Assembly (NCBI RefSeq): GCF_048594345.1
Contig: NZ_JBMDXM010000289.1
Coordinates: forward strand, 456-64,455
Direction of reading: 5' to 3'
DNA: 64,000 bases
From: Longimicrobium sp.
GTDB lineage: Bacteria > Gemmatimonadota > Gemmatimonadetes > Longimicrobiales > Longimicrobiaceae
Shown here: piece by piece, positions 1 through 64,000 of the stretch
How positions within the stretch are numbered: the stretch's first letter is position 1
How the letters are laid out: each line of letters begins with the position of its first letter
Translations under genes and position numbers: made by a program
The notes under the pieces: model-generated
What the model was told of the DNA's origin: nothing
The model's database searches: none
Seen by the model: the letters and a program-made list of their open reading frames with translations, nothing else

Positions 1-57
1 GCCGCCGATCTGCCCCGGAAGCCGGGCGCCGTGCGGCTCCAGCTACCGACCGCCGGA

Positions 58-193
58 GTGCAATAGCATGCAATACCGGCAAAGAAAACCCACGGGAGAA
101 AACGAAGGGAAGAACCTTGTTTGTGGTGGTTTTTCCCTTTGCAATAGACGCAAGCACACGCAATAACACCCTTGACTATTGCACCCCATTGCG
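58..193. promoter_or_regulatory. array of GCAAT-core repeats (operator or arm-site-like)
   Basis: GTGCAATAG 58-66, ATGCAATAC 68-76, GCAATAG 141-147, GCAATAA 160-166; inverted CTATTGCAC 176-184 and CATTGC 188-193. Confidence 0.5.
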
Positions 194-200
194 CTAGATT
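172..200 (+). promoter_or_regulatory. sigma70-type promoter upstream of integrase
   Basis: TTGACT (172-177), 17-nt spacer, TAGATT (195-200), just upstream of the integrase ORF; spacer contains ATTGC motifs. Confidence 0.65.
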
Positions 201-250
201 AGGGGTGTAGGTTGCGTGTGCGCGTCGAAACGGAGAAAGCGAGTTTCCCC

Positions 251-1492
251 ATGGCGCGCATCAAAAATCAGTGCTGGAGCTACAACGCAGGCGAGCGCGG
301 CGAAAACTGGTGCCGTGCGTACGAGAAGGCCAAAGGCGGAATCATCATGCTGGAATGGTTCGAGACCGCCCTGGACGAGCAAGGACAGCCCGTGCGCGAT
401 CCCGAGACGGGGAAGCCCGTCAAGACCAAGCCGCGCGTCAGCTTGGGCCACAGGGACCGCGACAAGGCCGAGGCAGCCGCCAAGGCCAAGGCCGCCGAAC
501 TGCTCACCGGATCGACCACCGCCCGCGTTACGTCGCTGCGGCAGCTCATCGCCCGTTACTTGAAGGAGGTCACGCCCACCAAGAAGGAGAGCAAGCGGCT
601 ACAGGACGCCCGCAGCGAACGCGTTTTTCTGGCCTACTTCCAAGACAGGGCCAAGGCCGGAGAGAAGGAGCGCGGGCCGGAGCGCCACCCCAGCACGCTG
701 GACAAGGCCGATTGGAACGGCTTCGTTGCGGCGCGCAGAGACGGGAAGATCACCGGATGGAACCGGCGCTGCCGGGCCAGTCAGGTTCGCGGCGATCTGA
801 AATTCCTTGTCTCGGTGCTCAATTGGGCCAGCGGCGCAGACGAGGACGCGCCGTACTTCCTTGCTCGCAATCCGTGGCGCTGGGAACGCCGCAGGGCGCA
901 AAAGATGGTCATGCCCAAGGAGAAGGACCCCCGCCGCCCCGGAATGGGCGACGAGCAGCACGCCGCGCTGATGCGGCACTCTCCCAACTGGCGCTTTGCG
1001 CTGGTGGCCGTACTTTGTCGGGAGACGCTGCACCGCATGAACTCCGTGCGGCAGCTTCGCAAGCAGGACGTGGACTTCGCGCGCGGCCGGATCAACTGGC
1101 CCGCCGAATTTGACAAGACGGAGCGTGATCTTGTTAGCCCGCTCACGCCGGAAGCGCTGGAGGCCATCCAAGCAGTGCCTACCCCTTCCGTCCTGTCGCC
1201 GTGGCTGATCCCGTCCGAGCACGACCCGTCCAAGCCCGTCTCGCGGGCCGTGCTCAACAACTGGATGCAGGAGGCCAAGAAGGCCGCAGGCATCAACGAG
1301 GATCGGCTAGGGTTCCACGCTTACAAGCGGGCTGGCATCCGCACGGACGGGTTCCGCGACTTCGCGCCCAAGGTACAGGAGCGGTTGACCGGAACGAGCT
1401 ACGAAGTGTTGAAAGAAGTGTACGACCAAGTGCCGTACGAGGTGCTTGTGGAGGCGATGGAAACGCTCCGCAAGGAACGCAGAAGGGCCTAA
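251..1492 (+). CDS. tyrosine recombinase / phage-type integrase (divergent catalytic motifs)
   Basis: TLHRMNS (first Arg), LRKQDVDF, DKT (Lys), GFHAYKR, LTGT...EVY (Tyr) in tyrosine-recombinase order; N-terminal arm-binding-like region. ORF open from 212; ATG 251 chosen. Confidence 0.8.
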   Translation: MARIKNQCWSYNAGERGENWCRAYEKAKGGIIMLEWFETALDEQGQPVRDPETGKPVKTKPRVSLGHRDRDKAEAAAKAKAAELLTGSTTARVTSLRQLIARYLKEVTPTKKESKRLQDARSERVFLAYFQDRAKAGEKERGPERHPSTLDKADWNGFVAARRDGKITGWNRRCRASQVRGDLKFLVSVLNWASGADEDAPYFLARNPWRWERRRAQKMVMPKEKDPRRPGMGDEQHAALMRHSPNWRFALVAVLCRETLHRMNSVRQLRKQDVDFARGRINWPAEFDKTERDLVSPLTPEALEAIQAVPTPSVLSPWLIPSEHDPSKPVSRAVLNNWMQEAKKAAGINEDRLGFHAYKRAGIRTDGFRDFAPKVQERLTGTSYEVLKEVYDQVPYEVLVEAMETLRKERRRA

Positions 1493-1618
1493 AAGGGCCT
1501 TTGACACCAGTTGTTGACACCCTCGCTTTCCGAGGCTGGACGGGGAAACGCCCTAAGTGGCAAACTGGAAAGGACTTAGCGAGTGCAACGGCGCTTGCGC
1601 GGCCCGCCCGGTTCAACA

Positions 1619-1672
1619 ACCCCCAGGGGTTTTGGGGGAGGTGCGAGCCTTGGCGAGCGGAGGGGGCGCGCC
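1619..1672 (+). repeat. REP-like family A (CCCCCA..TTTTTGGGGGAGG..GAGCGGAGGGGGCG)
   Basis: related copies at ~2788-2852 (-), ~5695-5760 (+), ~28190-28255 (-), ~28589-28645 (+). Confidence 0.75.
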
Positions 1673-1750
1673 GCGGCCAGTTCCGCGCGCTGAACCTTCG
1701 TTCGCGTCGGCTCGTGAACCTTGGTACTTGAACCTGGGCACTGCTCTCGG

Positions 1751-2740
1751 ATGACTGTCGATACACTGACGGCTGTTTCTACCATGCGGGCGGCGCGGCT
1801 GGCGGCGCCCGGTGAGATTTCGCTGGATGAAGTCGCGCTCCCCGAGCCCGGGCCGGGGCAGGTGCGCATCCGACTGGAAGGATGCGGCGTCTGCGCCAGC
1901 AACCTTACGCCGTGGGGCGGCGCGGAGTGGATGAAGTACCCCACCGACCCCGGCGCGCTGGGGCACGAGGGGTGGGGCGTGGTGGACGCGCTGGGCGAGG
2001 GCGTAGACGGGTTCGCCGTGGGCGACCGCGTGGCGGCGCTGTCGTACAGTGCTTACGCGGAGTACGACCTGGCGGACGCATCGGCCACGGTAAAGCTGCC
2101 GGCGTCGCTGGACGGCCAGCCATTCCCCGGCGAGCCGCTGGGGTGCGCGATGAACATCTTTCGCCGCAGCGACATCCAGGCGGGGCAGACGGTGGCCATC
2201 GTCGGCATCGGCTTTCTGGGCGCGCTGCTCACGCGGCTCGCGAAGGATGCCGGCGCGCGGGTGATCGCCATCAGCCGCCGCCCGTTTTCTCTGGACGTGG
2301 CGCGGCAGATGGGCGCGGACGAGACCATCGCCATGGACGACCACTGGGCCATCATCGAAAAGGTGAAGGAGCTTACCGGCGGCGTGCTGGCGGACCGGGT
2401 GATCGAGGCGGTGGGCAAGCAGTGGCCGCTGGACCTGGCCGCGGAGATCACCAAGGAGCGGGGCCGCCTGATCATCGCGGGCTACCACCAGGACGGCCCG
2501 CGCCAGGTAAACATGCAGATGTGGAACTGGCGCGGCCTGGACGTGATCAACGCCCACGAGCGCGACCCCGAGGTCTACATCGAAGGGATCCGCATGGCGG
2601 TGGATGCCGTCGCCAGCGGCCGGCTGGATCCCACGCCGCTGTACACGCACACGTATCCGCTGGATCAGCTGGACCAGGCGCTCAACGACACCCGCGACCG
2701 GCCGGACGGGTTCCTCAAGGCGCTGGTGCGGATGGACTGA
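1751..2740 (+). CDS. zinc-binding dehydrogenase (MDR family)
   Basis: GVCAS and GHEGWG Zn motifs, GIGFLG Rossmann motif, VIEAVG; structural-Zn lobe appears absent. Confidence 0.9.
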   Translation: MTVDTLTAVSTMRAARLAAPGEISLDEVALPEPGPGQVRIRLEGCGVCASNLTPWGGAEWMKYPTDPGALGHEGWGVVDALGEGVDGFAVGDRVAALSYSAYAEYDLADASATVKLPASLDGQPFPGEPLGCAMNIFRRSDIQAGQTVAIVGIGFLGALLTRLAKDAGARVIAISRRPFSLDVARQMGADETIAMDDHWAIIEKVKELTGGVLADRVIEAVGKQWPLDLAAEITKERGRLIIAGYHQDGPRQVNMQMWNWRGLDVINAHERDPEVYIEGIRMAVDAVASGRLDPTPLYTHTYPLDQLDQALNDTRDRPDGFLKALVRMD

Positions 2741-2744
2741 GGGA

Positions 2745-3060
2745 AGTGCGGAAGTGGGGCGGGAGGTGAGGGCGAGTGTGGTGCGACCCGCGGCGCCCCC
2801 TCCGCTCGCTCAGGCTCGCACCTCCCCCAAAAAAGACTGGGGGAGGTTGGGGTGGGGCAGGCTTGAGGGCCTTTCAGACGGCTTCGCGCAGGCCCCCTCC
2901 GGGCCGGCACCACCGGCCCACCTTCCCCGAAACTGCCGGGGGAGGTTGAATGCGAGCCGCGGCTTCCGTAGCGGGATCGAATTCTCCCCTCTCCGCGAGG
3001 AACGAGCGGGGAGGGGCCGGGGGAGGGGCATACTGTCGGGCGCAGTTCGAGGCATGTCGA
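2745..3060. repeat. mosaic of REP-like palindromic modules
   Basis: family A copy plus CTCCCCTCTCCG(C/T)GAGGAACGA(G/A)CGGGGAGGGG module also present at ~28482-28515. Confidence 0.65.
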
Positions 3061-3140
3061 AATGCCTCAGTCTCCGCCCACGGGCGCAGCACGCGCAGCA
3101 TTGTAGAAGCACCGTCACGTTTACCAGGAACGAGCATCTC

Positions 3141-4193
3141 GTGACCGACGTCCTGATCCAGGCAGAATCACAGTCTCCAGAGGCGGAGCCCACTTCCGCA
3201 CTCCCGCACTCCCGCACTCCCGCACTCGGCTTCCTTGGCGTGGGCTGGATCGGCCGCCACCGCATGGAGGCCATCGCGAACTCCGGCTTCGGGCGCATCG
3301 CGGCGGTGGCGGACACGTCGGCGGAGATGATTGGTGCCGCGCGCGAGACGGCGCCGGACGCGCAGGTGGCCGACGGGCTGGACGGGCTGCTGGCGATGGG
3401 GCTGGACGGCATTGTCATCGCCACGCCCAGCGCCATGCACGCCGAGCAGTCCGTCCGCGCGCTGCAGGCCGGCACCGCCGTCTTCTGCCAGAAGCCGCTG
3501 GGCCGCACGGCCGGCGAGGTGCGCCAGGTGGTGGATGCCGCGCGCGCCGCGGACCGCCTGCTGGCCGTGGACCTGTCGTATCGCTTCACCGAGGGGATGC
3601 GCGCCATCCGCGAGCGCATCGCCCGCGGCGAACTGGGGAAGGTGTACGCGGTCGATCTGGTCTTTCACAACGCGTACGGGCCCGACAAGCCGTGGTTCTA
3701 CGATCCCGCGCTCAGCGGCGGCGGGTGCGTGATGGACCTGGGTGTCCACCTGGTGGACCTGGCGCTGTGGGCGCTGGACTTTCCTGGCGTGGAGAACGTG
3801 ACCTCGCGCCTGTTCGCGGGCGGCGAGGTGCTGGCGGGCGCGGATCGCTGCGAGGACTACGCGACGGCCCGCGTGGACCTGGCTGACGGCACCGCCGTGG
3901 ATCTCGCCTGCTCGTGGAAGGTCAGCGCGGGGCAGGACGCGGTGATCGGGGCGTCGTTCTACGGAACCGGCGGCGGTGCGGCGCTCCGGAACGTCAACGG
4001 CTCGTTCTACGACTTTACCGCGGAGGCGTACCACGGTACCAGCCGCGAGACGCTGTCTACGCCGCCGGACGAGTGGGGTGGGCGCGCCGCCGTGGACTGG
4101 GCGCGCCGGCTGAGCGAGGGCGCCCGCTTCGACCCCGCCGCCGAGCGGCTGGTGGACGTGGCCGCCGTCCTGGACCGCATCTACGGCCGATGA
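3141..4193 (+). CDS. Gfo/Idh/MocA family oxidoreductase
   Basis: GFLGVGWIG, IVIATPSAMH, FCQKPL, GGGCVMDLGVH motifs; GTG 3141 after AGGAA. Confidence 0.9.
   Translation: MTDVLIQAESQSPEAEPTSALPHSRTPALGFLGVGWIGRHRMEAIANSGFGRIAAVADTSAEMIGAARETAPDAQVADGLDGLLAMGLDGIVIATPSAMHAEQSVRALQAGTAVFCQKPLGRTAGEVRQVVDAARAADRLLAVDLSYRFTEGMRAIRERIARGELGKVYAVDLVFHNAYGPDKPWFYDPALSGGGCVMDLGVHLVDLALWALDFPGVENVTSRLFAGGEVLAGADRCEDYATARVDLADGTAVDLACSWKVSAGQDAVIGASFYGTGGGAALRNVNGSFYDFTAEAYHGTSRETLSTPPDEWGGRAAVDWARRLSEGARFDPAAERLVDVAAVLDRIYGR
3196..3227 (+). repeat. (CCGCACTC)x4 tandem repeat inside the 5' coding region
   Basis: four exact 8-bp units just before the codons for LGFLGVGWIG. Confidence 0.9.
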
Positions 4194-5299
4194 AAGTACT
4201 CCTCACCACCGACACCGTTGGCGGGGTGTGGGACCACACAGTCACCCTGGCGCGCGAGCTGGACGCGGCGGGGCACGAGGTGCTGGTCGCCGTGATCGGC
4301 GAGCCGCGCGACGAGCGGCTGGCGGCGCTGCCGGCGGGCGTGCAGGTGGTGTGGCGCGCGTACAAGCTGGAGTGGATGCAGGATGCCGCCGAGGACGTAC
4401 GCGCCGCGGGCGAGTGGCTGCGCGGCCTGGCCGACGTGTGGAGCCCCGACGTGGTGCACCTGAACCAGATCGCCTACGCGGTGCACGATTTTGCCGCGCC
4501 GGTGCTGGTGGCGGTGCACAGCGACGTCGTCAGCTGGTGGCCACACGTAAACGGCGTCGAGGCGCCGATGGACGAGTGGGGCACCTACGCCGGCTGGCTG
4601 CGCGCCGGCCTGCGCGCGGCCGACGCCGTCGTCACCCCCACCGCCTACCAGGGCGCGCTGGCGATGCGGTACTACGGCGTGGAGATCACGCGCGTCATCC
4701 ACAACGGCATCCACTTCGGGGACGAGGCGCCGCGGCCGCGCGAGGGCGGCATCGTGCTGAGCGTCGGGCGGCTGTGGGACCGCGGCAAGGGCGTGGACCT
4801 GCTGGACGAGGCCGCGCGGCTGCTGGGGGACGAGGCGCCGGAGATCCACGTGATCGGCGAGGCGACGGCGCCGCACGGGGAAACGTTCAGCGTGCGGAAC
4901 GTCACGGCGCACGGGCGGGTGGAGCGCGCGCAGGTGGACGAGTGGATGCGCCGCGCCTCCGTGTACGTGGCGCCCAGCCGCTACGAGCCGTTCGGCCTGG
5001 CGCCGCTGGAGGCGGCGCTGCACGGGTGCGCGCTGGTGCTGAGCGACATCGGCACCTTTCGCGAGCTGTGGGACGGCTGCGCCGAGTTCTTTCCCAGCGG
5101 CGACGCGCTGGCGCTGGCGCAGGCCATCCGCCGCGTCTGCAACGACGACGCGCGCCGCCAGCGCCTGGCCCGCGCCGCCGCCACCCGCGCCGCCCGCCGC
5201 TACACGGCCAGGCGCATGGCATCCGAATACATCGACCTGTACCAGCAGATGATCCGCACCCACGTCCGCCCCGCCCCCCGCACCGAGGCGGTCGCATGA
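4190..5299 (+). CDS. glycosyltransferase family 4
   Basis: MKVLLTTDTVGGVW N-terminus, VGRLWDRGKG, YEPFGLAPLEAA; ATGA overlap with upstream stop. Confidence 0.9.
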   Translation: MKVLLTTDTVGGVWDHTVTLARELDAAGHEVLVAVIGEPRDERLAALPAGVQVVWRAYKLEWMQDAAEDVRAAGEWLRGLADVWSPDVVHLNQIAYAVHDFAAPVLVAVHSDVVSWWPHVNGVEAPMDEWGTYAGWLRAGLRAADAVVTPTAYQGALAMRYYGVEITRVIHNGIHFGDEAPRPREGGIVLSVGRLWDRGKGVDLLDEAARLLGDEAPEIHVIGEATAPHGETFSVRNVTAHGRVERAQVDEWMRRASVYVAPSRYEPFGLAPLEAALHGCALVLSDIGTFRELWDGCAEFFPSGDALALAQAIRRVCNDDARRQRLARAAATRAARRYTARRMASEYIDLYQQMIRTHVRPAPRTEAVA

Positions 5300-5342
5300 G
5301 CCCGGCGTCGGCTCCGAACGGGCAACGTGCCCCCGGCCCGCG

Positions 5343-5653
5343 GGAGCGAATGAATTCGCCGCTGGACAATCGCAAAGTCCGCCCTCGCGGACTCGGCGGC
5401 CCGGCCGCGTGCGGCACTCCACACACCTGCGCGTCCGCTACCAGGGGACGACCCTGCGCATCGAACGCCATAGCCGCGCCCCGAACTTTCATTTCGAGGG
5501 AGCGCCGCGCTGCACCCTCTGTCACGCGATCGCCCGCGCGCGACCGAGAAATCTACTCGCTGCCACTCGTGGCGTTTCGCAGCGTCCCTGTCTCGCGGCC
5601 ACAGTCCGCGCAGGCGGACTTCGTGCCTTTCCAGCGGCGAATCCGTTCGCTCC
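5343..5653. repeat. inverted REP doublet (REPIN/MITE-like), family B
   Basis: 5343-5393 is an imperfect reverse complement of 5603-5653; related cores at ~18405-18447 and ~60008-60055. Confidence 0.75.
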
Positions 5654-5834
5654 TGGACCCGGCGGGTTCGCGTAACCGACTGAATCGCCCCGTACCCAAC
5701 TTCCCCCAGGGTTTTTGGGGGGAGGTGGGCGAGGTTTACGAGCCCGGAGGGGGCGCGCCGCCGGCACGATGCATGTCGCCGAGCCGCGAATCTCCAGTAG
5801 TTGACGTGCGGTCGTGCGAGGAAGGAGGGGCGCG

Positions 5835-7031
5835 ATGAAGTTCGTCTTCTTCATCCACAGCGCCGTCAGCGACTGGAACCACGGCAACGCGCACTTTGTC
5901 CGCGGGCTGATGAGCGCGCTGACGCGGATGGGGCACGGCGTAGTGAGCTACGAGCCGCGCGGCGCCTGGTCCGTGGAGAACCTGCTGCGCGACCATGGCG
6001 TGGCCCCCATCGTCGACTTTGCCCGCGCGTATCCGGAGATCGACGTCCGCGACTACGATCCCGCGTCCCCGTCGCTGAACGACGACCTGGCGCGGGCTGT
6101 CGCGGGCGCGGACGTGGTGCTGGTGCACGAGTGGAACGATCCGCGGGTGGTGAACGCGCTGCCGCCGCTGGTGCGCGCGGCCGGCGGCATCCCGCTCTTC
6201 CACGACACGCACCACCGCCCGGTGAGCGACCCCGAGTCCATCGCCCGCTTTGACCTGCGGGCGTACGACGGCGTGCTGGCGTTCGGCGACGTGCTGCGCG
6301 ACGTGTACCTGGATCGCTTCGGGGTGCGGCGCGCGTGGACGTTTCACGAGGCCGCGGACGTGGAACGCTTCCGGCCGCTCGACCTGCCGAAGTCGACCGA
6401 CGTCATCTGGATCGGCAACTGGGGCGACGAGGAGCGCACGCAGGAGCTGCGCGACTACTGGCTGGGCGCCGCGCGGCGGTATCCCGAGCTGTCGTTCGTG
6501 GCGCACGGCGTCCGCTACCCGGAGTACGCGCTGGCGGAGCTGGCCGAGGCGGGCGTGGAGTTCCGCGGCTGGGCACCGTCCGTCCACGTGCCCGCCGCCT
6601 TCGCGCGCAGCCGGGTGACGCTGCACGTGCCGCGGCGCGCGTACGTGCAGGCGCTGCGGGGCATCCCCACCATCCGCGTGTTCGAGGCGCTGGCGTGCGG
6701 CATTCCGCTGGTCAGCGCGCCGTGGCTGGATTCGGAGAACCTGTTCCGCCCCGGGGACTACGTGTCGGTGGATTCGCCCGAGGCCATGTGGCTGGCGCTG
6801 CACCGCCTGGCCACGGACGACGACGCGCGGGCGGAGCAGGCGGCGCGCGGACTGGAAACCATCCTGGCGCGGCATACGTGCGGGCATCGGGCGGAGCAGC
6901 TGCTTGGAATCGTCGAAGAGCTCGGAAGCGTCGGCGCGGCGGGTGGAACAGAAGGGAATAGCGAACAGGGAATAGGAAATAGCCTGCAAACGCAGACGGA
7001 TTCACGCTCCACGGAGGCGGCATGCACCTGA
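5835..7031 (+). CDS. CgeB-like glycosyltransferase
   Basis: SAVSDWNHGNAHFVRGL, WIGNWG, PTIRVFEALACG; GGAGG RBS. Confidence 0.85.
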   Translation: MKFVFFIHSAVSDWNHGNAHFVRGLMSALTRMGHGVVSYEPRGAWSVENLLRDHGVAPIVDFARAYPEIDVRDYDPASPSLNDDLARAVAGADVVLVHEWNDPRVVNALPPLVRAAGGIPLFHDTHHRPVSDPESIARFDLRAYDGVLAFGDVLRDVYLDRFGVRRAWTFHEAADVERFRPLDLPKSTDVIWIGNWGDEERTQELRDYWLGAARRYPELSFVAHGVRYPEYALAELAEAGVEFRGWAPSVHVPAAFARSRVTLHVPRRAYVQALRGIPTIRVFEALACGIPLVSAPWLDSENLFRPGDYVSVDSPEAMWLALHRLATDDDARAEQAARGLETILARHTCGHRAEQLLGIVEELGSVGAAGGTEGNSEQGIGNSLQTQTDSRSTEAACT

Positions 7032-8104
7032 CGTTCTTTGGCTCGTCGCTCGTTTCGTCGTACTGGAACGGCGCCGCCACGTACTACCGCGGACTCATCC
7101 GCGCGCTGCACGGCCTTGGCCACACCGTCACCTTTTGCGAGCCGGACGCGTACGACCGGCAGAAGAACCGCGACCTGGCGACGGATCCGGCATACGCGCG
7201 CGTCATCGTCTACACGACGGAGGCGGAGCGCGACGCGCTGATCGAGCAGGCGTTCGCGGAAAGCGACTGGGTGATCAAGTGCAGCGGCGTGGGCGTGTGG
7301 GACGCCGAGCTTGAAGAGGCGGTCGCCGAGCGCTCCGGCGGGCGGGCGATGACGGCGTTTCTGGACGTGGACGCCCCCGCGACGCTCGGCCGCATCGCCG
7401 CGGACCCGGCGGACCCGTTCCGCATGCACATCCCCCGCTACGACCAGGTGTTCACCTACGGCGGCGGTCCGCCGGTGGTGCAGGAGTACGAGCGCTGGGG
7501 CGCCCGGGCGTGCACGCCCATCTACAACGCGCTCGATCCGGACGAGCACCGGCCCACGGAGGGCGTTGCCGTGGAGTACGACATCCTCTTCATGGGCAAC
7601 CGCCTGCCGGACCGCGAGGCGCGGGTGGAAGAGTTCTTTTTCCGCGCCGCCGCGCTTTGCCCCGAGCACAGGTTCCTGCTCGGCGGTGAGGGGTGGGGAT
7701 GGAAGACGGACATGCCGGCGAACGTCACGTATCTTGGCCACGTCCCCACCGGCCGCCACAACGCGGTGAACGCGAGCGCGCGGCTGGTGCTCAACATCCA
7801 CCGAGACAGCATGGTGCAGAACGGGTGGAGCCCGGCCACACGCATGTTCGAGGCGGCGGGCGCGGCCAGCTGCCAGGTGACGGACGCGTGGCAGGGGATC
7901 GAAGATTTCTTCGCGCCCGGCGAGGAGATCCTGGTCGCCGCCAGCGCGGAGGAGGTGGCGCAGCTGGTGCGTTCGGTGGATGACGAGCGGGCGCGGCGCA
8001 TCGGGCGGGCGGGGCGGGCGCGCGCGCTGGCGGACCACACCTACACCCGGCGCGCGCGGCAGATGGATGCCGTGCTGCGCGCCGCGCCCGTGGAGGCCGC
8101 ATGA
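7022..8104 (+). CDS. CgeB-like glycosyltransferase
   Basis: FGSSLVSSYWNGAATYYRGL, FMGNRLPDRE, SPATRMFEAA. Confidence 0.85.
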   Translation: MHLTFFGSSLVSSYWNGAATYYRGLIRALHGLGHTVTFCEPDAYDRQKNRDLATDPAYARVIVYTTEAERDALIEQAFAESDWVIKCSGVGVWDAELEEAVAERSGGRAMTAFLDVDAPATLGRIAADPADPFRMHIPRYDQVFTYGGGPPVVQEYERWGARACTPIYNALDPDEHRPTEGVAVEYDILFMGNRLPDREARVEEFFFRAAALCPEHRFLLGGEGWGWKTDMPANVTYLGHVPTGRHNAVNASARLVLNIHRDSMVQNGWSPATRMFEAAGAASCQVTDAWQGIEDFFAPGEEILVAASAEEVAQLVRSVDDERARRIGRAGRARALADHTYTRRARQMDAVLRAAPVEAA

Positions 8105-9174
8105 AGCTCGTCGTCTTCGGCCTGACCCTCTCCTCCAGCTGGGGGAACGGCCACGCGACCACCTACCGCGCACTGCTGCGCGCCTTTGCCGCGCGGGGGC
8201 ACGAGATCGTGTTCTACGAGTGGGACGCGCCCTGGTACAGCGGCAACCGCGACCTCAAGCACCCCGGCTACGTTACCCTCAAGCTCTACGACGACTGGGC
8301 CGCCGTATCCGCCCAGGCCATCGCCGAGGCAAAGGAGGCGGACGCCATCCTCGTCGGCTCCTACGTCAAGGACGGGCCGCGGGTGATCGACGACCTGGCC
8401 GAAGCCGGCGTGGACCCGCTCTTCTTTTACGACATCGACACGCCGGTGACGGTGGCGGCGCTGCGGAGCGGCGGGGCGGAGTACCTGCGGCGCGACCAGG
8501 TGCCGCTGTTCACGCGCTACCTGTCGTTCACCGGCGGACCGTTTCTGCACCAGGTGCTGGAGGGGGAGCTGGGCGCGCGCGAGGCCCGGCCGCTGTACTG
8601 CTCGGTGGATACGGATCGCTATCACCCCACGGACGTCGATCCGCTGCTGGTGAGCGACCTGGCGTACATGGGGACGTACGCGCCCGACCGGCAGCCGGTG
8701 CTGGAGCGGTTCCTGGTAGAGCCGGCGCGGCGGATGCCGGAGCGCAGGTTCTACGTGGCCGGCCCGCAGTACCCGGACGACATCCGCTGGCCGGCCAACG
8801 TGCTGCTGAACCCGCACCTGCCGCCGTCGCTGCACGCCGCTTTCTACAGCAGCGCCCGCTGGCAGCTCAACGCCACCCGCGCCGACATGGTGCAGGCCGG
8901 CTGGTCGCCCAGCGTGCGCCTGTTCGAGGCGGCCGCCTGCGGCGCCGCCATGATCAGCGACCGCTGGCCGGGCATCGACCACTTCTTCACCCCCGGCGTG
9001 GAGATCCTGCTTCCGGAGAGCACCGAGCAGGTCATCGACATCCTCCGCACCACCCACGACGACGACCGGCGGATGATCGGCCTTGCCGCGCGCGCGCGGA
9101 TCCTGGCCGAGCACACCGCCGCGCACCGCGCGGAGGAGCTGGAGGCGCTGGTGGGGGCCGAGGCGTCGGTCTGA
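8101..9174 (+). CDS. CgeB-like glycosyltransferase
   Basis: FGLTLSSSWGNGHATTYRAL, YMGTYAPDRQ, SPSVRLFEAAACG. Confidence 0.85.
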   Translation: MKLVVFGLTLSSSWGNGHATTYRALLRAFAARGHEIVFYEWDAPWYSGNRDLKHPGYVTLKLYDDWAAVSAQAIAEAKEADAILVGSYVKDGPRVIDDLAEAGVDPLFFYDIDTPVTVAALRSGGAEYLRRDQVPLFTRYLSFTGGPFLHQVLEGELGAREARPLYCSVDTDRYHPTDVDPLLVSDLAYMGTYAPDRQPVLERFLVEPARRMPERRFYVAGPQYPDDIRWPANVLLNPHLPPSLHAAFYSSARWQLNATRADMVQAGWSPSVRLFEAAACGAAMISDRWPGIDHFFTPGVEILLPESTEQVIDILRTTHDDDRRMIGLAARARILAEHTAAHRAEELEALVGAEASV

Positions 9175-9236
9175 TTTCGCGGTGGCGCAAACGGCCTCGT
9201 GGCCGCCACCTGGATCGCGAGGTAGAACGGACAGAG

Positions 9237-9265
9237 GGAGCCCGCCGGACCAGCCGGCGGGCTCC
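9237..9265. terminator. hairpin between convergent genes
   Basis: GGAGCCCGCCGG-ACCAG-CCGGCGGGCTCC, 12-bp perfect stem. Confidence 0.6.
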
Positions 9266-9360
9266 TTCGTTCGCACGTGTTGCGCGATCCGCCTCCTCGC
9301 GCGGCCGTTCTACCGGCGCGCGTCGGAGTGCGTGCTCAGCGCGTTGCGCCGCGGGTGGCG

Positions 9361-10653
9361 TCACCAGTTGAAGGTGACGCCGATGACGCTCATCTTGCCC
9401 GCGACGATCGGCGCCCACTGGCCGTTCCACGTGCCGTTGTAGCTTGCCGCGACAACCGGGCCCTTGGTCTGGGCGTCGTCGTTGCTCCAGATCGGCCCCG
9501 CCGGCACGTCCATCGTAAAGCTGACGCCGCCGCTGCCGCTGGCGGGTGCCGGGAACTCGACGCCGACGGTGCTCATCACCGAGCTGACCGCCGTACTCCA
9601 CTGGCCGTTCCACGTGCCGCCGTGAGCCGCGGCGACGATCGGCGCCTTGGTCTGCGCGTCATCGTTGCTCTCGATCGGGCCCGCGGGAATGCTCACGGCG
9701 AACGTGTTGCTCGTGCTTGCGGACGGGCTCGCCGAAGGGCTCTGCCCGCCCAGGCCGTTCACGATCGCGTTCGCGTAGTCCACCGGGTACGTGGCGCCCC
9801 CGCACGACGGGCTGTTCGCGCTCTCGTACTGAAACAGGTCGCCGCTGTTCCACAGAAAGCCGCCGGTGATGCCGCTCCCGCTGAGCCCCTGGAAGGTGCT
9901 CTGGAGGTCCGAAGGGCACGTGGTGCCCTCCCCGCCGGTGACCCAGTAGCCGGGCACCACAAAGGCGCCGGAGTCGGCGATGCCCGCGTCCGCGAGGTTT
10001 ACGGCGGTGATCCAGTCGAGGGGGTCGTTGCCCGCGCCGCCGGCGTAGCACTGCAGGTTGAGCCACTGCACGGGCTGCACGTTGCCGTTCAGCTGGTACA
10101 ACTGCTGGAGGCAGTACGTCCAGAACGGAATGTTCTCGTACGGGGAGTAGGTGACGCCCACGCCCAGGCTGCTCACCTTCATCGTGAGGTCGATGATCAT
10201 CGCTGCCTCCGCGGGCGTATACGCCGGCTTGATCAGCTTCCCCGTCGGGTCGTACTGCGCCTGTGGCTCGTAATCAAAGTCGACGGCGGTGACGGGGAAG
10301 GCGGCGCAGAGGGCTTGCAGGTTCTTTGCGCCTGCCGTGTCCCACGTTGCCTGCAGGTTCACGAAGTCGCTCGCCGTTCCCCATGCGCCCACCGACAGCA
10401 GGATCTCGCTGACGCCGCCCGACACCAGGGCGTTTACGTTGTCGGCGAAGTCGGAGCCGAGCTGCAGCTTGCCTCCGCTCACCATGGGGGTGTCGTTGTA
10501 GTAGAAATCGCCGTTCGCCTGAACGTGGATCGACCACAGAAGGACGGTGGTAAAGCCTCCCTTCGTGAGCTGGGTGATCTGCTCCGCATAGGAAGGCGAG
10601 GGGTTCGTCTCGTTGAAGAGCCCCGTTCCATAAAGTCCGACGCGAGTGCTCAT
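9361..10653 (-). CDS. GH18-like glycoside hydrolase fused to two MVL-type mannan-binding lectin repeats
   Basis: N-terminal ~300 aa with LLSVGAWG, AVDFDYE (DxDxE), LQCYAGG, GGFLW; C-terminal 2x PAGPI(W/E)SNDDAQ..NGQW repeats. Confidence 0.8.
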   Translation of the reverse strand: MSTRVGLYGTGLFNETNPSPSYAEQITQLTKGGFTTVLLWSIHVQANGDFYYNDTPMVSGGKLQLGSDFADNVNALVSGGVSEILLSVGAWGTASDFVNLQATWDTAGAKNLQALCAAFPVTAVDFDYEPQAQYDPTGKLIKPAYTPAEAAMIIDLTMKVSSLGVGVTYSPYENIPFWTYCLQQLYQLNGNVQPVQWLNLQCYAGGAGNDPLDWITAVNLADAGIADSGAFVVPGYWVTGGEGTTCPSDLQSTFQGLSGSGITGGFLWNSGDLFQYESANSPSCGGATYPVDYANAIVNGLGGQSPSASPSASTSNTFAVSIPAGPIESNDDAQTKAPIVAAAHGGTWNGQWSTAVSSVMSTVGVEFPAPASGSGGVSFTMDVPAGPIWSNDDAQTKGPVVAASYNGTWNGQWAPIVAGKMSVIGVTFNW

Positions 10654-10841
10654 GATCGGGGATCATCCTTTCCAGGATTCCGGGATTCCGGGATATTATC
10701 CGAGGAGGGGATACGGTGTGACGACAAGCCGCGATTGGGCTGTCGAGGGGGGCGCAGGTGGGCCCCGGGCGCATCCCGTACCCGGCACCCCTCTCGCCTG
10801 CATGCAACCGGGTTCACACCCCGGTGCTCGCGCCGCGCCGT

Positions 10842-10880
10842 GGGTGCACGTGCCGGGCACCGCGCCCGGCACGTGCACCC
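10842..10880. repeat. perfect 17-bp-stem hairpin between lectin and GH18 genes
   Basis: GGGTGCACGTGCCGGGC-ACCGC-GCCCGGCACGTGCACCC. Confidence 0.8.
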
Positions 10881-10955
10881 GATCCGCTTTCCGCCGGGCG
10901 GCCTTTCTCCTGTCGTGCTGGAGGGCTTGCCCAGGGCGTTACGCGGGTGGCGGTG

Positions 10956-11309
10956 TCACCAGTGGAAGGTGACGCCGATGACGCTCATCGCGCCCTCGAC
11001 GGTGGTCGTCCACTGGCCGTTCCACGTGCCGTTGTAGCTGGCCGCCACGATGGGGCCCTTGGTCTGGGCATCCTCGTTGTTCCAGATCGGCCCCGCCGGC
11101 ACGTCCATGGTAAACGTGACGCCGCCGCTGCCGTTGGCGGGCGCCGGGAACTCCACGTCGACGGTGCTCATCACCGAATCGACCACCGTCCGCCACTGGC
11201 CGTTCCACTTGCCGCCGTGGGCCGCGGCGACGATCGGCGCCTTGGTCTGGGCGTCGTCGTTGCTCCAGATCGGGCCCGCGGGGATGCTCACCGTGAATGA
11301 GCTGCTCAT
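10956..11309 (-). CDS. MVL-family mannan-binding lectin (two repeats, 117 aa)
   Basis: 2x PAGPIWxNxDAQxKxPIVAAxxxGxWNGQWxT repeats matching the Microcystis viridis lectin pattern; AAGGAG RBS before ATG 11309. Confidence 0.85.
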   Translation of the reverse strand: MSSSFTVSIPAGPIWSNDDAQTKAPIVAAAHGGKWNGQWRTVVDSVMSTVDVEFPAPANGSGGVTFTMDVPAGPIWNNEDAQTKGPIVAASYNGTWNGQWTTTVEGAMSVIGVTFHW

Positions 11310-11620
11310 GGTTCCGAACTCCTTGCATGATGTTTTGGGCCTTCGCCCGTCCATCCGCACCTCATTGTGCGGGTGGGTGTCACGCGTGGCGGGGAAAGCT
11401 CCCCGCCTCCGACTGTGACGGCCCCATTCAAGGCATGGCCCGTTCCACACGCCGCCCGGCAACGGCGCCACAATGTTGCGGTGCGTGCAAGTGCTTTTCT
11501 GGTATGCGTTTGCGGGTGCGGGCCGGCTGCAGGCAGTTGCTTCTTTCGGGCAGGGTTTTGTGCGGGGAGAGTGCACACTGGCGAGCAGATGTAATGTTTC
11601 GATGTAACGTCGTGAAAGGA

Positions 11621-11650
11621 TTGACTAACGCACCTCTTCCATTGTACTCT
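11621..11650 (+). promoter_or_regulatory. possible sigma70 promoter for the DyP pair
   Basis: TTGACT-N18-TACTCT in a lower-GC divergent intergenic region. Confidence 0.35.
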
Positions 11651-11741
11651 GTTACCGGATTCCGGAGCACGAGATCCTCACGCCCGGTCCTCTCCCGCAG
11701 GTTTTGACTCACCCATCTTTCCGATTCGGAGAACCCCCAGA

Positions 11742-12209
11742 ATGGCCAATCCGCTCACCCTCCTGATGCCCATCATCCCCGGCACCAGCCCCCTGGCGAT
11801 CGGCGCCGCGCTGGCGAAGTACAACGCCGAGATCAACAGTGCGCTCACCTCCATCGGCACGGTGCACTACGCCCGCTTTCTGCTGCTGGACCGGTCCGTC
11901 CCCAATCTTCAGCCCAACCTTGCCCCCGGCGCCCCGGCGTCCAACGAGCTGGTGCTGGCGGTGATCACGGAGTACGACGGCAGCTTCCAGGCGTACATCG
12001 GCGACTTCGTGGCGCAGATCGGCGACGTGTTCAACGCGCTGCTGCAGTTCGTGGTGGGCGGCGCGGCCGTCACCCCCGTCCAGAGCAACGTCGCCGCGTT
12101 CTCCGCGTTCGTCTCGGCGAACGACGCGTCGGAGCACCAGCCCAACGAAGGGCTGTACTCGGCGTATCCGCAGACGGTGCAGCAGATCATCGCCGCCTTC
12201 GACGTCTGA
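11742..12209 (+). CDS. small DyP-associated hypothetical protein
   Basis: 155 aa, IGTVHYARF and ITEYDGSFQAYIGDF motifs resembling small proteins often encoded beside DyP genes; coherent codon usage. Confidence 0.7.
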   Translation: MANPLTLLMPIIPGTSPLAIGAALAKYNAEINSALTSIGTVHYARFLLLDRSVPNLQPNLAPGAPASNELVLAVITEYDGSFQAYIGDFVAQIGDVFNALLQFVVGGAAVTPVQSNVAAFSAFVSANDASEHQPNEGLYSAYPQTVQQIIAAFDV

Positions 12210-12273
12210 AGCGGCCCGGCGGGAGCGTGCGCACCCGGTGTGCGCTCCCTCTCCTCCCACCGTCCCTCCCTTC

Positions 12274-13692
12274 ATGGCGACAACCCCCGAGATCGACTAC
12301 AACGACGTGCAGGGCACCATCCTGCGCGGCTATCGCGTTGACCTGGCCCGCCACTTCATCCTGCAGATCACCGATGCGGCGGCTGCGGGCGTGTTCATCG
12401 GCAACCTGGTGAACGGCACCGGCGGCGTACCCCGGATCACCCGGGCGCGGCGCTGGAAAGACAAGCCGGATTGCTTCGTCAACATCTCCTTTACCGCGCC
12501 CGGGCTGGCGGCGCTGGGGGTCACGGAGACGGAGCTCGCGACCTTCGATCCCGCCTTTGTCGCCGGCGCCACGGACGCCGCGGTGGCCACCGCGGTGGGC
12601 GACACGGGCTCCAGCGCGCCGGAGTGCTGGCTGGGCGGCATGCAGACCTGGCAGAACGCGCACGTGGTGCTGAGCCTGTGGGTGCACGAGGACGCGGCGG
12701 TGCTGGAAAGCCAGAGCGCCAGCCTGCGGGCGGGGTTCGCGGCGGGGATGAAGGAACTGCTCTTTCACGACGCCACGGCACTGCCCGACAACCACGTGCA
12801 CTTTGGCTACCGCGACAACATCGCGCAGCCCACGGTGATCGGTGCGCCGCCGCGCAAGCACGACATCCCCGACGACCAGCCGCCCGTGCCCACCGGTGAG
12901 TTTCTGCTGGGCTATCCCAACGCGTCCGGCTACGCTTATACCGTGACGCCGCAGCAGCTTTCCACCAACAGCAGCTACGCCGCGTTCCGCATCCTGGACC
13001 AGGACGTCGTGGGTTTCGAGGAGTTTCTTCAGACGTACGCGCCGCGGGCGGGCGTGGACCCGGAGATGCTGGCGGCCAAGGTGTGCGGCCGGTGGCGCAA
13101 CGGGAACCCGCTGGAGCTGATGCCCACCGAGCCCGGCACGGTGCTCCCCACGGACCAGCTGAACGACTTCACCTACGTCGCCGCCACCGTGCCGCCGGAC
13201 GACACGCTGGGCCTCAAGTGCCCCATCGGCTCGCACATCCGGCGCACCAACCCGCGCAACATGCTGGTGACGGGTACCGACAGCACACACCACCGCATCA
13301 CGCGCCGCGCCATGCCGTACGGCCCGGCGTACGACCCCGCCAACCCGGTCGACGTGCCGCGCGGGCTGATCGGCTACTTCATCAACGCAAGCGTGTTCAA
13401 CCAGTTCCAGTTCATCCAGGGGCAGTGGGCGCTCAAAGCCACCTTCGTAAAGTCGGCCAAGTCGCCGGGTGGCCAGCCGCCGGGCAACGCGGTCAACAAC
13501 ATCAGCGGCGAGGATGTGTTCCTGGGCGTCAACGACCCGTCCACCAGCTCGTTCACGCTGCCGGAGGAGCCGTCCAACCAGAAGGTCACCGGCTTTTCGC
13601 GGATGATCACCACCCGCGGCGGGGCCTACGTCTTCTTTCCCAGCATCACGGGCCTGAACTACCTCTCCACGCTTCCCGCCTCCACGACGTAA
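12274..13692 (+). CDS. DyP-type (dye-decolourising) heme peroxidase
   Basis: HFGYRDNIAQP (GxxDG-like), GEFLLGY, GSHIRRTNPR (proximal His), HRITRRAMPYG (distal Arg); no signal peptide. Confidence 0.9.
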   Translation: MATTPEIDYNDVQGTILRGYRVDLARHFILQITDAAAAGVFIGNLVNGTGGVPRITRARRWKDKPDCFVNISFTAPGLAALGVTETELATFDPAFVAGATDAAVATAVGDTGSSAPECWLGGMQTWQNAHVVLSLWVHEDAAVLESQSASLRAGFAAGMKELLFHDATALPDNHVHFGYRDNIAQPTVIGAPPRKHDIPDDQPPVPTGEFLLGYPNASGYAYTVTPQQLSTNSSYAAFRILDQDVVGFEEFLQTYAPRAGVDPEMLAAKVCGRWRNGNPLELMPTEPGTVLPTDQLNDFTYVAATVPPDDTLGLKCPIGSHIRRTNPRNMLVTGTDSTHHRITRRAMPYGPAYDPANPVDVPRGLIGYFINASVFNQFQFIQGQWALKATFVKSAKSPGGQPPGNAVNNISGEDVFLGVNDPSTSSFTLPEEPSNQKVTGFSRMITTRGGAYVFFPSITGLNYLSTLPASTT

Positions 13693-13721
13693 CGATCGTC
13701 AGCTGGATTGATGGGGCCGGA

Positions 13722-13848
13722 TGGATGGCGGTTCGATGCAGCCGGATGGATGGCGGTTCGATGGATCGGATTGAGGGGGCCGGGTTGATGTGCCGAATGA
13801 ATGGCAGTGCCCATGATGACGAGCGGCGCCGATCCGGATCGGCGCCGC
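13722..13848. repeat. tandem GGATGGATGGCGGTTCGATG repeat and 26-bp perfect palindrome
   Basis: two copies of GCCGGATGGATGGCGGTTCGATG; GCGGCGCCGATCCGGATCGGCGCCGC at 13823-13848. Confidence 0.7.
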
Positions 13849-13975
13849 TGTCGTTGTTGAACCGCATCTTCCCCCCTGTCCGGTACCGTCCGCATATTCC
13901 CCTCGCGAGCACCGGAACCCGGTATCCTCTCCGTTGACTCCGTGTACGGCCCATCCTTCTTCGTCGATCGGTCGA

Positions 13976-15100
13976 ATGCCCGCGAAGACCGCGGCCTCAT
14001 CCGAAGTGCTCGCCAACCGCGTCCTGAACCGGGCGCTGCTGGAGCGGCAGATGCTGCTTGGGCGCGTGCCCGTTTCCGTGGAAGACGCGCTGGAGCGGCT
14101 GGTGGGGATGCAGGCGCAGGCGCCCGATCCGCCGTACCTGGGGCTGTGGACGCGGCTGAAGGGCTTTCGCCTGGAGGACCTGTCGACGCTGATCCGTGGG
14201 CGGAAGGCGGTGCGCATCGCGTTGATGCGGTCCACGCTCTTCCTCGTCACGGCGCGCGACTGCCTGGCGCTGCGGCCGGTGCTGGATGCGGCCCTGCGCG
14301 ACTGGGCTCTCGGCGTGCACGCCAGGGGGCTGGCGGGGGTGGATCTGGACGCGCTGGCAAAGGCCGGGCGCGCGCTGGCTAAGGAGCAGCCGCGCACCTT
14401 CCACGAGCTGGGCCAGCTGCTGGGGAAGCGCTGGCCCGGCGCGGATCCGTCCGCGCTGGGCAACATGGTGCGCAACCTGGTTCCGCTGGTGCAGGTGCCC
14501 CCGCGCGGCATCTGGGGCGAGGGCGGCCCCGCCGCGCACACCACCGCCGAAGCGTGGCTCGGCCAGCCGCTGAGCCCGGAGCCCTCCGTGGACACCATGG
14601 TGCTGCGCTACCTGGCCGCCTTTGGTCCCGCAACCGCGCGCGACGTGCAGCACTGGTGCGGCCTCAAGCGCCTGGGCCAGGTGCTGGACCGGCTGCGTCC
14701 GCGCCTGCGCACCTTCCGCAGCGAGGCCGGCGCCGAGCTGTTCGACCTGCCCGACGCCCCGCGCCCGGACGCCGACGTCCCCGCGCCGGTGCGTCTGCTC
14801 CCCGAGTTCGACAACGTGCTGCTTTCCCACGCCGACCGCGCCCGCGTCATCAGCGAAGAGCGCCGCAAGCGGGTGTTCACCGTCAACGGCATCATCCGCC
14901 CCACCGTCCTGGTCGACGGGATGGTGCGGGGGATGTGGAAGATGGATCGAAGCCGCGGCGCCGCGACGCTCCTCATCTCCCCCTTCGAACCGCTGGCGGC
15001 CGCCGATCGCGCGGCGCTGGAGAAGGAGGCGATGGCGCTTCTCCGCTTCGCCCACGCCGACGCGAGCGATTACGACGTGCGATTCGGCCCGCCGGCGTGA
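13976..15100 (+). CDS. winged-helix DNA glycosylase, AlkZ/YcaQ family
   Basis: LNRALLERQMLL, GMQAQ (QxQ), YLGLWTRL, MRSTLFLV, RLLPEFDNVLLSH. Confidence 0.85.
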   Translation: MPAKTAASSEVLANRVLNRALLERQMLLGRVPVSVEDALERLVGMQAQAPDPPYLGLWTRLKGFRLEDLSTLIRGRKAVRIALMRSTLFLVTARDCLALRPVLDAALRDWALGVHARGLAGVDLDALAKAGRALAKEQPRTFHELGQLLGKRWPGADPSALGNMVRNLVPLVQVPPRGIWGEGGPAAHTTAEAWLGQPLSPEPSVDTMVLRYLAAFGPATARDVQHWCGLKRLGQVLDRLRPRLRTFRSEAGAELFDLPDAPRPDADVPAPVRLLPEFDNVLLSHADRARVISEERRKRVFTVNGIIRPTVLVDGMVRGMWKMDRSRGAATLLISPFEPLAAADRAALEKEAMALLRFAHADASDYDVRFGPPA

Positions 15101-15192
15101 TCCCGCCGCGCAGCCGCTTGCGGGAGGTGGCGGCGCAAACCAGCTTGGGACACGATCGTTCGCTACACGACCCGTCCCGATCCATCGTTGCC

Positions 15193-16584
15193 ATGATCCT
15201 GTCCAGCCCCTCCCTTCGCGCGGCGTTCGCCGCCTGCGCACTGGTCCTCGCTGGCGCGTGCGTGCCCGGCCGCGCCTCCACCGGTTCAACGCCGGAGCCG
15301 GAGCCGGGGACAACGCTGGAGCCGCGCGCGTGGACCGCGCAGTCCCCCGCGCCCGAGATCGCCGCCTGGGTTCAGGCGGGGTGCCGGCGCGCGCCGGGGG
15401 GCGCGGACGCGTGCGTGGAGCGCGCGCTGACCGGGCTGCTGGACCAGGCGGGCGTCGCCAAGAGCATGGAAGTGCTCGACACGCTGGCCCTGCGCGAAGA
15501 CGGCGTGCGCGATGATGCGCACGCGCTGGCGCACGGGCTGGGCATCTACGCCTATCGCTCGCCGGAGACGATGGCGCAAACGTTCGTCGCCTGCCCCACG
15601 TCGCAGATGTCCGGGTGCTACCACGGCGTCATCCAGGGCTACTTTCTGGACCTGGGCAGGCAGGGCAAGCCCGTGGGCACGGTGGAAGTGGATGCGCTGT
15701 GCGCGCCGCACACGGGGGAGCAGTTCATCTACTTCCATTGCGCGCACGGGATGGGGCACGGGCTGATGGCGCTGCACCAGAACCACCTGCCCACGGCGCT
15801 GCAGGGGTGCGACCTGGTCACCAGCGATTTCATCCGGGAAAGCTGCTACGGCGGCGCCTTCATGGAGAACGCCATCCAGGCCACGCACCCCCACCACACC
15901 GCCGCCGGCCACGCGCAGACGCAGGAGGCCGCGGGATCGCACGCCTCGGCGGACGCGCACGGGGGGCACGGCGCGCACGGCGGGGCCGATGCGCATGCGG
16001 GGCACGGGGCCGCGGGCGGCGCGCAGGCCATGCGGCACGGCGAGTGGCGCGCGCTGGACCGCGACGATCCGCTGTACCCGTGCAACGCCGTGGACGTAAA
16101 GTACCAGAGCGAATGCTACGGATTTCAGCCGTCGCCCATCATGTACTTCAACGGCGGCGACGTCGCGGCCACCGCGCGGGCGTGCGAGCAGGTGCCGGAG
16201 GCGTTCCAGGCCACCTGCTTCGGCAGCCTGGGCCGCGAGATCACCGCCTGGGCCGACCAGGACCACGCCCGCACGCTCGCCATGTGCGGCCGCGTCGGCG
16301 CGCTGGGGGGCGGCAAGGGAAAGGTGCTGTGCGAGGGCGGCGCCGTGGCCACCCTGATGAACCAGGCCGCCGACCCGCAGGACGGCATCCGCTTCTGCCA
16401 CGCCGTGCAGGGCGCGGAGGCCAAGGAAACCTGCTACGCGCGCGTCGGCGGCTTCACCATCACGCTCATCGGCAACGACGTGCAGGCCCGCGCGCGCCAC
16501 TGCGCCGCCGCCGAGCCGGGGTTCGTCGCCACCTGCCGCCGCGCGGCGGAGGTCGATCCGCCGACGCAGCGGGCGGACAGGTAG
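15193..16584 (+). CDS. Cys/His-rich lipoprotein of unknown function (paralogue 1)
   Basis: lipobox VLAGAC; HALAHGLG, GCYHG, CAHGMGHG, CYGGAFMEN; His-rich insert. Confidence 0.8.
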   Translation: MILSSPSLRAAFAACALVLAGACVPGRASTGSTPEPEPGTTLEPRAWTAQSPAPEIAAWVQAGCRRAPGGADACVERALTGLLDQAGVAKSMEVLDTLALREDGVRDDAHALAHGLGIYAYRSPETMAQTFVACPTSQMSGCYHGVIQGYFLDLGRQGKPVGTVEVDALCAPHTGEQFIYFHCAHGMGHGLMALHQNHLPTALQGCDLVTSDFIRESCYGGAFMENAIQATHPHHTAAGHAQTQEAAGSHASADAHGGHGAHGGADAHAGHGAAGGAQAMRHGEWRALDRDDPLYPCNAVDVKYQSECYGFQPSPIMYFNGGDVAATARACEQVPEAFQATCFGSLGREITAWADQDHARTLAMCGRVGALGGGKGKVLCEGGAVATLMNQAADPQDGIRFCHAVQGAEAKETCYARVGGFTITLIGNDVQARARHCAAAEPGFVATCRRAAEVDPPTQRADR

Positions 16585-16647
16585 CCCGCATTCCGAGGGC
16601 GGGAAGACGACTACAGGAAACTGAGGTCAGGGTACAGAGGAACAGGC

Positions 16648-16702
16648 AACAGCCAGAGGAACAGAGGAGAGAAGGCGGATCACCTCTGTTCCTCTGGCTG
16701 TT
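16648..16702. repeat. 20-bp-stem hairpin repeat (family C)
   Basis: AACAGCCAGAGGAACAGAGG...CCTCTGTTCCTCTGGCTGTT; same arms at 35162-35215. Confidence 0.8.
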
Positions 16703-16853
16703 CTCCGTCCCTGTGTACCTTCCCGCTGTGGTTTGCCCGCGTCTGGGCATCATGCCAGCCCCGGCGCACGGTTGCGAATGCCCGCGCCCGGAGCCAATTT
16801 TGCGTGCGCCGGATGGATCGCTCCGGCCCAGATTCCCATCCAATCAGGCGACG

Positions 16854-18275
16854 ATGACGTTTTCCTTGCACCGGCGCTTTGTGTGCGCCGCGTTTGCCGC
16901 GTGCGCGGCCCTGCTCACCGCGTGTACGCCCTCCGCGCGTTCCGGCGCCGGCGGCCCCGCGCCGGACCTCCAGAGCGCGCCCGATACGCGCGTATGGACC
17001 GCCGAGTCGCCGGCCAGCGAGATCTCGCGCTGGGTGCGGCGGGAGTGCGGCAGCCGCTTTCGGAACAAGCAGGCGTGCGTGGAGCGCACCCTGGTGGCGC
17101 TCATCGACCAGACCGGCATCGGCCGCACCATGGAGGTGCTCGACACGCTGGTGAACGTGGACGGCGACGTGCGCTTCAACGCCCACGCGCTGGCGCACGG
17201 GCTGGGCATTGCCGCATACCGTACGCCGGAAACGCTGGCCACCACCTTTGCCGCCTGCCCGCCCACGCAGATGTCCGGCTGCTACCACGGTGTCGTGCAG
17301 GGCTACTTTCTTTCACTGGCGCGGCAGGGCCGGCTTCCCGGCACGCCGGAACTGAACGCGATGTGCGAGCCGCACCGCGGCACCACGTTCCTGTTCTTTC
17401 AATGTGCGCACGGCGTGGGGCACGGGTTGATGGCCGTGCACGACAACCACGTGCCCATGTCGCTGGACGCGTGCGACCTGGCCAGCGACAAGTTCATCCG
17501 TGACTCCTGCTACGGCGGCGTGTTCATGGAGAACGTGGTGAGCGTCACCCATCCGCACCACACCGCCGAGGGCCACGCCGGCACGCAGGAGGCGCATGGC
17601 GGGCACGATGCACAGCCCGCCGCCGACGCCCACGCGGCTCATGGCGCCGCCGGCCAGCACGCCCACGCCGGGGCCGATGCGCACGCGGGCCACGGCGCCG
17701 CCGGCCAGCAGGCGCAGGCGGCCATGCAGCACACCCCGTGGCGTCCGCTGAACCGCGACGACCCGCTGTACCCGTGCAACGCCGTCGCGGAAAAGTACCA
17801 GGAGGCGTGCTACATGATGCAGACGTCCGCCATCCTGTACTTCAACGGCGGCGACGTGGCCGCCACGGGCCGTGCGTGCGAGGGCGCCCCGGCTTCCATG
17901 CAGGCGCTCTGCTTCGGCAGCCTGGGGCGCGACATCACCGCGCTGGCCAGCCAGCAGCACGCGCGCTCGCTGGAGCTGTGCGGGCGCACCGCGGGGCAGG
18001 CGGGCGGCCGGGGCCAGCTGTGGTGCACGGTGGGCGTGGTGCAGAACCTGGTGAACGTCGCCGCCGATCCCGGCGAGGGCCTGCGCTTCTGCCGCGCCGT
18101 CGCCGGTGGGGACACCAAGAGCCAGTGCTACCGCGCGGTGGGGGAGATGATCGGCACGCTGGTGAACGCCCCCGCCCAGCGCAGCGAGTCGTGCCAGGGC
18201 GCCGAACCCGAGTACGTCGCCGTCTGCCGCAGCGGCGCCGGCGTAGAAACCTCCGCCGGCAGCGACGACGAGTAG
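16854..18275 (+). CDS. Cys/His-rich lipoprotein of unknown function (paralogue 2)
   Basis: lipobox LLTAC; same motifs as paralogue 1 (HALAHGLG, GCYHG, CAHGVGHG, CYGGVFMEN, DDPLYPCNAV). Confidence 0.8.
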   Translation: MTFSLHRRFVCAAFAACAALLTACTPSARSGAGGPAPDLQSAPDTRVWTAESPASEISRWVRRECGSRFRNKQACVERTLVALIDQTGIGRTMEVLDTLVNVDGDVRFNAHALAHGLGIAAYRTPETLATTFAACPPTQMSGCYHGVVQGYFLSLARQGRLPGTPELNAMCEPHRGTTFLFFQCAHGVGHGLMAVHDNHVPMSLDACDLASDKFIRDSCYGGVFMENVVSVTHPHHTAEGHAGTQEAHGGHDAQPAADAHAAHGAAGQHAHAGADAHAGHGAAGQQAQAAMQHTPWRPLNRDDPLYPCNAVAEKYQEACYMMQTSAILYFNGGDVAATGRACEGAPASMQALCFGSLGRDITALASQQHARSLELCGRTAGQAGGRGQLWCTVGVVQNLVNVAADPGEGLRFCRAVAGGDTKSQCYRAVGEMIGTLVNAPAQRSESCQGAEPEYVAVCRSGAGVETSAGSDDE

Positions 18276-18346
18276 CCTTCCGTCACCGCCGGACGACCAA
18301 CGTGGAGCCGACGCGCAGATGCTGCCGTCGGCTCCACGCCATTTCC

Positions 18347-18692
18347 CCCGTTGCGGACGCGCCGGTGCCCGGGCCGCCGCACACCCCCGTGCCGCCGAGC
18401 CCACGCAGGCGGACTTCGTGTAGTTGTTGCCGCGAATTTATTCGCCCTGGCAAGGCGGCTGGCACGCCACCATCGGTATCGCTCCCCCGTTGCGGACGCG
18501 CCGGTGCCCGGGCCGCCGCACACCCCCGTGCCGCCGAGTCCCCGCAGGCGGACTTCGTGTAGTTGTTGCCGCGAATTTATTCGCCCTGGCAAGGCGGCCG
18601 GCACGCCACCATCGGTACCGCGCACCCGTTGCGGACGCGCCGGTGCCCGGGCCGTCGCACACCCCCGTGCCGCCGAGTCCGCGCAGGCGGAA
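18347..18692 (+). repeat. 139-bp tandem repeat, about 2.5 copies, containing the family B REP core
   Basis: CCCGTTGCGGACGCGCCGG starts at 18347, 18486 and 18625. Confidence 0.9.
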
Positions 18693-18929
18693 TCGTGACG
18701 TTCCAGCCGCGGTTTCAACCGCCGAACTCGGAGCCGGCTGAGCCGCGCTGAACTCGACCGCCCACATCTGCTTCCAAACCGGCTTCGGCGGATGCACATC
18801 CGCCGGCTCGCGTCGTCCAGGTTTCCGTGGCTAGCGCGTTCTCGCTGACTTGTGTGTCCCCGGACAGCTCCGCATGTTTCCGCACCCTGGCGGTTCTGCC
18901 GGGTGCTTTCCATTCCCCTGACGCCCCTC

Positions 18930-19439
18930 ATGCATCTGCGAAGCATTGTCCACGTGACCGCCGCCTGTCTGACGCTGGCCGCGTGCGAATCGTCCACGGG
19001 CTCCACACCGGTTCAGGGCATCTACAACCTCACGAGCGTGAACGGGCGCCCGCTCCCGGCCACCCTGGATTCCGTGGTGTGGGAGGACGGAATTACGTAT
19101 ACCCTGGAAGGCCTGGAGCGTAGCTCGGTGGAGATCATGGATGGTGACAGCGCGCTTTACACCATCTCCCGGAGCACGATGACGCGGTACGCCTCTGGAA
19201 GTTTTGCGCATTCCGGCACCTGCTCCACGTGGTCTGTGCCCTACCGCATCCAGGGCAGCCGCCTGCTCCTGATCGTGGAGCCGGCGCTGTTGGGCCAGAC
19301 GGGGCGGCTGCGGCTGGACACGCTGGAGATCGGCGACGACATGCTGGTGCGCAACACGCGCAGCGCCACGGGCGCACCCGCGCGGCTGGAATACACGCCG
19401 GCCACCCAGCCCGCGCGCTGCCCGGGGATTGACCCGTGA
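18930..19439 (+). CDS. hypothetical lipoprotein
   Basis: lipobox LAAC; GIYNLTSVNGRPLP motif. Confidence 0.7.
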   Translation: MHLRSIVHVTAACLTLAACESSTGSTPVQGIYNLTSVNGRPLPATLDSVVWEDGITYTLEGLERSSVEIMDGDSALYTISRSTMTRYASGSFAHSGTCSTWSVPYRIQGSRLLLIVEPALLGQTGRLRLDTLEIGDDMLVRNTRSATGAPARLEYTPATQPARCPGIDP

Positions 19440-19915
19440 GCCGCCGCGCCATGAAGATCGGGTTGATCCGGGCGCTGCTCCCGCTGCTCGCCCTGGCCGC
19501 CGCCTGCGAAGGAACCTCCGAGCCCGGCGGCGTCGAAGGCCGCTACACCGTGCAGGCCGTCAACGGCAAGCGCCCGCCGGTTGCGGTGCGCGGCACCGCG
19601 GCCGGCGGAACGCTGCAGGTGGTGGATGCCCGCCTGGATCTGGATCCCCCCAACGCCGTGGTGGAGCTGAAGACCCGCCTGGTCGCCGGGAACGGCACCG
19701 CGGGCGCGCCGGCCACCACGACGTACAGCGGCGCCTGGCGGGCGAGCGGCGACATCATCACGTTCGAACTGCTCGACGCCTCCGACGGCGGTCCCCGCGT
19801 CCGCGCCGAAGGCGTGGTGGTGTCGCCGCGCGAGGTGGCGGTCACGCTGCATTTTGCCGTCTCCAGCAGCGAGGGATACTTCACCTACCCGGTGTCCCTC
19901 ATCCTGGGCCGCTGA
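19436..19915 (+). CDS. hypothetical lipoprotein
   Basis: lipobox AAAC; GRYTVQAVNGKRPP; 4-bp overlap with upstream gene. Confidence 0.7.
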   Translation: MSRRAMKIGLIRALLPLLALAAACEGTSEPGGVEGRYTVQAVNGKRPPVAVRGTAAGGTLQVVDARLDLDPPNAVVELKTRLVAGNGTAGAPATTTYSGAWRASGDIITFELLDASDGGPRVRAEGVVVSPREVAVTLHFAVSSSEGYFTYPVSLILGR

Positions 19916-19938
19916 CCGGACCGTCGGGTTACGGACGA

Positions 19939-19970
19939 GAAAGCCGGCGGATGCGAATCCGTCGGCTTTC
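19939..19970. terminator. intrinsic terminator-like hairpin
   Basis: GAAAGCCGGCGGAT-GCGA-ATCCGTCGGCTTTC. Confidence 0.6.
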
Positions 19971-20553
19971 GTCGTTGCGGCATCTGGGATTTCCGTGATT
20001 GCACTTTCCTGAAGGAGCGCCACACCGAACCATCTGCCCGCACAACGGCCGGTGCGCGACCGAAGGATCTCGCCTGCATTACGACGGGCCTACCACGATA
20101 TGCGGACCGGGCCCACGCGAGCAGGTGAAGCCGCGCGCGGACGCGGCAGCGGCCGGGCGGGGGCTTCCCGCAGGAAATCAGCGCTTTGATCCTGAAAAGG
20201 GCGGAGCCGAGGAGATCTCGCCTCCGCGCCTCCGCGTCCTCCGCGCCTCCGCGTGAGCTCCATCTTTTGCTCGTCGCAACCGACCGTGGAGAATGCACGG
20301 GATCGTGCAAACTTTGCCGACTCTGCACCAGTATCAGCGTCCCCACAATCCGCTGCTTCGCCCAAACGCGGCGCCGTTGCTGGAGATGCGCACGAGGGCG
20401 CATCCGGCACGGGATTGGCGGCGCGAAGCTGTCCATTCAACCGTTTTTCCGCGATTCGCCTTGCCATTCGCTGGGGCGCAGCTTACACTTGGGCTACGCC
20501 GGGCCGCCCTGCACCGTTTCTTTTGCGCGGCCCCATCCCCCAGCGAGAATCCG

Positions 20554-21618
20554 GTGAATCCCACGCCCGCACGCTACCGCCTTCGGGGTCCCGTGAGAAC
20601 ATCCGCATCCGTACTCGCCGCCGCCGCGCTGCTCGCGGCCGCGCCGCTCGCCGCGCAGGACGAACCCGCCGGGCAGGGGCAGGTCCACGTGGTGCGCCCC
20701 GGCGAGACGCTGTGGGACATTGCCCGCGCCTGCCTGTCCGACCCGTTCCTGTGGCCGGAGATCTTCCGGCTCAACATCGGCACCGTCGAAGACCCCGCCC
20801 GCATCTATCCCAGCGAGCGCCTGGTCCTTCCCGCCTGCGCCGGGCAGGCCGTGGACGAGGGCCCGGTTTTTGGCCCGGCCGTGCAGGCGCCGCGGGGCCC
20901 CACGCTGCGCCTGGGCGTGACGGTGGAACAGCCCGCCGTGCTGGAGGGCGACTTTTACCGCGCCGCCTTTGTGGCCCAGCCGCGCGAGGTGCCGCTGGTG
21001 GGCCGGCTTGAAGAGGCGGAGTACCAGTCGGTGATGCAGCTGCAGATGACGCCGCAGCTCAACCTGTACGACCGCGTGTTCGTGCGGGTAGACCCCGCGC
21101 GCGTCGCCGTGGGCGACCGGCTGCACTTTCTGCGCGAAGGGCGCGAGATCCGCCGCAGCGGGCGCCGCGTGTACCTGCCCACCGGCGTGGGCACCGTGGC
21201 GGCGGTGAGCGACGGTACCGCGACCGTGGTGATCGTGGGCATGTTCGACCAGGTGCGGCCGGGCGACGCGGCCATCCAGCCCGAGGCGTTCCCCATCCGC
21301 ACCCTGGACCGTCCCGCCGCCGTCGACGCCGACCTGCAGGGCCGCGTTTTGGCGTTCCGCGACGACACCCCGCTGCAGCGCACCGAGTCCATCGTGTTCC
21401 TGGACATCGGCCGCAGCGCGGGCGTGGGCGTGGGCGACGAGTTCGAGCTGTACGACCCCTCCAGCCAGCGCCGCTGGGGCACGCGCCCCGAGGTGCCGGT
21501 CGCGCGCGGGCAGGTGGTCAAAGTCACCGAGGGCACGGCGTCGGTGCGGGTGACGGAACTGGAGCAGCCCCGCATTGCGGTGGGACTGCCGGTGCGCCGC
21601 GTGGCGCGGATGCCGTGA
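20554..21618 (+). CDS. LysM peptidoglycan-binding domain protein (secreted)
   Basis: signal peptide ending PLAAQD; HVVRPGETLWDIA..WPEIFRLN..IYPSERL. Confidence 0.85.
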   Translation: MNPTPARYRLRGPVRTSASVLAAAALLAAAPLAAQDEPAGQGQVHVVRPGETLWDIARACLSDPFLWPEIFRLNIGTVEDPARIYPSERLVLPACAGQAVDEGPVFGPAVQAPRGPTLRLGVTVEQPAVLEGDFYRAAFVAQPREVPLVGRLEEAEYQSVMQLQMTPQLNLYDRVFVRVDPARVAVGDRLHFLREGREIRRSGRRVYLPTGVGTVAAVSDGTATVVIVGMFDQVRPGDAAIQPEAFPIRTLDRPAAVDADLQGRVLAFRDDTPLQRTESIVFLDIGRSAGVGVGDEFELYDPSSQRRWGTRPEVPVARGQVVKVTEGTASVRVTELEQPRIAVGLPVRRVARMP

Positions 21619-21703
21619 CCGAGCAGGCACGGGCGGGCAGGCCCGGCGGTGCGTTCGGCGCCCTTCCCCCGGGGAGGGCGTCTCTGCGTCCGGAGGGTGC
21701 GCG

Positions 21704-22528
21704 ATGGAGCTGACGCAGCTGCTGCACGTGGCCGCGCTGGCCTTCTACGCGCTGACGGCCGCGCTCCTGGGCGTGTCGCTGGCCCGCAGCGCCCGCCGCC
21801 TTCCCGCCGCCGCCACGGCGTGCCTGGCCGGCGGCGTGGTTGCGCACGGCGCCGCGCTGGCCTCGTTCGCCGCGCAGTACGGCGAGCTGCCGCTGGTGGG
21901 GCTGGGCCCGTCGCTTTCCGTGCTGGCGCTGCTGGTGGCCATCGGCTCCCTGCTCCTGGCCACGCTGGGACGTACGGGACCGCTGGGGCTGGTCCTGGTC
22001 CCCGTGGCCGCCGCGCTGGCGGGCGTGGCGGAGGTGGCCGGGGTGCGGCCGGCGCACCAGGAGATGGCGTTCCGCGGCCCCTGGTTCGTTTTTCACGTCG
22101 TCCTGGCGATGGTGGGCTACGCGGGGCTGACCGTGGCCTTCGCCGCGGGACTGATGTACCTGCTCCAGTTTCGCGAGCTGAAGGGAAAGCGCTTCGGGGC
22201 CGTGTTCCGCTTCTTTCCCCCACTCGACACGCTGGACCGCATCGGGCGGCGGGCGCTGATGGTGGGGTTGCCCTTCCTGACCGTGGCGCTGCTGGTGGGG
22301 TGGGCGTGGGCGGAGCGCTTCGGGCTGGCGATGGAAGCCGGAAACCCCAAGATCGTCTGGGGGGTAATCACCTGGATCGTCTTTGTGGCGGCGCTCATCG
22401 CCCGCGCGGGCGAGGGCGCGGCGCGCGCGCGGCGCGGGGCGCTGGTCTCGGTGGTGGGCTTCGCGGTGGTGGTGGCGGCGTACGTGCTGCTGCGCGCCGC
22501 GGAGAGCGCCGGCGCGGGGTTCCTGTGA
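21704..22528 (+). CDS. ccsA: cytochrome c assembly family membrane protein (CcsA/HemX-like)
   Basis: multi-TM; FHVVLA, PPLDTLDRI, PKIVWGVITW; position before sirC/hemA. Confidence 0.8.
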   Translation: MELTQLLHVAALAFYALTAALLGVSLARSARRLPAAATACLAGGVVAHGAALASFAAQYGELPLVGLGPSLSVLALLVAIGSLLLATLGRTGPLGLVLVPVAAALAGVAEVAGVRPAHQEMAFRGPWFVFHVVLAMVGYAGLTVAFAAGLMYLLQFRELKGKRFGAVFRFFPPLDTLDRIGRRALMVGLPFLTVALLVGWAWAERFGLAMEAGNPKIVWGVITWIVFVAALIARAGEGAARARRGALVSVVGFAVVVAAYVLLRAAESAGAGFL

Positions 22529-23166
22529 GCGCGGCGGCGTATCCGTTGATGCTGGACGTGGCGCGGCTGCGCGTGCTGGTGGTGGGCGGCGGCGCGGTCG
22601 CCGCGCGAAAGGTGGCGGGGCTGGCGGACGCCGGCGGGCGCCCCACCATCGTGGCCCCCTCGGCCACGGACGAGCTGCGGGCGTCCATCGAGCGCCTGCG
22701 GCTCGTCTGGCATCCACGGACCTATCATTCGATGGATGTCGATCGCCACCACCTGGTGTTCGCCGCGACGAACGACCAAGCGGTGAACCAGCGGGTCGCG
22801 GACGACGCGCGCGCGGCCGGCGCGCTGGTGAGCCGCGCGGACGAGGGCGGGGAGAGCGACTTTCACGTCCCGTCGCAGCTGCGCCAGGACGACGTGGTGG
22901 TCGCCTTTTCCACCGGGGGCGCGTCGCCGCTGCTGGCGCGGCGACTGCGCGAGCGGCTGGCGACGGTCGTTACCCCCGGGCTGGGGCGCGCGGCGCGCAG
23001 GCTGGCGGCGGTGCGCGCGGAAGTTCAGGCGCGCTGGTCCGCGGACGAATCGCGGCGGCGCGCCTTCTGGTTCGATTTGATCACTCCCGAGTTCCTGGAC
23101 CTTGCGGTCGCGGGACGGGACGATGACGTGGAGCAGTCCATCCGCCGATGCCTCTCGCAGTCGTAG
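22525..23166 (+). CDS. precorrin-2 dehydrogenase / sirohydrochlorin ferrochelatase (CysG N-terminal type)
   Basis: YPLMLD, LVVGGGAVAARK, FAATND, FSTGGASPLLA. Confidence 0.85.
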   Translation: MSAAAYPLMLDVARLRVLVVGGGAVAARKVAGLADAGGRPTIVAPSATDELRASIERLRLVWHPRTYHSMDVDRHHLVFAATNDQAVNQRVADDARAAGALVSRADEGGESDFHVPSQLRQDDVVVAFSTGGASPLLARRLRERLATVVTPGLGRAARRLAAVRAEVQARWSADESRRRAFWFDLITPEFLDLAVAGRDDDVEQSIRRCLSQS

Positions 23167-24464
23167 GCGCAAGCCACCGCACGGCGCCCATCGAGCACCG
23201 GGAACGGTTCGCCCTGGGGCGCGCCGAAGTTCCGGGCGCGCTCCTGGGGCTGGCCGCGGACGGTTCGGAGGCGGTGGTGCTTTCCACCTGCAACCGCACC
23301 GAAGTCTACCTCTCCTTGCCCGACGGCTCGGACGGGGTGGAGCAGGCGCGCGCCCTGCTGTCGGCCCGCATCGGGCACGATCCGTCCGCCGCCGCGCGCT
23401 ACTTCTACGTCCACCGTGACCGGCAGGCCGCGGAGCACCTGTTCCGCGTCTCGTCCGGCCTGGATTCCATGATCCTGGGCGAGCCGCAGATCCAGGGGCA
23501 GGTCAAGGAGGCGTACGCCGCCGCCCGCGAGGTGGCGGGGGAGAACGGCCCCGTGGTGGGCCAGGCGCTGCACCGGCTTTTCCAGACGGCGTTCTCCATC
23601 GGCGGGCGGGTGCGCAGCGAGACGGGGCTGGGGATCGGCGCCGCCTCCGTCTCCAGCGCGGCGGTGGACCTGGCGAAAAAGATCTTCGGCTCGCTCAAGG
23701 GCCGCCGCGCGCTGGTCCTGGGGGCGGGGGAGATGAGCGAGACCACGCTGGAGTGCCTGCGCGACGAAGGCGTGCGGACGGCCATCGTCGCCAACCGCAC
23801 CTTCGACCGCGCGGCGGAGCTGGCGGAGCGGCTGGGGGGCGAGGCCATCCACTGGGAGGAGTTCGGCGCCGCGCTGCCGCAGGTGGACATCGTCATCTGC
23901 TCCACCTCGGCCCCGCACCCGGTGCTCACGGTGGAGCGCCTGCGCGCCGCGCTGCCGCACGGGCCGCGGCGCCCGCTGTGCATCATCGACATCGCCATCC
24001 CGCGCGACGTGGAGACGGCGGTGGCCGACCAGCCCAACGTCTTTCTGTACAACATCGACGACCTGCAGCAGATCGTGGACGACAACCTGGGGCGCCGCCG
24101 CGCGCAGCTGCCCCAGGCGGAGACGATCGTGTCGCAGGGGGTGGAGGACTTCTGGGCGTGGTACAGCAGCCTGGCCGTGGTGCCGACGATCCGTGCCCTG
24201 CGCGACCGGGGCGAGGCCATGCGCCGCGCCGAGGTGGAGCGCGCGCTGCGCCAGCTTTCGCACCTGTCGCCCGAGGACCAGCTGGCCATCGACGCCCTTA
24301 CCCGGTCGCTGGTGAACAAGGTGCTGCACGCCCCCACCGCCCGCCTGCGCGACGCCGCCGGCAACGGCCGCGGCACGGGCGTGCTCGACACCGTGCGCTA
24401 CCTGTTCGAGCTGGACCGCGATGCGCACGGCTCCGGCGAACCGGGCAAGGACGGCAACGGGTGA
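23148..24464 (+). CDS. hemA: glutamyl-tRNA reductase
   Basis: GASHRTAP, LSTCNRTE, SGLDSMILGEPQIQGQVK, GAGEM, DIAIPRD. Confidence 0.97.
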   Translation: MPLAVVGASHRTAPIEHRERFALGRAEVPGALLGLAADGSEAVVLSTCNRTEVYLSLPDGSDGVEQARALLSARIGHDPSAAARYFYVHRDRQAAEHLFRVSSGLDSMILGEPQIQGQVKEAYAAAREVAGENGPVVGQALHRLFQTAFSIGGRVRSETGLGIGAASVSSAAVDLAKKIFGSLKGRRALVLGAGEMSETTLECLRDEGVRTAIVANRTFDRAAELAERLGGEAIHWEEFGAALPQVDIVICSTSAPHPVLTVERLRAALPHGPRRPLCIIDIAIPRDVETAVADQPNVFLYNIDDLQQIVDDNLGRRRAQLPQAETIVSQGVEDFWAWYSSLAVVPTIRALRDRGEAMRRAEVERALRQLSHLSPEDQLAIDALTRSLVNKVLHAPTARLRDAAGNGRGTGVLDTVRYLFELDRDAHGSGEPGKDGNG

Positions 24465-24759
24465 CGGAGTGCTGAAGCCCGGGCGCCCCGCGGTCGGCCC
24501 GCTGGAGCGACTGAAGTCTCCGCTGGAACTTCGCGAAGGCCAGCGTGGACTCGGCGGCCCCGCCATCTGCGGCGTTCCAGGCAACCGCGCGTCCGCTCCC
24601 GGGCCAGTTCCCGGCCGTATCCGCAGGCAGCACGAGCGGATCCGCAGCAGCCGCCGGAACCCTGCGCCAGGATCGCCGTACGCCGTATAGCCGAAGACGC
24701 GAACGCATTTCCGTACCTTCGTACTCTCGTACCTTCGTACCTACTTTCGCACTGCCCTG

Positions 24760-25464
24760 ATGCAGCAGCACACCGGAAACGAGTTCGCCGCCGCCTGGGA
24801 GATGATCGCCCAGGGCACGCCGTCCACCAAGATCATCATGGCCACGCTGGCCATCATGTCGGTAGCGTCGTGGACCATCATCGCCCTCAAGCTCATCCAG
24901 TTCCGGCGCCTGCACCGCGAGGCCGACCAGTTTCTGGACCGCGTGCAGGCCGCCGAGCGGCTGGACGAGGCGTACGCCTGGGTGCGCGGCCTCAAGGACT
25001 CGCCGTTCACCCGGCTGTTCAAGCGGGGGATGGGCTTTTTTGGCGAGCTGCGTCCCGGCGCCGCCAAACAGGGCACCGACGTGCGCGGCCTGTCTCCGGC
25101 GCAGCTGGAGGTGATGAAGATGGTGCTGGAGAAGGAGGAGTCCGAAGAGCGCGACGAGCTGGCCCGGGGGCTCAGCTGGCTGGCCATCATCGCCACCGCG
25201 TCGCCGCTGCTGGGTCTGCTGGGCACCGTGCTGGGGGTGATGAACTCGTTCCTGGGCGTGGCGGCCAGCGGATCGTCGTCCATCACCGTCGTCGCGCCCG
25301 GCGTGGCGGAGGCGCTGGTCGCCACCGGCGGCGGGCTGGTGGTGGCGATCCCGGCCGCGATGTCGTACAACTACCTTACCGCACGGCTCAACCGCTTTAC
25401 GGGCGAGCTGGAGGGGATCAGCACCGAGCTGATCGGCGCGCTGGCCCGCGAAGGGCGAATCTAG
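24760..25464 (+). CDS. tolQ: MotA/TolQ/ExbB proton channel protein
   Basis: SPLLGLLGTVLG, VAPGVAEALVAT..VAIPA; tol-pal context. Confidence 0.9.
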   Translation: MQQHTGNEFAAAWEMIAQGTPSTKIIMATLAIMSVASWTIIALKLIQFRRLHREADQFLDRVQAAERLDEAYAWVRGLKDSPFTRLFKRGMGFFGELRPGAAKQGTDVRGLSPAQLEVMKMVLEKEESEERDELARGLSWLAIIATASPLLGLLGTVLGVMNSFLGVAASGSSSITVVAPGVAEALVATGGGLVVAIPAAMSYNYLTARLNRFTGELEGISTELIGALAREGRI

Positions 25465-25466
25465 CC

Positions 25467-25883
25467 GTGCCGCGCCGCCGCAACCGGTCGGAGCTGGGCT
25501 ACAGCGCCGAGATCAACGTCACCTCGCTGGTGGACGTGGTCCTTACGCTGCTGGTCATCTTCATGATCACCGCGCCCATGATGCAGGGCGGGGTAGAGGT
25601 CAAGGTGCCGCGCGCCCGCACCGAGTCCGTTCCCAGCGCGGAGGGATTGATCGTCTCGGTCGACCGCTCCGGGCAGATCTACGTGGGCTCGGCGCGCGTG
25701 GCGTGGGAGCAGTTCGAGACCCTGTTTCCGCAGCTGGTCAAGGAAAAGGGCGCCAGCAGCGTCTACCTGCGCGCGGACGAGGGCGTGCCCTACGGCAGCG
25801 TGATCCGCGTGCTGGGGGCGATGAAGGCGGCGGACGTGGCCAGCGTGGGCCTGATCGCCGAACCGGAGCAGGACGGGGGCTGA
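25467..25883 (+). CDS. tolR: ExbD/TolR protein
   Basis: EINVTSLVDVVLTLLVIFMITAP, LRADEGVPYG. Confidence 0.9.
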   Translation: MPRRRNRSELGYSAEINVTSLVDVVLTLLVIFMITAPMMQGGVEVKVPRARTESVPSAEGLIVSVDRSGQIYVGSARVAWEQFETLFPQLVKEKGASSVYLRADEGVPYGSVIRVLGAMKAADVASVGLIAEPEQDGG

Positions 25884-25887
25884 CGAT

Positions 25888-26829
25888 ATGGACCATCGGC
25901 GGCGGGGGGACGGACGCACGAGGACCGCGCTGGGGGCGTCGCTGCTGCTGCACGCCGCCATCGTCGGCTTTGCCGTCGTGGCCGAAGGCGCGCCGCCCAG
26001 GCCGCCGAAGACCAGGGTCTACGCGGTAGACATCGTCTCGCCGCCGCCCAACGTGGCGGGGGAGATGCCGGCCGAGCCGCCCGCCACGCAGGAGCCCGGC
26101 CCCGCCGCCGCGGCGGAGCCCGCGGCCGCGGAGCCGACACCCCCCGCGCCGGACCCGACGCCGCCCGTGCCGGACCCGGAGCCCGCGCCGCCCAGGGAGG
26201 CGCCGAAGGAACCTGTGAAGGCTCCCGAGCCTAGAAGGACGCCGCCCGAGCAGCCCAAAGCGCGCCCTACGCCCCCGCCCGAGCAGCCCAAGCAGCGCCC
26301 GGCGACGACGCCCAGCCGTCCGTCGACCGCGACGCCGAGCACGAACCGGCCCGCGACGCAGCCCTCCACGACGGACCGCCCGGCCACCAACCGGCCGAGC
26401 GGGACCAGCGGGCAGAGCGGGGCGGGGAGCGGCCCGAACCGCACGCAGGGGACGGGAACGCGTACGGGGCCGGCGACGGGAAACAACCCGGTCGCGTCCA
26501 GCCCCGGCGGCGAGGGATTGAACATCCACGTGGAAGGTGATCCCTGTCCCGTGGCCGGCTACTGCGAGAACGTGACGCGCCAGGTGAACCGCTTCTTTCG
26601 CCCGCCGCCGGAGAGCACGAGTGGCCGTGGCGAGGTGTGCTTCCGCATCCAGCGCGATGGCAGCGTGACGTCCATCGAGACGCAGCGCGTACGTGGCGGC
26701 GCCGCCTTTCGGATCGCGATGATGGAAGCCGCCGAAGCCGCTGGCAGCCGCCGCGCCTTCGGCGCGCTCCCCGGCGCGTTCGACCCGGCGCGGTGGAGAT
26801 GGTGCGTGGAGCTGACCCCGCGAAGCTGA
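25888..26829 (+). CDS. tolA: TolA/TonB-like proline-rich energy transducer
   Basis: N-terminal TM with SLLLH, Pro-rich stalk, C-terminal FRIQRDGSV domain; between tolR and tolB. Confidence 0.75.
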   Translation: MDHRRRGDGRTRTALGASLLLHAAIVGFAVVAEGAPPRPPKTRVYAVDIVSPPPNVAGEMPAEPPATQEPGPAAAAEPAAAEPTPPAPDPTPPVPDPEPAPPREAPKEPVKAPEPRRTPPEQPKARPTPPPEQPKQRPATTPSRPSTATPSTNRPATQPSTTDRPATNRPSGTSGQSGAGSGPNRTQGTGTRTGPATGNNPVASSPGGEGLNIHVEGDPCPVAGYCENVTRQVNRFFRPPPESTSGRGEVCFRIQRDGSVTSIETQRVRGGAAFRIAMMEAAEAAGSRRAFGALPGAFDPARWRWCVELTPRS

Positions 26830-26852
26830 ACCCCAGAGCAGTCCTGATTCGA

Positions 26853-28151
26853 GTGACGTTCTCCAGATTTCGCGCCCCGTGCGCGTTCGCGTTCCTGCTT
26901 GCCGCCACGGCCCTGGCCGCCGCGCCGGCCGCCGCCCAGGACAGCGTCGTGGTGCGCCTGCGCGCGCAGTACGAGACGGCGCGCTCCCCCGGCTTTGTCG
27001 TCCTCCCCGTTGCGGGCGGCGCGGGGGCGGAGATCTCCGCCATCCTGCGCGGCGACCTGGAGCGCAGCGACCGCTTTGAGATGGCCGAGGCAACCGGCGC
27101 CCGCGCCGGGCAGGCGTTGGACCTGGACGCCTGGAGCCAGCGCGGCGCCACCTGGGTGCTGGAAGGCGCCCTTACCGGCAGTTCGCTGCGCCTGACGCTG
27201 CACGACGCGGCGTACGGAACCGTGAAGGGGCAGGGCACCTTTACCCTCCCCGCGTCCGGCAGCCGCGCGTTTCGCCTGGCCGTGCACGCCGCCAGCGACG
27301 CCGTGGTCCGCTGGGCCACCGGCGAGCCGGGGATGGCCGCGTCGCGCATCGCTTTCGTGACGCAGGGGCGTGGGTCCAAGGAGATCTACGTCGTCGATTC
27401 GGACGGCGAGAACGTTACGCGCATCACGAACGACGGCTCCATCTCGCTCTCGCCGTCGTGGTCGCCGGACGGCGGGCGGATCGCGTACACCTCGTTCCGC
27501 GGCGGCGCGCCGCTGCTGTACGAGCGCAACCTGGGCACCGGCGCCGACCGCGTGCTGTCGGACCGCGCGGGGATCAACATCACCCCCTCCTATGCGCCGG
27601 ACGGGCGGACGGTGGCGTTCGCGACCACCGTGGGCGGCCACACGGAGATCGCGACGATCGGCGCCGAGGGGCTGCGGCAGCAGACGCGCGGCCGCGGCTA
27701 CGAGAACCTGTCGCCCACCTGGTCGCCGGACGGGCGCCGCTTCGCGTTTGTCAGCGATCGCCTGGGCGAGCCGCAGATCTACGTGATGAGCCCCGGCGGC
27801 GGCGAGCCGCGCCTGGTGTCGAGCTACGCGTACGGCGGCCGCGGCTACAGCACGTCGCCCGACTGGTCGCCCGCCGGGCCGGCCATCGCGTACCACACGC
27901 GCGTGAACGGGCGGATGCAGATCGCCGCCGTCAGCGCCGATGGCGGCACCCCGCGGATGCTGACGGACCGCGGGCACAACGAGGATCCCAGCTGGGCGCC
28001 TGACGGCCGGCACATCGTCTTTGCCTCGGACCGCGACGGCGGCGGCCTGTTCGTGCTCGACAGCGTGACGGGCACAATCCGCCCCCTGCTGCGCGGCCGC
28101 GGCTTTGGTCTTCCCGACTGGTCGCCCACGCTGCAGCGGGCGGGGCAGTAG
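26853..28151 (+). CDS. tolB: TolB translocation protein
   Basis: repeated SPSWSPDG/PTWSPDG PD40 propeller motifs, signal peptide. Confidence 0.92.
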   Translation: MTFSRFRAPCAFAFLLAATALAAAPAAAQDSVVVRLRAQYETARSPGFVVLPVAGGAGAEISAILRGDLERSDRFEMAEATGARAGQALDLDAWSQRGATWVLEGALTGSSLRLTLHDAAYGTVKGQGTFTLPASGSRAFRLAVHAASDAVVRWATGEPGMAASRIAFVTQGRGSKEIYVVDSDGENVTRITNDGSISLSPSWSPDGGRIAYTSFRGGAPLLYERNLGTGADRVLSDRAGINITPSYAPDGRTVAFATTVGGHTEIATIGAEGLRQQTRGRGYENLSPTWSPDGRRFAFVSDRLGEPQIYVMSPGGGEPRLVSSYAYGGRGYSTSPDWSPAGPAIAYHTRVNGRMQIAAVSADGGTPRMLTDRGHNEDPSWAPDGRHIVFASDRDGGGLFVLDSVTGTIRPLLRGRGFGLPDWSPTLQRAGQ

Positions 28152-28159
28152 TCGGGGCA

Positions 28160-28680
28160 CCATCCGCTTCGGAAGGCCAGGCGCAAGGGGCGGCGCCCCC
28201 TCCGGGCGGGCACCACCCCCCCACCTCCCCCAAAAAAGACCGGGGGAGGTTGGTTGCGGGGCAGGGGACCCGGTGCTTCGGCCGGTGTGGAGCGAGAGGC
28301 AGGCGCCCCCCTCCCCGGCCCTCCCCCGCAAACTGCGCGGGGGAGGGAGGTGCGATGCACCCTGTCGCAACGGGATCGAAGTTTATACCCTCTCCCGCTT
28401 GCGGGAGAGAGTGCGAGCCTGAGCGAGCGGGTGAGGGCCCCCGCGGACGCAGCGGGACGCCTGCTGAACCGCACGGAAGTTCTCCCCTCTCCGTGAGGAA
28501 CGAACGGGGAGGGGGCGGGGCCGGGGGAGGGGCACCCCGCCGGGCGCCAGTTCGACCGAAGTCGCCGAGCCTCGATCCGTCGGCAACACCAACCTCCCCA
28601 AGGGTTTTTGGGGGAGATGCGAGCCTGAGCGAGCGGAGGGGGCGTACCGTGGGGCCTGCCTCTTGGCACCCATGCTCGCC
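28160..28680. repeat. BIME-like mosaic of REP modules between tolB and pal
   Basis: two family A copies in opposite orientation, CCTCTCCCGCTTGCGGGAGAG palindrome, module shared with 2984-3015. Confidence 0.7.
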
Positions 28681-28747
28681 GCTCCGGAAGCTATCGTTTT
28701 TTGAATCAGCAAACGCCCAACCCGACTCCCGACCGCCAGGAGAACCG

Positions 28748-29359
28748 ATGAAGCTGCGCCACGTCCTCGTCTGTGCCCTCGTCCCGCTGACCGCCCTGGG
28801 CGCGTGCAAAAAGCGCCCGCAGACCGCGCCCACGCCCGATGGCGGCACCACGACCGTCGACGGGTCCGGCACCAGCCGCGAGGACAGCATCCGCGTGGCC
28901 GACGCGGAGCGCGAGCGGCTTGCGAACGAGCGGGCCGAGCGCGAACGCCTGGAACGTGAGCGGCTGGAGCGCGAAACCTCCGGCGCCCGCGAGGTGCTGA
29001 CGGAGATCGTCTTCTTTGAGTACGACAGCGACCAGATCGGCAGCGAGGCCGAGGACAAGCTGCGCCTCAAGGCCGCCGTCCTGGCCGCCAACCCCAACGT
29101 GCGCCTGCGCATCGAGGGCCATGCCGACCAGCGGGGCTCCACCGAGTACAACCTGGCCCTGGCCCAGCGACGCGCTGAGGCCGTGCGCGCCTTCATGGCC
29201 AACTACGGCATCGACCCCGACCGCTTTACCACCGTCAGCATGGGCAAGGAGCGCCCGCTGGTGGAGGGCGACGACGAAGAGGCGTGGTCGCGCAACCGGC
29301 GCGCGGAGTTCGGCATCATCGGCGGGCAGGTGACGGTGGTGCCGGAGGAGCTGCGATGA
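28748..29359 (+). CDS. pal: peptidoglycan-associated lipoprotein Pal
   Basis: lipobox LGAC; FFEYDS, IEGHADQRGSTEYNLALAQRRA, NRRAEF. Confidence 0.92.
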   Translation: MKLRHVLVCALVPLTALGACKKRPQTAPTPDGGTTTVDGSGTSREDSIRVADAERERLANERAERERLERERLERETSGAREVLTEIVFFEYDSDQIGSEAEDKLRLKAAVLAANPNVRLRIEGHADQRGSTEYNLALAQRRAEAVRAFMANYGIDPDRFTTVSMGKERPLVEGDDEEAWSRNRRAEFGIIGGQVTVVPEELR

Positions 29360-30126
29360 TCCGCCGCCTCGTTCTGATCGCCGCGCTGCTGCCGCTGGCG
29401 GCGTGCGTGGCCACCAAGCAGGACGTGGAAGAGCTGCGGCTGGACATGACCGCCCAGCGCGCCCACCAGGACTCGCTCTTTCGCGCCCTCATCTCGCGCA
29501 CCGAGGCCATGCTGGACTCGCTGAGCGACCAGAACGTGCGCCTGCGCGGCGACTTTGCCAACCGGCTGCTGGCCATCGACCGCCAGCTGGTGCAGATCCA
29601 GGAGCTCAGCGGGCAGAACCAGGCCCAGCTGGCCGGCCTGCGCCAGCAGATCGAGCAGAGCGCCACCGAGGCCCGCCGTGCGCAGGAAGCCGCCGCGGCC
29701 GCCGCCCGCGACAACGGCGGGGATGAAGGCGGGGCCGAAGAGGGCGGCGACCCGCAGGAGCTGTACGACGCCGCGCTGGGCGCGCTGCGCCGCGGCTCGG
29801 TGAGCACCGCGCGCAGCGGGTTCGAGGAGCTTCTGCGCGCCAACCCGCAGCACCGGCTGGCCCCGGACGCGCAGTACAACATTGGCCAGAGCTACGAGCA
29901 GGGGCGCGAACCCGCCAACGCCATCACCGCCTACGCCCGCGTCGTGGAGCTGTATCCCACGTCACCCAGGGCCGCCGCGGCGCTGCTGCGGATGGGGCGG
30001 CTGGAGCTTGGGCGCGGGAATCGCACACAGGCGCGCACCCACTTCAACGCGGTGGTGTCGCGGTACGCGCGCAGCACCGAGGCGGGCGAGGCGCGGACGG
30101 AGCTGCAGCGGATGGGGTCGCGATGA
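29356..30126 (+). CDS. cpoB: tol-pal protein YbgF/CpoB
   Basis: lipobox LAAC, coiled coil, TPRs (APDAQYNIG, YPTSPRAAAALL); follows pal. Confidence 0.85.
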   Translation: MIRRLVLIAALLPLAACVATKQDVEELRLDMTAQRAHQDSLFRALISRTEAMLDSLSDQNVRLRGDFANRLLAIDRQLVQIQELSGQNQAQLAGLRQQIEQSATEARRAQEAAAAAARDNGGDEGGAEEGGDPQELYDAALGALRRGSVSTARSGFEELLRANPQHRLAPDAQYNIGQSYEQGREPANAITAYARVVELYPTSPRAAAALLRMGRLELGRGNRTQARTHFNAVVSRYARSTEAGEARTELQRMGSR

Positions 30127-30156
30127 ACCGCCGGTCCGGAGCGGGGTTCTAGGCCC

Positions 30157-30708
30157 GTGCGCTGCCCCTTCTGCCATCATACCGACGACCGCGTGGTCGA
30201 CTCGCGCAGCGTGCGCGAGGGCCGCGCCGTGCGCCGCCGCCGCGAGTGCCTGCGGTGCGAACGGCGCTTTACCACGTACGAGTACATCGAAGAGCGGCCG
30301 CTGCAGGTGCTCAAGCGCGACGGCGAGCGCGAGCCCTACGACCGCAGAAAGCTGCTCACCAGCATTCGCACCGCCACCGCCAAGCGCCCGGTGAGCCCCA
30401 CCGAGATCGACCGTGTGGTGGAGGACATCGAGCGCGAGCTGGACCGGCGCGAGAGCGGCGAGGTGGAAAGCCAGGAGCTGGGGCAGATGGTGATGGACCG
30501 CCTCAAGTCGCGCGACCACATCGCCTACGTTCGCTTCGCCAGCGTTTACCGGAATTTCCAGGATCCCGAGGAATTCTACCACGAGTTCCGGGACCTGGCC
30601 GACCGGCAGGCGCAGCGCGAGATGCACCGCGCGCACTACGAGCTGCCGCTGGACCCCGCCTCCGAGGCGGCGGACAACACCGCCGCGGACGCGGACGAAC
30701 GACCGTGA
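30157..30708 (+). CDS. nrdR: transcriptional repressor NrdR
   Basis: MRCPFC..VVDSR..RRRRECLRCERRFTTYE, ATP-cone, AYVRFASVY. Confidence 0.97.
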   Translation: MRCPFCHHTDDRVVDSRSVREGRAVRRRRECLRCERRFTTYEYIEERPLQVLKRDGEREPYDRRKLLTSIRTATAKRPVSPTEIDRVVEDIERELDRRESGEVESQELGQMVMDRLKSRDHIAYVRFASVYRNFQDPEEFYHEFRDLADRQAQREMHRAHYELPLDPASEAADNTAADADERP

Positions 30709-30969
30709 CCCGCCTCTGACGTCTGCCGCCACGGGAGCAGAGATCCTGCGGGACGCGTCGCACCGTACTCTGTGCGGACGCGTTGCCCGGATTCAGCCGG
30801 CGTGGGTGTTTGGTTAGGATTGTGTGTCGGCGGGGCTGGCGGGCGCCCGGGGGCTTGCCACCGGTCCCGTTCAGGCTGAACGTAGATGCTCGGCGCGGCG
30901 CCGTTGCTGGAACCACGGCGTCGCGTCGTGGCGCCGTTGTGCCCGGCTGGCCGGTTCCGGTGGTGGGCC

Positions 30970-31103
30970 GGCACGGCGGCGCCGGGAACTGCGTCCCCGC
31001 CAATCTCCGTGGATGATCGAAGGATTGAAGGATAGCTGGCACGGCGGCGCCGGGAATTGCGTCCCCGCCTATCTCCGTGGATGATCGAAGGATTGAAGGA
31101 TAG
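30970..31103 (+). repeat. 68-bp direct duplication ending at the tatC start
   Basis: 30970-31035 and 31038-31103 differ at two positions; ATG at 31104. Confidence 0.9.
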
Positions 31104-31877
31104 ATGAGCATGCTGGGACGCAACCCGGGCGAGATGCCCTTTCTGGACCACCTCGAGGAACTGCGCTGGCGGGCCCTGTGGAGCCTGCTGGCCATCGTCG
31201 TGGGGGCCATCGTCGGCTTTATCCTGGTGGACAGGATGGAGGCGATGACGCTGCTCATCCGCCCCATCGAGCCGTTCCTGGAAGGGGGCAAGCTCAAGTA
31301 CCTCAGCCCCACCGACCCGTTTTTCGTGACGCTCAAGCTGTCGCTGATCGCGGGGCTGGTGCTGGCGTCGCCCATCGTCATCTACCAGATCTGGTCGTTC
31401 CTGGCGCCGGCGCTCATGCCGTCGGAAAAGAGGGTGATCGTCCCCGCGCTGTACATGGGCGTGGTGCTGTTTCTGGGCGGCGTGGTGATGAGCTACAAGA
31501 TCGTGCTTCCCATGACGCTCCGGTTCACCATGGGCTTTCAGACGGAGTTCCTGGAGCAGTCCATCGTGATCGGCCCGTACATGGCCATGGTCACGCGGCT
31601 GCTGCTGGCGTTCGGCATCGTCTTCGAGCTGCCGGTAGTGATTTTGATCCTGTCGGCGCTGGGGCTGGTGACGCCCGAGTTCCTGGCCAGCAAGCGCCGC
31701 CACGCCGTCGCGGGCATCACCATCCTGGCCGCCGTACTCACCCCCGGCGACGTGATCACCGTCACCCTCATGATGATGGCGCCGCTGGTGCTGCTGTACG
31801 AGTTCAGCATCATCCTGTCGCGCGTGGTCACCCGCCGCCGGCGCGTTGCCGAGGCGGCGGCCGGCGCGCAGGCGTAA
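31104..31877 (+). CDS. tatC: twin-arginine translocase subunit TatC
   Basis: MPFLDHLEELRWR, YQIWSFLAPAL, FELP, LTPGD, LLYE. Confidence 0.96.
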   Translation: MSMLGRNPGEMPFLDHLEELRWRALWSLLAIVVGAIVGFILVDRMEAMTLLIRPIEPFLEGGKLKYLSPTDPFFVTLKLSLIAGLVLASPIVIYQIWSFLAPALMPSEKRVIVPALYMGVVLFLGGVVMSYKIVLPMTLRFTMGFQTEFLEQSIVIGPYMAMVTRLLLAFGIVFELPVVILILSALGLVTPEFLASKRRHAVAGITILAAVLTPGDVITVTLMMMAPLVLLYEFSIILSRVVTRRRRVAEAAAGAQA

Positions 31878-31888
31878 GCGAGGTCCCC

Positions 31889-34888
31889 GTGCTTCCTCTG
31901 CTTCCGATCCGGACCGTGAAGTCCATCGTCCGCGGCCGTTCGCGCGCGGCCCTGATCGTTGCCGCGCTGGCGCTGCTGGCCGTGCCGGCGGCGGCGCAGG
32001 ACATCCCCACCGGACCCCGCAGCCGCGTTACGCCCGGGCGCCCGCCCAGCGATGCGCGTCCCACGCGGCAGCCCGCGCGCGACACGGTGCCACAGGACAG
32101 CGGCACCGCCCGCCCGGTGGTGCAGGACAGCGCCATCGACGCGCTGCTGCGCCTGCCCGGCTACGTGCCGGTGGAGTACCAGGGCGACAGTGCGCAGTTC
32201 GACAACCGCGAGCGCACGCTGCGGCTGCGCGGCAGCCCGGTGGTCACCCGTGGCTCGGACAAGATCGAGGCGCGCGACAGCATCGTGTACCGCGAGCGCA
32301 GCGACTTTGTGGAGGTGTACGGCGACCCGCGCGTCACGGGCGAGGGGCAGGACATCGAGGGCGAGGTCATCTTCTACGACCTGGCCAACCGCCGCGCCAG
32401 CGTGCAGAACGCGCGGACGACGGTGACGGAAGGCGCCACCTGGTACGTGCAGGGGAACGTAACCACCGAGAACCAGGGCGAGCGGGTGTACGCCACGGGC
32501 GGCACCTTTACCTCCGACGACCGCGAGGAGCCGGCGTACTTCTTTCGCGCCTCGCGGCTCAAGGTGATCAAGAACCGGGTGCTGGTGGGGCGGCCGGCGT
32601 ACCTGGTGTTCCGCGGCGTTCCCGTGTTCGTGCTCCCCTTTATCGTGCAGGACCTGGGGCGCGGGCGGCGCAGCGGATTTCTGATCCCCGAGTTCGAGAT
32701 CAACGACCTGGTGCGCACCGACCAGCGCGGCCGCGGCACGCGCGGCACGGGGCGGCAGATCGGCAACGTGGGCTACTACTGGGCCATCAACGAGTACATG
32801 GGGCTGCAGGCGGCGCTCAACTGGCGCAGCCAGTCGTGGGTGGGGCTTGACGTGGGGTACCAGTTCAACTGGGCGCGCAAGTTCCTGTCGGGCAACGCCA
32901 GTCTGCAGCGCTTCTGGCGCGACGAGGGCGCCAACCAGTTCAACCTGCTGGGCAGCGGAAGCTGGAAGCCCAACGAGCGCACCGACATCAGCACGGCCAT
33001 CAACTACGCCAGCAGCACGCAGTTCGAGCGCGACCGCATTATCGACCCGTTCCGGCAGACGTCGGACGTGAGCAGCACGCTCTCTTTTTCGCGGCGGATG
33101 GACTGGGGCACGCTGACCTCCGGGGCGGAGCTGCGGCAGTCCATCGCCACCGGCGACAACAACCTGCGTACGCGGCTCAGCCTCAGCCCCGAGACCATCA
33201 CCCTGTTCGGCACGCCGGAGGGCGCGGAGCCGCGCTGGTACAACGACGCGGCGCTCACCATCACCATGGACGGCAGCGCGGACCGCGTGTCGCCGGGCGA
33301 CGCGCTTACGCGGCGGCAGCAGGGGCAGCAGAACGCGGACGCCAGCGTGAGCGGCAGCGTGCGCTTTGGACCCATCAGCGTGGCGGGGACCACGCGCTAC
33401 AACCGCCAGTCGCGCGGCGAGCTGGCGGCCGTCGACACCGCCCAGCTGGTGGACGGCGTGGAGACGGGGCGCGCGGCCTTCCTGCCCGGCTACGGGACGG
33501 AAACCCTGGACTGGGGCGCCAGCACGGGATACGAGTTCCGGCTGATCGGCTCCACGCGCCTTACCCCCAGCATCAGCCTTTCGCAGCAGGTGGTGCGGCG
33601 CGATACGGCGTTCGACGGCGGGCTGGCGCCGGGCCCCATCAACCTGCAGCGCTACGGCCAGTTTGTGGCCGGCCAGCCCCGCGTGAACTTTGGCGCCGGC
33701 CTGCGCACGGAATTGTTCGGGTTCTTTCCCGGCATTGCCTCGTATTCGGCGATCCGGCACCACCTGTCGCCGGCGCTAAGCTACCGGTTTACGCCCCAGG
33801 TGGTGCAGAACAGCCTGCAGAACGCGGTGTTCGGCACGCAGGAGGCGCGCGAGCAGAACGAGGTGACGTTCACGCTCAACCAGACTTTCGAAGGCAAGCT
33901 GCGCGCGCCGCGCCGGGGCAACGAGGAGCGCGGCGGCACGGGCAACCCCCAGGGCGCCGAGACCGGCAACCCCGGCGCGCAGACGGACACGGCCAACGCC
34001 CAGCTCAACCCGAACCAGGCCACCCTGCGCGACACCGCCAGCGCCGGCGCGCCCGGGGCGGACAGCGCGGGCGCGGCGGCGCCGGAGCAGGCGGAGAAGG
34101 TCACGCTGCTGGCCATCAACACCTCGTCGCTGGTGTACAGCTTTGTCCCCGACCTGTTTGGCCGGCGCTTTACCACGGCTGACCTCACCAACAGCATTCG
34201 CTCGGACCTGCTGGGCGGGCTTAACTTCACCATCTCGCACGACCTGTTCAGGGAGGAGCTGGGTGAATCCACCGACCCCCTGGGCGGGGGCGCCGGTCTG
34301 CTGGGCGGCGGGCGGCGCACCTTTTCGCCCTTCCTTACCGGCGTGCAGACGTCGCTGAGCTTTGGCGCGGGGTCGGCACTGTTCCGGTACCTGGGCTTTA
34401 GCCGGGCCACGGAGGAAGAGCGGCGCGGCGAGCGCGGCCAGACGCCGTCGGAAGAAGGCGTTCCCACGGCGGAGCCGCCGGGCTCGCAGACCTCCACCGG
34501 CCGGCCGATGGGGACGGGCGGCGGATCGTGGAACGTGTCGCTGAGCTACTCGCTGCGCCGCACCCGCCCGCTGGCGGTAGGCGAGCTTGCGCGCGCGGAC
34601 GGCGGCAACCAGCAGATCTCGGGGAACGTCAGCTTCTTTCCCACCCGCAACTGGGCGGTGAGCTGGTACACGGACTACTCGGTGACCGACAACGAGTTCG
34701 GCACGCACGTGCTCAACTTCAAGCGCGACCTGTACCGCTGGCAGGCCAACTTCGACTTCGTGCGCGCGCCCAACGGCAACACGTCGTTCTCCTTTTCCGT
34801 GCACCTGCAGGACCTGCCGGACCTGAAGGCGGACTACAGCCGGCAGAATCTCGGGGCGGACCGGCCGGACGTGGACAACGACCGGTGA
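31889..34888 (+). CDS. lptD: putative LPS assembly protein LptD-like outer membrane protein
   Basis: signal peptide, OstA-like N-terminus, FTSDD..P.YFF, GRRSGFLIP, beta-barrel C-terminus (RDLYRWQANF). Confidence 0.75.
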   Translation: MLPLLPIRTVKSIVRGRSRAALIVAALALLAVPAAAQDIPTGPRSRVTPGRPPSDARPTRQPARDTVPQDSGTARPVVQDSAIDALLRLPGYVPVEYQGDSAQFDNRERTLRLRGSPVVTRGSDKIEARDSIVYRERSDFVEVYGDPRVTGEGQDIEGEVIFYDLANRRASVQNARTTVTEGATWYVQGNVTTENQGERVYATGGTFTSDDREEPAYFFRASRLKVIKNRVLVGRPAYLVFRGVPVFVLPFIVQDLGRGRRSGFLIPEFEINDLVRTDQRGRGTRGTGRQIGNVGYYWAINEYMGLQAALNWRSQSWVGLDVGYQFNWARKFLSGNASLQRFWRDEGANQFNLLGSGSWKPNERTDISTAINYASSTQFERDRIIDPFRQTSDVSSTLSFSRRMDWGTLTSGAELRQSIATGDNNLRTRLSLSPETITLFGTPEGAEPRWYNDAALTITMDGSADRVSPGDALTRRQQGQQNADASVSGSVRFGPISVAGTTRYNRQSRGELAAVDTAQLVDGVETGRAAFLPGYGTETLDWGASTGYEFRLIGSTRLTPSISLSQQVVRRDTAFDGGLAPGPINLQRYGQFVAGQPRVNFGAGLRTELFGFFPGIASYSAIRHHLSPALSYRFTPQVVQNSLQNAVFGTQEAREQNEVTFTLNQTFEGKLRAPRRGNEERGGTGNPQGAETGNPGAQTDTANAQLNPNQATLRDTASAGAPGADSAGAAAPEQAEKVTLLAINTSSLVYSFVPDLFGRRFTTADLTNSIRSDLLGGLNFTISHDLFREELGESTDPLGGGAGLLGGGRRTFSPFLTGVQTSLSFGAGSALFRYLGFSRATEEERRGERGQTPSEEGVPTAEPPGSQTSTGRPMGTGGGSWNVSLSYSLRRTRPLAVGELARADGGNQQISGNVSFFPTRNWAVSWYTDYSVTDNEFGTHVLNFKRDLYRWQANFDFVRAPNGNTSFSFSVHLQDLPDLKADYSRQNLGADRPDVDNDR

Positions 34889-34966
34889 GGGTGTGAGGGT
34901 GTGAGGGTGTGAGGGTGTGAGGGTGAACGGGTGAACGGGTGAACGGGTGAACGGGTGAACGGGTGA
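34884..34966 (+). repeat. compound 8-bp microsatellite (GTGAGGGT)n(GAACGGGT)n
   Basis: about 5 + 5 units beginning at the lptD stop codon. Confidence 0.9.
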
Positions 34967-35161
34967 CGGTGGTGAGCGGCCTCACACCGATCCCGACGTT
35001 GACTTGCTGAGGGAGGCGCCACGTGGGAACATCCCCTGGCGCCGCAACCGTGGCGCCGACTGAAGGACCTCCTCTCCCGGTGCACGGGACCCGTCGCGTA
35101 CCACGATGCTCTCAGATACCGAATCCGGAAAAGCAACATCGGAAGGTACAGGGGGACCGAG

Positions 35162-35215
35162 AACAGCCAGAGGAACAGAGGTGATCCGCATTCCTCCTCT
35201 GTTCCTCTGGCTGTT
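35162..35215. repeat. family C hairpin repeat
   Basis: same 20-bp arms as 16648-16702. Confidence 0.8.
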
Positions 35216-35457
35216 GTCCGTTCCTCTGTATCCTGACCTCTGTTCTGAAGCCTCGCCGCTCGTGTCCCCTTCCGGTGACGGAGGATCGCCGTACCTGCGA
35301 GACACCCGGGACAGGGACGGATCAGGGGCAAAATCATCAAGTGATTGTGATCCAATGACTTGGGATGCGGCCTTCGATTGTCCTCGCTCGGCGCGGGCAT
35401 TGCCTCCCGGAATGGCCGGAGCAGTTGGCATCCGCACTCGTGTTGAAAGATCTTCCC

Positions 35458-36639
35458 ATGAAGACCATCGCCAGAACGTACATTGCCGCGGCGGGCCTGC
35501 TGCTGGCCGCGGCCTGTGAAACCAACCCCAACGTCGTCATCGTCAATCCGGATGACCCGCCGGGAATGCCGACCGACCTGTTTGCCACCTACGCCTGGGT
35601 GCTGGAAGACTTCCAGAACGGCCAGCCCGTGGGATACCCCTCGGTGCAGGTGACCTGGCTTCCGCCCAGCGACTGGGACGACGAGGTGTTCCGCGTGTAC
35701 GGCAAGCGCGCCTCGGACGCGGGCTTTACCCTGGTCGCCACCGTGACCTCGTGCTCGGACGCGGGCTGCGTGTACACCGACCGCAACGTGCAGCCCGGCG
35801 GCAACTACGAGTACTACGTCGCCGCGTACGACGAGAGCAGCGACCTGCAGACGGAGTCGGACTTTCGCGACGTGGTGACCGTGCCCGGCACGCCGCGGCC
35901 CGCGGCGCCCACCGGCCTGGACGGCGTGGGGCTGGACAACGCCGCCTTTGTGCGCTGGACCGCCAACCCGGCCAACGGCAGCAGCGTGTCGCGCTACGTG
36001 GTGTACCTTACCAGCGTGGACGGCGAGGCCTCGCTGTACCAGGCCGGGCAGACGGACGGCAACGGCTTTCTGGACCAGCGCGCCGAGAACGGCTCGCGCT
36101 TTGGCTACCGCATCGCCGCGCTGGACTCGCTGGGCCACTACAGCAACCTGAGCAGCGAGGTGTTCGTCTCGCCGCGGCCGGACTTTTCGGGTGAGCTGGT
36201 TTACGCGCTGGCCGACAGCGCCGCCCTCAGCGGCTTCCGCTTTCAGTCCGACGAGGCGGACTACCCGGTGATGAGCGGGACCTCCGCCAGCGCGCACTGG
36301 CGGCTGGAGAGCGACGTGAACGGCTGGCGCATCGTGCCGCTTAACGGCACGCAGGTCACGGAGTGGGGCCGCACCACGGCCCTGGTCTGCGGCCCCGGCG
36401 CCGACGCCGAGTGCACGGCCGCCCGCACGGCGCCCACCGCCGGCTACACCACGTCGCCGATCGGCGTGGACGCGGAGTACAGCTACGTATTCCGCGTGAC
36501 GGGCAGCGACGGCCAGCCGCACGTTGCGGTGCTGCGGGTGACCATGCTGGGCACCCACGACGGCAAGGACCTGATGATCTTTGACTGGGCGTACCAGACG
36601 CGGCCCAACGAGCCGCAGCTCTCGGTCGGCGCCCGCTGA
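35458..36639 (+). CDS. lipoprotein with fibronectin type III-like domains
   Basis: lipobox AAAC; VTWLPP, YTDRNV..YEYYVAAYD, PTGL..VRW, YRIAALDSLG. Confidence 0.75.
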   Translation: MKTIARTYIAAAGLLLAAACETNPNVVIVNPDDPPGMPTDLFATYAWVLEDFQNGQPVGYPSVQVTWLPPSDWDDEVFRVYGKRASDAGFTLVATVTSCSDAGCVYTDRNVQPGGNYEYYVAAYDESSDLQTESDFRDVVTVPGTPRPAAPTGLDGVGLDNAAFVRWTANPANGSSVSRYVVYLTSVDGEASLYQAGQTDGNGFLDQRAENGSRFGYRIAALDSLGHYSNLSSEVFVSPRPDFSGELVYALADSAALSGFRFQSDEADYPVMSGTSASAHWRLESDVNGWRIVPLNGTQVTEWGRTTALVCGPGADAECTAARTAPTAGYTTSPIGVDAEYSYVFRVTGSDGQPHVAVLRVTMLGTHDGKDLMIFDWAYQTRPNEPQLSVGAR

Positions 36640-36663
36640 CCGGCACGATCATCGGCGGATGAA

Positions 36664-36693
36664 AAGCGGAGGCTGCTTCGGCGGCCTCCGCTT
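36664..36693. terminator. terminator-like hairpin
   Basis: AAGCGGAGGCTGC-TTCG-GCGGCCTCCGCTT. Confidence 0.6.
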
Positions 36694-37012
36694 GCTGCAT
36701 CCGTCATCATGACCTCCATCGACCGCAGGGCCCTGAACGAACGGGTGTCACGCGGAGACGCGGAGGACGCGAGGCGCGGAGAACTTCTCCGTGTGTCCGC
36801 GCCCTCCGCGTTTCCGCGTGAGACCTGCAATTCCGCGACTGGGCATGATCAAAGGGAAGGCGCAGCCAATGACGTTCACTCCGTTGACTCTTGATACCGG
36901 GAGCGGCCGCTGGTATATCGGGCGGCGCGTGGTTGCGCGGAGGGCGAGGAACGCGTATCGCTGTTCGCTGTCTTTCTGAATTTTCGCGGAACGGGTCGAG
37001 GAGGAGGGGTGG

Positions 37013-37891
37013 ATGAACGTTTTTGTGACGGGGGCAACGGGGTACATTGGCACGGCCGTGGTGGAGGCGCTGCGGGTGGAGGGGCACGACGTAAGCGGCC
37101 TGGCGCGCTCCGTCGAGGCGGCGACAAAGCTCGAAGCCATGGGCGTGGAGGTGGTGTGGGGCTCGCTGACGGAACTGTCGGCGCTGTACCGGGGCGCGCG
37201 GGCGGCGGACGCGGTGATCCACCTGGGGGCGACGGGGCAGGAGGACCAGGCGGAGGTCGACACCGCCGCGGTAAGCGCCATGCTGAACGCGGTGGAAGGG
37301 ACGGGAAAGCCGTTCATCTACACCAGCGGCATCTGGGTGCTGGGCGACACGGGTGGCCGGGTGGCGGATGAGGACGCGCCGCTGCACCCCACCGAGATCG
37401 TGGCGTGGCGCGCGGAGGTGGAGCGCACGATGCGCGACGCGGCGGCGTGGGGGATCCGCTCCGTGATCGTCCGCCCGGCGGTGGTCTACGGCCGCGGCGG
37501 GGGGACGCCGGGGATGTTCGTCTCCGCCGCGCGGCGCAAGGGCGTCGTGCGCTACGTGGGCGACGGAACGCAGCGCTGGCCGTTCGTGCACGTGGACGAC
37601 CTGGCGGCGCTGTACGTGCTGGCCGTCGACGCGCCCACCGACACGGTGCTGAACGCGGCGGACGGCCCCGCGCTTTCCGTCCGCGACGTGGCCCAGGCCG
37701 CCGCGCAGGCCAACGGCGCGGAGACCGAATCGTGGCCGCTGGACGAGGCGCGCGAGAAGCTGGGCCCCTACGCCGACGCGCTGGCGCTGGACCAGCAGAT
37801 TTCCTGCGAGCACGCCCTTGGCCTGGGATGGAGGCCGTCGCGCCCCTCCGTGATCGACGAGCTTCGCACCGGCTCATACGCCCCGGAGTGA
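37013..37891 (+). CDS. NAD-dependent epimerase/dehydratase family (atypical SDR)
   Basis: VFVTGATGYIG, YTSGIWVLG, FVHVDDLA. Confidence 0.9.
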   Translation: MNVFVTGATGYIGTAVVEALRVEGHDVSGLARSVEAATKLEAMGVEVVWGSLTELSALYRGARAADAVIHLGATGQEDQAEVDTAAVSAMLNAVEGTGKPFIYTSGIWVLGDTGGRVADEDAPLHPTEIVAWRAEVERTMRDAAAWGIRSVIVRPAVVYGRGGGTPGMFVSAARRKGVVRYVGDGTQRWPFVHVDDLAALYVLAVDAPTDTVLNAADGPALSVRDVAQAAAQANGAETESWPLDEAREKLGPYADALALDQQISCEHALGLGWRPSRPSVIDELRTGSYAPE

Positions 37892-37916
37892 TCCGGCCGG
37901 CACCCGGGCCTGCCTC

Positions 37917-37995
37917 GCACTGACGCACTCCCTCACTAACGCACTAACGCACTAACGCACTAACGCACTAACGCACTAACGCACTAACGCACTCC
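37917..37995 (+). repeat. (GCACTAAC)n microsatellite
   Basis: about 7 tandem ACTAACGC units flanked by GCACTCCC variants. Confidence 0.9.
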
Positions 37996-38083
37996 CTCCC
38001 TCCCGCACGTGCCCCCGGCGGTTGTCCCGGCCGCCGGGGGCGTCTATTTTCCGGGACTTTCCCGCCCAGAACCGCAAAGGACC

Positions 38084-39607
38084 ATGCCCCACCGGATCGA
38101 GATCGACGGAGACACCCTTACGCTGGACGACATCGAGCTCGTCGCCACCGATCCGCGCACGCAGGTCGCCTTTGCGCCGGGGACGGAGGCGCGGATGCAG
38201 CGCTCGCGCGACGTGGTGGAGCGCGCGCTGGCGGAAGGGGCTACGGTCTACGGCGTGACGACCGGCTTTGGGCGGCTGGCGGAGACGCCGATCGCGGCGG
38301 ACCGGCTGGAGGAGCTGCAGATCAACCTCATCCGCAGCCACGCGTGCGGCTTTGGCCCGCCGCTGAGCCGCGCCGAGACGCGCGCGATGATGCTGCTGCG
38401 GGCCAACGTGCTGGCCAAGGGCTTCTCCGGCATTCGCCCCGTGGTGGTGCAGCGGCTGCTGGACATGCTGAACGCCGGCGTGCACCCCGTGATCCCCGAG
38501 CAGGGCTCCGTGGGCGCGTCGGGCGATCTGGCGCCACTGTCGCACCTGGCGCTGGTGCTGGTGGGCGAGGGCGAGGCGGAGGTGGGCGGCGAGGTGCTGC
38601 CGGGGGCGGAGGCGATGCGCCGCGCGGGGCTGGAGCCGGTGCGGCTGCAGGCCAAGGAGGGGCTGGCGCTGAACAACGGCACGCAGTTCATGGCCGGGAT
38701 CGGCGCGCTGCTGCTGAAGGGCGCGGAGCGGGTGGTAGAGGCGGCCGAGGTGGCGGGCGCCATGTCGCTGGAGGGGCTGATGGGGACGCCGGACGCGTTC
38801 CATCCCGCCATCATGCGCGCCCGCCCGCACCCCGGCCAGGCCGCCAGCGCCCAGCGGCTGCGCACCCTGCTGGCCGACAGCGAGATCCGCGAATCGCACC
38901 GCTACGGCGACCCGCGGGTGCAGGACGCGTATTCCATCCGCTGCATGCCGCAGGTGCACGGCGCCGCGCGCAACGCGCTGGCGTACGTCCGCCAGGTGCT
39001 GGAGACCGAGTGCAACAGCGCCACCGACAACCCGCTCATTTTTCCCGACGAAGGGGAGAACGGGCTGGTGATCAGCGGCGGCAACTTTCACGGCCAGCCG
39101 GTGGCGCAGGTGCTGGACCTGCTGGCCATCGCGCTCACCGACCTGGCCTCCATCTCCGAGCGTCGCACGGAGCGGCTGGTGAACCCCGACCTTTCGGGCG
39201 ACCTGCCGGCGTTTCTGACGCGCGACCCCGGCGTGTGCTCGGGGTTCATGATCGCGCAGATCACGGCGGCGGCGCTGGCGAGCGAGAACAAGGTGCTCAG
39301 CCAGCCCGCCAGCGTGGACAGCATTCCCACCGGGGCCAACAAGGAAGATCACGTGTCGATGGGCGCCCACGGCGCCATCAAGGCCCGCCGCGTGCTGCGC
39401 AACACGGAGGCGGTGCTGGGGATCGAGCTGTTGTGCGCCGCGCAGGCGCTGGAGTTCCGCAAGCCGCTGCGCCCTGGGCGCGGCGTGGAGCGCGCGTACG
39501 ACACGCTCCGCGAGCGCATCGGCCCCCTGGACGGGGACCGCGTGCTGGCGCCAGACATCGAAACCGCCGCCGCGCTGGTGCGCGAGGGCGTTCTGGTCGA
39601 TTGGTAG
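38084..39607 (+). CDS. hutH: histidine ammonia-lyase
   Basis: YGVTTGFG, GSVGASGDLAPL (ASG/MIO), QDAYSIRC, GGNFHG, NKEDHVSMG. Confidence 0.97.
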   Translation: MPHRIEIDGDTLTLDDIELVATDPRTQVAFAPGTEARMQRSRDVVERALAEGATVYGVTTGFGRLAETPIAADRLEELQINLIRSHACGFGPPLSRAETRAMMLLRANVLAKGFSGIRPVVVQRLLDMLNAGVHPVIPEQGSVGASGDLAPLSHLALVLVGEGEAEVGGEVLPGAEAMRRAGLEPVRLQAKEGLALNNGTQFMAGIGALLLKGAERVVEAAEVAGAMSLEGLMGTPDAFHPAIMRARPHPGQAASAQRLRTLLADSEIRESHRYGDPRVQDAYSIRCMPQVHGAARNALAYVRQVLETECNSATDNPLIFPDEGENGLVISGGNFHGQPVAQVLDLLAIALTDLASISERRTERLVNPDLSGDLPAFLTRDPGVCSGFMIAQITAAALASENKVLSQPASVDSIPTGANKEDHVSMGAHGAIKARRVLRNTEAVLGIELLCAAQALEFRKPLRPGRGVERAYDTLRERIGPLDGDRVLAPDIETAAALVREGVLVDW

Positions 39608-39714
39608 CGCTGCGCCGGCTGGCGGCTGGCGAGCCGCTTGTAAGTGAACGCGGATCGGGTGATCTTGAGTACGGGGCCCGCCCACAGCCCGGCAACTTCA
39701 CGGAGGGAGAGACG

Positions 39715-40311
39715 ATGAGCACACACCCGGCAGTCCGCGAATGGACGTACGCGGAGTTCGCCCGTCTCCCCGATGATGGCAATCGCTACGAAGTCATCGC
39801 CGGAGAACTGTACGTGACGCCAGCACCCGGCCGTTTTCATCAGAAGGTATCCGCCCGCCTCGTCCACCTGCTCGAGGCCTTTTGCCAGGAGCACGGGGCC
39901 GGCGAAGTCTACGCCGCGCCCTTCGACGTGATCTTCGCGAAAGGCGACTACGTGGAGCCAGACCTGGTCTTCGTTCGCGCGGAGAACGCGGATGCAGTGC
40001 TCGACGACCGTGGAGTGGTGGGCACGCCCGATCTGATCGTGGAGATTCTGTCCGACAGCACGGAGCTCCGCGATCGCGGAATCAAGCGCGAGCGGTATGC
40101 CGGTTATGGAGTGCCCGAGTACTGGATTGTGGACGCGGACGAGAAGCAGGTGGAGGTGTATCGCCTGATTTTCGACGAACTGAGGCGGGTGGCGGTGGAG
40201 GATGACGCACTCCGCTACCGTCCCACGCCCGGCGGTCCGGAACTCGTGATCGACGTGCAGCACCTGTTCCGGCCCGCGAACGATTACACCAAGCCGCGGT
40301 TCACGAGCTGA
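39715..40311 (+). CDS. Uma2 family (PD-(D/E)XK) endonuclease
   Basis: RYEVIAGEL, EPDLVFV, PDLIVEILS, YGVPEYWIVD. Confidence 0.9.
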   Translation: MSTHPAVREWTYAEFARLPDDGNRYEVIAGELYVTPAPGRFHQKVSARLVHLLEAFCQEHGAGEVYAAPFDVIFAKGDYVEPDLVFVRAENADAVLDDRGVVGTPDLIVEILSDSTELRDRGIKRERYAGYGVPEYWIVDADEKQVEVYRLIFDELRRVAVEDDALRYRPTPGGPELVIDVQHLFRPANDYTKPRFTS

Positions 40312-40352
40312 GCTGGTCGTATCCGCCGAACAGACGCTGCAGGAGCCGCGCG

Positions 40353-40913
40353 ATGAACAACGTGATGGCTGCGCAAGCCGGGTGGAGCTACACGGATTCC
40401 GATTGGCTCCTGGACGAGCACGGGAAGTTCGAGATCATTAACGGTGGGCTGTACCTGACACCCTGGCTCTCGCCGGCTCACCAGGATCTCAGCGCGGGCG
40501 TGTTCGTGGAACTGAGCGCGTTCGCCAAGCGGGAGCGTGTGGGAAGGGTGCTCTTTCGGCCGCCGCTGGTGTTCGCCGACGCCGATTACCTGGTACCCGA
40601 TATCGCCGTCTTCCCAGGCCGGCGGGCGCCGTATGCCAGCGCGAAGACCGGGCCCCTCGTCCAACTGGTGGTCGAAGTGCTGTCGGAGTTCACCGAAACC
40701 CGCGACCGGGGAATCAAGCGCGAGTGTTATGCGCGCCACGGAATACCAGAGTACTGGATCGTCGATCCGTTCCGGCCTCGAATCGAAGTCTATCGGCTGC
40801 AGGAGGATGCGGATCAGCCGATCGCAGTCGCGGATCGCGTGCGCTGGCAGCCGGCAGAGGGTGGGGCGGTGCTCGAACTTGTGATGAGCGAGTTGCTGTC
40901 CGATCTGGAGTAG
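40353..40913 (+). CDS. Uma2 family endonuclease
   Basis: FEIINGGL, VPDIAVF, LVVEVLS, HGIPEYWIVDP. Confidence 0.88.
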   Translation: MNNVMAAQAGWSYTDSDWLLDEHGKFEIINGGLYLTPWLSPAHQDLSAGVFVELSAFAKRERVGRVLFRPPLVFADADYLVPDIAVFPGRRAPYASAKTGPLVQLVVEVLSEFTETRDRGIKRECYARHGIPEYWIVDPFRPRIEVYRLQEDADQPIAVADRVRWQPAEGGAVLELVMSELLSDLE

Positions 40914-41053
40914 CCCGAATGCTGATCGACCTCCGTATCTCCTGCACCTGCGAACGACCGCTCACCCGCGGCCGCGCCAGGCATTGTCATCACGGACGGA
41001 CGAACTATAACCAGACGTTATAGTTCATCCGTTTTCAATCCAAACGCACGCAC

Positions 41054-42739
41054 ATGACCACCGCCACTCTCGCCGAACCACGCACCGTCCGCGCGCCGCG
41101 CGGAAACGAGCTTTCCTGCCGCGGCTGGCAGCAGGAGGCCGCGCTGCGCATGCTGATGAACAACCTGGACCCCGACGTGGCCGAGCGGCCGGACGATCTC
41201 GTCGTCTACGGCGGCACGGGGCGCGCGGCGCGGTCGTGGGAGGCGTTCGACGCCATGGTGCGCACCCTTCGCACGCTGGCGGACGACGAGACCATGCTGG
41301 TGCAGAGCGGCAAGCCGGTGGGCGTGTTCCGCACGCACACGCACGCGCCGCGCGTCCTGATCGCCAACAGCAACCTGGTGCCGCGCTGGGCGGACTGGGA
41401 AACGTTCCGCGAGCTGGAGCGGCAGGGGCTGACGATGTACGGCCAGATGACGGCCGGATCGGGGATCTACATCGGCACTCAGGGGATTTTGCAGGGGACG
41501 TACGAGACGTTTGGCGCGGTGGGGCGGCAGCACTTTGGCGGCTCGCTGCGCGGAACGTGGACGCTCACCGGCGGAATGGGCGGGATGGGCGGCGCGCAGC
41601 CGCTGGCGGTGACGATGAACGAGGGCGCGGTGCTGTGCGTGGAGGTGGAGCCGTGGCGCATCGAGCGGCGCATCCAGACGCGCTACTGCGACCGCATGAC
41701 GCACGATCTGGACGAGGCGCTGGGCTGGATCATGGACGCGCGCAACCGGGGCGAGCCGCTGTCCGTGGGCCTCGTGGGCAACTGCGCGGAGGTGCTGCCG
41801 GAGCTGGTGCGGCGCGGGGTAACGCCGGACGTGGTGACGGACCAGACCAGCGCGCACGATGCGCTGAACGGCTACGTCCCCGCCGGGCTCACGACGGAGG
41901 AGGCGGACGCGCTGCGGATCGCGGACCCCGCGGAGTACCAGCGGCGCTCGATGGAGAGCATGCGCGTGCACTGCGAGGCGATGGTGGAAATGCAGCGCCG
42001 CGGCGCCATCACCTTCGACTACGGCAACAACCTGCGCGGGCAGGCCCGGGACGCCGGGTACGCCGACGCGTTCGCCTTTCCCGGCTTTGTCCCCGCGTAC
42101 GTGCGGCCGCTGTTCTGTGAGGGGAAGGGGCCGTTCCGCTGGGTGGCGCTCAGCGGCGATCCGGCCGACATCCACCGCACGGACGAGCTGGTGCTGGAGC
42201 TGTTTCCCGAGGACGAGCACCTGCGGCGCTGGATCACGCAGGCGCGGGAGAAGGTGGCGTTCCAGGGGCTGCCGTCGCGCATCTGCTGGCTGGGGCAGGG
42301 GGCGCGCGCCCGGTTTGGCGTGGCGCTGAACGATCTGGTGGCGTCGGGCGAGCTTTCGGCGCCGATCGTGATCGGGCGGGACCACCTGGACACGGGGTCG
42401 GTGGCGTCGCCGTTCCGCGAGACGGAGGCCATGAAGGACGGCAGCGACGCCATCGCCGACTGGCCGATCCTGAACGCGCTGGTGAACGTGGCCAGCGGCG
42501 CCTCGTGGGTATCGTTTCACCATGGCGGCGGGGTGGGGATCGGCAACTCGCTGCACGCGGGGCAGGTGATCGTGGCCGACGGCACCCCGGAAATGCGCGA
42601 GCGGCTGGAGCGCGTGCTGACCAACGACCCCGGGATGGGGGTCATCCGCCACGCGGACGCGGGATACGACGACGCGGTGGAGACGGCGCAGCGGGAGGGG
42701 GTTCGCATCCCCATGCGCGAGGGCATGGCGGGCGGGTGA
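41054..42739 (+). CDS. hutU: urocanate hydratase
   Basis: [46 protein letters not shown]. Confidence 0.97.
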
Positions 42740-42782
42740 GCGCCGCGCGGCGGCCGCATCGCCCTCCCTGGCGCGCTCCGCC

Positions 42783-43685
42783 GTGAGCGGCACGCCGGCG
42801 AACGCGTTCGTCACGCGCGACGGCGTGCGGCTGCACGTGCTGCGCTGGGAGGGAGGCGGCCCCGGCCTGGTGCTGCTGCCGGGGCTGGGGCAGAGCGCGC
42901 ACGTGTTCCGCGAGCTGGCCCCGGCGCTGGCGGGCGACTTTCGGGTGATCGCGGTCACGCCGCGCGCGCACGGCCACTCGGCGACGCCCGCCGGCGGCTA
43001 CACGGTGGAAAGCTTTGCGGACGACGTGCGGGCGGTGATGGATGGCCACGGGCTGGAACGCGCCATCGTCGTCGCCCACTCGCTTTCGGGAACCGTGGCG
43101 ACGCGGCTGGCGGTGCGCAGCCCGGAGCGGGTGCGCGGGATCGTGTACCTGGACGCGCTGCACGACTACGCGCGCTGGGGCGAGGTGATGACGCAGAACC
43201 CGTTTCCGCCGCCGCCGCGCCCCGACTTCGGGGACCGCGAGGGGACGCGCGAGTGGATGAGCCGCTACGTCCCCGGATTCTGGTGCCCCGCGCTGGAGGC
43301 GGACCTGATGGCCCACCCCGGTGGCGATACGGCCGCGTGGCGGTGGGAGCTGCTGATGGGGCTGCTGGACGACGCGGGGCTGCACGCCACGCCGTACGCG
43401 GCGCTCCGCTGCCCGGCGCTGGCGCTGGTGGCGGACGAATCCGTGCAGACGCAGTTCGGCTGGCGGATGCCGATGTCGCGCGCGGACCTGCAGCGTGCCG
43501 AGGCGTACCTGCGCACGGTGCGCGAGCCGTGGCGGCGCACGTCGGAGGCGCGCTTTCTCGCCGAGGCGCCGAGCGGCCGCGTGGTGGCCGTCGACGGCGG
43601 GCACTACTTCTACCTGACGACGCGCGAGCGGGTGGCGGCCGAGATCCGCGCCTTCGCATCATCCCTCACCCCCCTCCCGACGTGA
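42783..43685 (+). CDS. alpha/beta hydrolase
   Basis: LVLLPGLG, RAHGHS, VAHSLSG nucleophile elbow, GGHY. Confidence 0.85.
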   Translation: MSGTPANAFVTRDGVRLHVLRWEGGGPGLVLLPGLGQSAHVFRELAPALAGDFRVIAVTPRAHGHSATPAGGYTVESFADDVRAVMDGHGLERAIVVAHSLSGTVATRLAVRSPERVRGIVYLDALHDYARWGEVMTQNPFPPPPRPDFGDREGTREWMSRYVPGFWCPALEADLMAHPGGDTAAWRWELLMGLLDDAGLHATPYAALRCPALALVADESVQTQFGWRMPMSRADLQRAEAYLRTVREPWRRTSEARFLAEAPSGRVVAVDGGHYFYLTTRERVAAEIRAFASSLTPLPT

Positions 43686-44464
43686 CGCACGGCACCGGGT
43701 ACGTGGACCCCGCCTACCTGGACGCCGCGGCGCGCCTGGCGGCGGAGGGAAAGCGGCGCAGCTACGAACGGCTGCGGCTGTCCGCCGGCGCGTCGGTGCT
43801 GGACGTGGGGTGCGGTCCGGGGACGGACACGCTGCCGCTGGCGGAGATCGTGGGGCCGTCGGGGCACGTCGCCGGCATCGACCGCGACCCGGAGATGGTG
43901 GCGGAGGCGGACCGGCGCGCGCGTGCGGCCGGCGTCGACCGGCGGGTGGAGCACCGGGTGGGCGACGCGACGGCGCTTCCGTTCGCGGATGGCGCGTTCG
44001 ACGGGGTGCGCAGCGAGCGGCTGCTGCTGCACCTGGCGGAGCCGGAGCGCGCGGTGGCGGAGATGGTGCGGGTGACGCGCCCCGGCGGATGGGTGGTGCT
44101 GGTGGACACGGACTGGGGGACGCGCTCGGTCGATACGCCGGAGACGGAACTGGAGCGGCGGATGGCGCACGTGCTGGCGGAGCTGTGCCTGGCCAACGGC
44201 TACTCCGGGCGGCGGCTGTACGGGATGGCGAAGCGCGCCGGACTGGCGGACGTCACGCCGGAGGCGCTGCCGCTGTACGTGACCGACTACGCGCTCTGGC
44301 GGCTGCTTTCGCGGCTGGACGTGGCGGGGGAAGAGGCGGTGCGCGCCGGCGTGATGACGGCGGACGAGGTGCGCCGGCTGGACGAGAGCTGGCGGGCGCT
44401 GGGCGAGGCGGGGACCTTCTTTGCGCTCACCACGCTGGTCCTGGTTTCCGGACGTCGCGAGTAA
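43682..44464 (+). CDS. class I SAM-dependent methyltransferase
   Basis: VLDVGCGPG, GDATALPFADGAFD, RVTRPGG. Confidence 0.9.
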   Translation: MTHGTGYVDPAYLDAAARLAAEGKRRSYERLRLSAGASVLDVGCGPGTDTLPLAEIVGPSGHVAGIDRDPEMVAEADRRARAAGVDRRVEHRVGDATALPFADGAFDGVRSERLLLHLAEPERAVAEMVRVTRPGGWVVLVDTDWGTRSVDTPETELERRMAHVLAELCLANGYSGRRLYGMAKRAGLADVTPEALPLYVTDYALWRLLSRLDVAGEEAVRAGVMTADEVRRLDESWRALGEAGTFFALTTLVLVSGRRE

Positions 44465-44862
44465 TCGTGCGCGTCCGCAAAAAGAATGGGGCTCACGCAG
44501 AGTCAGCAGAGTTAGCAGAGTTTTACGTGCCGGTTCCTCCGATTCGTGTCGAGTTCACAACAAGATAGGCCTCACACGGAGTCAACGGAGTTAACGGAGT
44601 TTGCTCGTGCCGTTTCCTCGTCCGACGCGGCACCAGCCGGATTGGGGATGTCGGGAACGGGAGGTAGAATGAATGCGGCAGGGGGCCATCCGCGTTTTTC
44701 TGACGGGCATGAGGATCGGCGGATGAGCTTCCGAAGCGGCGGAGCGCACGCCGATCGGATCACCTGATGCGCGATCTTGAGAGCCCTCTGCCGACTCGAC
44801 CGCCGAGGTGAGTGGCAGGGCGTCGGCATCTTCGTCCACATCCACGATCAACTGACCGGGCA

Positions 44863-45612
44863 TTGAAGTCACAGATCCCGCGCCTGTCGTCGCGCACGAT
44901 CGTTACGCTGCTGGCGCTGGCGGGCACGGCGGCGTGCGCGCCGACGGTTACGCACGGGCCGGCGGTGCTGGGGGGCACGCACGTGGTGGTTACCGCCGGG
45001 GCGGGCTTCTCGCCGTGCGACACCCTGACGTGCGACCTGGCGCTGATTCCGCAGGGGGCGCTGGGCGTCCACACCGGGCGCGCGGCCAGCGGCACCCGCC
45101 CCGGCTACCAGGTGGGCGTGAACGGGTCCATCAACCTGATCTCGTCGGAGCTGGACCTGTACGTGCAGGCGCCGACACGCGTGTCCCCGCTGGACATGGG
45201 CGCCGGCGTGCTGCTGGGCGGCACGCACGCCATGCCGTACGTGCAGGCCGGGCGCATGCGGGCCAAGGATGGGTCCGGGTTCTACACCACCCAGGGCTTC
45301 GTGTGGATGTACCGGCGGCCGCCGGACTACGTCCTGTCCAGCTCCGAACCGCGCGACGCGGGCGAACCGGACGAGCTGGCGCCGCGCTACTGGGCTCCCG
45401 CCATCGCCTACCGCACCGGCGGGAACCACGGGCTGCATCTGTACGTCTCCGGCGCCTTCGGGACGGCGCGGGCGTACGCGTTCCCCGCCGACAGCAGCGT
45501 GGACATGGTGCGGCTGAACGACCAGCCCGTGCGCACGCTGATGGCCGGCGTGGTGTTCGAGGGCATACCCCGCGACCTGCTGGGGGCGCTGATCCCCCTG
45601 TTGACCCCCTGA
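44863..45612 (+). CDS. hypothetical lipoprotein
   Basis: signal with lipobox TAAC; beta-rich; start codon uncertain. Confidence 0.55.
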   Translation: MKSQIPRLSSRTIVTLLALAGTAACAPTVTHGPAVLGGTHVVVTAGAGFSPCDTLTCDLALIPQGALGVHTGRAASGTRPGYQVGVNGSINLISSELDLYVQAPTRVSPLDMGAGVLLGGTHAMPYVQAGRMRAKDGSGFYTTQGFVWMYRRPPDYVLSSSEPRDAGEPDELAPRYWAPAIAYRTGGNHGLHLYVSGAFGTARAYAFPADSSVDMVRLNDQPVRTLMAGVVFEGIPRDLLGALIPLLTP

Positions 45613-45626
45613 CTTCCCGCGACGCC

Positions 45627-46808
45627 GTGGAACTGAAGATCGAGCGCCTGTCCAAGACGTATCCCAACGGCGTGCACGCCCTGCGCGACGTGTCGCTGAC
45701 CATCGCGCCGGGGATGTTCGGGCTGCTGGGGCCCAACGGGGCGGGCAAGAGCACGCTGATGCGCATTCTGGCCACGCTGCAGGAGGCGGACAGCGGCCGC
45801 GCGGCACTGGGCGACATCGACGTGCTGCGCGACAAGGAATCCGTGCGCCGCACGCTGGGCTACCTGCCGCAGGAGTTTGGCCTGTACCCGCGCGCCACGG
45901 CGGAGGAGATGCTGGACCACTTCGCCGTGCTCAAGGGGGTCACGGACGGCCGCGAGCGGCGCGAAACCGTGCGCTCCCTGCTGGAGCAGACCAACCTGTG
46001 GGACGCGCGCGGCCGGCGGCTGGGCACGTTCAGCGGCGGGATGCGGCAGCGCTTCGGGATCGCGGTGGCGCTGATCGGCAACCCGCGGCTGATCATCGTG
46101 GACGAGCCCACTGCGGGGCTGGACCCCGCGGAGCGCGCGCGTTTTCTGAACCTGTTGAGCGAGCTGGGCGAGAACGCCGTCGTCATCCTGTCCACGCACA
46201 TCGTGGAGGACGTGAGCGACCTGTGCCAGCGGATGGCCATCATCCGCCAGGGCGAGATCCTGCTGGAGGCCGAGCCGCAGGCGGCGGTGCGCGCCGTCCG
46301 CGGCCGCGTGTGGCGCCGCGAGGTGGCGCGCGAGGAGCTTAAGGCGTTCGAGGCGGAGCACGTCGTCATCTCCACCACGCTGGTCGGTGGACGCACGGTG
46401 GTGCACGTGCACGGCGACGCGCCGCCGGACGACAGCTTTCAGCCGGTGGAGCCGGACCTGAAGGACGTCTACTTCACCGTGATGCGGGGGATCGGCATCG
46501 CCCGCCCCAGGCCGGTGATGGTGCGGCTCGACGAGGACGCGGCGCGCGGTGGGGATGACGTGCATCCTGGCGACTCCGCGTGGGGCGGAGACGACGCGCA
46601 TCCCGGCGCTTCGATGCGGGGCGGGGACGTCGCGCGATCCGATGATTCCGCGCCGGCGCGGATCGATCCCGCCCGTCCCGCCGCGGCTGAAGACGACGTG
46701 CCGCCGTCCGACGATCCTCCGCCTCCACTTCCGTCGGCTGAAGACGATACGCCGCGCAAGGAAGAGGACCCGTGGGCGCTGTTCCGCCGGCCGGGGTCGT
46801 CGGCATGA
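45627..46808 (+). CDS. ABC transporter ATP-binding protein with acidic C-terminal tail
   Basis: GPNGAGKS, FSGGMRQR, IIVDEPT, STH. Confidence 0.93.
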   Translation: MELKIERLSKTYPNGVHALRDVSLTIAPGMFGLLGPNGAGKSTLMRILATLQEADSGRAALGDIDVLRDKESVRRTLGYLPQEFGLYPRATAEEMLDHFAVLKGVTDGRERRETVRSLLEQTNLWDARGRRLGTFSGGMRQRFGIAVALIGNPRLIIVDEPTAGLDPAERARFLNLLSELGENAVVILSTHIVEDVSDLCQRMAIIRQGEILLEAEPQAAVRAVRGRVWRREVAREELKAFEAEHVVISTTLVGGRTVVHVHGDAPPDDSFQPVEPDLKDVYFTVMRGIGIARPRPVMVRLDEDAARGGDDVHPGDSAWGGDDAHPGASMRGGDVARSDDSAPARIDPARPAAAEDDVPPSDDPPPPLPSAEDDTPRKEEDPWALFRRPGSSA

Positions 46809-49800
46809 AGACGCTGTGGTTGATCGCGAAGTACGAGGTGCGAAGCGAGCTGCGGCTGATCAGCACCTGGGTGTACGCCGGGCTGCTGTTCGCGCTGACG
46901 TTCGTGATGATGGCGGCGATGGCGGGCGTGTGGCCGGACTTCGACCTGGGCTCGCGGGTGCAGCTGGCCAACGCGCCCCGGCCGCTGGCCAACCTGATCG
47001 CCGTGATCTCCATCCTGGCCGTCCCCATCACCAGCGCGCTGGCGGGGCGCGCCGTGCACCGCGACTTCGAGACGCGCATCCACCCGCTGTTCTTTACCAC
47101 GCCGGTGAGCAAAACGGCGTACATGGGCGGGCGCTACCTGGGAACGGTCGTCACCAACCTGCTGGTGTTCCTGGCCATTCCGCTGGGGGCGATGGTGGCG
47201 GCGGCCATGCCGTTCACCGACGCGGACCGCATTGGCCCGTTTCGCCTGGACGCGTACGCGGCGCCGTTCGCGCTGGTCGTGATCCCCAACGTGCTGCTGA
47301 CGGCGGCGCTGTTCCTGGTGCTGGCGGCGCTCACCCGGCGCGTGCTGGCCAACCAGGTGGGCGGCATGGTGCTGCTGCTGGGGTGGACGGTGTCGCGCCT
47401 GTTCGCCAGCGCCATCGATGAAGACTGGGTGACGCACCTGTCCGACCCGTTTGGCGCGGCGCCGCTGCGCTGGGCCACGCGCTACTGGACGGTGGCGGAG
47501 CAGAACGCGCTCGGCATCCCCCTTACCGCGCCGCTGCTGGCCAACCGTGCTCTCTGGCTGGCGGTGGGCCTGGGCATCCTCGCGTACGGCATCCACCAGT
47601 TCCGCTTCGCCCAGTTCGCGAAGGAAGATACGGGACGTCCGCCGCAGGGTGCGGGCGAAGAAGCGCCGTGGCTGGCGGCGCGGCTCACGCTTCCGCAGCC
47701 CCGGCGCTTCTTTGGCACACGGGCGCAGCTGACGCAGCTGGCGGCGGTCACGCGCGACGGCACGCGGCGCATCCTGCGCGGGGTGTGGTTCTGGATTCTG
47801 GCGGGCGTGTGCGTCTCCTTCGTCCTCATCATGGCGACGGAGCTGGGGAGCATCTACGGCACCGAAACCTTTCCGGTAACCTACCAGGTGCTGGAGATGC
47901 TGGGCGGGATGTTCGCGCTGTTCCTGGTCATCATCATCACCATCTACGCCGGAGAGCTGGTGTGGGAGGAGCGCGAGACGGGCGCGGCGCAGATCCACGA
48001 CGCGCTCCCCGTGCCTACCTGGATTCCGTTCCTGGCCAAGACGCTGGCGCTGGTGGCCATGTGCGCGGTGCTGCTGGGGGTGGCGATGGTCACGGGGATG
48101 CTGGTGCAGGCGGCCAAGGGCTACTTCCGCTTCGAGCCGGTGCTGTACCTGCGCGAGCTGTTCGGGATGGCGCTGCCCAACCTGGCGCTGCTGGCGGTGC
48201 TGATGATGACCATCCAGTCGCTGGTGAACCACAAGTACGTGGGACACCTGCTGGCCATCGTCTTTTACGTGGGCGCGCCCTGGCTGCACGGCACGGTGCT
48301 TCCCCACAACCTGTTCCACTACTCGTTCACGCCCGAGACGTTCTACAGCGACATGAACGGGTACGGCCACACGGTGCAGCCGTTCTGGTGGTACACGCTG
48401 TTCTGGGCAGGCGTGGCGGTGCTGCTGGCGGTGGCGAGCAACCTGTTCTGGGTGCGGGGGATGGAGACGGGCGGCCCGTGGCGCATGCGGCTGGCACGGG
48501 CGCGCTTTCGCCGTCCGGCGCTGATGGCGTCGGCGCTGGCCCTGGCGCTGATCCTGGGGACGGGCGGCTTTATCGTCTACAACACGGTGCAGCTGAACGA
48601 GTGGGAGACGGCGGACGAGGGGGAGCGGATCACCGCGGAGTACGAGAAGCGGTACAAGCGCTTCGAAACGCTGCCGCAGCCCCGCGTTACCGCCGTCACG
48701 CTGGACGTGGACATCTATCCCGAGCGGCGCGACCTGCGCGTGCGCGGCACGTACCGGCTGGTGAACCGCGGCGGCCGGCCGGTGGACCAGGTGCACGTGG
48801 ACCTGCTGAACACGCTCATCATCCGCCGGATGGAGCTGGGCGTGCCCGCGCGGCGCATCATCGCGGACAGGGAGAAGGGCTACTACGCCTATCGCCTGGC
48901 CCGCCCGCTGGCGCCGGGCGATTCCACGGAGCTGCGCTTCGAGGTGGCGCACGACGCGCGCGGGTTCGAGGACGAGCCGTCGTTCTTTCCCGTGGTGGAG
49001 AACGGGACCTTTTTCAACAGCCAGTACCTTCCCGGCATCGGCTACAACGCCGAGGGCGAGCTGACGGACGAGGGTGCGCGCGAGCGGCACGGCCTGCCCC
49101 CGCGCCCCCGCGTGGCGGCGATCGACGATCCCCGCGGCCGGGCGCGCAACTTCATCTCGCGCGACGCGGACTGGATCCGCTTCGCGGCCACGGTGTCGAC
49201 CTCCGCGGACCAGACGGCGCTGGCGCCGGGGCGGCTGGAGCGGGAGTGGCGGCAGGGCGGCCGGCGGTACTTCCGGTACGTGATGGACGTGCCGATGCTG
49301 AACTTCTACGCGTTCCTGAGCGCGCGGTACGCGGTAAAGAAGGACCGCTGGAAGGGCGTGGAGATCGAGGTCTTTCATCACCCGGGACACGAGTACAACG
49401 TGGACCGGATGATCAAGGCGGTAAAGGCGTCGCTGGACTACTACACGCGCTGGTACGGCCCTTACCAGCACAGCCAGGTGCGCATCGTGGAGTTTCCGCG
49501 TTACGGCGACTTTGCGCAGTCGTTCGCGGGGACCATCCCCTACAGCGAGGGGATCGGCTTTATCGCCGACGTCAAGGCGGACGACATCGACTACCCGTTC
49601 TTCGTCACGGCGCACGAGGTGGCGCACCAGTGGTGGGGACACCAGGTGGTGGGCGCCGACGTGCAGGGCAGCGCCATGCTGAGCGAAACGCTGTCGGAGT
49701 ACGGCGCGCTGATGGTGATGGAAAAGGAGTACGGGCGCGGGCAGATCGGCCGATTCCTTCGCCACGAGCTGGACGGCTACCTGCAGGGGCGCACCACGGA

Positions 49801-50494
49801 GCGCCGCGCGGAGATGCCGCTGGCCCTGGTCGAAAACCAGCAGTACATCCACTACAACAAGGGCGCGCTGGCGATGTACGCGCTGCGCGACTACGTGGGC
49901 GAGGAGCGGGTGAACGGCGCGCTGCGGGCGTTCATCACCGAGGCGCGTGGGATGCGCGGCCGCTATCCCACGTCGCAGGACCTGCTGCGCCACCTGCGCG
50001 CGGCCACGCCCGACTCGCTGCAGCCGGTGGTCGAGGACCTGTTCGAGACGGTGACGCTGTGGGACCTGCGCGCCACCCGCGCGGAAGGGACGGACCTGGG
50101 CGACGGCCGCTACCAGGTGGACGTGACGGTGACGGGGCGCAAGCTGCGCGCGGGCCCGCTGGGCGACGAGACGCCGGTGCCGATGGACGACCTGGTGGAG
50201 ATCGGGGTGTTTGGCGCGGATGAGGAGGAGCCGATCTCGCTGCGCAAGTTTCGCTACGACGGCCGCCAGCGCACCTTCCGCATCGTCGTGGACGAATGGC
50301 CGCGGCGGGCCGGCATCGACCCGCTGCACAAGCTGATCGACCGCGAGGTGGACGACAACGTGGCGGGGATCACCCGCCGCCCCGGCACGCCCGTTCCCCG
50401 CCGCACCCCGGCGGACACCGGCCGGCGGAACGGCTCGCGTCCGCGGCCGCCCGGCACCGCCGACCCCGCGCAGGGCCGTCCGGCGCGGCCGTGA
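46805..50494 (+). CDS. ABC-2 permease fused to M1-family metallo-aminopeptidase domain
   Basis: two multi-TM permease halves, then AHEVAHQWWG..ETLSEY (HEXXH..E) and YNKG. Confidence 0.88.
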   Translation: MKTLWLIAKYEVRSELRLISTWVYAGLLFALTFVMMAAMAGVWPDFDLGSRVQLANAPRPLANLIAVISILAVPITSALAGRAVHRDFETRIHPLFFTTPVSKTAYMGGRYLGTVVTNLLVFLAIPLGAMVAAAMPFTDADRIGPFRLDAYAAPFALVVIPNVLLTAALFLVLAALTRRVLANQVGGMVLLLGWTVSRLFASAIDEDWVTHLSDPFGAAPLRWATRYWTVAEQNALGIPLTAPLLANRALWLAVGLGILAYGIHQFRFAQFAKEDTGRPPQGAGEEAPWLAARLTLPQPRRFFGTRAQLTQLAAVTRDGTRRILRGVWFWILAGVCVSFVLIMATELGSIYGTETFPVTYQVLEMLGGMFALFLVIIITIYAGELVWEERETGAAQIHDALPVPTWIPFLAKTLALVAMCAVLLGVAMVTGMLVQAAKGYFRFEPVLYLRELFGMALPNLALLAVLMMTIQSLVNHKYVGHLLAIVFYVGAPWLHGTVLPHNLFHYSFTPETFYSDMNGYGHTVQPFWWYTLFWAGVAVLLAVASNLFWVRGMETGGPWRMRLARARFRRPALMASALALALILGTGGFIVYNTVQLNEWETADEGERITAEYEKRYKRFETLPQPRVTAVTLDVDIYPERRDLRVRGTYRLVNRGGRPVDQVHVDLLNTLIIRRMELGVPARRIIADREKGYYAYRLARPLAPGDSTELRFEVAHDARGFEDEPSFFPVVENGTFFNSQYLPGIGYNAEGELTDEGARERHGLPPRPRVAAIDDPRGRARNFISRDADWIRFAATVSTSADQTALAPGRLEREWRQGGRRYFRYVMDVPMLNFYAFLSARYAVKKDRWKGVEIEVFHHPGHEYNVDRMIKAVKASLDYYTRWYGPYQHSQVRIVEFPRYGDFAQSFAGTIPYSEGIGFIADVKADDIDYPFFVTAHEVAHQWWGHQVVGADVQGSAMLSETLSEYGALMVMEKEYGRGQIGRFLRHELDGYLQGRTTERRAEMPLALVENQQYIHYNKGALAMYALRDYVGEERVNGALRAFITEARGMRGRYPTSQDLLRHLRAATPDSLQPVVEDLFETVTLWDLRATRAEGTDLGDGRYQVDVTVTGRKLRAGPLGDETPVPMDDLVEIGVFGADEEEPISLRKFRYDGRQRTFRIVVDEWPRRAGIDPLHKLIDREVDDNVAGITRRPGTPVPRRTPADTGRRNGSRPRPPGTADPAQGRPARP

Positions 50495-51012
50495 CGGAGC
50501 AGGAGAGCCTGCGGCCGGGGGACCGCGCCACGCGCAGGGTCCGGCAGCGGCTGCACCTGAAGGGCGAACTGATGCTGGCCGCGCTGCCCACGGCGACGGT
50601 GCTGCTGGTGCTGTTCATGGTGGAGGTGCTGAGCGAGCAGCGGCTGCTGTTCGCCTCGCTGGCGTCCAGCGCCTTCCTGATCTACCTGGACCCGGAGCAC
50701 GGCACCAACCGCGTCCGCACGCTGGTCATCTCGCAGCTGGCGGCGGCGTTCATCGGGCTGGCGGGGTTCGTGGTGCTGGGGCCCGGCTACCAGGCGGCCG
50801 CGGTGGCGATGGTGCTGACCATCCTGTTGATGATCGTGACCGACGCCGTGCACCCGCCCGCCGTGAGCACCGCGCTGAGCTTTGCCCTGCGCGCGGGCGA
50901 CGAGAGCAACGTGGCGCTGTTCGGGCTTGCCGTCGCCATCACCGCCGGGCTGGTGCTGATGCAGCGTGCCGCGATGTGGATGATGGGGCGATACGCGGCC
51001 ACCAATCCATGA
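50491..51012 (+). CDS. HPP family membrane protein
   Basis: ASLASSAFL, VHPPAVSTAL. Confidence 0.85.
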   Translation: MTEQESLRPGDRATRRVRQRLHLKGELMLAALPTATVLLVLFMVEVLSEQRLLFASLASSAFLIYLDPEHGTNRVRTLVISQLAAAFIGLAGFVVLGPGYQAAAVAMVLTILLMIVTDAVHPPAVSTALSFALRAGDESNVALFGLAVAITAGLVLMQRAAMWMMGRYAATNP

Positions 51013-51347
51013 CCGTGTCGCGGACACCCCGCGTTCGCGGTGCGCGGCGGGACCGTGCGCGGCGAGACCGCACGCCGCGTCCCGCTCTCGACACGACGAG
51101 GTAGGCTGGTGAGCACCAAAGGAGCGGTGTCGCACGGATTCAACGGAGCCAGCGGAGTCGGTCCATCCGCCAGCTCCGTTGCTTGTGCTTGAGAATACGG
51201 GACTTACGGCCGGTCTGCGGGGATGGCTCCGTGGCGGAAAACAGGTACGCGAGTTGGCGGGTCGCGGTTTGGAGGGATGCCGGGAGGTTTTTAGCTTTGG
51301 GGCATCGTTGAAGGTTGCATGGCGAACCTTGAACCCCCGTGGTGAAG

Positions 51348-51536
51348 ATGAAGCTTCCCGATCTGATCCTCCGGCTGGAGAAGGACGGGTGGACGCGTGT
51401 GCGGCTGCGCGGTCCGCACCGGCAGTACGTTCACCCGGCCAAGCCCGGCGTGCTCACCATCCGCCGGCACCTGACGGACGAGCTGGCTCCCGGCGCCCTG
51501 CGGAGTGTGCTGGAGCAGGCGGGGGTGGCGCCATGA
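51348..51536 (+). CDS. hicA: HicA family toxin
   Basis: LEKDGW..RGPHRQYVHP..G.LTI..H..ELAPGAL.SVL.QAG. Confidence 0.85.
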   Translation: MKLPDLILRLEKDGWTRVRLRGPHRQYVHPAKPGVLTIRRHLTDELAPGALRSVLEQAGVAP

Positions 51537-51748
51537 GACGCTACCTGGTGGTGCTGGAGCCCACGGCGACGGGTTACTCGGCGTACACGCCCGACCTGCG
51601 CGGCTGCGTGACCACCGGGGCCACGCGCCACGAGGCGGAGACCAACATCCGCGAAGCCGTAGAGTTCCACCTGCTGGGCCTGCTGGACCAGGGCCAGCGG
51701 GTGCCCGAGCCGCGCACCGAGTACGCGCACGTGCACATCGGCTCCTGA
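51533..51748 (+). CDS. hicB: HicB family antitoxin (short)
   Basis: YSAYTPDLRGCVTTGAT..EA..NIREA; ATGA coupling to hicA. Confidence 0.88.
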   Translation: MRRYLVVLEPTATGYSAYTPDLRGCVTTGATRHEAETNIREAVEFHLLGLLDQGQRVPEPRTEYAHVHIGS

Positions 51749-51799
51749 TCCGGGTGCTAAGGAATGCGAAAAAAGTATCGACACGATCCGGAGGATCGG

Positions 51800-51898
51800 T
51801 GTCATTCTGAGGAAGGCGCGCGCGTGGTCCTGTCCGTATACACAAAAGCGTGCCGCGCTTTCCGCGGGGGCGCAGTGGGCGCCTTCCTCAGAATGACA
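51800..51898. repeat. MITE-like element with perfect 20-bp terminal inverted repeats
   Basis: TGTCATTCTGAGGAAGGCGC ... GCGCCTTCCTCAGAATGACA. Confidence 0.8.
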
Positions 51899-51947
51899 GC
51901 GAGCGACTATACCCACCGTTACGCGAGTGGGAATCAGGCGCGTTCCT

Positions 51948-53162
51948 TCAGGACGCGGCTGCGGGAGGACGGTAGGTGAAGCGTGCCTTGAGCTTGAGGA
52001 AGTGCTTTTCGTACGCGTTCCAGCAGGCGAGCGCGGCCAGGATGGACGCGGCGGTCATCAGCGCAGTATAGCCCAGCAGCCCGGGGAACTCCCACCGCGT
52101 GCCGGCGAAACGGTCGGGAGAGGCGCCGGCCAGCCGCCCCAGCCCGATAAGCGGGACGTGCAGCACGTACAGCCCGTAGCTGTAGCGGCCGAAGAAGCGG
52201 AGGACCGAGCCGGACAGCAGCCGCGGCAGAGGCGCGGAGCGGCCGTCCAGCGCCAGCACCAGCACGGCGCCGAAGAAGAACGCCAGAGCCGAGTATCCCA
52301 CGGCGACCATGTACGCGCCGCCGGGATCGAAGCCCGACGGATGCAGCGCCGCGCCCGCCAGCGCCGCGGCGGAGGCGGCCAGCGCCGCGGGGGCGATCCG
52401 CCGCAGCCGTGCGCGCCCACCGGCGCCGCGCAGCATCAGCGCGATGGCGCCGCCCAGCGCCAGGCCGTCCAGGCGCGCCGGCGTCTGAAAGTAGACGGCG
52501 TGCAGATCCGCCCCCGCGAGCACGGCCGTGACGCGGTACGCCAGCGCGCCCACCAGGCAGGCGGCGCACACCCGCAGCGCGTTCGTGCGGGAGAGGGTGA
52601 AGATCACCAGCGGCCAGACAAGGTAGAACTGCTCCTCGATGGCCAGGCTCCACAGGTGCCCCGCAAAGTCCAGCGCTGCGTTGGGGAGCGGGCGAAAGTT
52701 CTGCAGGTAGAGCCAGTACGGAAGCTGGTCCGCGAAGGTGGTGGTGTACGCCCGCGCGCCCACCAGCGGCGGGACGGCGAAGAGCAGCACCACGAAGCCG
52801 TAGTACAGCGGCAGGATGCGCAGCGCGCGGCGCATGTAGAAGGTGCGGTAGCGGTGCGGCGTGTTCCGCGCGTCCGCCAGGATGCCGGTGATCAGGAACC
52901 CGGAGAGCACAAAGAAGAGATCGACGCCCGTCCAGCCCAGGCTGAACGCCTGCTTGACGAGTCGGGCGGGGGCGCCGGCCGGTGCGCCCATCGCGGAGGT
53001 GAAGTGCAGCAGCAGCACGCCCAGGACCGCGCACCCGCGCAGGCCGTCCAGCGCGGGGATGTGTGCGGGCTCGTCCGTGGGCGCGGTGCCGCCGTGGGGC
53101 TCGGTGGGCGGGAGGGGCAGGGTCACGGTGGGTGCCGGCAACCCGGAGGCCGGAGGTTTCAA
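51948..53162 (-). CDS. acyltransferase 3 family (OafA-like) membrane protein
   Basis: IPALDGLRG, GVDLFFVLSGFLI, RRALRILPLYY, HLWSLAIEEQFYL. Confidence 0.93.
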   Translation of the reverse strand: MKPPASGLPAPTVTLPLPPTEPHGGTAPTDEPAHIPALDGLRGCAVLGVLLLHFTSAMGAPAGAPARLVKQAFSLGWTGVDLFFVLSGFLITGILADARNTPHRYRTFYMRRALRILPLYYGFVVLLFAVPPLVGARAYTTTFADQLPYWLYLQNFRPLPNAALDFAGHLWSLAIEEQFYLVWPLVIFTLSRTNALRVCAACLVGALAYRVTAVLAGADLHAVYFQTPARLDGLALGGAIALMLRGAGGRARLRRIAPAALAASAAALAGAALHPSGFDPGGAYMVAVGYSALAFFFGAVLVLALDGRSAPLPRLLSGSVLRFFGRYSYGLYVLHVPLIGLGRLAGASPDRFAGTRWEFPGLLGYTALMTAASILAALACWNAYEKHFLKLKARFTYRPPAAAS

Positions 53163-53251
53163 CGAGCGCGGGGATCGAAGGAGGGGGGTACGCCGATCAG
53201 AGAGGATCTGCGCGGTAAACTATTGGACGTGCTGAGGATGGACAACCGCTG

Positions 53252-54037
53252 TCAGGATCCGGCGGGATCGAGAACGCGGCGGATGAAGTGCGACATCGCC
53301 GCCAGCGTCGCATCGCGCTGTTCGGCATGCGGGGCGTGGCCGCAGCGGGGCAGGAGCAGCGTGTCCACGGGGCCGCTCGACTGCCGCTGGATGGATTCCA
53401 CGTGCTTCCAGCTTCCGTACTCGTCGTTCTCGCCCTGGATGACGAGAGCGGGGACGGTGATGCCGGGAAGCACGTCCTCGATGTTCCAGACGCGGAAGTC
53501 CGGATCCAGCCAGACGCAGTTCCATCCCCAGAACGCCACGTCGGTGTTGTCGCCGTGGTGGCGGGCCAGGCGCTCGCGCAGGTTGGTGGTGCGGTAGACG
53601 TCCGCGATTTTCGCGATGCTCTCCAGCCCGCACGGCTCGGCAAAGGTGTGCGGCGCCTCCAGCACCAGCGCGCGCAGGCCGGGGATCGGCGGCGCGCTGC
53701 CCGCGGCGATCAGCGCGATGGAGGCGCCGTCGCTGTGGCCCAGCAGGATGGATTCGCGGATGCCGCTCTGCGCCAGGACGGCGCGCAGCACCTCGGCCTC
53801 GTCGTGCATGAAGCGGACGGGGCGGGGGAGCGCGATGGAATCGGAGCGGCCGTAGCCGGCGCGCGAGTAGACCAGCGCTCCGCAGCCGGCCGCCTCCGCC
53901 AGCGCGTCCGGAAAATCGCGCCACAGGCTTACGCTGCCGAGGCCCTCGTGAAGAAAGACGATCGTTGGCGCCTCGTCCGGCGCGGGGCCGATCCAGCGGC
54001 ACTCCAGGCGCGTGCCGCCCACGTGCAGCGAGTCCAT
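53252..54037 (-). CDS. alpha/beta hydrolase
   Basis: VFLHEGLGS, YSRAGYGRS, GHSDGASIA, QGENDEYG, CGHAPH. Confidence 0.92.
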   Translation of the reverse strand: MDSLHVGGTRLECRWIGPAPDEAPTIVFLHEGLGSVSLWRDFPDALAEAAGCGALVYSRAGYGRSDSIALPRPVRFMHDEAEVLRAVLAQSGIRESILLGHSDGASIALIAAGSAPPIPGLRALVLEAPHTFAEPCGLESIAKIADVYRTTNLRERLARHHGDNTDVAFWGWNCVWLDPDFRVWNIEDVLPGITVPALVIQGENDEYGSWKHVESIQRQSSGPVDTLLLPRCGHAPHAEQRDATLAAMSHFIRRVLDPAGS

Positions 54038-54048
54038 CACGCCGCGCG

Positions 54049-54627
54049 TCAGGCCAGGCCGCCGTTGCCGCGCGGGCGGCGCTGGCGCAGCTGGATGTCT
54101 CCGGCCAGCGGGGCAACGTCGTGGTCTGAGAGGGCAAGGGCGGCGCGGGCGCGCTCCACCACGGCGGTGCCGTCGGGAATCCGCAGGCCAAAGGCGAGCT
54201 CCGCCTTGCGGCACAGCCGCTCCTCCCACGCGATCAGGTCGCGCGGGATGGTGCGGCCGTTGCGCAGCCGCGCGTGCACCGCCTCGTGCACGATGGACGA
54301 CGCGACCTGCTCCGCCGCGAACGTCGCGACGAAGTACGTGTCCAGGCTGCAGTTGCGCATCAGGTCGAACATCGCGCGAACTCCGTCCTGGCGGTGCATG
54401 AAGATGCGGGCAAAGTCGCGGCGCATTGCCTTCAGCCGCCAGGGCGCGTGGTCGGCCACCAGCTGCAGCGACGCGGCGATCTTGGCGAACAGTTCGTCGC
54501 TGGTGGCGAACTGGCGGTCGTTGATCAGCCACACGTCGATGCCGTGGATGCGGCGCCGCTCCGACTGGGCGCGCAGGATCGCCTCCTGCGCCCACGCCTG
54601 CGGGTCGGCCAGGAACTTACGGATCAT
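54049..54627 (-). CDS. hypothetical protein with HExxH motif
   Basis: IVHEAVH..WEE; ATGA-coupled to the DUF72 gene. Confidence 0.6.
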   Translation of the reverse strand: MIRKFLADPQAWAQEAILRAQSERRRIHGIDVWLINDRQFATSDELFAKIAASLQLVADHAPWRLKAMRRDFARIFMHRQDGVRAMFDLMRNCSLDTYFVATFAAEQVASSIVHEAVHARLRNGRTIPRDLIAWEERLCRKAELAFGLRIPDGTAVVERARAALALSDHDVAPLAGDIQLRQRRPRGNGGLA

Positions 54628-55379
54628 CCGCGCTCCTCCATCGTCCCCTCCAGCCGCGCCACCAGGTCCAGCGCGTTCTGCGTGGCGGCGCCGGCGGCGG
54701 TGTTGTCGAAGATGCACCACACCTCGCGCTCCGCGTCCAGGTCGGCGCGGATGCGGGCGGCGAGCGCATCCAGATACGCCGCATCATACGCCGAGTAGTA
54801 GGTGCGAGGCGAGCCGTGCAGCCGGTAGTACGCCAGGCCGCGCCATCCGCCGGGCTCCGCCGCCTCCGGGACGCGCGCCGGATCCGCCGCCACGCGCGCA
54901 ACCTTCCATCGCGCGAGCAGATCGTCCGCATCCCCCCCAAACCAGGTGGGATGCCGCGGCTCGCATACCACCGCGACGTCCGTCCGGCCCCGGAGCGAGG
55001 CAAAGAAGGCGTCCGCCGCCGCCGCGTCGAACTGCAGGCTGGGGGGAAGCTGCACGAGCAGGCACGCCAGCGCGTCGCCCAGGCCGCCGGCTTCGGACAG
55101 GAAGGTGGCGAGCGTGTCGTCCGCGTCCACTAGGCGCAGCTCGTGGGTGATGGTTTTCGGAAGCTTGGCGCAGAAGCGGAAGCCGGGCGGCACGCTCGCC
55201 GCCCAGCGCGCCCAGGTGCTGGCGCGGTGCGGGCGGTGAAAGGACGAGTTGATTTCAACGGCGGGAAAGCGGGCCGCGTAGCGCGCCAGGTGCGTGCCCT
55301 CCGCGGGAAACGCGGGCTGCACGTCGCGCGGCAGCGTCCACCCGGCGCACCCCACCAGGCAGCGGCTCACGCCCTCCAT
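54624..55379 (-). CDS. DUF72 domain protein
   Basis: VGCAGW, VEINSSFHRP, FCAKLPKTITH, LVQLPPS, EPRHPTW, YYRLHG, FDNT. Confidence 0.93.
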   Translation of the reverse strand: MEGVSRCLVGCAGWTLPRDVQPAFPAEGTHLARYAARFPAVEINSSFHRPHRASTWARWAASVPPGFRFCAKLPKTITHELRLVDADDTLATFLSEAGGLGDALACLLVQLPPSLQFDAAAADAFFASLRGRTDVAVVCEPRHPTWFGGDADDLLARWKVARVAADPARVPEAAEPGGWRGLAYYRLHGSPRTYYSAYDAAYLDALAARIRADLDAEREVWCIFDNTAAGAATQNALDLVARLEGTMEERG

Positions 55380-55484
55380 GGAAGGAGAGGGTTGCCTTTC
55401 GTGTGGCTCGCCGCCCATCTTCACGCGCTTGCTCCGTCCTTTCGACCGTTCCACGCCCCTCCACGATTTCCAGACGAGGCTCCG

Positions 55485-55994
55485 ATGAAGCGCATCATGG
55501 TCGCCCTTCTCACGCTCTGTGCCGTTCCCGCGGCCGCCCAGGCACCCACCGCCGCCGGCTCGGTGAAGCCGCTGTTCGCGCAGGGCGCGGCGTGGGTGCT
55601 CGCCGCGGCCGAGCAGATGCCCGAGGCGGACTACGGGTTCAAGCCCACCCCTGAGATCCGCAGCTTCGGGCAGGTGGTGGGCCATGTGGTCAACGCGCAG
55701 TACATGTTCTGCTCCGCGATCAAGGGCGAGGCCAGCCCCAGCCAGCAGAACTGGGAGCAGGTGACGGAAAAGGCGGCGCTCGTCGAGGCGTTGCGCGCCT
55801 CCACCGCGTACTGCGACGCCGCATACGACCTGAGCGATGAGGCCGCGATGCAGTCCATGACCTTCTTCGGCCGCCCGATGACCAAGCTGGGCGTGCTGAC
55901 GATGAACGCCGCCCACGACTTTGAGCACTACGGCAACATCGTCACCTACATGCGCCTCAAGGGCATGACCCCACCCTCCAGCCAGGGCAACTGA
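55485..55994 (+). CDS. DinB family protein, secreted
   Basis: signal peptide; MPEADYGFKP..RSFGQVVGH, HDFEHYGNIVTYMRLKG. Confidence 0.88.
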   Translation: MKRIMVALLTLCAVPAAAQAPTAAGSVKPLFAQGAAWVLAAAEQMPEADYGFKPTPEIRSFGQVVGHVVNAQYMFCSAIKGEASPSQQNWEQVTEKAALVEALRASTAYCDAAYDLSDEAAMQSMTFFGRPMTKLGVLTMNAAHDFEHYGNIVTYMRLKGMTPPSSQGN

Positions 55995-56066
55995 CGGGCC
56001 GATCTTCCGGTTGAACAAAGCTGGATGCAGTACCCCGCGCTGGCTGGGGACCTCCGAATAAATGCG

Positions 56067-56094
56067 AACCGCCGTCCCGGGAAGGACGGCGGTT
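56067..56094. terminator. terminator-like hairpin between convergent genes
   Basis: AACCGCCGTCC-CGGGAA-GGACGGCGGTT followed by T-rich tract. Confidence 0.65.
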
Positions 56095-56108
56095 TGTGTC
56101 TTTGGTGC

Positions 56109-56494
56109 TTACCAGAGTCGCGGTACGGAATACCTGTCGAGCGTGGCGTCTGCGCTTATCAAGGTCGCGTTCTCGGAGACCGCCTGGCTGACGAGGATGC
56201 GGTCAAACGGATCACGGTGGTGAAACGGCAGGGCAAGCAGGCCATTCAGGTGCTCCGGACGGATTGGGAGCAGGTGTATGCCGTTCGCCCGCAGTTGAAC
56301 AGGGATCAGCTCGTGGAAAGGACCGGTGAGGGTGAGCTTGCCAGGCTGGCTTTGATCGCAATCTCCCACGCGCCCGCAATACTGAAAAGGCGCGTATTCT
56401 CCAGATCCTCGATCGCCATCCGTGCGCTCGCGGTGAGCCGGGAGTCTCCCGCCAGAAACCAGAGCAGTGCGTGCGTGTCCAGAAGCAGGTTCAC
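56109..56494 (-). pseudogene. vapC: PIN-domain VapC toxin interrupted by a 1-nt frameshift
   Basis: LLLDTHALLW..WEIAIKASL in one frame; GKLTL..HRDPFDRILVSQA in another; junction near 56341-56342. Confidence 0.85.
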
Positions 56495-56715
56495 TGTTCG
56501 TATTCCCGAAAGTCTTCCAGCGGCGCATCAAAGTCATCCGCCATCGTGAACAGCCCGCGAGCGCTGCCGAAGCGCGGCCGGGGAGCAATCTCGAGGGGTA
56601 CGAGCCGAAACGAGGAGCCATCTGCGCGGGCGATGACTACTTCCTCACCCCCTGCAGCCTCATCCATCAACTCCGGCAGGCGGTCCTGCGCCTCTTCAAC
56701 TGAAACCGGGACCAT
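56491..56715 (-). CDS. Phd/YefM-type antitoxin
   Basis: EAQDRLPELMDEAAGGEEVVIAR, RFGSARG..MADDFDAPLEDF; overlaps vapC start. Confidence 0.88.
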   Translation of the reverse strand: MVPVSVEEAQDRLPELMDEAAGGEEVVIARADGSSFRLVPLEIAPRPRFGSARGLFTMADDFDAPLEDFREYEQ

Positions 56716-56832
56716 ATCTCCCTCCTTGCAAGCGCCCGTTCTTCAAAGATACGCCGATCCATTTCCGTTGCACAGCAAGTCGGGCGCCTTCGTGGCGATC
56801 GCAGCCCCCCATCGGCGCAACGGTACGATCAT

Positions 56833-58065
56833 CTACGCTCCCGTGCCCTCGCCGGCGTGGCCGTTGATGAAGCGGTCGATCTCCTCCGCGCGGCGCTCGG
56901 CGTCGGACTCGCCCAGGGCCATCAGGCGCTTGGCGTAGTCGTCCTGGAACATGATCATGCTCAGCACGTCGGGCGAGCGCGTTTCGCGGGTGCCCAGGCC
57001 GCGCGTGAGCAGCCGGAAGCCGCGGGGCAGGCGCGGCTCGTACTCGGCGGCGATGCGGGCCAGGTCCTTGGACGGGCGCATCACCAGCACCTCCACGATG
57101 CGCATCCCCTCACGCCGCTCGGGCGGCACGCGCTCCAGCACCGCGTTCATCCGCTCCATTCGCGCGACGTCCTGGTCCACCAGCTCCAGGAAGATGGCGT
57201 CCAGCAGCAGGCCGATCACCTGCGCCGGTGGCGGGTAGCCGGCCACGTCGGGGCGCGATGCCTCGCCACGGGTGCGGTCGTGTCGCGTGCTGACCGTGAG
57301 GATTTTGCTGGCGCCCAGGTGCAGGGCGGGGGAGAGCGGCGCCGTGAGGCGGATGCCGCCGTCGCCGTACCAGTGCGGGCCAATCTGCACCGCGGGAAAG
57401 AAGAGCGGCAGCGCGGCCGAGGCCATGATGTGGTCCACCGTGATGCGGCACTGCCGGCTGATGCGCCCCGGCCGCTCCCACGTCTCGATCTCGCGCCCCT
57501 GCGTCCAGATGACGGACTGCCCCGTGGTGTAGTCCGTGGTGCTGATGGAGACCGCGCGCAGCCGGCCCTTCTGCAGGTTGTAGTCGATGCCGGTCAGCTC
57601 GCCGTGCACCGGCGCCAGCGACTCTTCCAGAAACTGCCGCAGCGGCGCCGTGTCCACCAGCGCCCGCGTCCGCGCGTCCGTCATTCCGCCGGACGTGAGG
57701 CGCAGCCCCCAGCGGCCGATGTTGCCCACCAGTGACGCCATGTCCACCCGGAAGATCTTTTCCGGGAGCAGTTCCGCCCACAGCCCCGCCAGCTCGTCCA
57801 CGGCCTGCTTGAAGGTGCCGTGGTGCTGGGCCAGCAGGGCGATGTTGATGGCGCCCGCGGAGACGCCCGTCTGGATGGGGATCTGCAGGTTGGGATAGGT
57901 GCGGGCCAGGTAGCGCAGCAGCCCCACCTGGTACGCGCCCCGCGCGCCGCCGCCGGTGAGCACCAGCGCCAGCTCGCCGCGGTCGGTGACGGCCGCGGCG
58001 GCGGGGGCAAACTCTCGTCCCGCCTGCGACGGGCGCAGCGGCTGGGGATCGGCCGAATCCGGCAT
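56833..58065 (-). CDS. patatin-like phospholipase
   Basis: GGGARGAYQ, GVSAGA (GxSxG), ASAALP, DGG. Confidence 0.92.
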   Translation of the reverse strand: MPDSADPQPLRPSQAGREFAPAAAAVTDRGELALVLTGGGARGAYQVGLLRYLARTYPNLQIPIQTGVSAGAINIALLAQHHGTFKQAVDELAGLWAELLPEKIFRVDMASLVGNIGRWGLRLTSGGMTDARTRALVDTAPLRQFLEESLAPVHGELTGIDYNLQKGRLRAVSISTTDYTTGQSVIWTQGREIETWERPGRISRQCRITVDHIMASAALPLFFPAVQIGPHWYGDGGIRLTAPLSPALHLGASKILTVSTRHDRTRGEASRPDVAGYPPPAQVIGLLLDAIFLELVDQDVARMERMNAVLERVPPERREGMRIVEVLVMRPSKDLARIAAEYEPRLPRGFRLLTRGLGTRETRSPDVLSMIMFQDDYAKRLMALGESDAERRAEEIDRFINGHAGEGTGA

Positions 58066-58076
58066 GGGCGCGTCCC

Positions 58077-59843
58077 TCAGCGGCGAAAGACGATCCGGCC
58101 GCCCACGACGGTCATCGCCGGCGCGGCCTGCAGGATCTCGGCCTCGGGGATGGTGAGCAGGTCGCGGTCCCACACCACCAGGTCGGCCAGCATTCCTGCC
58201 TGCAGCGTCCCCTTTTGCTCCTCCTGCCACTCGCCGTACGCGGGGGTGGCGGTGTACAGGCGGATGGCCTCCTGCCGCGTAAGCCGCTGCTCGGGAAGCC
58301 AGCCGCCCGGCGGCACCCCCGGCTCTTCGCGGCTCTGCCGGGTGACGGCGGAGTAGATGCCTTCCACCGGCGGCATGGGCTCCACGGGAAAGTCGGTGCC
58401 AAAGATGACGACGGCGCCCGCGTCCAGCAGCGACCGCCAGACGTACGCCCCCTCCGTTGCCCGCTCGCGGCCGATGCGCGTCTCCACCCAGCGCATGTCG
58501 CTGGTCGCGTGCGTGGGCTGCATGGAGGCGATCACGCCCAGCTGGCGAAAGCGGGGGATGTCGGCCTGGTCCAGCACCTGGGCGTGCTCGATGCGGTGGC
58601 GGCGCGGGCGGGCGCCGTTGGCCCGGGCGGCGCGCTCGAACGCGTCCAGCGCCTGCCGGTTGGCCGCGTCGCCGATGGCGTGAAGGATCACCTGCAGCCC
58701 CGCAGCGTCGGCCGCGGTCACCAGCGAGTCCAGCTGCGCCTGCGTGTACTGCGGCAGCCCGTGCGTGTGCTGGTCGCTGAACGGCTCCAGCATGGCCGCC
58801 GTGCGCGAGCCCAGGGTGCCGTCGGTGTACCCCTTGAGCATCCCCATCCGCAGCCACTCGTCGCCGAATCCGGCGGTGACGCCCAGCGCGTTGAGCCCTT
58901 CGATCGTCCGCATCTCCAGCGGGTGCCAGCCGTACACGCGCACGGTGAGCGAGTCGGCGTCGCGCAGCTCCTTGTAGATCTGCATGTCCATGCCGGACAC
59001 GTCGCTCTGCACGCTGGTCACGCCGGTGCGGGCGGCCAGCTCCAGCGCGGCCAGCACGCCCCGGCGGGTCTGCGCGCGGGTGGGCGCCGGCACGTGGCGG
59101 CTCACCAGGCCCTCGGCTGTTTCCTTGAGGATGCCCGTCGCCTCGCCGCGTGCGTCGCGCACCACCTCACCCCCGGACGGGTTGGCCGTGTTGCGGTTGA
59201 TGCCGGCGATGCGCATCGCCGCGCCGTTGGCCCACGAGGTGTGGCCGTCCACGCGCGACAGCAGGACGGGGTTGTTGGGCGCGGCGCGGTCCAGGATCTC
59301 CTTCGTCGGCCAGCCGCCGGCGCCCAGCTCGGACGCGGGAAGGCGGGTGTGGTCCCAGCCGCGGCCCAGAATCCACTCGCCCGGCTGCGCCTGCGCGGCC
59401 GCCGCGGCCACGCGCCGCTCGATCTCGGCCAGGGACGTGGTGCCCAGCAGCTCCACCTGCAGCAACCCCCGCCCGCCGGCGCCAAAGTGGATGTGCGCGT
59501 CGTTGAACCCCGGCGTCACCAGCCGCCCCCGCAGGTCGATCACCTCCGTCGCCGGTCCCAGGTGCCGCCGCACCTCCGCGTCCGTGCCCACCGCCAGCAC
59601 GCGCCCGTCGCGCACGGCCAGCGCCTGCGCGACGGTGCTGGCGCCGTCGGCCAGGAACACGCGGCCGCCCACCAGCACCATGTCCGCCGCGTTGGCCTCG
59701 TCCGCCGGCTGCTCGTCGTTTCGGGGCCAGCCCTGGGGCACGGGAACGCCCGGCGGGTTGGGATGGTTGATCGGCGGCGCCTGAGTGGCGGGATAGCAGG
59801 CGGACAGCGCGCAGAGCGCGAGCAGGGCGGAGCGGGCTTTCAT
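58077..59843 (-). CDS. amidohydrolase (YtcJ-like), predicted lipoprotein
   Basis: PGFNDAHIH, SRVDGH, KGYTDGTLGSRTA, LHAIGD, RIEHAQ, GTDFP; lipobox LSAC. Confidence 0.92.
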   Translation of the reverse strand: MKARSALLALCALSACYPATQAPPINHPNPPGVPVPQGWPRNDEQPADEANAADMVLVGGRVFLADGASTVAQALAVRDGRVLAVGTDAEVRRHLGPATEVIDLRGRLVTPGFNDAHIHFGAGGRGLLQVELLGTTSLAEIERRVAAAAAQAQPGEWILGRGWDHTRLPASELGAGGWPTKEILDRAAPNNPVLLSRVDGHTSWANGAAMRIAGINRNTANPSGGEVVRDARGEATGILKETAEGLVSRHVPAPTRAQTRRGVLAALELAARTGVTSVQSDVSGMDMQIYKELRDADSLTVRVYGWHPLEMRTIEGLNALGVTAGFGDEWLRMGMLKGYTDGTLGSRTAAMLEPFSDQHTHGLPQYTQAQLDSLVTAADAAGLQVILHAIGDAANRQALDAFERAARANGARPRRHRIEHAQVLDQADIPRFRQLGVIASMQPTHATSDMRWVETRIGRERATEGAYVWRSLLDAGAVVIFGTDFPVEPMPPVEGIYSAVTRQSREEPGVPPGGWLPEQRLTRQEAIRLYTATPAYGEWQEEQKGTLQAGMLADLVVWDRDLLTIPEAEILQAAPAMTVVGGRIVFRR

Positions 59844-60296
59844 GCCGGGTGCCGGGCTGTTGATGACGTGGGTCGGGGATCGGCTCAATCATACGCGCCG
59901 TGACGCGTCGTGACAAACGGAGCGGAGGAGATGTTTACGCCTTGTTCGTCCGCGGCGATCGATTCGCAGGGGCGGACGGGGCGGGAATCGCGCCGTCCGC
60001 CTGGAAGGGCGAATGAATTCGCTGCAACAACAACACGAAATCCGCCTTCGCGGATTGGCTTGCTCCGTGGTGGCGTAAGGCTCGGTGCGCGCCCGGAGTT
60101 CGCGGTAACGTCGCCGGTGTAGGGAGCTATCTAACGCATGGGATCGCAAACGTGCTGTAACGTCACCAACGCCATCAATGTGGGATGCAATGATGGGCAC
60201 GCGATGGCGGTAGAGGACAGCGGATTGCGCACAGAGTGGACGGGCGTTACTCTCTGGTTGTGGTGTGCATTCAAAGCATTCCGGAGGACACCTGAG

Positions 60297-60587
60297 ATGC
60301 TCGTATACCTGATGCTCTGCGCCACGTTTTGGCTTGGTGGATTGCTCGGCTTCGCAGTGGGAAGGGTATCTGCTCGTGAGGTTGGACCCGTTCAGGCGAC
60401 CGGATCCACAGTCCCGCCATTCGTGCCAGCCAAATACAACAAGGGTGGTCGAAACACCGGACCTCGCACGCCGCGGCCAGAACATCCGCCGCGGCCGATG
60501 GGCTTGCCGGGTTGGGTGACGTACATGCCGGAATCGGAACGCCGCACACCCTGGCTGCCGCAACCTAGAGGCCTTCCGAAGCCGTGA
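60297..60587 (+). CDS. small orphan membrane protein (one N-terminal TM, Pro-rich tail)
   Basis: GGAGG RBS, hydrophobic first ~22 aa; lower-GC region. Confidence 0.4.
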   Translation: MLVYLMLCATFWLGGLLGFAVGRVSAREVGPVQATGSTVPPFVPAKYNKGGRNTGPRTPRPEHPPRPMGLPGWVTYMPESERRTPWLPQPRGLPKP

Positions 60588-60695
60588 ACTTGCTGTACGA
60601 GCAGGTGAAGCCCTGTTCGTGCCGCGCCCCGGCGCGAGACAGGGCTTACCGCTTTCCCAGCGGCGGGTTCACCCGCTCACGCTGACCGCGGACGC

Positions 60696-60730
60696 GAAAA
60701 AAGCCGCCCGTGCGCATCGTGGCGGCTTTT
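60696..60730. terminator. bidirectional terminator-like hairpin
   Basis: AAAAAAGCCGCC ... GGCGGCTTTT between convergent ORFs. Confidence 0.6.
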
Positions 60731-60749
60731 CATCGTTAACCTCAGTCGC

Positions 60750-61013
60750 TCAGGCCGGCGCCTTGTACTGCGGGTCGTTGTACATCTTGAACTGGCGGTA
60801 GACCTTGGGGACCACGCGGCCGCTGGCGATGTCGGCCAGCAGCGTGGTCAGCTCCTCGGCCAGGTCGTCGCGCTGGGTGCGGAGGACGGACAGGCGGTCC
60901 TGGCAGCGCTCGCGGAAGCCGGCGTCGGCGCGGTCGGCCTGCTCCTGCATGTGGTAGATCTTGAGCTCCACGATGCTCAGTTTGTCGGCCAGAGAGCCGA
61001 CGGTTTCAGCCAC
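60750..61013 (-). CDS. DUF4254-like protein, C-terminal half
   Basis: [31 protein letters not shown]. Confidence 0.75.
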
Positions 61014-61227
61014 CAGCCCCTCCGCCGCGCGCGTCGCGCGCCGTCTGCATCACCGCCTCGTCGATGCGCTCGATGAGGTCGTTGCGTCGCTGGTTCAGCT
61101 TGTCGACGGCGCGCTTGGCGGCGGCCACCTGGTGGTCGTCGTCGGAGCGCGCCTTGTCTTCCTCGTGCCACAGCTCGACGTTGGTCTGGGCCAGGCGCGC
61201 GATCAGGGTGCCGATGGTTTCGTTCAT
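61006..61227 (-). CDS. DUF4254-like protein, N-terminal half
   Basis: [28 protein letters not shown]. Confidence 0.75.
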
Positions 61228-61388
61228 CCCGCTGCTCTCGTAAGGTCCGTGAAACGGGCGCGAATGTACGCGGCGCGCGGGCCCGCCGCCATCCCGCCGC
61301 GTTTGCCGCGCCTGCCCCGGCGCGGCTATCTTCGCGCCCGTTCCGCCCGCCTGCCGGGCACGCGCGCCACCGCCGCACCGCCACGCCG

Positions 61389-62441
61389 TTGCCGTCAGCG
61401 CCACCGCCGTTCGTTCCGCTGCCGCCGGCCGCCCGCATCCTGATCGTGATGATGAGCGCCGTGGGCGATGCCGTCCACGTGCTGCCGGTGGTCACCGCGC
61501 TCAAGCGGCACGACCCATCCATCCGCATCACGTGGGTGCTGCAGGGCGGGCCGGCGTCGCTGGTGCGCGGGCACCCGGACGTGGACGAGATCGTCCTCTT
61601 CGACCGCAAGGGCGGCTGGCGCGCGTTCGCCGAGTTGCGCAAGGCGCTCGGCGGCCGGCGCTTCGACCTCGTGCTGGACCTGCAGGTCTACTTCAAGGCC
61701 AGCATCGTCACGGCGCTGGCGGACGCGCCGGTCAAGCTGGGGTTCGACCGCGGCCGAGCGCGGGACTGGAACTGGGCGGTGACCAACCGCAAGATCCCGC
61801 GCCGCCAGCCGCAGCACGTGCAGGACCAGTACTTCGAGTTCCTGGACACCCTCGGCGTGCCGGACGAGCCGGTGGAGTGGAAGCTGGGCCCCTGGCCGCA
61901 CGAACTGGACGCGCAGCGGGCGTTCTTCGCGAAGCTGGAGCGGCCGGCGGCGTGCCTGGTCATCGGCAGCACGCACCCGGAAAAGGAGTGGGTGCCGGAG
62001 CGCTGGGCGGCCGTATCCGACGCGCTGTGGGAGCGGTACGGACTGCAGCCGGTCATCGTCGGTGGAACGTCGGAGCGGGAGATGGCGACGGAGCGCGACA
62101 TACTGCGGCTGGCGCGGCATCCCGTCGTCAGCACCCTGGGCGTGCCGTTTCGCGAGCTGGTCGGCATCCTCCAGGGCTCGGCGCTCACCCTTTCGCTGGA
62201 CACGGGGCCGATGCACATCTCCGTGGCGCTGGGCACGCCGACGATCGCGCTGATGGGCTACATCAACCCCAAACGCACCGGCCCGTACCGCCGCTTTCGC
62301 GACCTGCTGGTGGATGCGTACGGATATCCGGGCGAGGACTATCCCATCACCATCCAGAAGCGGCTGGGGCGGACGCGTACGATCACGGTGGAGCAGGTGA
62401 TGGGAAAGGTGGCGCTGTGGGACCGGACGTACCGCCGATGA
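61389..62441 (+). CDS. glycosyltransferase family 9 (LPS heptosyltransferase)
   Basis: [28 protein letters not shown]. Confidence 0.9.
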
Positions 62442-63487
62442 ACGTGCCGCTGGACCGGGTGGCGGTGGTGATGATCAGCACCGTGGGGAACGCGGTGCAC
62501 ACGCTGCCGGTGGTCAACTCCCTCAAGGCGCACCGGCCGGACTCGCGCATCACCTGGATCATGCAGCCGGGTTCCGCGGCGCTGGTGCGGGGGCATCCCG
62601 CGGTGGACGAGGTGGTGGTCTTCGACCGCACGCGTGGGGCGGCGGGGTTCGCGGCGCTACGGAAGGCGCTGGCCGGCCACCGCTTCGACGTCGCGCTGAA
62701 CCTGCAGGCGTACTTCAAGTCCGGCGTGGCGACGGCCTTCACCGGTGCGCCCGTCCGCGTGGGGTATGACCGGGCGCGGGCGCGCGACCTGACCTGGCTG
62801 TTCAGCACCGGCCGCCTTCCGCCGCGCCCGCGGGGGCACGTGCAGGACGAATTTTTGGAGTTTCTGGAGTTCCTGGGCGTTCCCGTCCGGCTGGAGTGGG
62901 GGCTGGAGCCGACGGAGGAAGAGCGCGCCCGCTACGCCGCGCTGCTGCCGGACGCCGCCGGGCCGACCGTGGCGATGGTGGTGGGGACGACGAAGGAAGA
63001 AAAGGAGTGGCCGGCGGAGCGCTACGCGGCGCTGGCGGACCGCATCGGCGGCGAGCTGGGCGGGCGGACGATCCTGGTCGGCGGGCGATCGCAGCGGGAG
63101 GAGTCGGCGGCGGAGTACATCCGCGGCACCGCGTCGCACCCGCCGCTGGACCTGCGCGAGTGGGACCTGCGGCGGCTGGCGTACCTCCTCAGCCGCGCGG
63201 ACGTGCTGGTGAGCCCCGACACCGGCCCCCTGCACGTGGGCGTCGCGCTCGGCACGCCCACGGTGGCGCTGATGGGGCACACGAACCCCAGGCGCTACGG
63301 CCCGTACCGGCGCTTCGGCGAACTGCTGGTGGATGCGTTCGGTGATCCGGGGGAGGACTATCCGATCGACGCGCCCAACCGCGCGGGGCGGATGGAGCGC
63401 ATCACGGTGGAGCAGGTGATGGAGAAGGTGGATCTGGCGCTGCGGCGCTACCGTAGCGTGAGCCCGGAGGGCCACGTTTCGCCGTAG
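62438..63487 (+). CDS. glycosyltransferase family 9 (LPS heptosyltransferase)
   Basis: STVGNAVH, ALNLQ, PDTGPLHVGVALGTP; ATGA overlap. Confidence 0.9.
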   Translation: MNVPLDRVAVVMISTVGNAVHTLPVVNSLKAHRPDSRITWIMQPGSAALVRGHPAVDEVVVFDRTRGAAGFAALRKALAGHRFDVALNLQAYFKSGVATAFTGAPVRVGYDRARARDLTWLFSTGRLPPRPRGHVQDEFLEFLEFLGVPVRLEWGLEPTEEERARYAALLPDAAGPTVAMVVGTTKEEKEWPAERYAALADRIGGELGGRTILVGGRSQREESAAEYIRGTASHPPLDLREWDLRRLAYLLSRADVLVSPDTGPLHVGVALGTPTVALMGHTNPRRYGPYRRFGELLVDAFGDPGEDYPIDAPNRAGRMERITVEQVMEKVDLALRRYRSVSPEGHVSP

Positions 63488-64000
63488 CCGTCGCGCAGCG
63501 CCGCCCAGCCGTCGGCGCCGATCTCCGCCTTGAGCTTGCGCCCGGAGCGGGCCAGGCGGCGCAGGTCGGTGGCGCGGCGGGCGCGCGGCACCGGGCCGGC
63601 GTGCACCCGCGCCTTGTCGAAGTCCAGCAGCCACACCTCCGGACCACCCTCCGTATCCGCCACCAGCAGGTTGCGCAGGTGCACGTCCGGATGTGCCACG
63701 CCGGACTGGTGCATGGCCGCCATCTGCCGCCCCGCCTCGCGCAGCACCTCCAGCCTTCCCTCCGCGGACCCGTCCGCCAGCCACGCCGCCGCGGCCCGCG
63801 CGCCGGGGATGAGGATGGTGGCCAGCATCGCCGTGTAGCCGACGGTGCGCGGCCGTTCGACCGCGGCCAGGATGCGCGCGGTGCGCACGCCGCCGGTGCG
63901 GGCGCGCTCCGTGGCGCGCAGCTCGTCGAAGGCGCGGTTGCCGCCAAAGTAGCGTGACGCGTTCACGCGCTGGATGAGCCCGCCGCGGTGGTACGCGCGA
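63448..64000 (-). CDS. kdkA: lipopolysaccharide kinase (Kdo kinase/WaaP family), 5' end outside window
   Basis: YHRGG, HPDVHLRNLL, WLLDFDK; frame open to window end. Confidence 0.8.
   Translation of the reverse strand, partial: RAYHRGGLIQRVNASRYFGGNRAFDELRATERARTGGVRTARILAAVERPRTVGYTAMLATILIPGARAAAAWLADGSAEGRLEVLREAGRQMAAMHQSGVAHPDVHLRNLLVADTEGGPEVWLLDFDKARVHAGPVPRARRATDLRRLARSGRKLKAEIGADGWAALRDGYGETWPSGLTLR

What the first reader, a model, noticed from the sequence alone, without database searches (positions are those of the whole stretch)
9361..13692. Four-gene divergent island: MVL lectin + GH18-MVL hydrolase back-to-back with a DyP peroxidase and small partner
Seen: two minus-strand genes (lectin, lectin-fused hydrolase) and two plus-strand genes (155-aa partner, DyP) share one ~430-bp lower-GC control region. 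The block has a terminator on the left and repeats on the right, and none of the four proteins has a signal peptide. Known: MVL binds the Man-GlcNAc2 core of high-mannose N-glycans, GH18 includes chitinases and endo-beta-N-acetylglucosaminidases, and DyPs oxidise phenolics/dyes with H2O2. Inference: a co-regulated glycan-recognition, hydrolysis and oxidation module acting on eukaryotic (fungal, algal or protist) surfaces, or in defence. I do not recall this combination being described.
Basis: partly seen in the sequence, partly recalled or inferred. Interest (0 to 1): 0.8.

Follow-up and report, generated by a model that had tools for sequence, protein, structure and literature searches.

The report
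Two unrelated gene pairs, back to back
The four genes are real, but they are two separate, widely conserved two-gene units (a lectin with a chitinase-like enzyme, and a small unknown protein with a DyP peroxidase) that lie side by side only in this Longimicrobium lineage, so there is no evidence for a four-gene sugar-and-oxidation machine.

Summary
All four genes exist as described: GH18-like+2xMVL (9361-10653, -), MVL lectin (10956-11309, -), a 155-aa protein (11742-12209, +) and a class V DyP (12238/12274-13692, +), around a 432-bp lower-GC spacer.

The four-gene unit does not recur.
- Of 80 MVL loci from many phyla, 8 carry the GH18-like gene next to MVL. None carries DyP or the 155-aa gene.
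- Of 80 loci holding the 155-aa gene, 75 have DyP directly downstream. None has MVL or the GH18-like gene.
- Among 25 genomes of the genus, the two pairs co-occur only in this one.
- One syntenic metagenome contig (L005) repeats the layout, which fits shared ancestry.
- In two other Longimicrobium genomes the 155-aa/DyP pair sits among different neighbours.

Each pair is a real unit.
- The GH18-like enzyme is leaderless, keeps DxDxE, and pairs with interchangeable lectins: MVL, jacalin, or fused ricin-B.
- The 155-aa protein is an unannotated ferredoxin-like domain. It is fused N-terminally to DyP in L005 and in at least 10 other protein clusters.

Verdict: two independent modules juxtaposed. 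The island idea is not supported. The two pairings are modestly novel.

The parts
5814..9174 (+). Context: three paralogous Glyco_trans_1_2 (PF13524) glycosyltransferase genes (5814-7031, 7022-8104, 8101-9174), convergent with the GH18-like gene
   Evidence: Pfam E 1.5e-32 to 7e-42. The same trio flanks the MVL/GH18-like pair in L005, L006 and L026, which are all Longimicrobium, and in no other phylum.
9234..9268 (.). Hairpin (15-nt arms, 5-nt loop) between the convergent GT and GH18-like genes; a probable bidirectional terminator
9361..10653 (-). GH18-like catalytic domain (aa 1-~305; 9739-10653) fused to a tandem MVL lectin (aa ~315-430; 9361-9720)
   Evidence: Pfam MVL. PDB 1zhq 7.6e-29. 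AF2 pLDDT 96.3 TIM barrel. Foldseek GH18 chitinases 6k7z 2.1e-10 and 2y8v. Profile against GH18 chains 1.5e-6. D125/D127/E129 conserved.
9285..9724 (-). Segmental duplicate of the neighbouring MVL gene plus 76 bp of its 3' flank (84% identical to 10880-11319); origin of the lectin fusion
   Evidence: blastn. The fusion is present in the window and L005 but absent from L006 and G208.
10695..10724 (-). Sigma-70-like promoter match just upstream of the GH18-like start
   Evidence: consensus match only
10842..10880 (.). Perfect 17-nt inverted repeat (5-nt loop), 76 nt downstream of the MVL stop
10956..11309 (-). Stand-alone MVL lectin, 117 aa, two MVL repeats, no leader
   Evidence: Pfam PF12151 E 6.5e-24. 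350 homologues. The two MVL-bearing genes here are the only MVL copies in the genome.
11310..11741 (.). 432-bp lower-GC divergent spacer. About 70-140 bp next to MVL and about 190 bp next to the 155-aa gene are conserved in relatives; the middle is not.
   Evidence: It is unique in the genome and has no Rfam hit.
11742..12209 (+). p155: an unannotated ferredoxin-like protein, the conserved upstream partner of DyP
   Evidence: No Pfam, NCBIfam or PDB hit. 597 close homologues. AF2 pLDDT 79.6 with beta-alpha-beta topology. DyP lies downstream in 75 of 80 loci. Fusions to DyP.
12238..13692 (+). Class V (C-type) DyP peroxidase, leaderless; the likely start is ATG 12274
   Evidence: PDB 8re3 1.7e-59. 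D193, H333 and R356/R357 are invariant in the clade. The motif is GYRDN.
13705..13792 (+). Three ~25-nt direct repeats downstream of DyP
   Evidence: Essentially unique in the genome.
13822..13849 (+). Perfect 14+14 palindrome; terminator-like hairpin after DyP
13934..15100 (+). Context: AlkZ-like DNA glycosylase, absent from the syntenic contig L005
   Evidence: Pfam PF06224 1.8e-90

Best explanation
The 'island' is two independent two-gene modules that became neighbours in one Longimicrobium lineage.

Module A (minus strand) is a leaderless MVL lectin followed by a leaderless, divergent GH18-like glycosidase. In this lineage a duplicate of the neighbouring MVL gene was appended to the enzyme's 3' end, giving the enzyme its own lectin. 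The inferred mechanism is that the lectin binds a GlcNAc/Man-containing glycan (the MVL of Microcystis binds the Man-beta-1,4-GlcNAc-beta-1,4-GlcNAc core and chito-oligosaccharides; recalled, not tested here) and concentrates or orients the retaining DxDxE hydrolase on it, much as a carbohydrate-binding module does.

Module B (plus strand) is a two-gene operon. A ~150-aa ferredoxin-like protein of an unannotated family comes immediately before a cytoplasmic class V DyP. The small protein is inferred to be a physically associated accessory subunit or domain of the peroxidase. Possible roles are haem loading, oligomer assembly or substrate gating. Which of these applies is not shown.

The shared spacer is most likely just two separate promoter regions placed back to back.
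For: Module A recurs without B.
- The GH18-like gene lies next to MVL in 8 of 80 MVL loci, from Gemmatimonadota, Acidobacteriota, Bacteroidota, Actinomycetota and Myxococcota. DyP and p155 are found in 0 of 80.
- No third gene recurs with the pair outside Longimicrobium.
- The same enzyme family pairs with other lectins: a jacalin gene 104 bp upstream in Sorangium and a fused ricin-B domain.

Module B recurs without A.
- DyP lies directly downstream, on the same strand, in 75 of 80 p155 loci. MVL and the GH18-like gene are found in 0 of 80.
- The pair is present in named isolates (Janthinobacterium lividum, Tahibacter) among other neighbours.
- p155 and DyP are fused in frame in L005 and in at least 10 representative clusters, always with p155 N-terminal.

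Within the genus.
- p155 is in 7 of 25 genomes and the GH18-like gene in 4 of 25. Only G000 has both.
- MVL is in 1 of 201 genomes sampled from the phylum.
- The p155-DyP coding block is 82-84% identical in G201 and L007, but its flanks there map to other contigs of this genome.
- The window's DyP groups with those copies (support 100/95) rather than with its positional counterpart in L005.
- L006 and G208 keep MVL, the GH18-like gene and the GT trio, but have different genes on the other side of MVL.
Against: - One other contig (L005, a different species, about 86% DNA identity in the GT region) has the same divergent four-gene layout with a ~400-bp spacer. The juxtaposition has therefore persisted through at least one speciation.
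- Expression data could not be obtained, so lineage-specific co-regulation is not excluded.
- Many metagenome contigs are short, so 0 of 80 is weaker than it sounds. About 30 loci had at least 4 kb of flank.
- Only the best 80 of 206 MVL loci were examined.
- The biochemical roles of both modules are inferred from homology, fold and gene linkage only.
Confidence: 0.8

Rival explanations
1. One reading: all four genes form one co-regulated module that recognises (MVL), hydrolyses (GH18) and oxidises (DyP plus partner) glycans or glycoconjugates on eukaryotic surfaces, or acts in defence.
For: - The divergent layout around one lower-GC spacer is real and is kept in L005.
- A class V DyP has been reported to act on O-glycosides (title and abstract of PMC11107159), so a glycoside-and-oxidation logic is conceivable.
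Against: - No MVL-DyP or GH18-like-p155 linkage appears in 160 loci sampled from both sides.
- The two pairs are disjointly distributed in the genus.
- The p155-DyP pair sits in other contexts in congeners.
- All four proteins lack leaders, which fits poorly with action on foreign cell surfaces.
- None hits PADLOC.
Confidence: 0.06
2. Lineage-specific co-option: the two modules are independent elsewhere, but in this Longimicrobium clade they have come under one divergent control region and are induced together, for example by a plant- or fungus-derived glycosylated aromatic compound.
For: - The juxtaposition and spacer length (432 against about 400 bp) are retained between the window and L005, despite 73-86% DNA divergence.
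- About 190 bp upstream of p155 and about 70 bp upstream of MVL are alignable between them.
Against: - The middle of the spacer is not conserved.
- The MVL-proximal part is also conserved in L006, where no DyP is present, so it belongs to the MVL module alone.
- No inverted repeat or operator-like element is found in the spacer.
- Synteny between the window and L005 extends across the whole ~13 kb, so retention needs no selection.
Confidence: 0.1
3. The region to the right of MVL is simply a variable or rearrangement-prone segment, and the p155-DyP pair is one of several alternative accessory cargos that landed there. This is compatible with the best explanation but puts the emphasis on a hotspot.
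For: - Three different right-hand neighbours of MVL are seen in three Longimicrobium genomes (window, L005, L006).
- The AlkZ-like gene is present only in the window.
- A dispersed ~270-bp repeat lies just upstream of MVL in L006, with dozens of copies in G000.
- The L005 DyP is not sister to the window's DyP.
Against: - No integrase, transposase, tRNA or direct-repeat boundaries were seen around 11310-13933.
- The L005 DyP sits on a long branch, so its placement is unsure.
Confidence: 0.3

Closest known systems
MVL, the mannan-binding lectin of Microcystis viridis (PDB 1ZHQ/1ZHS; Pfam PF12151)
   Same: Two tandem ~54-aa repeats, the same length (117 against 113 aa), no leader, and about 50% identity. 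E 7.6e-29 to 1zhq for the fused copy.
   Different: Found here in a Gemmatimonadota genome, paired with and also fused to a GH18-like enzyme. The first repeat of the fused copy has Glu where family members have the conserved Trp (AGPIE against AGPIW). Sugar specificity is untested.
GH18 class III / hevamine-type single-domain chitinases (e.g. A. fumigatus ChiC 2Y8V, Pseudoalteromonas GH18 6K7Z)
   Same: A ~300-aa (beta/alpha)8 barrel without a chitinase insertion domain. A DxDxE motif (DFDYE) that aligns to the GH18 DGIDxDWE motif. Foldseek E 2e-10 to 6e-08.
   Different: Only 16-18% identity, TM about 0.6, and below Pfam PF00704 detection. Leaderless in nearly all members. Systematically partnered with lectins. 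Substrate unknown.
GH18 endo-beta-N-acetylglucosaminidases (Endo H/F type)
   Same: Small single-domain GH18 barrels. The MVL partner's known ligand is the N-glycan chitobiose core, which ENGases cut (recalled knowledge).
   Different: No ENGase appeared among the 50 best fold matches or the profile hits. The ENGase idea is only a lead.
DrDyP of Deinococcus radiodurans (PDB 8RE2/8RE3), a class V / C-type DyP
   Same: Best solved relative (E 1.7e-59, full length). Catalytic Asp, distal Arg and proximal His are conserved. The fifth position of GXXDG is not Gly (Met in DrDyP, Asn here). Cytoplasmic (PMC10820274).
   Different: About 35-40% identity. Whether DrDyP has a p155-type partner was not checked. 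DrDyP is reported inactive at neutral pH; nothing is known for this clade.
Known DyP partner systems: encapsulin-cargo DyPs and EfeUOB/Tat-exported class I DyPs
   Same: A DyP encoded in a tight operon with a dedicated partner.
   Different: There is no encapsulin shell gene, no C-terminal targeting peptide, no Tat signal and no EfeU/EfeO here. The partner is a 150-aa ferredoxin-like protein upstream of DyP.
Dimeric alpha+beta-barrel (ABM/Dabb/stress-responsive) small proteins
   Same: The p155 model has beta-alpha-beta ferredoxin-like topology. Its best Foldseek neighbours are such proteins (3kkf, 3fmb, 2ifx; prob 0.94-0.97).
   Different: E-values are 0.014 or worse and TM is 0.37-0.57. p155 is about 50 residues longer. 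There is no sequence or profile similarity, and none to the DyP domains themselves.

Membership tests
MVL lectin (PF12151) | Two tandem MVL repeats scoring above Pfam's gathering cut-off | tested here: met
   68 and 84 bits against a cut-off of 25, with two stretches in each protein. 1zhq E 7.6e-29.
MVL lectin (PF12151) | Binding of Man-GlcNAc2 core or chito-oligosaccharides | not testable with these tools
   Needs glycan array or ITC. W->E in repeat 1 of the fused copy may alter one site.
Glycoside hydrolase family 18 | Match to the family model (Pfam PF00704) on the protein itself | tested here: not met
   No Pfam or NCBIfam hit, even at E<=10. Some homologues at 36-41% identity do carry PF00704.
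Glycoside hydrolase family 18 | Profile-level sequence similarity to solved GH18 enzymes | tested here: met
   Family profile against PDB: only GH18 chains at the top, best 1.5e-6.
Glycoside hydrolase family 18 | (beta/alpha)8 barrel fold | tested here: met
   AF2 pLDDT 96.3. Foldseek top hits are GH18 chitinases, E 2e-10, TM about 0.6. Other TIM-barrel families follow closely.
Glycoside hydrolase family 18 | Catalytic D-x-D-x-E motif on strand beta4 | tested here: met
   DFDYE. D127 and E129 are invariant and D125 is at least 90% conserved in 46 sequences. The motif aligns to DGIDIDWE.
Glycoside hydrolase family 18 | Chitinase or ENGase activity | not testable with these tools
   Enzyme assay needed.
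DyP-type peroxidase, class V (C/D) | Full-length homology to solved class V DyPs | tested here: met
   8re3 1.7e-59 and 7anv 3.3e-35, plus fungal DyPs and DyP2. Pfam DyP_N 29.7 against 27.5 bits. TIGR01413 64 bits, below its 100.5 cut-off.
DyP-type peroxidase, class V (C/D) | Distal Asp and Arg and proximal His | tested here: met
   D193, R356/R357 and H333 are invariant in 54 clade members and align with DrDyP's residues.
DyP-type peroxidase, class V (C/D) | Canonical GXXDG fingerprint | tested here: not met
   GYRDN: the fifth position is Asn. DrDyP likewise deviates with Met.
Class I (A-type) exported DyP / encapsulin-cargo DyP | Tat signal, or a C-terminal cargo peptide with an adjacent encapsulin gene | tested here: not met
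   The N-terminus MATTPEIDY has no twin-arginine leader. No encapsulin-like ORF is nearby. Judged by eye only.
Dimeric alpha+beta-barrel (ABM/Dabb) superfamily, for p155 | Significant structural or profile similarity | tested here: inconclusive
   Foldseek best E 0.014, prob up to 0.97, TM 0.37-0.57. No sequence hit.
Conserved four-gene cluster (MVL + GH18 + p155 + DyP) | Recurrence of the linkage in independent lineages | tested here: not met
   0 of 80 from the MVL side and 0 of 80 from the p155 side. Only L005, a syntenic close relative, repeats it.
p155-DyP two-gene operon | Same-strand adjacency across lineages, and domain fusions | tested here: met
   75 of 80 loci, Janthinobacterium and Tahibacter, and fusions.
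Lectin + leaderless GH18-like two-gene unit | Same-strand adjacency or fusion with a lectin across lineages | tested here: met
   8 MVL loci in five phyla, jacalin in Sorangium, and ricin-B and MVL fusions. Caulobacter and one other locus show no recognisable lectin.

The most novel reading that the evidence does not exclude
Two undescribed partnerships sit side by side here.

(1) The ~150-aa 'GTVH[YF]ARF...EYDGSF' domain is an obligate third ferredoxin-like domain or subunit of a large clade of cytoplasmic class V DyPs. It is encoded upstream of DyP, or fused N-terminally to it. Some DyP-P450 megaproteins carry the fused form. It may be what these poorly active enzymes need for haem loading or activity.

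(2) A leaderless GH18-like enzyme family works with interchangeable lectins (MVL, jacalin, ricin-B) as detachable or fused targeting modules.

The still more novel reading, a functional four-gene unit in this lineage, is not excluded, but I put it at about 0.06-0.1.
Probability: 0.45. Interest if true: 0.55.

Novelty: new variant of a known kind. Interest (0 to 1): 0.38.

Why it matters
The proposed four-gene module would have been a new combination, but the evidence is against it, so it should not be propagated into annotation.

What remains useful:
- The physiological role of bacterial class V DyPs is unknown, and the closest solved one is inactive at neutral pH (PMC10820274). A near-universal partner protein, sometimes fused to DyP and without any family annotation, gives a concrete and testable handle. 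It is present in culturable Janthinobacterium.
- MVL is known mainly as an antiviral reagent with no known native role. Its repeated pairing with a leaderless GH18-like enzyme suggests what it does in the cell.

Tried and rejected
- Pfam and NCBIfam on the 305-aa N-terminal domain and on p155, down to E 10: nothing.
- PDB sequence and profile searches for p155: nothing.
- Foldseek for p155: only non-significant ferredoxin-like neighbours.
- hhalign of the p155 family against the DyP family, to test whether p155 is a split-off DyP domain: probability 0.3%, rejected.
- PADLOC on the four proteins plus the AlkZ-like gene: nothing, so no support for a known defence system.
- Rfam over 8500-15500 at E<=1: only two chance-level eukaryotic or archaeal small-RNA matches.
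- Promoter scan: no sigma-70-like site in the central spacer.
- Search for operator-like inverted repeats in the spacer: none.
- Search for a recurrent third gene with MVL/GH18-like across phyla: none. The apparent clusters were overlapping-frame artefacts of high GC.
- A link between the GT trio and the lectin pair: seen only within Longimicrobium, so it is not evidence.
- Literature searches for a described DyP partner of this kind or an MVL-GH18 pairing: nothing found.

Full report
**1. What is in the sequence**

- 9361-10653 (-), 430 aa.
- 10956-11309 (-), 117 aa, when started at the ATG of 'MSSSF'. That ATG has an AAGGAG 9 nt upstream.
- 11742-12209 (+), 155 aa, called p155 below.
- 12238-13692 (+), 484 aa from a GTG. 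Homologues start to align at the ATG at 12274, 'MATTPEIDY'.

The spacer between the divergent starts is 432 bp, with GC about 0.59-0.60 against about 0.70 around it.

Between the convergent glycosyltransferase gene (end 9174) and the 430-aa gene there is a 15-nt-arm hairpin at 9234-9268. Downstream of the last gene lie three 25-nt direct repeats (13705-13792) and a perfect 14+14 palindrome (13822-13849). A perfect 17-nt inverted repeat (10842-10880) and a promoter-like site (10724-10695) lie between the two minus-strand genes.

None of the four N-termini looks like a Sec or Tat leader. This was judged by eye, as no predictor was available.

**2. Identity of the four proteins**

*MVL.* Pfam PF12151 hits both minus-strand proteins well above its cut-off. 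The C-terminal 113 residues of the 430-aa protein align to the Microcystis viridis lectin 1zhq at 7.6e-29. The two genes that carry them are the only MVL-bearing genes in the 7.4-Mb genome.

*The 'GH18' domain (aa 1-305).* It is invisible to Pfam and NCBIfam, even at E 10. The assignment nonetheless holds up.
- A profile of 46 family members finds only GH18 chitinases at the top of the PDB (best 1.5e-6). It aligns the family's DFDYE to the GH18 DGIDIDWE motif.
- D127 and E129 are invariant, and D125 is at least 90% conserved.
- An AlphaFold model (pLDDT 96.3) is a (beta/alpha)8 barrel. Its best Foldseek matches are small GH18 chitinases: 6k7z at 2.1e-10 and the class III ChiC 2y8v.

It is therefore a divergent, single-domain, hevamine-like GH18 relative. 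Its substrate is unknown.

*DyP.* The best solved relative is the Deinococcus radiodurans class V (C-type) enzyme, 8re3, at 1.7e-59. Fungal and other class V DyPs follow (PMC10820274). The distal Asp (D193), distal Arg (R356/R357) and proximal His (H333) are invariant in 54 members of this clade. The fingerprint reads GYRDN rather than GXXDG.

*p155.* It has no Pfam, NCBIfam, PDB-sequence or PDB-profile match. Its model (pLDDT 79.6) has ferredoxin-like beta-alpha-beta topology. Foldseek gives only non-significant similarity to dimeric alpha+beta-barrel proteins (best E 0.014). It is not detectably related to the DyP domains (hhalign probability 0.3%).

**3. Do the four genes belong together?**

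The organism is a Longimicrobium MAG. A congeneric contig is titled 'Longimicrobium sp.'.

*From the MVL side.* I took the 80 best of 206 MVL-encoding loci in one genome per species, with 10 kb of flank on each side.
- The GH18-like gene lies beside MVL in 8 loci: Longimicrobium, Thermoanaerobaculia, Acidimicrobiales, Polyangia, and four Bacteroidota.
- In seven of those it lies directly downstream on the same strand.
- DyP and p155 are found in none.

*From the p155 side.* Of the 80 best of 158 metagenome loci, 75 have the DyP directly downstream on the same strand. Three of the other five end too soon to tell. None has MVL or the GH18-like gene.

*Within the genus.* Among 25 genomes, p155 occurs in 7 and the GH18-like gene in 4. 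Only this genome has both. MVL occurs in 1 of 201 genomes sampled across the phylum.

*The one exception.* Contig L005 is a 29-kb metagenome contig. It is collinear with the window over the whole region: about 86% DNA identity over the glycosyltransferases, 85% over MVL, and 73% over p155-DyP. The paralogous genes further right also match. L005 has the same divergent four-gene layout with a ~400-bp spacer. Because the synteny is global, this is shared ancestry rather than independent recurrence.

*A third Longimicrobium arrangement.* L006 and G208 keep the GT trio, the GH18-like gene (without the lectin fusion) and MVL. Synteny then breaks about 140 bp upstream of MVL. The other side holds a GT2, a methyltransferase and pilin-like genes, which in this genome lie on another contig.

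*The p155-DyP block elsewhere.* It is 82-84% identical in G201 (L027) and in L007, yet their flanks map to other contigs of this genome. In a DyP tree the window's enzyme groups with those copies (100/95). The L005 enzyme falls outside, on a long branch.

Taken together, the two arms are independent modules that became neighbours in one lineage.

**4. Each module on its own**

*Module A.* The GH18-like family is nearly always leaderless. It is repeatedly associated with lectins of unrelated folds.
- MVL, adjacent in five phyla and fused here, in L005 and in P0020.
- A 301-aa tandem jacalin gene 104 bp upstream in two Sorangium genomes.
- A fused ricin-B domain in P0061.

Caulobacter homologues have two small unannotated genes upstream instead.

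The fusion in this window arose by segmental duplication. Positions 10880-11319 (the MVL gene plus 76 bp of 3' flank) are 84% identical to 9285-9724.

The most likely mechanism is lectin-assisted glycan hydrolysis, with the lectin acting as a carbohydrate-binding module does. This is inferred, not shown. The adjacent trio of Glyco_trans_1_2 genes travels with the pair only within Longimicrobium, so it says nothing yet.

*Module B.* p155 homologues are 63-87% identical across Gemmatimonadota and Proteobacteria. They have about 40 invariant positions, including H42, R45, D79, D88 and H132.
- In L005 p155 and DyP form one 682-aa ORF.
- A profile search of 1.84 billion representatives found 664 proteins with the domain.
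- At least ten clusters have it N-terminal to a DyP of this clade. Some also have a C-terminal cytochrome P450.
- The gene order and the domain order are the same.

This is strong Rosetta-stone evidence that p155 works physically with the DyP. Whether it loads haem, builds the oligomer or gates the substrate is open.

**5. Comparison with what is known, and novelty**

The individual families (MVL, GH18, class V DyP) are known. I found no paper describing an MVL-GH18 pairing or a DyP partner of this kind. The library is incomplete, however.

Two unchecked first-stage notes from other genomes describe the same two pairs separately: e1-4234741, with a 158-aa partner plus DyP, and e1-5006405, with an MVL-like lectin plus a leaderless GH18-like protein. 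This agrees with the census.

The four-gene island as a functional unit is not supported. The two pairings are new variants of known kinds (enzyme plus lectin; haem enzyme plus accessory domain).

**6. Limits**

- Many metagenome contigs are short.
- Only the best 80 loci per scan were inspected.
- Absence of leaders was judged by eye.
- All functions are inferred.

**Verdict:** ordinary juxtaposition of two independently conserved and individually under-studied gene pairs. Interest 0.38.

Noticed in passing
L005:5094-7142 (-): In the syntenic metagenome contig, p155 and DyP are one in-frame 682-aa ORF joined by a ~45-aa Pro/Ala-rich linker. This is either a natural fusion or a lost stop codon or assembly error.
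   Followed up: partly
P0407, P0414, P0438, P0451 (1100-1260 aa): These are megaproteins with one or two p155-like domains, a DyP of this clade and a C-terminal cytochrome P450. I do not recall a DyP-P450 fusion architecture being described. Their organisms are unknown.
   Followed up: partly
P0377, P0383, P0396, P0400, P0402 etc. (570-650 aa): The p155-like domain also forms the C-terminus of ~600-aa proteins. Some have signal peptides. Their ~430-aa N-terminal part has no Pfam hit and is not DyP. Tandem two-domain proteins of ~285-295 aa also exist.
   Followed up: no
L193/L194:3991-5909 (Sorangium): A tandem jacalin lectin gene lies directly upstream of a GH18-like homologue (71% identical to the window's domain). 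The enzyme is the same but the lectin fold differs.
   Followed up: partly
window 9361-9720 (aa ~330 of the 430-aa protein): The first MVL repeat of the fused copy reads AGPIESN, where the stand-alone MVL, L005 and the family consensus have AGPIW(S/N)N. The conserved Trp is replaced by Glu, which may disable or retune one sugar site.
   Followed up: no
window 5814-9174: Three consecutive, overlapping, mutually paralogous (27-37% identical) Glyco_trans_1_2 genes are 88-97% conserved in three Longimicrobium relatives. This is much more than the lectin, GH18-like or DyP genes next to them.
   Followed up: partly
window 15210-18275: Two tandem paralogous genes encode ~460-aa Cys- and His-rich proteins with lipoprotein-like leaders and HGxxAHGG-type His/Ala/Gly runs. 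They have no Pfam hit. Both are also duplicated in L005.
   Followed up: no
L006:1780-2080 and 6620-6897; window ~44619-44808: Two dispersed ~250-290-bp repeat families have dozens of copies across the contigs of G000. One copy sits immediately upstream of MVL at the synteny break in L006.
   Followed up: no
window 13934-15100: An AlkZ-like DNA glycosylase gene (PF06224, 1.8e-90) lies between DyP and the His-rich paralogues. It is absent from the otherwise syntenic L005, which has an unrelated 335-aa gene there.
   Followed up: no
L029 (G218), L011 (G224), L122: Tandem duplications of the module occur in relatives: two complete p155-DyP pairs in a row, or p155-p155-DyP.
   Followed up: no
G000 contig C86:11853-13337: The genome holds a second, distant DyP homologue (31% identical). 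p155 occurs only once in the genome, in this window, so this copy has no p155 partner.
   Followed up: no

Follow-up and report, generated by a model that had tools for sequence, protein, structure and literature searches.

Two paralogous Longimicrobium lipoproteins of an unnamed solenoid family carry a candidate His/Met/Glu metal site

Two neighboring genes in a 64,000-nucleotide stretch of Longimicrobium sp. DNA (the window) encode predicted lipoproteins of a large, unnamed protein family, in which a set of His, Met and Glu residues on four consecutive helices of a Cys-paired solenoid is nearly invariant. The best overall explanation, to which we give about an even chance of being correct as a whole, is that each protein presents an extracytoplasmic, probably copper and probably redox-active center served by a metal-capturing loop, with both metal binding and the geometry of the site being predicted from conservation, domain fusions and a structural model.

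The gene pair and its family

The two genes, their export signals and the spacer between them are located as follows.

15193..16584, + strand: copy 1 gene, stop codon included, 463 aa (ORF translation)
16854..18275, + strand: copy 2 gene, stop codon included, 473 aa (ORF translation)
15193..15261, + strand: copy 1 signal peptide with lipobox-like LAGAC (Cys23), from sequence; Cys column kept
16854..16925, + strand: copy 2 signal peptide with canonical lipobox LLTAC (Cys24), from sequence; Cys column kept
16631..16719, strand ".": hairpin with 40-nt arms in the spacer between both genes; repeat copies in genome

The two products share 54% identity over 441 residues (E = 4e-163), and the tree places copy 1 and copy 2 in separate, well-supported clades with orthologues in each. 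Copy 1 forms an orthogroup with P0113, P0107 and P0121, separate from copy 2, whose orthologues (80-88% identity) are present in other Longimicrobium MAGs. The two are ancient paralogues, and both have orthologues in further Longimicrobium genomes. Longimicrobium terrae, a named species which we take to be cultured, also has a homologue in a syntenic locus. The spacer hairpin is one copy of a dispersed palindromic element with at least 40 copies (90-96% identity) in the same genome; it is a mobile element and no part of either protein. A promoter scan of the gene pair did not find a sigma-70-type consensus.

A preliminary reading of the window, made from sequence alone, had described both proteins as lipoproteins, in agreement with the signal peptide and lipobox present in each, from which lipidation is predicted. 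LLTA-C24 of copy 2 is a canonical match to the pattern [LVI][ASTVI][GAS]-C and LAGA-C23 of copy 1 a weaker one, and the lipobox Cys is retained in at least 90% of the closest relatives. Across the family, a lipobox-like motif was found in 137 of 243 members, and an N-terminal hydrophobic segment in 236 of 243 members with a full N-terminus. Both products would be Sec-exported, lipid-anchored and active outside the cytoplasm.

The sequence-only reading could not name the family, and our searches led to the same result: neither protein rose above sub-threshold noise in Pfam and NCBIfam scans, PDB sequence searches with one protein and with a 36-sequence profile returned no match, and a full-text literature search aimed at the family found no description of it. 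Foldseek against PDB detected nothing at E <= 0.001, with only generic HEAT/ARM solenoids at TM <= 0.26. As a working definition, we used HxxxHxxG ... G(C/Y)xHG ... CxHGxGHG ... CxxGxxME(N), with four to five further Cys-paired repeats in the C-terminal half that follows; every element is present in both window proteins, and the full regular expression matched 236 of the 270 collected relatives. The family comprises ~2,900 clusters at 50% identity in Gemmatimonadota, Sphingomonadales, Binatia, Actinomycetota, CPR bacteria and a probable archaeon, the latter two including giant multi-module surface proteins (3,580 aa, 15 matched stretches).

Several known classes were considered and rejected. 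CxxCH was absent from both proteins in a regular-expression search, confirming that they are not c-type cytochromes. Matches to the cupredoxin and multicopper oxidase models PF00127, PF13473 and PF07732 were absent from the window proteins. For Sel1-like repeat/Hcp proteins (PF08238), Sel1 matches were absent at E <= 1, and the PDB profile search (E <= 10) returned no Hcp chain. A HEAT-repeat metalloenzyme of the deoxyhypusine hydroxylase (DOHH) type was dismissed because no HEAT match was detected and the motifs present, HxxxH, H, HxxxH and ME, differ from the four His-Glu pairs of that enzyme type.

Cysteine pairs and the histidine grid

The motifs HALAHGLG, GCYHG, CAHG(M/V)GHG, CYGG(A/V)FMEN and HPHHT occur once each in both copies, including all four for which sharing had been claimed. 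The motif and Cys pattern, conserved in hundreds of homologues, lies far beyond chance. Each mature protein contains 18 Cys arranged as nine pairs, as the earlier estimate of about 18 regularly paired Cys implied, with 8-15 residues within a pair and ~22-28 between pairs; the signal peptide and lipobox hold 2-3 further Cys per protein. AlphaFold2 modeled copy 2 as a confident all-alpha solenoid (pLDDT 83.2, pTM 0.78), in which, from the third repeat on, one Cys closes the short helix and one lies early in the long helix. Positions 135 and 143 either both carried Cys or had both been swapped for a 110/139 pair (257, 16 and 10 modules), and a half-occupied 135/143 or 110/139 pair was never seen. 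The proposal of disulfide-stapled helical repeats fits both the modeled solenoid and these all-or-none Cys pairs, with disulfides as the presumed bond. The scaffold would consist of approximately ten alpha/alpha repeats per protein, in each of which a short helix is connected by a loop to a long one; a single disulfide per repeat probably ties the end of the former to the start of the latter.

It is very improbable that the Cys pairs are instead Cu(I) thiolate ligands of a Csp-like copper store. Although 18 conserved, strictly paired Cys and copper-related domain fusions (see below) would suit such a store, the Sec-type/lipoprotein signals imply export into an oxidizing compartment, each pair in the model joins a helix end to the next helix start, which is the geometry of a staple and lines no cavity, and the replacement of a lost 135/143 pair by 110/139 is more readily explained by a structural bridge than by a fixed metal site.

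The candidate metal site is formed by other residues, located as follows.

15520..15870, + strand: copy 1 grid, H110, H114, H144, Q148, H185, H189, M224, E225 (long helices of repeats 2-5)
17184..17534, + strand: copy 2 grid, H111, H115, H145, Q149, H186, H190, M225, E226, N227 (model, conservation, register)

In copy 2, these residues would form a grid of 2 x 4 positions, two on the long helix of each of repeats 2-5 (H111/H115, H145/Q(E)149, H186/H190 and G221/M225, with E226 in addition). The helices concerned span residues 110-121, 139-157, 178-195 and 213-232 in the AlphaFold2 model, and the five His, the Met and the Glu all fall within confidently modeled helices. When the N-terminal half was aligned to the C-terminal half by hhalign (E = 8.9e-5), C143-x-H145 paired with C391 and C184-x-H186-xxx-H190 with C425, and this repeat register places the grid His at Cys+2 and Cys+6. 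By the same register, the grid residues occupy repeat-equivalent i/i+4 positions on one face of four consecutive helices; two and six residues past the staple Cys, they would be on the far side of the helix from the staple. Among 317 module matches in 264 proteins, H-H-H-(Q/E)-H-H-M-E was present in ~280 modules, four grid positions had been lost together in two exceptional ones, and the same residues were invariant in 29 multi-module proteins too.

Such a grid would bind one or more transition-metal ions, most likely copper. The metal binding suggested by the sequence-only reading thus gains strength from the invariant five His, Met and Glu, from the one-face register and from fusions to electron-carrier domains, while binding itself stays a prediction. 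We consider it probable that the grid is a metal site.

A solenoid with such a stripe might also be a metal-independent scaffold, which would bind an envelope or host polymer (glycan, peptidoglycan) or a partner protein and use its His for pH sensing or hydrogen bonding. The only structures returned by Foldseek are protein-binding, HEAT/ARM-type solenoids, giant multi-module surface proteins exist in CPR bacteria and the probable archaeon, a GH3 domain is joined to the module in one relative, and a LysM gene lies near the Longimicrobium locus, all of which would be compatible with such a role. However, five His plus Met and Glu in i/i+4 pairs are a typical metal-ligand set, the adjoining loops are His-rich and in many relatives Met-rich as well, and cupredoxin and cytochrome fusions recur, so that a pure scaffold seems quite unlikely.

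The variable loop, fused domains and gene neighborhood

Beyond the grid, both proteins carry a His-rich insertion.

15886..16065, + strand: copy 1 His/Ala/Gly loop, residues 232-291 (60 aa: 11 His, 17 Ala, 12 Gly)
17550..17759, + strand: copy 2 His/Ala/Gly loop, residues 233-302 (70 aa: 13 His, 21 Ala, 10 Gly)

The loop begins at a conserved PHH motif directly past the M225/E226 helix, and that of copy 2 is disordered (pLDDT < 50 at residues 248-289 in the AlphaFold2 model). Across the family, its length ranges from 11 to 178 aa and its His count from 0 to 28, with a His content of 14.5% compared with 4.2% for whole proteins. The insert recognized earlier is present in both window proteins (60 and 70 aa) but is not special to this pair: most family members have a hypervariable loop in the equivalent position, His-rich or in some relatives His/Met-rich, of which the insert is the expanded version. 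Such a loop most likely captures metal ions and either buffers them or passes them to the grid, or else adds extra ligands. The loops of many relatives, often His/Met-rich, contain MDH/GM repeats, whereas those of both window proteins are rich in His, Asp, Gly and Ala with only one Met. Among Cu, Ni and Zn, the three metals initially suggested, the family-level evidence prefers copper, although the Met-poor window loops resemble Ni/Zn-type His tracts as much as copper motifs. Copper is therefore a tentative assignment, with somewhat less than an even chance of being right.

Domain fusions suggest a redox function. A Cupredoxin_1 domain is fused in 6 of 29 long relatives, a Cyt-b5 domain with an HPGG motif in relative P0242, and a cytochrome c domain with CGDCH in four Actinomycetota-like relatives. 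Since the same module is joined to cupredoxin-like, cytochrome b5 or cytochrome c domains, its site is probably redox-active, and a redox-active grid would trade electrons with such carriers. In Longimicrobium, where no electron carrier is fused or adjacent, they would be separate proteins. Some observations weigh against the preferred explanation. The fused cupredoxin-like domains are restricted to distant relatives of the window proteins and lack the type-1 Cys/His/Met ligands (PDB matches include 9cck and 6hbe); with these ligands missing, the Cys-less cupredoxins may not be electron carriers. The source genome, when searched for a Cys-less cupredoxin, yielded only canonical type-1 cupredoxin domains, on other contigs. 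In addition, many family members come from CPR bacteria, which generally have no respiratory chains. We give a role as redox enzyme or redox partner somewhat less than an even chance.

The same fusions bear on the alternative of a non-redox buffer or chaperone, in which grid and loop would hold periplasmic Zn, Ni or Cu for sequestration or delivery, with neither catalysis nor electron transfer. Precedents for such buffers are the His-rich loop of ZnuA and the tails of UreE and HypB. The His/Asp/Gly/Ala-rich window loops with their single Met, the wide range of loop lengths and His numbers, which would suit an element that provides capacity, and the lack of a fused or adjacent electron carrier in Longimicrobium are all consistent with this possibility. 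We nevertheless regard it as unlikely, considering that three different electron-carrier domains fused in other lineages are hard to square with a passive binder, that eight grid positions are kept more strictly than is usual for a buffer, and that no transporter or metal-regulated gene is linked.

The last point comes from a comparison of gene neighborhoods, in which ORFs were called and clustered in 82 loci (80 genome loci plus L001 and L003). The commonest neighbor family was found in only 9 loci, and the recurring neighbors were housekeeping genes tied to single clades. No conserved copper-homeostasis, chaperone or electron-carrier neighbor, and no conserved transporter or metal-regulated gene, was detected in the 80 loci; the neighborhoods of CPR, probable-archaeon and Actinomycetota-like members were uninformative, as were those of the two other paralogues in the source genome, beside which no copper-homeostasis, chaperone or electron-carrier gene is conserved either. 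The neighborhoods thus give no backing to the redox-center explanation either.

In Longimicrobium, the gene is located between a DyP-type haem peroxidase and a hemA/sirC/ccsA-like cluster. A functional link to these genes was rejected, as the synteny is shared with Longimicrobium terrae and not beyond, being absent from the 80 other loci, and as the DyP carries no export signal. Both points also count against a b-type haem or tetrapyrrole site, in which His/Met or bis-His ligands from neighboring helices would make the module a cytochrome b562-like electron carrier or a haem shuttle. The invariant His and Met set, the other haem domains fused in relatives and the haem-related locus itself would agree with such a site; however, a single haem iron cannot be ligated by both members of a His pair spaced by four residues on the same helix face, and the MDH-type loops point to copper, which makes a haem site improbable.

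Returning to a metal center on the grid, a bolder version can be formulated, which is doubtful at present: the family may represent a new class of extracytoplasmic redox metalloenzymes, in which five His, Gln/Glu, Met and Glu of the grid hold a cluster of several ions, copper or mixed-metal, on the flat surface presented by four neighboring solenoid helices. In CPR bacteria and the probable archaeon, a Cys-less cupredoxin with MCO-like WPASNxHPTH/YHDH histidines would complete or feed this site; the fused cytochrome c would feed it in Actinomycetota, and the greatly expanded His-rich loop would serve it in Longimicrobia. Such a metal-site architecture would be unrelated to known copper protein folds and distributed across at least six phyla or candidate phyla.

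Comparison with known systems and implications

Parts of the proposed architecture have counterparts in known proteins. The Helicobacter HcpA-E and other Sel1-like repeat (SLR) proteins are likewise exported alpha/alpha solenoids with one disulfide per repeat (presumed here), but homology to them was undetected (no Sel1 Pfam match, and Hcp chains absent from both the PDB profile search and the Foldseek top 50), and the Cys spacing is 8-15 residues here and ~7 in SLR proteins, in which we know of no invariant His/Met/Glu grid or His-rich loop. ZnuA is a periplasmic zinc-binding, cluster-9 solute-binding protein encoded with an ABC transporter, whose His-rich loop is thought to capture and pass metal. 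It resembles the window proteins in being exported and in having a disordered His-rich loop adjoining a conserved His-based (here proposed) metal site, whereas no transporter is linked to the window family. DOHH, a cytosolic HEAT-repeat di-iron enzyme with four His-Glu motifs and no disulfides, offers a precedent for a catalytic metal center built from residues on consecutive alpha-solenoid helices, and a variable loop connects its two repeat halves; however, the window family has no HEAT Pfam match, and DOHH was outside the Foldseek top 50.

With regard to copper, Met-rich binding segments have been described in the Met-rich helix of CueO, in PcoA and in Pseudomonas syringae CopA (PMC3847284). 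The present family is similar in that a flexible, low-complexity His/Met-rich segment lies beside a (proposed) metal site of an exported protein, with MDH/GM loops in many relatives, but differs from these cupredoxin-fold multicopper oxidases in its all-alpha solenoid and in the His/Ala/Gly-rich, nearly Met-free loops of the window proteins. Copper nitrite reductases (e.g., PDB 9cck, 6hbe) may provide a parallel for the fusions, having a periplasmic metal center with a cupredoxin or cytochrome c donor that is fused in some lineages and free in others, as proposed here; in contrast to the cupredoxin trimer of these enzymes, the solenoid has no NirK similarity, and its fused cupredoxin has no type-1 ligands.

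If the grid is a real metal center, a large and unstudied metalloprotein family would extend from soil Gemmatimonadota to ultra-small CPR bacteria and a probable archaeon. Its ligand grid on a solenoid surface would have no solved precedent. Many surface proteins currently annotated as 'hypothetical', including the multi-module giants of symbiotic lineages, would thereby acquire a function, and a new extracellular redox reaction or a new copper-handling route could be revealed. The Longimicrobium copies, which are single-module proteins with the longest His loops, are suitable starting points for expression, metal analysis and structural work.

A tandem lipoprotein pair and its surroundings

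The two paralogous His/Cys-rich lipoprotein genes, here called copy 1 and copy 2, lie in a region with the following order of features (window coordinates).

Genes around the lipoprotein pair
11742-12209, 155-aa ORF with no Pfam match, adjoining the DyP-like gene
12238-13692, DyP-like gene, product without an export signal
13934-15100, AlkZ (AlkZ-like DNA glycosylase), followed by copies 1 and 2
15193-16584, + strand, copy 1, ORF of 463 aa
16854-18275, + strand, copy 2, ORF of 473 aa
18852-19439 and 19436-19915, two overlapping small ORFs directly 3′ of copy 2
21575-24464, haem-biosynthesis cluster (CcsA/HemX-like membrane protein, SirC-type N-domain, glutamyl-tRNA reductase HemA)

The sequence-only reading had described tandem paralogous lipoproteins with about 18 regularly paired Cys, several shared motifs and a His/Gly/Ala-rich insert of some 50 aa, and it was accurate in all details. 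The products of the two same-strand ORFs are 54% identical over 441 aligned residues (E = 4e-163), and the hydrophobic signal at the start of each closes with a lipobox, LAGA-C23 for copy 1 and LLTA-C24 for copy 2. Both mature proteins contain 18 Cys each, arranged as nine pairs, with 8-15 residues within a pair and approximately 22-28 between pairs. HALAHGLG, GCYHG, CAHGxGHG, CYGGxFMEN and HPHHT (covering the motifs HxxAHGLG, GCYHG, CxHGxGHG and CYGGxFMEN of that reading) are found in both proteins, and CxxCH, whose lack had also been claimed, is absent from both. Between HPHH and DPLYPC, the His/Ala/Gly-rich segment counts 11 His in 60 aa for copy 1 and 13 His in 70 aa for copy 2.

Each of these genes is followed by a dispersed repeat, in a window of approximately 70% G+C. 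A hairpin whose 40-nt arms are 85% complementary occupies 16631-16719, 47 nt past the stop of copy 1, and the intergenic fold has a z-score of -6.5. It belongs to a palindromic element with at least 40 genome copies (90-96% identity), including a second window site at 35141-35240; Rfam gave just sub-threshold miRNA-hairpin matches for it, and it may represent a MITE/REP-like element or a structured-RNA family. Directly past the stop of copy 2 (18344-18691) is a 139-nt unit in 2.5 tandem copies, which has approximately 60 matches on both strands (74-92% identity, mainly 74-89%), often as short tandem arrays. One copy of this unit lies approximately 380 nt 3′ of the fourth paralogue in the same genome (G000:C172:14457-14575).

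The two small ORFs lack a Pfam match and start with signal- or lipoprotein-like sequences; they are not kept beside the homologue in Longimicrobium terrae. They are followed by LysM, CcsA-like, SirC-type (N-domain of sirohaem synthase) and HemA genes. L. terrae has a near-identical gene order with a single solenoid copy, and the haem-biosynthesis cluster is syntenic there; this cluster is ordinary and probably has no tie to the solenoid proteins, for which b-type haem binding is one rival explanation. AlkZ precedes the 155-aa ORF/DyP pair in L. terrae and follows it in the window, indicating local rearrangement around the solenoid genes. Outside Longimicrobium, no conserved neighbours were detected in 82 loci (the best 80 from a scan of genome contigs plus two further loci, L001 and L003), the commonest neighbour family occurring in nine of them and the recurrent ones being housekeeping; other contexts examined were likewise uninformative. 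The solenoid genes thus look like stand-alone units.

A widespread family of exported proteins

Pfam and NCBIfam yielded only noise-level matches for the window proteins, and the PDB sequence set yielded none with either a single protein query or a 36-sequence profile, which bears out the earlier statement that the family could not be named. A word-indexed search detected 956 homologues, the nearest of which (60-88% identical, all annotated as hypothetical protein) come from Longimicrobium or Gemmatimonadota MAGs and L. terrae. When 1.84 billion cluster representatives were searched exhaustively with phmmer, 2,891 proteins reached E <= 1e-3 and 1,321 of these E <= 1e-10; multi-module giants are among the hits, such as a protein of 3,580 aa with 15 matched stretches. 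At least 531 relatives were confirmed by a pattern scan of genome contigs from 185,579 species, the best 80 of which belong to Gemmatimonadota, Allosphingosinicella/Sphingomonadales, Binatia and Thermodesulfobacteriota. Further members occur in Saccharimonadales (CPR) and Actinomycetota, and one lies on a contig that is probably archaeal because it carries a TBP gene. The collected sequences are a sample skewed to Gemmatimonadota; within this phylum, the family occurs in 29 of the 121 genomes sampled. A hydrophobic segment opens 236 of the 243 members whose N-terminus is complete, and the family is therefore extracytoplasmic throughout.

Paralogy is recurrent. The window's own genome has four copies, and four paralogues stand in a row on one metagenome contig (L003, 3433-9551), and are followed by a convergent PAS-rich hybrid histidine kinase. 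At locus L088 (6285-10919) of the window's genome, a third paralogue lies 103 bp 3′ of the same-strand gene for a PAS histidine kinase of 1,099 aa. A regulatory link between such kinases and solenoid paralogues is possible. In the tree, copies 1 and 2 fall into distinct, well-supported clades, each with orthologues, and the family proteins P0113 and P0007 have consecutive locus tags on one 14.7-kb contig, implying that the duplication is older than the divergence of these species.

Probably stapled repeats and a conserved residue grid

AlphaFold2 (40-sequence alignment) predicted an all-helical structure for copy 2, with short and long helices in alternation (mean pLDDT 83.2, pTM 0.78, 318 residues at or above 90); only the termini and the His-rich loop (residues 248-289) fell below 50. 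Alignment of the N half with the C half by hhalign (E = 8.9e-5), in which C143 matches C391 and C184 matches C425, shows that the same repeat, C-x-x-G-h-G-x-x-h, makes up both. From the third repeat on, one Cys ends the short helix and its partner lies approximately five residues into the long helix, and in the predicted model this is how a disulfide staple would be placed. Across the family, the 135/143 pair (copy 2 numbering) is kept in 267 of 284 modules, 16 modules lack both residues and have a 110/139 pair instead, ten have both pairs, and none has either pair half-occupied. Such all-or-none behavior supports bridges between the paired Cys; thiolate-based Cu(I) storage is a rival explanation. 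The proposed disulfide-stapled helical repeats fit the model in their helices and staple geometry, the disulfides themselves being predicted.

Foldseek against the PDB found nothing at E <= 0.001, only generic HEAT/ARM/importin-type solenoids with TM <= 0.26. The predicted staples would work as in Hcp/Sel1-type disulfide-stapled repeats, but profile, PDB-sequence and Foldseek searches gave no match to that group, and membership in it was rejected.

In the 36-sequence alignment, where identity to copy 2 is just 26-57%, H111, H115, H145, H186, H190, M225, the Cys pairs and a few Gly/Pro never vary, and E226, N227 and D208 are almost invariant. When 317 module hits from 264 proteins were aligned with an HMM of residues 100-232, approximately 280 displayed H-H-H-(Q/E)-H-H-M-E at positions 111, 115, 145, 149, 186, 190, 225 and 226; the clear exceptions are two modules, each with joint loss of four positions, and every module of 29 multi-domain relatives retains these residues. 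By repeat register, they occupy Cys+2 and Cys+6 on the long helix of each of four repeats in a row, as i/i+4 pairs on the helix face approximately 200-240 degrees from the staple Cys, with the small residues of HGxGHG at their sides. One face of the long-helix layer would present an unbroken 2 x 4 stripe of these ligand-type side chains. Independent evidence from the alternative 110-139 Cys pair sets the H111 helix beside the start of the H145 helix. A metal-independent binding scaffold is a rival explanation; we consider it probable that at least one transition-metal ion binds to the grid.

Loop, fused carriers and the putative metal site

The His-rich loop exits the helix bearing M225/E226/N227, straight after PHH, a motif that is widely conserved. 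Its length in 273 modules ranges from 11 to 178 aa and its His count from 0 to 28; at least one His occurs in 85% of loops and an HxH in 64%, and His content is 14.5% in loops versus 4.2% in whole proteins.

Median loop length and His number by lineage
Longimicrobiales, 72 aa, 12-13 His
Other Gemmatimonadota, 44 aa, 5 His
Sphingomonadales, about 52 aa, 5 His
Binatia, 28 aa, 5 His

The CPR and probable archaeal members inspected have short loops with one to three His or none. Many relatives have Met-rich loops as well, with repeats including AAMDHAAMDHGAMGHEGMDHGAM, AGMAGMDHSGMAGMDHS and, in L. terrae, DEHAGHDMP, which resemble the Met-rich copper-binding segments known in CueO, PcoA and Pseudomonas syringae CopA (PMC3847284). 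Met is nearly missing from the loops of copies 1 and 2, so the assignment of copper, a tentative first choice for the grid metal, is based on the family and not on these two proteins.

Fused domains provide the best evidence that the module has a role in electron transfer, as three unrelated electron-carrier folds are attached to it. Cupredoxin_1 is present in 6 of 29 long relatives (P0158, P0180, P0181, P0198, P0230 and P0237), mostly one per solenoid module; an N-terminal cytochrome b5 domain with HPGG in one relative; and, in four Actinomycetota-type relatives, a class-I cytochrome c at the N-terminus that carries CGDCH and, downstream of it, a Met. One further relative has a fused GH3 domain. 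Plastocyanin and NirK's additional cupredoxin domain are homologues of the fused cupredoxin domains; in the fused domains, Asp/Asn/Leu replace the type-1 Cys/His/Met ligands, and the histidines of HWPASNxHPTH and W(R/K)(Y/F)HDH, the latter recalling multicopper-oxidase HxH motifs, are kept. They look like an undescribed cupredoxin subtype.

We propose an exported, disulfide-stapled solenoid in which the His/Gln(Glu)/Met/Glu grid would hold at least one transition-metal ion and the loop would be an arm that captures such ions and hands them over. The site might also be redox-active with external or fused carriers, a suggestion we make with some reserve; the rival here is a non-redox metal buffer or chaperone. 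For the proposed solenoid, DOHH offers a precedent for a metal site on solenoid helices, the loop may act as the ZnuA loop does, or as the Met/His-rich stretches of copper proteins in the periplasm, and the carrier fusions recall the fused-or-free electron donors of NirK. None of these systems, nor Hcp/Sel1, is related to the solenoid family. The family would combine two already-known kinds, a stapled helical-repeat scaffold and an exported His-rich metal protein; in a bolder reading, it may represent a new class of metalloenzyme.
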